NCBI RefSeq assembly: GCF_965641715.1
Contig: NZ_OZ282454.1
Strand: one strand, 5' to 3'
Origin: Escherichia coli
GTDB taxonomy: Bacteria > Pseudomonadota > Gammaproteobacteria > Enterobacterales > Enterobacteriaceae
DNA length: 64,000 nt
Position numbers and translations under genes: made by a program. Below the pieces are notes generated by a model that had not been told where the DNA came from, ran no database searches, and worked only from the letters and a program-made list of their open reading frames with translations. This document shows positions 1 through 64,000 of this stretch, one piece after another; position 1 is the stretch's first letter; the number at the start of each line of letters is the position of its first letter.

Positions 1-46684: not shown

Positions 46685-47542
46685 TCAGGGAGACGCTGTG
46701 GCCAGCCGGCTGTAATTACGGTTACGTGACAGAATCATGCGCTCCTTCACACGACGCTCCACTTCGCGTTTTACCGCCTCACCATTAGCAGTGAAGCGTC
46801 CTTCCGAGATTTCACGCGTCAGCTGCCGTTTCACCAGGGTGACGATATCCTGACGTTCCCTGTTCGCATCACGACGCGCACGGGCACGTTTTATTCCACG
46901 GGACTTAAGCTCTGTCTGGTAACTGCGGAAACGCTCACGCACAAAACGCCAGGCTTTCGCTATCAGCTCATCCATACCCAGGGTATCCAGCCCCTGCTTT
47001 TTGCGCTGTTTGTTTTCCCATTCAACACGACTGCGGCGCGCAGCTGCCACTGCATCCTCAGACACATCAAGGGCAGCAAACAGAGCCAGTGTGAACGTGA
47101 TGTCGGTCGGAATGTAGCACCCGATAAGCGGGTCATATTCCGTCTGGTAGGTAATCAACCCCAGCTCTGACAGGAACGTCAGGGCACGGGTGGCACGGGT
47201 GATGGAGAGTTTTCCGGCAGCAGACTCCGTCGCCAGTCCGCACTCAATGGCCAGCGTGGTGATGGAGCACTGGACGCGGTTGGCCAGCGGGTCATAGTGG
47301 AAACACAGCCCCTGCAGGAGCGCATCAATAGCCCGTCGACGCAGCACTGGTGGCATGCGTCGACGCAGACCACGCGAACGGGCATGCGCCACATGAATGG
47401 CGAAATCAAAACGGGAAGTGAAGCCCACCACCTTTTCCATCAGTTTTTCGCAGAACTTCAGCGTTCCTGCACCTTCACGGGGTGTAAACACCGGATTCGG
47501 GTTCTTTACCTGGCGGTAATACGTTTGGTGAAGATCAGTCAC
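46685..47542 (-). CDS. repA1: RepFIIA replication initiator RepA1 (285 aa, GTG start)
   Basis: Translation (V)[36 protein letters not shown]... matches IncFII RepA1 as recalled. Confidence 0.9.
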
Positions 47543-47589
47543 ACCATCCTGCACTTACAATGCGCAGAAGGAGCGAGCACAGAAAGAAG

Positions 47590-47690
47590 TCTTGAACTTT
47601 TCCGGGCATATAACTATACTCCCCGCATAGCTGAATTGTTGGCTATACGGTTTAAGTGGGCCCCGGTAATCTTTTCGTACTCGCCAAAGT
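47590..47690 (+). ncRNA. copA: Probable CopA antisense RNA / CopT target region of RepFIIA copy control
   Basis: Position between copB and repA1 on the opposite strand to repA1; stem-loop-capable sequence. Boundaries approximate. Confidence 0.3.
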
Positions 47691-47846
47691 TGAAGAAGAT
47701 TATCGGGGTTTTTGCTTTTCTGGCTCCTGTAAATCCACATCAGAACCAGTTCCTTGCCACCTTACGGCGTGGCCAGCCACAAAATTCCTTAAACGATCAG
47801 TAATCTAGCACTAATCTTCTGAACACTCAAGAATGTAAGCCCATCA

Positions 47847-48101
47847 TCACATGCATCGTTTTTGCGCTTCACTTTTTATCAGTGCGGTCAGAACTTCAGC
47901 CTGAGTCAGGCCATCTTCATGACACATTTGCATGAGCATGGCCTTATACTTTGGTTCAAGAAATACTTTTACTTCCTTGAACGAAGCTCTTTTACGGGCC
48001 ACTGATAATCTTTGTTTCTCTGCATCAGAAAGCGGATTCCCCTTTCTGTATGCTCGTTTTGCGCCAGATGAGGAAGTCACTGCATTTTCTGTCTGCGACA
48101 T
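47847..48101 (-). CDS. copB: RepFIIA copy-number repressor CopB/RepA2 (84 aa)
   Basis: Small basic protein (MSQTENAVTSSSGAKRAYRKGNPLSDAEKQRLSVARKRASFKEVK...) upstream of repA1. Confidence 0.85.
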   Translation of the reverse strand: MSQTENAVTSSSGAKRAYRKGNPLSDAEKQRLSVARKRASFKEVKVFLEPKYKAMLMQMCHEDGLTQAEVLTALIKSEAQKRCM

Positions 48102-48340
48102 CTCGCCTCCTCAATACTCAAACAGGGATCGTTTCGCAGAGGATACTACAGTTTTTTGAAATCAGCGACTTGAGAGTTGTGACAAAGATCTGTGTTGGCG
48201 CACAAATCAACGGGGATTACTGTCGTTTAATGTGATTTAAACTGTGGAATAGTATGGTTTTCAGTTATGGAAACGCCGGGAGCGGGGAAAACTTGCTTTT
48301 TCCCGTTTCCGGGGTTGGACAACTGAGCAACGCGAAGGCG

Positions 48341-48982
48341 TCAGCTACGATGTTCAGGTGGCTGCTGATCAGCCCCTGTTGTATTCAGCCATTCGCCGGT
48401 CATCTGCAGCAGTTTTCTGGCATCGTGGCTTCTGAGCAACGGTATACCAGCCTGCCTCATAACCTCTTCCAGAAGAATATCCCGGCGTCTGCGTTCCGGT
48501 CGTAAATGGCTGGCATCATCCAGCTCTACTGCTGCAACAATACTGAACGAACGCCGCTCAACGATAACCACATCAACATGCCACTGGGACACCATCCTGA
48601 ATAACTGCCACCACTGACGTGATCGTGGCCGGATATTCCCGTTCAGCTGGACGATATCAGCGACCCGTACCTGCGGGCACAGATACCACCGCTTCATATC
48701 CACAATCCTGAACAACCCTTTCATGAAACTGACCTCTCTTTCTGTCAGCAACGTTTTCTGACGCTGCCAGTATTCACCGCTGACCAGTATTCGCTCAGCT
48801 TCACCGGGGCGTATGCCTGCTGCATGTAACCGTATCAGTGCGGGAGGACAGTTTTTACTCCTCCGGAATATTATCCGGACAGACAAAACAGCTATAATAA
48901 TAACGACTACAATGAAAATAATTAAATTCATTATTATGTCCTTAATTACATATGAGTCCAGGTGAACGAATGTAGTTTTCAC
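48341..48982 (-). CDS. Membrane-anchored DUF2726 (NERD-like nuclease-related) domain protein (213 aa)
   Basis: N-terminal TM helix; C-terminal region with the acidic/His pattern HVDVVIVERRSF...VELDDASHLRPERRRRDILLEEVMRQAGIPLLR reminiscent of DUF2726. Confidence 0.45.
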   Translation of the reverse strand: MKTTFVHLDSYVIKDIIMNLIIFIVVVIIIAVLSVRIIFRRSKNCPPALIRLHAAGIRPGEAERILVSGEYWQRQKTLLTEREVSFMKGLFRIVDMKRWYLCPQVRVADIVQLNGNIRPRSRQWWQLFRMVSQWHVDVVIVERRSFSIVAAVELDDASHLRPERRRRDILLEEVMRQAGIPLLRSHDARKLLQMTGEWLNTTGADQQPPEHRS

Positions 48983-49082
48983 CCGAAGTAAGACTCGAAA
49001 TATTTATCCCATGAATTACCTGAACGTTATCAGAAATACGACAAACCAGATCCGCAACAGATAATTCTGTTGTGATAAGGGG

Positions 49083-49709
49083 TCACCGCCTCGTTAACCA
49101 GACAATTTTATCAGCCTGGATTTTAATTACCCCACGACGAACCAACTCACTACGTATACTAACAGCCCGTTCTTTATGCCATTCTCCTCGCATATGCGAT
49201 TTTAAATAATTATTAAACCCCTCCACTGACACCGGTAAATTCCGCACATCACTTCCGGATGCCTGCTGCATTCTGTTAGCCCACCGGATAATAACATCCC
49301 CCTCAGGGACAATCAGGTGAGATACCGGCAAATGACTCTCAGCGTGCTCTGGCGCAATACGTTCGCAACGAAAACCCCGTTTTTGCAGAGTATGAATTAT
49401 TCCATCATAGCCTTTATCGTTTGAAATAATATGCCAGGTGTTGTTTCCGGCACTGCAGCACGTCATCCTGCCGAGCTCCATAACAAGGTGAAAGTCAACA
49501 TTATTCTTCGAAATGTTATCTATCTGTCTGATACTCACTCTGATATTATCTGGCCAGGTATCAGCAGGTAAGACCACTGTTTGCTGAAGAGGACCAGCAA
49601 ATAAAATCAAATCGGTATAATCAGCAATCGATATATTTCTCAGATTGCAACAGTTTTCATAATCAATGAGCGCAATGCGTAATACTTCATTTCTCATCAT
49701 GTTTTCCAT
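49083..49709 (-). CDS. Hypothetical protein with NYN/PIN-like N-terminus (start uncertain; ORF open to 49745)
   Basis: N-terminal LRIALIDYENC resembles the start of NYN/PIN-fold nucleases; no firm family call. Confidence 0.35.
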   Translation of the reverse strand: MENMMRNEVLRIALIDYENCCNLRNISIADYTDLILFAGPLQQTVVLPADTWPDNIRVSIRQIDNISKNNVDFHLVMELGRMTCCSAGNNTWHIISNDKGYDGIIHTLQKRGFRCERIAPEHAESHLPVSHLIVPEGDVIIRWANRMQQASGSDVRNLPVSVEGFNNYLKSHMRGEWHKERAVSIRSELVRRGVIKIQADKIVWLTRR

Positions 49710-50458
49710 TATATATTCACCATAATAAAACAGAATAAACTGCAAACCCGACGCAGTGTATCTACCGGTCTGGTTAAGTTTTCATTATCGGGATATAAAA
49801 TATTGTCTGCCGCCAGTCAGGCAGCCCGGAGTTCCGTGAGTGATATCACAAATCAATAAACCACCACTTAATTCATAAACATCCTTGTGTCACTATAAGC
49901 CGGTCGGTTATCCGGTGCGCCATGAGTAATCCGTTCTGAAGAACGGAAATACAGAGTGCCAGGTTGTCTCACATAATACAAAAGCAAATTTCATGCATCA
50001 TTCAGCCTCCTTACCCTGGAGAAACGGAGGCTGTTTTTATATTCCTGAAACACCATCCGCAATGATTCATCGCTGGTGAGTTTTATGAATTTAATCTCAA
50101 ATATGCCAGCCTCTTTATTTATTCCTTCCGTCCATATTTCCGGCATCGTTCTGCGCGTAGCCGGGCAAATCGTCGCCAGTCCGCCCGGGGAGCAATTCCG
50201 GCGGCCTGACACCACGCCTCAGCAGCCTCCATCCAGAATCCACGGATTTCCAGATTAACAGCCCTGTGTCCGGTACGCTGCCAGCGCCAGACCTGGCCGT
50301 TTCGTGAACTGTTTCTGAATCCATTCATTTTCCTGTCCCCCTTTAGTTGTCAGTATTATTGTGATAAATAATTCAGTGGACTAGTTTTCTTTCGGGTACG
50401 GAAGTTATTTCCTTTTAAGCCTTATTTCCCTGCCTCCCCTCTCTGAGGGAGGCTTTTT

Positions 50459-51019
50459 TCATTTCTCATCAAGCACGGCCTGAAGTTCTGCCTTTATCCG
50501 GTTCTGGCGGCGGATTTTATCCAGACGCGCTGCTGCATACGCTTCCTCCTCCTGAGAAATATGCTCCGTCACATACCCTTCCGTGTCATACCGGCAGGCA
50601 CCGGCTTTCATGGCACACAGATAGCTTTCTGAACGGGTGATGGCCTTCAGCGCCCTGCGCAGCTTTTTATGCGAGAGCGGGATATTCCGCTGCGCCACGT
50701 CTTCCAGTAACACGTCCCGGATACCGCAGGCCAGAAGCCGGGGCGTGTCACCGTCAAATAATCCCGGCCACCAGGGTTTCAGGGTGTTCACGGCCTCATC
50801 CAGCGTGGGCAGGTTCAGATAAATGGACAGCGCCTGTCTGGCCTGCGCTTTTTTTGCCGCCAGCTCCGCTTCCCGGGCTGCTTTCTCGGCCAGCTTCTGC
50901 TTTTTCACCTTCCATTTTGGTGGCGTGGTGACATTGATGATGGTTTTCCGGCTGCGGACAGGCGTCTCTCCTTCCGTTTTCCGCTTCAGTGTCAGTACCG
51001 GTCGTTTTTGCTCTGCCAT
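50459..51019 (-). CDS. finO: Fertility inhibition protein FinO (186 aa)
   Basis: [64 protein letters not shown] matches F-like FinO. Confidence 0.9.
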
Positions 51020-51121
51020 GCTTACTCTGACCTTCGTGAAAATATGCCCTGCAGGCCGTTGAAACAACTCATCGTAACAGGAAGTTAATTTCAACGACCT
51101 TTAACGTATAAATACTGACAA

Positions 51122-51982
51122 TTAAAGATATTGTTTAAACCATTGTGTCTGCACAGCTACTACACGTTCAAAAAACGCGCCCTCATAAATATCATAATGG
51201 CATGCATCAGCTTCCTCGTATAATTCCTTAGTACCAGAAGCAACAGCATCATATAATGCTCTTCCCTGTTCCGGTGGATTAACGCTATCCTGGCCGGCAA
51301 TAACAACCAAAACTGGGCACTGGACGCTGGCTGCACTCTCTGCCGGTTTATATTGCAACGTTTCCATGACCGTAAGGAAAGGTATTTTTATATCCATTTC
51401 GGGATGCCGGGCTTTGATTTTCTCGAAGAATACCTTCGATTCATCATCACTTAGTACCCGTGTAACCCCCACAAACATCTCTTTCCCGGTGTTTTTCTTC
51501 TTCTCTGCCATTTTATTCAGCGTGGATAGAAAAGACGCTCTCTCCGATTCATTCATCTCTCCGGTAACCAGAACATCACCGTCAGCAAAAGCCAGCTGGC
51601 TGACAATACATTTTACGCGTTGGTCCTGCGCAGCTGCACTGAAGACATGCCCCCCACCCAGCGATGTTCCCCATAACCCAATACGCTGATTATCAATACA
51701 TTCCTGCTTTTCTGCCCAATTGATAACTGAAATAATATCTTCGGTCTGCATTGCAGGAACCAGACGCCCTCGTTCTCCATCACTCTCACCGAATCCTCGA
51801 TAATCAAAAGTAATCGTTGCGAATCCTGCTTCTGTGAAGGCATTCGCAAAGCAAGGGAGCAGAACATTCCTGATACCGCAAAACCCATGGCATAAGATAA
51901 TCAAAGGATGTTTTATATTTACTTCAGGAACACGAAATGTCAGGGCAATACCTTCAGAGAGTTTGTGATCCGTAATTTTCAT
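51122..51982 (-). CDS. Alpha/beta-hydrolase-fold protein (286 aa) between traX and finO, as in R100-type plasmids
   Basis: GxSxG nucleophile motif (LWGTSLGGGH); size and position match the 286-aa ORF found between traX and finO in R100-like plasmids. Confidence 0.7.
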   Translation of the reverse strand: MKITDHKLSEGIALTFRVPEVNIKHPLIILCHGFCGIRNVLLPCFANAFTEAGFATITFDYRGFGESDGERGRLVPAMQTEDIISVINWAEKQECIDNQRIGLWGTSLGGGHVFSAAAQDQRVKCIVSQLAFADGDVLVTGEMNESERASFLSTLNKMAEKKKNTGKEMFVGVTRVLSDDESKVFFEKIKARHPEMDIKIPFLTVMETLQYKPAESAASVQCPVLVVIAGQDSVNPPEQGRALYDAVASGTKELYEEADACHYDIYEGAFFERVVAVQTQWFKQYL

Positions 51983-52040
51983 AAATATCCTGTGTTATGT
52001 TGTTTATTAATAATCAGAATCAGCGTCAGTATCATACCAG

Positions 52041-52787
52041 TCACAACGCCAGAATGCCCAGCACAGCCAGATGACAGCCATAGAACGTCGGGAAAAAATC
52101 TCCGGGCCAGAAACGGGGTAATGATTTTCCTGCACGCGACACCAGACCAACGGTCAGCACCGTCATCACAAGACCAGCTACAGCCGCCGCATCACTGGAG
52201 GCAAGGTTAAGTGCCGGAATCACGGCCAGCAGGCATGCAACCAGCGCCAGACGTTCCGTTCTGTCTTCCGCCCGGTACAGCCGGTGACTGACCGCCAGCA
52301 TCAGCAGCCCGGTAATGCCGTAACTGGTGCCGGACAAAGGCCCCCACAGTGCCATCAGGAGTATGGCCGCAGCAGTACGCCACAAGCTGCGCGTCTCACA
52401 CCACGTCAGCACCTGTGCCGCCACTGCAAAGGCAAACAGGATATTCCCCTCATACCACGGAAAGCCGGCCAGATAATACGAGAACTGGGCAATCACTGCC
52501 CATCCCCACAGCCGGTTAATGGCCACCTGCCGGATATGCGCATGACGGGACAGATTCCGCCCCCACACCAGGGCAAACAGCGGAAAGGCTCCACGCCCGG
52601 CCAGAAACATCCACGTCTGGTCCAGATGCAGAATGCGGTTTGCATGGTCCAGAACCATCAGCACCAGTGCCACCGTTTTGATGATATCCCGCTGTCCGGG
52701 TGACCAGACCAACAACGACTGCAACCAGGTATCGGTCCGTGCAGCCAGTGAATCGTTACGTGTCGTGTTCGTGTTATCCGTTGTCAT
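52041..52787 (-). CDS. traX: F-pilin N-acetylase TraX (248 aa)
   Basis: Polytopic membrane protein matching F TraX in sequence and length. Confidence 0.85.
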   Translation of the reverse strand: MTTDNTNTTRNDSLAARTDTWLQSLLVWSPGQRDIIKTVALVLMVLDHANRILHLDQTWMFLAGRGAFPLFALVWGRNLSRHAHIRQVAINRLWGWAVIAQFSYYLAGFPWYEGNILFAFAVAAQVLTWCETRSLWRTAAAILLMALWGPLSGTSYGITGLLMLAVSHRLYRAEDRTERLALVACLLAVIPALNLASSDAAAVAGLVMTVLTVGLVSRAGKSLPRFWPGDFFPTFYGCHLAVLGILAL

Positions 52788-52806
52788 CAGCGTTTATCTT
52801 CCTGTA

Positions 52807-55800
52807 TCAGTCTCCGCCCAGGGTTTTCTCTTTCTGCAGGTCACGGACCATATCCCGCTCCATCTGCTGCAGTCGCTCCTGCAGCAGGTTTTCCCGGACA
52901 ACCTCACGGACCGCTTCCCGCTCCCGTTGTGGTTCACGCAGTACACTCTCCGGCAGCGCGGCTTCCCGTTCAGAAGTGACAGCCCGTTCACGCTCCTGCC
53001 CGGCAATCTCCCTGACAGCCTGCTCTGTTTTGCCATCCGGCAGGTCAGGTTTGTTCTCTGCCATTTTACGGACAATTTCATCTGCGCGGCGTTCCGTTTC
53101 ACGGCGGATGGCCTCTTCAGCCTGCCGCTGTGCCAGTACCTCTGCCGTGACCGGTTCACCGTTTCCGGCACCCGGCTGAACGCTGTTATCCGGAATATCC
53201 CCCCACACGCGACCACCGGTGATGGCACCGGGATTCCACGGACGACCTTCACCGGCAATTCTCACCACCACACCGCTGTCAGGATTATCACGGGCAATCC
53301 GGACACCATCCTGCATATTATCAGCCAGCAGGCTTTCTCCGTTACGGCTGCCCTGCAGGGCCACGAACTGCGCATCCCCGCTGCCCTTCACCCGTCCTTC
53401 ACCACTGAATCCCCGCAGCCCGTTTCCGTCATCCGTGGTCAGTGGGTTCAGCCAGATACCGGCGGACTTGCCGTTACGGTCAAACGCCGGCAGTGCCACA
53501 TACGGCTGTGGATATTTACGTCCCGGAGCAATAAACCGTGCAGGACTGTCTCCCCCGGACAGCCCCGCCTGACGAAGAACGGCTCGGCCTGCCGCCACGT
53601 CCCGCAGTTCCCGTGCCGTACTGAACAGCCGCTCTGCATTCATGACCTCCCGGTCCGGTTTCGGCTCAAACACATCGTGGGCAGTTCCTTTCTGTACGGC
53701 ATTGTTAATGGCATCCGTCCAGCCCTGACGGTTATCGGTGTACACCTGCACATGCTGCTTCATACGCGACAGGGCCACGTAGGCTGACTCAAAGCCGGCC
53801 ATCTGTTTCCGGTTACCTTCCGTGCCTTCAAGCGCAATGGCAAAGGTTTCACTTGCCCCCTGCGCACCGTGGGCGGTGATGGCATAGGCCAGGTCAATAT
53901 GTTGCTCTGCCCGCTCCTGTCCGGGGCGAATCACCCGGGTCTGCTGTCCGTCCGACAGCGTGACACTGTCACCGGAAACCGCTGTCACCGTCCAGACGCT
54001 GTTGGCCACATAACCGCGCTCCCGGTCACTCTTCGTGAAGCGCATCCGGTCACCGGTCCCCACCCGGATGGTGTCCGGGGTGTACAGTGTGACGCCTTCA
54101 GCCACCGCCTCCCGGGGCGAAATCAGCCGCGTGTTACCTTCAGCATCCTGCAGGGTTATCAGCCCGTCATCCCTGCTGATACCGGCAATCCGGTGATACA
54201 CATTATCCACCAGGGCAAGGGCATCCGGGTTATTCTCCCAGGTGGAGAGACGACGCAGCTCCCCGTCACGTATATTCGCTGTGTTCAGGACAGGCACCAT
54301 GACCTGCTCCTGCCCCAGCTCACCGGCCTTTTCCCGTGCATCATGAATCATGCTGTTCAGTACGCGCCGGTCCTCATTCAGGTGCGTGACAATCAGCGTC
54401 TGCTCCCGTGCTTCCGGCGTCCTGCCGGTATAGTCGCGGACAATGGCTTCATACAGTGTCATGGGGACATCCGGGAAAGCCTCGCCTTTCAGCATCGCCT
54501 TCTGCTGCGCTTCTGCCAGTTTCGCTTCCTGGCTGTGACTGAACTCCGTCACGGAGTGCTCCGGTGCCCATGCGCCCTCCAGACGTGGCACCTGAGACGG
54601 TTTCACTCTCTCAAGCCCGGACAGTGCCCTTTCCACATCCCGGTTAATCAGGCTGTATACCGCCTCCCGCAGTTCCGGCGTCTGACGCACAATCTCCTTC
54701 ATGATGACCACATCGGCAGCACTGCGCGTCTGCTGGAGACGGAAAGGCTGACCGGGCGCGATGGCCTGCAGCTGGTCCGTGTCACCGCTGGCCACAGCAC
54801 GACCGCCACCGGCCGCAATCAGGGCGTATGCCCGTGCCATGTCGGTATTGCCCACCATTGAGCTCTCATCGAGCAGGAACAGCGTGTTGCTGAAATCCGG
54901 CGTTTCTCCGCTGCGCTGCTGCAGCTGCGTGTCATGCAGAAAGGACGCCAGTGTCTGTGCATCCACGCCGGCGCTGCGCATCTCACCGACCGCACGGTGC
55001 GTGGGCCCCAGCCCCACAACTCGGGGACGCTCACTCGCTGGCAGCATGTTCACGGCTGACATCACCGCCCGGAACTGTGTGGTCTTACCCACACCGGCAT
55101 AACCCTGTACCACCGTGAAACGGTCGGACGTTTCCAGTATCATACGGGTGGCGGCACGCTGTCCCGACGTTAACGTCTCCATGAGTTCGCCGGGTACTCT
55201 CTCCATCAGCGGCGTGACCGCCTCCTTACCTTCGAGAATATGGCGAAGAATACTTTTTTCTGCCTCATACGACGCACGGGAAACCAGCAGGCCTGTGCCA
55301 TAGCCTTTTGCCACATCCACATACAGTAAGTCACCGCGTTTTATCTGCGCATTGATTTCCCCTCCCAGTTCAGTAAAACCGGTTCCTTCTGCAGCAAACG
55401 ACTTCGCCTCTGTCAGCAGGTCCACCATGCTGAAGGCCAGGTTTTTACTTTCCAGCACAGGAAGGGCCAGATGAATGGCCTGCTGTGCCGGCGTGTGCAG
55501 CCCGGCTTTCTGCAGACTGATAGCGGTTTCCAGCGATGTCTCACCGGCCCGCGCCTTTATCTGCTCAGAAACCACCGTAAAGGAGGGATGGCGGGCAAGT
55601 TTTTCCGCAGTACGGGTTTCATCCAGTGAGGAATACAGCCGGACATCACGACCGCTGCGGGCCAGACCGTTCAGGGTGGCGTTGTCCATCGCCATCTGTG
55701 TGACGGAGGCAAACACCGTCGCACTGTCACTGACGGAATGCCCGGGCGTTTCCACCCAGCCGTTCTCCAGCTTCAGTGCCGTGAACGGTGAATCAACCAC

Positions 55801-64000: not shown

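Follow-up and report, generated by a model that had tools for sequence, protein, structure and literature searches.

The closest described system is the primosome assembly site (pas) of phiX174, which we take to be the hairpin in the intergenic space between genes F and G and the classical assembly site for PriA (n'); Shlomai and Kornberg are said to have placed the site in this hairpin in 1980. ColE1 carries at 1608-1528 (reverse strand) a stretch composed of CCGGAGACGG, a hairpin with a CTTG loop, GAGCGG, CCGGG and TGACAA...GCGTCAG, which is presumably the mapped ColE1/pBR322 factor Y (n') effector (rri) site, and ColE1 uses its factor Y site for theta replication and not for transfer. A hexamer of the AAGCGG type is common to n' sites. 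In the leading region of F, promoters of the Frpo/ssiD type are hairpins that work on the transferred strand once it is in the recipient, where synthesis of the complementary strand begins from them (PMC7690428). Frpo itself is a 328-nt stem with double-stranded -35 and -10 boxes that are recognised by RNA polymerase.

We identified two copies of one discrete element of about 74 nt, both on the + strand, in the 64-kb stretch of Escherichia coli DNA that was analysed as a whole (the window). An earlier note on this DNA had described a motif shared by two segments, 48262-48341 and 60403-60493. The motif is present in both as written, and pairwise alignment places the similarity beyond chance, with 92% identity over 39 nt between the 3' halves (blastn-short, E 2.6e-5). 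A covariance model built from relatives scores copy A at 95.7 bits (E 1e-23) and copy B at 76.7 bits (E 1e-18) and finds no third copy in the window; its input comprised only sequences found by patterns that fix the conserved boxes, so that the invariance of these boxes is partly a matter of ascertainment. Within the window the 15-mer CCGGGGTTGGACAAC is found at 48309 and 60450 and nowhere else. The two segments hold, with limits corrected to 48270-48344 and 60412-60483, and the likeness is wider than the 3' motif to which it had been confined, as the 5' sides are also alike (GGAAACGCCGGG). The hairpins preceding the motif had been described as different and A/T-rich; their stems do differ, but they occupy the same position and form one covarying helix, and only that of copy B is A/T-rich. 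The features at the two sites are as follows:

47627-47717, strand not given: CopA RNA, which supports the assignment of copB/repA2
47847-48101, minus strand: copB/repA2 replication regulator (open reading frame list and annotation of an identical plasmid), next after copy A in the gene sense
48270-48344, plus strand: copy A, with GAAACG, helix P1 (48276-48312), GGTTG, helix P2 (48318-48342) and a final AG
48341-48982, minus strand: DUF2726-family gene (open reading frame list; Pfam PF10881, E 3.3e-21; annotated DUF2726 in identical plasmids)
58077-60266, minus strand: traD (open reading frame list and annotation of matching plasmids), starting 146 nt past copy B in the gene sense
60412-60483, plus strand: copy B, with P1 (60418-60453; stem different from that of copy A and A/T-rich) and P2 (60459-60481)
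60488-60510, minus strand: separate G+C-rich 10-bp hairpin directly 3' of traT, outside the element
60519-61253, minus strand: traT (open reading frame list and annotation of matching plasmids), upstream of copy B in the gene sense

The element consists, in order, of AAACGCC, a 15-17 bp hairpin of free sequence, GGGGTTGGACAAC, a short second helix and AGGCGTCAG; its tails are CGTTTCC when read along the genes and GGTTGGAC when read along the + strand. Copy A (58% GC over the whole copy) lies between the stop of the DUF2726 gene and the upstream region of copB (repA2) and does include the stop codon of the minus-strand gene, as had been claimed (TGA 48341-48343, TCA on the + strand). Its 75 nt recur with 100% identity in other plasmids, where the flanks are unrelated. 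Copy B lies between traT and traD, at 35 nt from the traT stop and not at the roughly 26 bp given before, with the separate G+C-rich hairpin in between. The element is one discrete functional module and not a chance likeness.

A search of phiX174 and G4 (11 kb, both strands) with the covariance model returned as its best match phiX174 2306-2370 on the + strand (20.4 bits, E 6e-4, a modest score under a rough calibration), which falls in the F-G intergenic space. Global alignment of the element with the phiX174 site scores 64, compared with 27.3 +/- 4.6 for shuffled sequences (0 of 2000 shuffles), and in a sliding comparison of the element with both strands of the complete phiX174 genome the top windows all lie at + 2296-2311. 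The phiX174 site has the same order of parts on the single-stranded strand, namely (A/T)AACGCCG, a hairpin of 13-17 bp whose top consists of an A-run, a loop and a T-run, GGGGTTGAC, and a G/C-rich tail of the AAGCG type. The two share AACGCCG, a hairpin in register, GGGGTTGAC, the AAC-G-...-G-GTT closing geometry, an intergenic position and a strand-specific wobble pair; the hexamer AAGCGG of phiX174 is shared by the variant L146. The phiX174 site also folds into the same architecture with the viral strand favoured (-17.0, z -3.6, vs -11.1). It differs from the element in that it has neither the AGGCGTCAG box at the end nor the second helix of GAC/GTC, and it does not double as a junction of cargo genes, as the plasmid and phage copies do. 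The function of the phiX174 site is established experimentally, whereas we infer that of the element.

The ColE1 site runs parallel to copies of the L004 type, which read CCGGAGACGG...CTTGC...CCGGGGTTGGACAAC...GCGTCAG. The covariance model aligns ColE1 1552-1599 on the minus strand at 12.3 bits (E 0.1, non-significant by itself), with GCGTCAG about 18 nt past the aligned stretch, and the DNA of this region folds better on the reverse strand (-26.8 vs -21.6). AAGCGG is found in L146 and in the third copy of L255, and GAGCGG in copy A. Copy B (GGGGAGAAAT) and the phage copies carry neither hexamer, and the lack of AAGCGG in them counts against a priming role. We consider it somewhat probable, at roughly 0.58, that each copy is a primosome assembly site of the phiX174 type, that is, a PriA (n')-dependent single-strand initiation signal on the + strand.

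Such a role depends on a structure conserved on one strand, and the hairpin has this property. Across 38 distinct variants 95.9% of cells are paired (84.6% after shuffling), 9 of the 16 pairs are altered on both sides, and covariation amounts to 0.444 vs 0.218, a value that none of 500 shuffles reaches; with the phage copies and the second helix included, pairing is 96.2% vs 80.1%. Pair 56-82, for example, is G-C in 22 sequences and A-U in 9. Besides 508 Watson-Crick pairs, the stems contain 71 G·U/G·T wobbles when read on the + strand but only 5 A·C, and the bias has the same direction in phages (26 vs 2) and in plasmids (38 vs 3). Mean hairpin energy is -22.7 kcal/mol on the + strand vs -17.3 kcal/mol on the minus strand, and DNA folds agree for copy A (-14.7 vs -11.1) and copy B (-14.7 vs -10.9). 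The earlier note had looked to the folding of the minus-strand transcripts; it is the + strand that folds more strongly, copy A reaching -42.1 kcal/mol (z -4.7) as RNA compared with -29.2 kcal/mol for the minus strand. The element is thus an orientation-specific single-stranded structure with compensatory changes, tuned for the + strand only, antisense to traT and the DUF2726 gene. The G+C-rich hairpin next to traT, only 5 nt away, has its wobble on the minus (mRNA) strand and folds better there (DNA, -9.6 vs -8.1); given this opposite bias, the strand bias of the element cannot be attributed to regional mutation pressure.

These results bear directly on the proposal that the element is a terminator or 3' stabilising hairpin of the minus-strand traT and DUF2726 mRNAs, which we regard as very unlikely. 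Like intrinsic terminators such as t95b of phage 186, the element is a stable hairpin located just after stop codons (0-36 nt) at the ends of transcription units. In an IncFII(K) plasmid, for which the presence of the element is not established, RNA-seq gave 231 and 282 RPKM for traS and traT as opposed to 8 for the next open reading frame and 7 for traD, a drop of about 35-fold after traT (PMC6286996), and the title of a 1987 paper speaks of 'terminator activities' in the traS-traT region of F. The element nevertheless differs from intrinsic terminators in having no U-run on either strand and in folding more stably on the strand opposite to the sense of the plasmid genes, and on the mRNA strand its stem carries A·C mismatches (71 vs 5). 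Downstream genes (PLD and the 337-aa gene) start 34-39 nt past the element, which leaves no room for a promoter, so that transcription must read through it; traD and traI likewise must be transcribed through copy B. The terminator t95b annotated for the p95 transcript of phage 186 is a distinct hairpin with a T7 run, 24 nt downstream of the element there, and next to copy B the G+C-rich hairpin at 60488-60510, tuned for the mRNA strand, is likelier than the element to be the 3' structure of the traT mRNA. Some contribution of the element to termination after traT is possible, this hairpin being the better candidate. Thus the earlier note was right to place the shared sequence at gene 3' ends, but a common terminator or stability element of these mRNAs does not fit a helix selected on the opposite strand without a T-run, and the copies are probably priming signals rather than transcription terminators.

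We identified the element in two kinds of replicon. In F-like plasmids one copy follows traT and one to three lie between finO and copB; the traT-traD copy is syntenic in every plasmid compared. In all of plasmid F there is a single strong copy, identical to copy B, and a search for others, for example near ori2, found only this traT-traD copy. At least 5000 plasmid records match the element. In P2/186-like phages it lies in the same sense as replication gene A, beginning right after a stop codon in every P2-like phage; in phage 186 it occupies 30339-30412, between the orf97 stop and t95b and inside the p95 transcript, and phages SEN1 and SW9 have two copies each. Chromosomal matches to the 186-type copy occur in 524 of the 5426 complete E. 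coli genomes, with a median of one place per genome having any, and the four chromosomal sites that were traced all belong to P2-like prophages. Copy number is 1-3 per replicon, and positions are syntenic across E. coli, Klebsiella, Salmonella, Yersinia and Erwinia. A scan of the genome collection with a short 14-mer gave 120 loci, nearly all chance matches in unrelated bacteria, the real ones being L037, L053 and L072. A literature search for the motif string found it in no relevant paper.

The element is antisense to its flanking genes in plasmids and in the sense direction in P2-like phages; its orientation follows the replication strand and not the genes. The F nick motif GGGGTGTGGTGC is antisense to traM and traJ, and the copy in F shares its strand, which means that the element is on the transferred (T) strand in F-like plasmids. 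For the phages, the annotated origin of 186 shows a hairpin followed by CTCGG/AGTTCTGTCAA on the + strand, and the strand exposed in P2/186 was judged only from this arrangement of hairpin and nick; the P2 A protein would accordingly nick the + strand. Electron microscopy may have shown leftward replication, in which case the template strand of the phages would be the one that carries the element, and this counts against the priming reading.

Location inside a phage transcript also raises the question of whether the element acts as RNA, in P2/186 by stabilising transcripts from the 3'-UTR or from between cistrons or as a small RNA that is processed, and in F-like plasmids as part of unannotated antisense RNAs. 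The content of G·U pairs, about 12%, is typical of functional RNAs, the + strand has the strong RNA fold given above, and P2-like copies start directly after a stop codon. The 186 element is certainly transcribed as part of the p95 transcript, which makes an RNA role possible there and counts against the priming reading. In F-like plasmids, on the other hand, the element is antisense to every flanking gene; promoter scans found no plausible, conserved or consensus + strand promoter upstream of it; and Rfam gave no gathering-level match at the element, the best permissive matches (15-21 bits) being to unrelated microRNA and snoRNA models. A role in mRNA would leave the flip in orientation between plasmids and phages unexplained, and the match to the phiX174 site points to DNA. 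We therefore consider an RNA element unlikely.

If the element is a primosome assembly site, the T strand, single-stranded and coated with SSB in the recipient, would expose AAACGCC...hairpin...GGGGTTGGACAAC...AGGCGTCAG, which would fold into a fork-like structure with two helices. PriA would bind the folded element and, with PriB, DnaT and DnaC, load DnaB; DnaG could then prime, and the complementary strand would be made. In P2/186-like phages the element, on the gene-A-sense strand about 1.8 kb past the rolling-circle origin, would allow the lagging strand to be made on the displaced one. DnaB loading in P2 is the task of the phage's own B protein, which makes dependence on PriA doubtful in this phage. 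The proposed role resembles that of the Frpo/ssiD-type promoters, but the stem of the element, 15-17 bp of free sequence, is too short for a promoter, and the element lies in the tra and finO-distal regions, not in the leading region. Against priming counts the position of the sites in F, at a great distance from the T-strand 5' end at which the known Frpo-type signals work.

The element is also found at the edges of exchanged genes. L255 has three copies in a gene-element-gene-element array, the two copies of L145 flank a single gene of 337 aa, and those of L224 flank a block of five genes that is absent from L004. One class of element occurs in at least six right-flank and at least four left-flank contexts, open reading frames run into the edges of the element and use its TGA or TAA, and in two independent comparisons phage homology breaks exactly at its 3' end. 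Could recombination then be its primary role, either as an attC-like folded site with a recombinase or as a conserved 75-bp island for homologous exchange between cargo cassettes? Besides the arrays, the paired copies in SEN1 and SW9 are in keeping with this, and like integron attC sites the element is a folded single-strand site with a variable stem and conserved flanks, which abuts or contains the stop of the preceding gene and forms gene-site-gene-site cargo arrays with exact junctions. It differs from attC in having neither an integron integrase nor the complementary RYYYAAC/GTTRRRY pair, GTTGGAC being present without a complementary RYYYAAC, and plasmids and phages carry it in different orientations relative to the genes. 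XerCD-like arms are absent, F-like plasmids and P2-like phages have no recombinase in common, and each hairpin type stays with its 3' type, no chimera having been seen. The traT-traD copy is syntenic everywhere, and ordinary homologous recombination also yields exact junctions when the element is the only shared sequence. A primary role in recombination is therefore quite unlikely; the element is an exact junction for exchange of cargo genes as a by-product of being a short conserved island between unrelated genes. The idea of a recombination scar, raised in the earlier note, keeps its factual part, in that recombination junctions do coincide with the copies (the sequences on either side vary, and homology ends exactly at the edge), and loses the scar itself, given the compensatory changes kept across plasmids and phages.

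A bolder view, which we hold to be doubtful, is that the element, beyond its priming role, is a portable host-recognised single-strand module common to three kinds of element that replicate by rolling circle or are capable of transfer (phiX174, P2/186-like phages and F-like plasmids), and that its folded form would also be the actual site of cassette capture and exchange, attC-like but independent of an integrase, perhaps through PriA-dependent restart or template switching at the hairpin. If so, the gene-element arrays of the P2 cargo hotspot and the finO-distal region, and their junctions exact to the base, would be explained.

Sharp ends, many intergenic contexts, presence in two kinds of mobile element, and a strand-specific hairpin whose orientation is tied to the DNA strand rather than to genes would also suit a selfish miniature element of the REP- or IS200/IS605-derived type, one that moves in single-stranded form into strands that are exposed. 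This is highly improbable in view of the 1-3 copies per replicon, the synteny across five genera, the median of one place per E. coli chromosome that has any, the lack of a conserved target tetranucleotide at either edge, and a search that found no pairs of empty and filled sites.

Several specific identities were tried and rejected. A consensus scan for intrinsic terminators flags neither copy on either strand, and there is no T-run on either side. As an integron attC, GTTGGAC fits R' (GTTRRRY), but the 5' partner GGAAAC leaves only an AAC/GTT pair; the flanks of the element contain no integrase gene. For a G4-type primase-dependent ssi, the covariance model finds no match at G4 3970-3998, and CTG occurs in some classes only. 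A paralogue of the oriT nick region as TraI substrate (the F inverted repeat plus GTGGGGTGT/GG) scores 5.5 bits over the apical stem only, a score at which the likeness of the apical AAAACTTG..TTTTT to the F oriT repeat, and with it a TraI pseudo-nick, also fails; box 2 does not differ between the plasmids and P2-like phages, and the nickase of the latter is unrelated. A REP or IS200-IS605-derived miniature element was set aside on copy number (1-3 per replicon) and flanking bases that are not conserved. Comparison by eye gave no convincing match to attC core sites, XerCD dif/cer arms, the RfaH ops element, sigma-54 or sigma-70 consensus, the DnaA box, the hammerhead core or the Tn3-family inverted repeat. 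A link of the element to particular cargo was dropped, as in pKDO1 and an IncI-gamma plasmid the 337-aa gene has homologues that are not accompanied by the element.

For F-like resistance and virulence plasmids, the way in which the T strand becomes double-stranded in a new host is still ill-defined, except for the leading region with its Frpo signals. If our reading of the element as a primosome assembly site is correct, these plasmids would carry conserved priming sites dependent on host PriA at two fixed positions of the backbone, and their part in establishment could be tested with deletions and priA hosts; this would suggest a host function on which plasmid establishment depends. It would also reveal a previously unrecognised link between a classical replication signal of phiX174 and both P2-like prophages and F-like plasmids. 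The presence of 75-bp islands exactly at the junctions of swapped accessory and probable defence genes provides a handle on the shuffling of cargo hotspots.

The window belongs to an IncFII/F-like E. coli plasmid (4.5 kb at 100% identity to pRHB-type plasmids), in which repA, copB, the DUF2726 gene, finO and the tra genes all lie on the minus strand. An earlier note had described a hairpin module of roughly 80 bp, with a common motif, at the 3' ends of traT and the DUF2726 gene. This similarity is real: the 3' halves of the two segments are 92% identical over 39 nt (E 2.6e-5), there are exactly two occurrences of the 15-mer CCGGGGTTGGACAAC in the window, and R1, our covariance model (CM) of the element, scores copy A at 95.7 bits and copy B at 76.7 bits without detecting a third anywhere in the window. 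The similarity reaches beyond the quoted motif, as the copies are alignable from GGAAACGCCGGG, via the hairpin, to CCGGGGTTGGACAAC...GGCGTCAG. The relevant features are as follows.

48270-48344 (+), element copy A
60412-60483 (+), element copy B
60488-60510, separate G+C-rich 10-bp hairpin between the traT stop and copy B, better on the mRNA (-) strand
33271-33413 (+), Rfam gathering-level match, isrN Hfq-binding sRNA (156 bits)
24947-25064 (-), Rfam gathering-level match, IS1222 frameshift element
47627-47717 (+), Rfam gathering-level match, CopA antisense RNA
55152-55228 (+), Rfam gathering-level match, AS-traI
63818-63903 (+), Rfam gathering-level match, AS-traG

The last two of these five Rfam matches document anti-tra transcription for this kind of plasmid.

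A BLAST search against plasmids recovered the 75 nt of copy A at 100% identity with both flanks unrelated, and the element is therefore a discrete unit. We collected 34 unique variants from a metagenome scan and plasmid matches, and tested covariation in 38 distinct sequences that had been aligned with the model as guide. Paired cells amount to 95.9% (84.6% in shuffles), both sides have changed in 9 of 16 pairs, and the covariation score is 0.444 as compared with 0.218 after shuffling, with none of 500 shuffles reaching the observed value; with the partners slid out of register, no more than 75% of cells pair. Support for a second short helix, GAC...GTC, comes from a G-C to A-U switch (22 vs 9 sequences) and from changes of C-G to U·G. 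The invariance of the three conserved boxes (AAACGC, GGGGTTGRAYAAC and AGGCGTYAG) is partly ascertainment, because the search patterns had fixed them; the same boxes are also found in copies recovered by BLAST alone. In one metagenome variant (L173, 891-961) copy A is cut off after ...GAGCAACG and joined to the interior of the DUF2726 gene, a deletion that takes away the 3' box together with some 100 nt from the end of that gene.

The hairpin prefers the + strand (mean per-variant energy -22.7 vs -17.3 kcal/mol), and DNA folding parameters likewise favour this strand. Element pairs alternate among G-C, G·T and A-T, and non-Watson-Crick cells comprise 71 G·U/G·T on the + strand vs 5 A·C, the would-be wobbles of the - strand. 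The hairpin at 60488-60510, only 5 nt from the element, shows the reverse bias, with a single wobble pair on the mRNA strand, so mutation pressure in the region does not account for the strand bias of the element. The strand that folds runs antisense to traT, traD and DUF2726. The suggestion that the module terminates or stabilises the minus-strand mRNAs is accordingly improbable: the wrong strand folds, neither copy is followed by a T-run on either strand, a terminator consensus scan returned nothing at copy A or copy B, and in several plasmids the next gene begins 34-39 nt past the element, leaving no room for a promoter, so that sense transcription must read through. RNA-seq of an IncFII(K) plasmid, which is not known to carry the element, gave 282 RPKM for traT and 8 for the next ORF (PMC6286996). 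Something near the traT 3' end reduces transcript abundance, for which the 60488-60510 hairpin, likewise without a U-run, is a better candidate than the element; this hairpin may be what actually structures the 3' end of the abundant traS-traT mRNA.

In plasmid F one strand, antisense to traM and traJ, bears both the oriT nick motif GGGGTGTGGTGC and the sole strong copy of the element, which places the element on the transferred (T) strand. Also on the T strand of F, within the orf169/transglycosylase gene adjoining oriT, is a weak 14.5-bit match (L257 668-737 (-), the same site as L340 15867-15936 (-)) with a long hairpin and part of the 3' box; it does not reach significance when the whole plasmid is searched (E 0.2).

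BLAST detected the element in the records of 53 phages, among them 186, PSP3, Wphi, P2-type, SEN1, SW9, EtG, and Yersinia and Klebsiella phages; SEN1 and SW9 have two copies each. The 186-type copy is matched in 524 of 5426 complete E. coli genomes (593 chromosomal places), and a pattern scan of viral contigs combined with the CM recovered a genuine copy with a wholly different stem from P2-like prophages (63 bits). It begins right after the stop of the last early gene (tum/DinI, orf97 or orf92), before cargo or cos, and inter-phage homology ends exactly at its 3' edge. The gene-A strand carries the element in all 12 phage or prophage copies examined. The wobble bias in phages (26 vs 2) is the same as in plasmids, although the element has the sense of the flanking genes in the former and is antisense in the latter. 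In the 186 record, terminator t95b lies 24 nt downstream of the element. An RNA element acting in transcripts of this strand would suit 186, where the element is transcribed, but is unlikely given that plasmid copies are antisense and promoterless. The annotated 186 origin has a hairpin plus CTCGG|AGTTCTGTCAA on the + strand, and this arrangement is the one observation suggesting that the displaced strand of phage P2 carries the element. In 186-type phages the gene before the element is orf97 (243 aa; L328, phage 186, 1766-2497; L324 8001-8732), annotated 'expression from plasmid blocks 186 infection', and traT (244 aa, exclusion lipoprotein) precedes the syntenic plasmid copy; the proteins show no sequence similarity by eye, and we regard the parallel as coincidence.

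Because orientation tracks the DNA strand rather than genes, and both hosts nick and displace, we ran the CM on phiX174 and G4. The best match was phiX174 2306-2370 (+) (20.4 bits, E about 6e-4; ATAACGCCGAAGCGGTAAAAATTTTAATTTTTGCCGCTGAGGGGTTGACCAAGCGAAGCGCGG), within the 110-nt F-G intergenic space. This site shares the boxes and the AAC-G...G-GTT closure of the element, its hairpin is in register, and it folds better on the viral strand (-17.0 vs -11.1). Its global alignment with a class-1 copy scores 64 (27.3 +/- 4.6 for shuffles, 0 of 2000 reaching it), and when the element was slid across both strands of the phiX174 genome all top windows fell at + 2296-2311. We take this hairpin to be the n'/PriA recognition site, where the primosome assembles. 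ColE1 gave a weak match (12.3 bits, E 0.1) of strikingly parallel sequence, in what is presumably the mapped factor Y site. G4, which primes with primase alone, gave no CM match. We consider it more probable than not that the two copies serve, on the T strand, as single-strand initiation signals of the phiX174 type.

The traT-traD copy is syntenic in all plasmids compared. The neighbours of the other copy vary: in one class there are at least six upstream and at least four downstream (DUF2726, DsbA or hypothetical genes on one side; copB, PLD nuclease or hok on the other). Three elements in a row part single genes between the tra end and copB in L255 (NZ_CP020338, 3392-5350: hypothetical gene, element, 337-aa gene, element, 64-aa ORF, element, copB), two copies bracket one gene in L145 (9937-11131), and a five-gene block between two copies in L224 is missing from L004. 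The 337-aa gene has no Pfam match, and the element is absent from its homologues in pKDO1 and an IncI-gamma plasmid. In many Klebsiella and E. coli IncFII plasmids a further ORF of 245 aa, likewise without a Pfam match, is inserted between copy B and traD (L007 1685-2422; pBIC1a gene 00031, PMC6286996), so the traT-traD spacer beyond the element also takes up cargo. One 8.2-kb contig labelled Streptomyces morookaense (L072, NZ_JABBXF010000146.1) holds an enterobacterial F-like segment with flanks identical to Klebsiella plasmid L002, and almost certainly reflects contamination of the assembly. ORFs entering the element take their stop codon from the reverse complement of the 3' box, which is CTGACGCC in plasmids, where its TGA often ends ORFs, and in 186-type phages CTAACGCC (TAA). 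The exchange of C for T preserves the stop and at the same time makes up one half of the compensatory G-C to A-U switch in the second helix. Such stops lie at 48341-48343 in the window, at 2572 in phage vB_YpM_46 (L334), and in L130 and L131. Arrays and exact junctions would fit a recombination site as the primary role, which we nevertheless regard as rather doubtful, there being no recombinase in common and no attC or Xer features; a selfish miniature element is least credible, given few copies, syntenic positions and no target motif. The behaviour at junctions finds its simplest explanation in a conserved island flanked by unrelated genes.

Primosome assembly sites and plasmid ssi signals are an already known kind, and the cloning of ssi signals from F and R100 dates from 1991, as cited in PMC7690428. 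What appears new in the searchable literature is the family-wide picture, with two fixed positions in the F-like backbone and the same element in P2/186-like phages, the homology with the site in phiX174 together with covariation and strand bias, and the coincidence of the element with cargo junctions. As initiation signals, the copies would fold on SSB-coated DNA in the recipient and be bound by PriA; DnaB would then be loaded and DnaG would prime, allowing the complementary strand to be synthesised.

Follow-up and report, generated by a model that had tools for sequence, protein, structure and literature searches.

An exchangeable slot bordered by finO and the IncFII replicon holds two uncharacterised nuclease-family genes on an Escherichia coli F-like plasmid

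Introduction

The membrane protein SNIPE spans the membrane once, with its N terminus outside; its cytoplasmic GIY-YIG nuclease cleaves phage DNA during injection, and the protein becomes toxic when its transmembrane segment is removed (Saxton et al., bioRxiv 10.1101/2025.11.03.685801). A survey of PD-(D/E)xK proteins places Vsr, DUF559 and DUF2726 in one group (PMC3424549). In NYN-OST-HTH proteins, an NYN domain is joined to a small helical nucleic-acid-binding domain for which a role in substrate recruitment has been proposed; the VapC toxins are the classic example of PIN-fold nucleases (PMC5499597). A possible coordination of transfer with copy number by the finO-rep region has been noted (PMC2808357), and yihA and its neighbours on pBIC1a gave low expression values, similar to those of the tra genes (PMC6286996).

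We analysed a 64,000-nucleotide stretch of Escherichia coli DNA (the window), in which a sequence-only reading had noticed two adjacent nuclease-like genes and had suggested that they were a small defence, exclusion or addiction module. The genes belong to the DUF2726 and PIN7 families, which are known, annotated, uncharacterised and catalogued in many plasmids, and they do not represent a new system. In the literature searched, no functional report or nuclease activity was found for any DUF2726 protein and no functional study was found for this PIN7 family, the name PIN7 referring there to an auxin carrier of Arabidopsis.

Results

The minus-strand interval from finO to copB/repA2 of this F-like plasmid was found to hold a yihA-type DUF2726 gene and a PIN7/NYN gene, in agreement with the reading of two adjacent uncharacterised genes between finO and copB. 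The upstream border of this interval is formed by finO (positions 50459 to 51094, minus strand), for which the annotated start (186 aa) lies inside the mechanical ORF, and the downstream border by the copB/repA2 replication regulator (47847 to 48101, minus strand), recognised from the annotation of near-identical plasmids. The mechanical ORFs extended from 48341 to a GTG at 48982 for DUF2726 (213 aa) and from 49083 to a TTG at 49745 for PIN7 (220 aa, with the motif LRIALIDYENC). These ORFs proved to be real, but their starts were moved to internal ATG codons favoured by homologs and by the RefSeq annotation, resulting in a DUF2726 gene of 196 aa (48341 to 48931, minus strand; conserved ATG preceded by AAGGA) and a PIN7 gene of 208 aa (49083 to 49709, minus strand). 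Both were accepted as real genes because catalytic motifs were conserved down to ∼25 to 30% identity and because a dN/dS of 0.20, a sign of purifying selection, was obtained for DUF2726 versus the R100-type allele, a value confined to this less diverged comparison since synonymous sites were saturated in deeply diverged pairs.

Directly downstream of finO lies a conserved, ANR-like small ORF (50119 to 50328, minus strand; 69 aa), which exhibited 56% identity (E = 3e-23) to the protein that PGAP names "ANR family transcriptional regulator" in R100-type plasmids and is labelled a hypothetical protein in near-identical plasmids. This ORF belongs to the same variable slot and not to the nuclease pair. 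The coding regions of the PIN7 and DUF2726 genes do not overlap and are separated by a gap of 100 to 150 bp, such that PIN7 is flanked by non-coding stretches of 100 to 150 bp and ∼370 bp. A search for small antitoxin-like ORFs coupled to either gene found none. A promoter scan of the region gave a count not above shuffled expectation and a repeat search detected nothing meaningful. Nine terminator-like sites were found versus a mean of 2.1 in shuffles, none of them clearly between the PIN7 and DUF2726 genes.

A profile search with the product of the DUF2726 ORF, hereafter YihA, detected Pfam DUF2726 (PF10881; E = 3.3e-21, 75.8 bits versus a cut-off of 24.7), and there was a weak Pfam match to REase_MTES_1575. 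The C-terminal region had been described as DUF2726/NERD-like. The DUF2726 part of this description, of Vsr/DUF559 type, was upheld, and the NERD label was dropped as no Pfam NERD match was obtained. (In one paper, plasmid yihA is wrongly taken to be the chromosomal GTPase YihA/EngB.) The protein consists of a transmembrane helix (residues 2 to 26), a short helical pair (30 to 51) and a Vsr/DUF559-like PD-(D/E)xK endonuclease domain (64 to 188). The N-terminal helix, already noticed in the sequence-only reading, was confirmed as strongly hydrophobic (LIIFIVVVIIIAVLSVRII; Kyte-Doolittle value of 3.36), and a hydrophobic helix was present at the N terminus of 63 of 84 full-length distant DUF2726 representatives. 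Lysine and arginine residues were more numerous after the helix than before it in 50 of 52 DUF2726 homologs, as expected from the positive-inside rule, and YihA is predicted from its sequence to be an N-out, single-pass inner-membrane protein with a cytoplasmic nuclease domain. No Pfam family matched the N-terminal 62 aa at E values up to 10; residues 30 to 51 (LHAAGIRPGEAERIL) look HhH-like in our own reading.

The model of YihA exhibited a restriction-endonuclease-like alpha/beta core closest to Vsr/DUF559, and its best structural neighbours were 3hrl (DUF559), 3r3p (the I-Bth0305I catalytic domain) and 1cw0 (Vsr). Among 52 DUF2726 sequences, E66, D92, H118, D120 and E136 were invariant and D138, D139 and H142 were at least 90% conserved, producing an E...D...H...D pattern that comprises H118-x-D120, E136-x-D138-D139-x2-H142 and R150-D151. 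The window protein keeps E66, R89, D92, H118, D120, E136, D138, D139 and H142. The DUF2726 family comprises more than 4,500 sequence clusters across bacteria, with 4,512 representative clusters for the form carrying the transmembrane helix (TM-DUF2726), and truncated or fused DUF2726 products are numerous among the homologs.

The second protein matched Pfam PIN7 (PF18475; E = 5.8e-17, 62.7 bits versus a cut-off of 34), with NYN (PF01936) falling below threshold (E = 0.003, 18.5 bits versus a cut-off of 24.2). An N-terminal NYN/PIN-like domain (residues ∼9 to 120) is followed by a C-terminal winged-helix domain (∼136 to 204), for which no Pfam family was found at E values up to 10 and in which OST-HTH was not detected. 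A hydrophobic, signal-peptide-like N terminus is absent. The AF2 model, of moderate confidence (pLDDT of 78.7), had the three-layer alpha/beta fold of PIN/NYN proteins, and the four conserved acidic residues were located at the canonical strand ends. Foldseek matched this model to the MARF1 NYN domain (5yaa/6fdl; probability of 0.98 to 1.0, target TM-score of 0.48 to 0.50) and also to winged-helix domains. In 29 PIN7 homologs with identities down to 29%, D72, D98 and D102 were invariant, D16 was at least 90% conserved and the motifs SKNNVDFHL and SxDKGYD were conserved; the window protein keeps D16, D72, D98 and D102. The profile, the model and the conserved acidic residues agree with the NYN/PIN fold that had been read from the motif LRIALIDYENC. 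The family is narrow, being found on enterobacterial plasmids, in Pasteurellaceae and in scattered other genomes.

Overall, the earlier nuclease assignments as PD-(D/E)xK and NYN/PIN-type domains were supported by the profiles, by the structure models and by the conservation of the catalytic residues; neither protein was assigned to an unrelated backbone function, and the catalytic residues were present in both. Judged from these residues, both genes look catalytically intact. Neither protein matched a PADLOC family (PADLOC-DB v2) at E values up to 1 or any NCBIfam entry. In PHROGs, the DUF2726 protein matched a single weak family of unknown function, and a phage collection contained nothing that matched DUF2726 and a single marginal match to PIN7.

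The distribution of the two genes was examined among plasmids of PLSDB, in which the DUF2726 gene matches at least 5,000 records. The arrangement of the window (type B) was present in about 150 plasmids. An R100-type arrangement of ANR-SNase-Hha-DUF2726 without PIN7 (type A) was found in at least 2,098 plasmids, and an arrangement lacking DUF2726, in which PIN7 accompanies a 110-aa ORF plus hok (type C), in at least 726. Salmonella IncFII plasmids carry DsbA-DUF2726-(PLD nuclease)-repA2, with PIN7 absent. The DUF2726 gene lies immediately upstream of repA2 in types A and B and in most Salmonella arrangements; elsewhere, a 154-aa ORF and hok, or a 102-aa ORF and a PLD nuclease, intervene between them. 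The order of PIN7 followed by DUF2726 was nevertheless shared by at least four diverged F-like arrangements with 40 to 57% protein identity. This order was observed in a P0002-type allele (L051), in a plasmid of Klebsiella michiganensis (L028; identities of 42% for PIN and 49% for DUF2726) and, with one extra gene between the two, in IncFII(K) plasmids (L054). The finO-repA2 interval is a slot into and out of which nuclease and regulator cassettes are swapped, and in related plasmids it also carries hok/sok-type killers.

Outside the F-like plasmids, the PIN7 homolog of Glaesserella parasuis was followed directly by DUF559 in all eight of the places listed, and those of Actinobacillus and Canicola directly by YhcG/DUF1016. 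The glyQ-glyS interval of Pasteurellaceae is, however, a variable islet with several unrelated genes, and distant PIN7 homologs (Kangiella, Persicirhabdus, Firmicutes, Avibacterium and Treponema) had no restriction-fold neighbour. PIN7 homologs were also found on chromosomes without FinO nearby, and in Intestinirhabdus (L025) beside finO or a FinO-like gene. Distant TM-DUF2726 genes were singletons, located beside TraT/Rep3, beside a filamentous prophage or in a large, mostly unannotated contig. The gene neighbourhoods examined showed no cytosine methyltransferase or intron partner of DUF2726. IS insertions were found in the PIN gene among plasmids, and an in-frame PIN7::DUF2726 deletion chimera, in which both genes are destroyed at once, persists in 18 contigs.

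Discussion

The proposal that the two genes act as a pair found little support in the co-occurrence analysis, as each gene is widespread alone and the two were found together in a comparatively small number of plasmids instead of co-occurring, like an obligate two-gene operon, wherever either was present. If the two nucleases formed a module serving defence, exclusion or competition between plasmids, PIN7 might, for example, be a sensor or RNA-directed arm and its partner a DNA-cutting effector that is exchangeable among DUF2726, DUF559 and YhcG proteins. Retention of catalytic residues in both proteins is consistent with such a module, and the kept order together with the restriction-fold neighbours in Pasteurellaceae hints at some functional link of PIN7 with restriction-fold genes. 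The F-like synteny could, however, result from common ancestry, given that finO, traX and repA2 also keep their order, while the variability of the glyQ-glyS islet, the distant homologs of either protein that lack such a partner and the absence of a PADLOC match also argue against coupling; the paired-module idea is weakly supported and we consider it unlikely. Less probable still is an addiction module that stabilises the plasmid, with one nuclease acting as the toxin and either the product of the neighbouring gene or a small unannotated antitoxin keeping it in check. The PIN fold of VapC toxins, the hok/sok-type killers in the slot of related plasmids and a replicon-adjacent site that would suit a maintenance function point in this direction. 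VapC proteins are, however, of ∼130 aa, whereas PIN7 is 208 aa long and combines an NYN-type active site with a winged helix; either gene is lost or IS-interrupted without the other; and the chimera that destroys both persists. The flanks are non-coding and no overlapping antitoxin ORF is located upstream or downstream, and so a toxin-antitoxin identity was rejected for want of a partner ORF and the addiction-module suggestion was abandoned.

The association of DUF2726 with copB/repA2 could instead reflect a role in replication or copy number. In its broader form, this explanation assigns YihA to IncFII replication, copy-number control or segregation and PIN7 to processing of tra, FinP or finO-region RNA. 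It draws on the position of DUF2726 directly upstream of or within two genes of repA2 in every IncFII arrangement examined, on the adjacency of PIN7 to finO or a FinO-like gene, which extends to Intestinirhabdus, and on the coordination of transfer and copy number suggested for the region. Many functional F-like plasmids nonetheless have neither gene, a membrane anchor is hard to square with replication control, TM-DUF2726 is widespread outside IncFII, with chromosomal and prophage-adjacent copies, and chromosomal PIN7 homologs occur without FinO nearby. Backbone roles for the two proteins appear improbable to us.

With moderate confidence, we favour as the whole explanation that the variable slot from finO to the IncFII replicon holds two accessory nucleases, each encoded by a single gene and independent of the other, rather than a matched two-gene system. 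YihA would be a metal-dependent DNA endonuclease domain of the Vsr/DUF559/I-Bth0305I type tethered on the cytoplasmic face of the membrane, an activity that we infer from its family and fold. It would most likely cut DNA appearing at the inner membrane, such as that of an incoming phage or a rival conjugative element, and, following the logic of SNIPE, the tether may keep the nuclease away from the cell's own nucleoid. We infer this SNIPE-like role, in which DNA is cut on cell entry, by analogy. PIN7 most likely acts alone as an endoribonuclease, with substrate possibly recruited by its winged helix, and it is one of several alternative cassettes at the finO-repA2 position. Both genes are probably expressed at a low level with the distal tra/finO region. 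Both also appear to be dispensable for the plasmid backbone because of the IS insertions in the PIN gene, the deletion chimera and the truncated or fused DUF2726 products. Either gene alone may serve in defence or exclusion, although the near absence of both from the phage collection and the lack of PADLOC matches speak against our explanation.

The present finding mainly documents a cassette-exchange slot and two catalogued, apparently intact, uncharacterised genes. A wider proposition, which we regard as doubtful, is that YihA-type TM-DUF2726 proteins constitute a class of membrane-tethered DNA endonucleases, each encoded by a single gene, that is very widespread but has gone unrecognised. 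Such enzymes would destroy DNA, injected by a phage or entering from a rival conjugative plasmid, during its passage through the inner membrane, with PIN7 as an optional RNA-targeting companion. If this were true, F-like plasmids would carry beside their replicon a nuclease of their own for exclusion or defence. The DUF2726 gene is borne by thousands of clinically important IncF plasmids. If its product does attack incoming DNA, the plasmid would thereby raise a barrier against phages or competitor plasmids, with consequences for phage therapy and for the combinations of resistance plasmids that can coexist.

Compared with known systems, the nearest cassettes in location are the SNase-type thermonuclease and the PLD-type Nuc/nucC, which adjoin DUF2726 in the same slot of related plasmids; these are not functional equivalents because their folds are unrelated, and the thermonuclease has a hydrophobic, signal-peptide-like N terminus and is probably exported, unlike PIN7. 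With VapBC, PIN7 shares a PIN-like fold and a plasmid location, but PIN7 is larger, has an NYN-type active site, lacks an antitoxin gene and is freely lost or interrupted. PIN7 also resembles the NYN ribonucleases, the MARF1 NYN domain being the best annotated structural match and the plan of an NYN domain with a small helical C-terminal domain being shared with LabA-like NYN-OST-HTH proteins, although the C-terminal domain of PIN7 matches no Pfam family. YihA shares its profile, its fold neighbours and the E...D...H...D pattern with the Vsr/DUF559/I-Bth0305I ("EDxHD") branch of PD-(D/E)xK enzymes, whereas Vsr, DUF559 and the homing endonuclease are without its N-terminal transmembrane anchor. 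That anchor recalls SNIPE, and YihA is likewise encoded by a single gene and predicted to have one N-terminal transmembrane helix, an N-out/C-in topology and a cytoplasmic nuclease. YihA differs in having a PD-(D/E)xK rather than a GIY-YIG nuclease, no DUF4041 and a length of only 196 aa, and its resemblance to SNIPE is purely one of architecture.

Gene content of the finO-repA2 junction

In the 46.6- to 52-kb part of the window, which belongs to an E. coli F-like plasmid, the distal end of the tra operon meets the RepFIIA replicon. The minus strand carried traX, then an alpha/beta hydrolase gene (286 aa; 51122-51982) between traX and finO, finO itself (50459-51094), a 69-aa ANR-like ORF directly downstream of finO (50119-50328), a PIN7/NYN gene (mechanical ORF, 49083-49745), a DUF2726 gene (mechanical ORF, 48341-48982), copB/repA2 (47847-48101), and tap and repA1 (46685-47554). 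A clear match to the CopA antisense RNA of IncFII replicons was present on the plus strand (47627-47717; 106 bits). The presence of two adjacent nuclease-related genes between finO and copB, proposed in a sequence-only reading, was confirmed, and Pfam analysis assigned them to PIN7 (PF18475) and DUF2726 (PF10881). Internal ATG starts at 49709 and 48931, respectively, were favoured by homolog alignments and, for 48931, by an AAGGA Shine-Dalgarno sequence. RefSeq labels the products "NYN domain-containing protein" (208 aa) and "DUF2726 domain-containing protein" (196 aa), and some records give the DUF2726 gene the name yihA, which is used here.

The 2.36-kb interval had 100% identity to E. coli plasmids from UK pig farms, such as pRHB38-C15_2 (IncFIA/FIB, conjugative), and 98.5 to 99.5% identity to ETEC and other E. 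coli plasmids, including E24377A, 1392/75 and B7A. Identical copies of both genes are already annotated in public plasmids, and both proteins belong, as ordinary members, to Pfam families that are catalogued but uncharacterised, with nothing new in kind. A scan detected nine terminator-like sites in the 2.7-kb region, compared to a shuffle mean of 2.1, and a GC-rich hairpin with a 7-bp stem (50432-50453), terminator-like on the plus strand, right after the finO stop codon. A subthreshold match to Rfam AS-pc02, an antisense RNA to pHK01_099 (49964-50219, plus strand; 26.4 bits versus a gathering threshold of 40; E=0.0017), overlapped the ANR-like ORF in its 3' part and also the non-coding gap that lies upstream of PIN7.

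YihA is a predicted membrane-tethered nuclease

YihA matched DUF2726 above threshold (E=3.3e-21) and REase_MTES_1575 weakly, while NERD was unmatched in the Pfam search; hence, of the initial "DUF2726/NERD-like" description, only the former part was upheld. A whole-library search detected 4512 representative clusters of this family at E values of up to 0.001. A strongly hydrophobic N-terminal segment was found in 63 of the 84 listed representatives of at least 150 aa, homologs and fusion products alike. This predicted membrane-tethered DUF2726 architecture is very widespread.

An alignment of 52 homologs spanning 23 to 99% identity had seven invariant residues (E66, V88, R89, D92, H118, D120 and E136) and a further seven that were at least 90% conserved (L137, D138, D139, H142, R147, R150 and D151), all of which were present in the protein encoded by the window. 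This pattern fits a published survey in which Vsr, DUF559 and DUF2726 are grouped together (PMC3424549). Summed over these homologs, 203 Lys/Arg residues occurred in the 15 positions after the helix versus 10 before it, and 50 of the 52 had more on the C-terminal side. By the positive-inside rule, this excess predicts an inner-membrane tether with the nuclease domain on the cytoplasmic side. The yihA gene is under purifying selection, with a dN/dS of 0.20 relative to the R100-type allele. In pBIC1a, an IncFII(K) plasmid, yihA and its neighbours had low expression values similar to those of the tra genes (PMC6286996). In one published work on plasmids, the plasmid-borne "yihA" is given as a cell division GTPase (PMC4794485); this entry is a name collision, in which the DUF2726 gene was mistaken for chromosomal YihA/EngB.

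The PIN7 protein resembles NYN-type ribonucleases

The suggestion of an NYN/PIN-type N terminus was borne out by a PIN7 match above threshold (E=5.8e-17), although the NYN model itself was matched below threshold. A word-indexed search indicated a narrower family than DUF2726, with 58 clusters derived mostly from enterobacterial plasmids, together with Pasteurellaceae chromosomes at about 30% identity; a scan that took one genome for each species detected 20 loci. Among 29 homologs, G39, S67, N69 to L75 (NNVDFHL, part of an SKNNVDFHL motif), G80, S96, D98, K99, G100, D102, C115, R117 and P159 were invariant, and D16, Y17, E18 and N19 were at least 90% conserved. Because of this conservation, the four acidic positions of the putative NYN site (D16, D72, D98 and D102) are considered intact; catalytic residues were thus retained in the alignments of both families.

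The structural model (pLDDT 78.7) contained an N-terminal three-layer alpha/beta domain and a C-terminal domain of three helices and a beta-hairpin. Foldseek matched the model to the MARF1 NYN domain (probability, 0.98 to 1.0) and its C terminus, for which no Pfam model was matched, to winged-helix domains. This domain plan resembles the NYN-OST-HTH architecture, a proposed stand-alone RNA degradation system (PMC5499597).

The two genes occur independently in a variable slot

Comparison of plasmids indicated that finO and repA2 enclose a slot of variable content. R100-type plasmids (type A) carried ANR, SNase thermonuclease, Hha and DUF2726 genes without PIN7 in at least 2098 PLSDB records with at least 80% coverage. 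The arrangement in the window (type B; ANR-like, PIN7, DUF2726) was present in about 150 records, and its PIN7 allele in 162. Type C (small ORF, PIN7, 110-aa ORF, hok) lacked DUF2726 and accounted for at least 726 records, in some of which IS1, IS903B or ISKpn28 interrupted the PIN gene. In the E. coli P0002-type allele (type D; L051 3002-6113), finO was followed by ANR, PIN7 (57% identity), DUF2726, a 154-aa ORF, hok and repA2; in IncFII(K) plasmids (type E; L054 2678-5569), by PIN7 (about 41%), a 207-aa ORF, DUF2726, a 102-aa ORF, a PLD nuclease gene and repA2. A K. michiganensis plasmid listed with type E had PIN7 (42%) and then directly DUF2726 (49%). Salmonella IncFII plasmids (L043-L046) carried PerC, Hha, DUF465, DsbA-like, DUF2726 and optional PLD nuclease genes before repA2. 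Several small ORFs of the type D, type E and Salmonella slots had no Pfam match. Positions were constant, with DUF2726 immediately upstream of repA2 or at most two genes away and PIN7 near finO.

The 286-aa hydrolase gene was present with types A and B and missing from type C and IncFII(K) plasmids. The 69-aa ORF, retained in types A, B and D, had 56% identity to a protein of R100-type plasmids that PGAP names "ANR family transcriptional regulator" (AraC negative regulator) and was labelled only "hypothetical" in near-identical plasmids. IS903B and ISKpn28 were located inside the type C slot of several Klebsiella plasmids (H106-H110), and the PIN gene annotation was gone from IS1-carrying records (H108 and H109).

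These arrangements indicated that each gene is common without the other, and the two did not consistently co-occur across F-like plasmids. Furthermore, 18 contigs (L048-L050; e.g., L048 1858-2454) encoded, between finO and repA2, a 198-aa in-frame deletion chimera, PIN7(1-~101)::DUF2726(~99-196), in which two of the catalytic Asp residues of PIN7 were missing, as were E66 and the transmembrane helix of DUF2726. The chimera shows that the two genes were neighbours in this lineage and that simultaneous loss of both can occur. The PIN7-DUF2726 gap was 100 to 150 bp, no small ORF was coupled to either gene, and neither protein had a PADLOC or NCBIfam model. Together with the separate occurrence, these observations speak against a toxin-antitoxin pair and against a system that needs both genes. 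The idea of a nuclease-like module survived in part: both genes are of nuclease type with intact sites, but no pair, defence system or addiction module was demonstrable.

A looser functional module of PIN7 with a restriction-fold gene was also considered. The order PIN7 then DUF2726 persists in at least four diverged F-like lineages, although plain descent could explain this shared synteny. In variable Pasteurellaceae glyQ-glyS islets (L008 5653-7882; L011 4614-8043; L030 2022-5933), a PIN7 homolog (30 to 32% identity in Glaesserella and Actinobacillus; 40% over the N-terminal half in Canicola) preceded another restriction-fold gene: DUF559 in 8 of 8 places shown for Glaesserella parasuis, and YhcG/DUF1016, a PD-(D/E)xK nuclease, in Actinobacillus and Canicola. 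However, these islets are mixtures of unrelated genes, more distant PIN7 homologs lacked a restriction-fold neighbour, and distant TM-DUF2726 genes (L057 5001-5546; L047 4001-4507) were singletons, so that such a module appears unlikely. The islets also held a conserved 86- to 88-aa thioredoxin-like ORF and a 157- to 159-aa ORF. One of these singletons bordered a filamentous-prophage-like cluster (Zot, secretin), another had TraT and Rep3 as neighbours on a small plasmid-like contig, and a third was on a large contig whose genes were mostly unannotated.

Possible functions

The finO-rep junction has been described as a hotspot for inserted DNA that possibly also helps to coordinate transfer with copy number (PMC2808357; PMC12864245). 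Backbone roles, with YihA acting in replication or copy number and PIN7 in processing of tra or FinP RNA, are a live alternative of low probability. YihA is inferred to be a functional, metal-dependent DNA endonuclease that is anchored to the inner membrane on its cytoplasmic side. PIN7 would most simply be a stand-alone endoribonuclease whose winged-helix domain recruits the substrate.

To our knowledge, SNIPE is the only experimentally understood protein with a membrane-tethered cytoplasmic nuclease plan. [quoted passage not shown] YihA shares this plan but differs from SNIPE in its domains. The analogy suggests that YihA may act on DNA entering the cell, whether from a phage or a rival plasmid, and it could, although this is rather doubtful, be a SNIPE-like, plasmid-borne entry nuclease.
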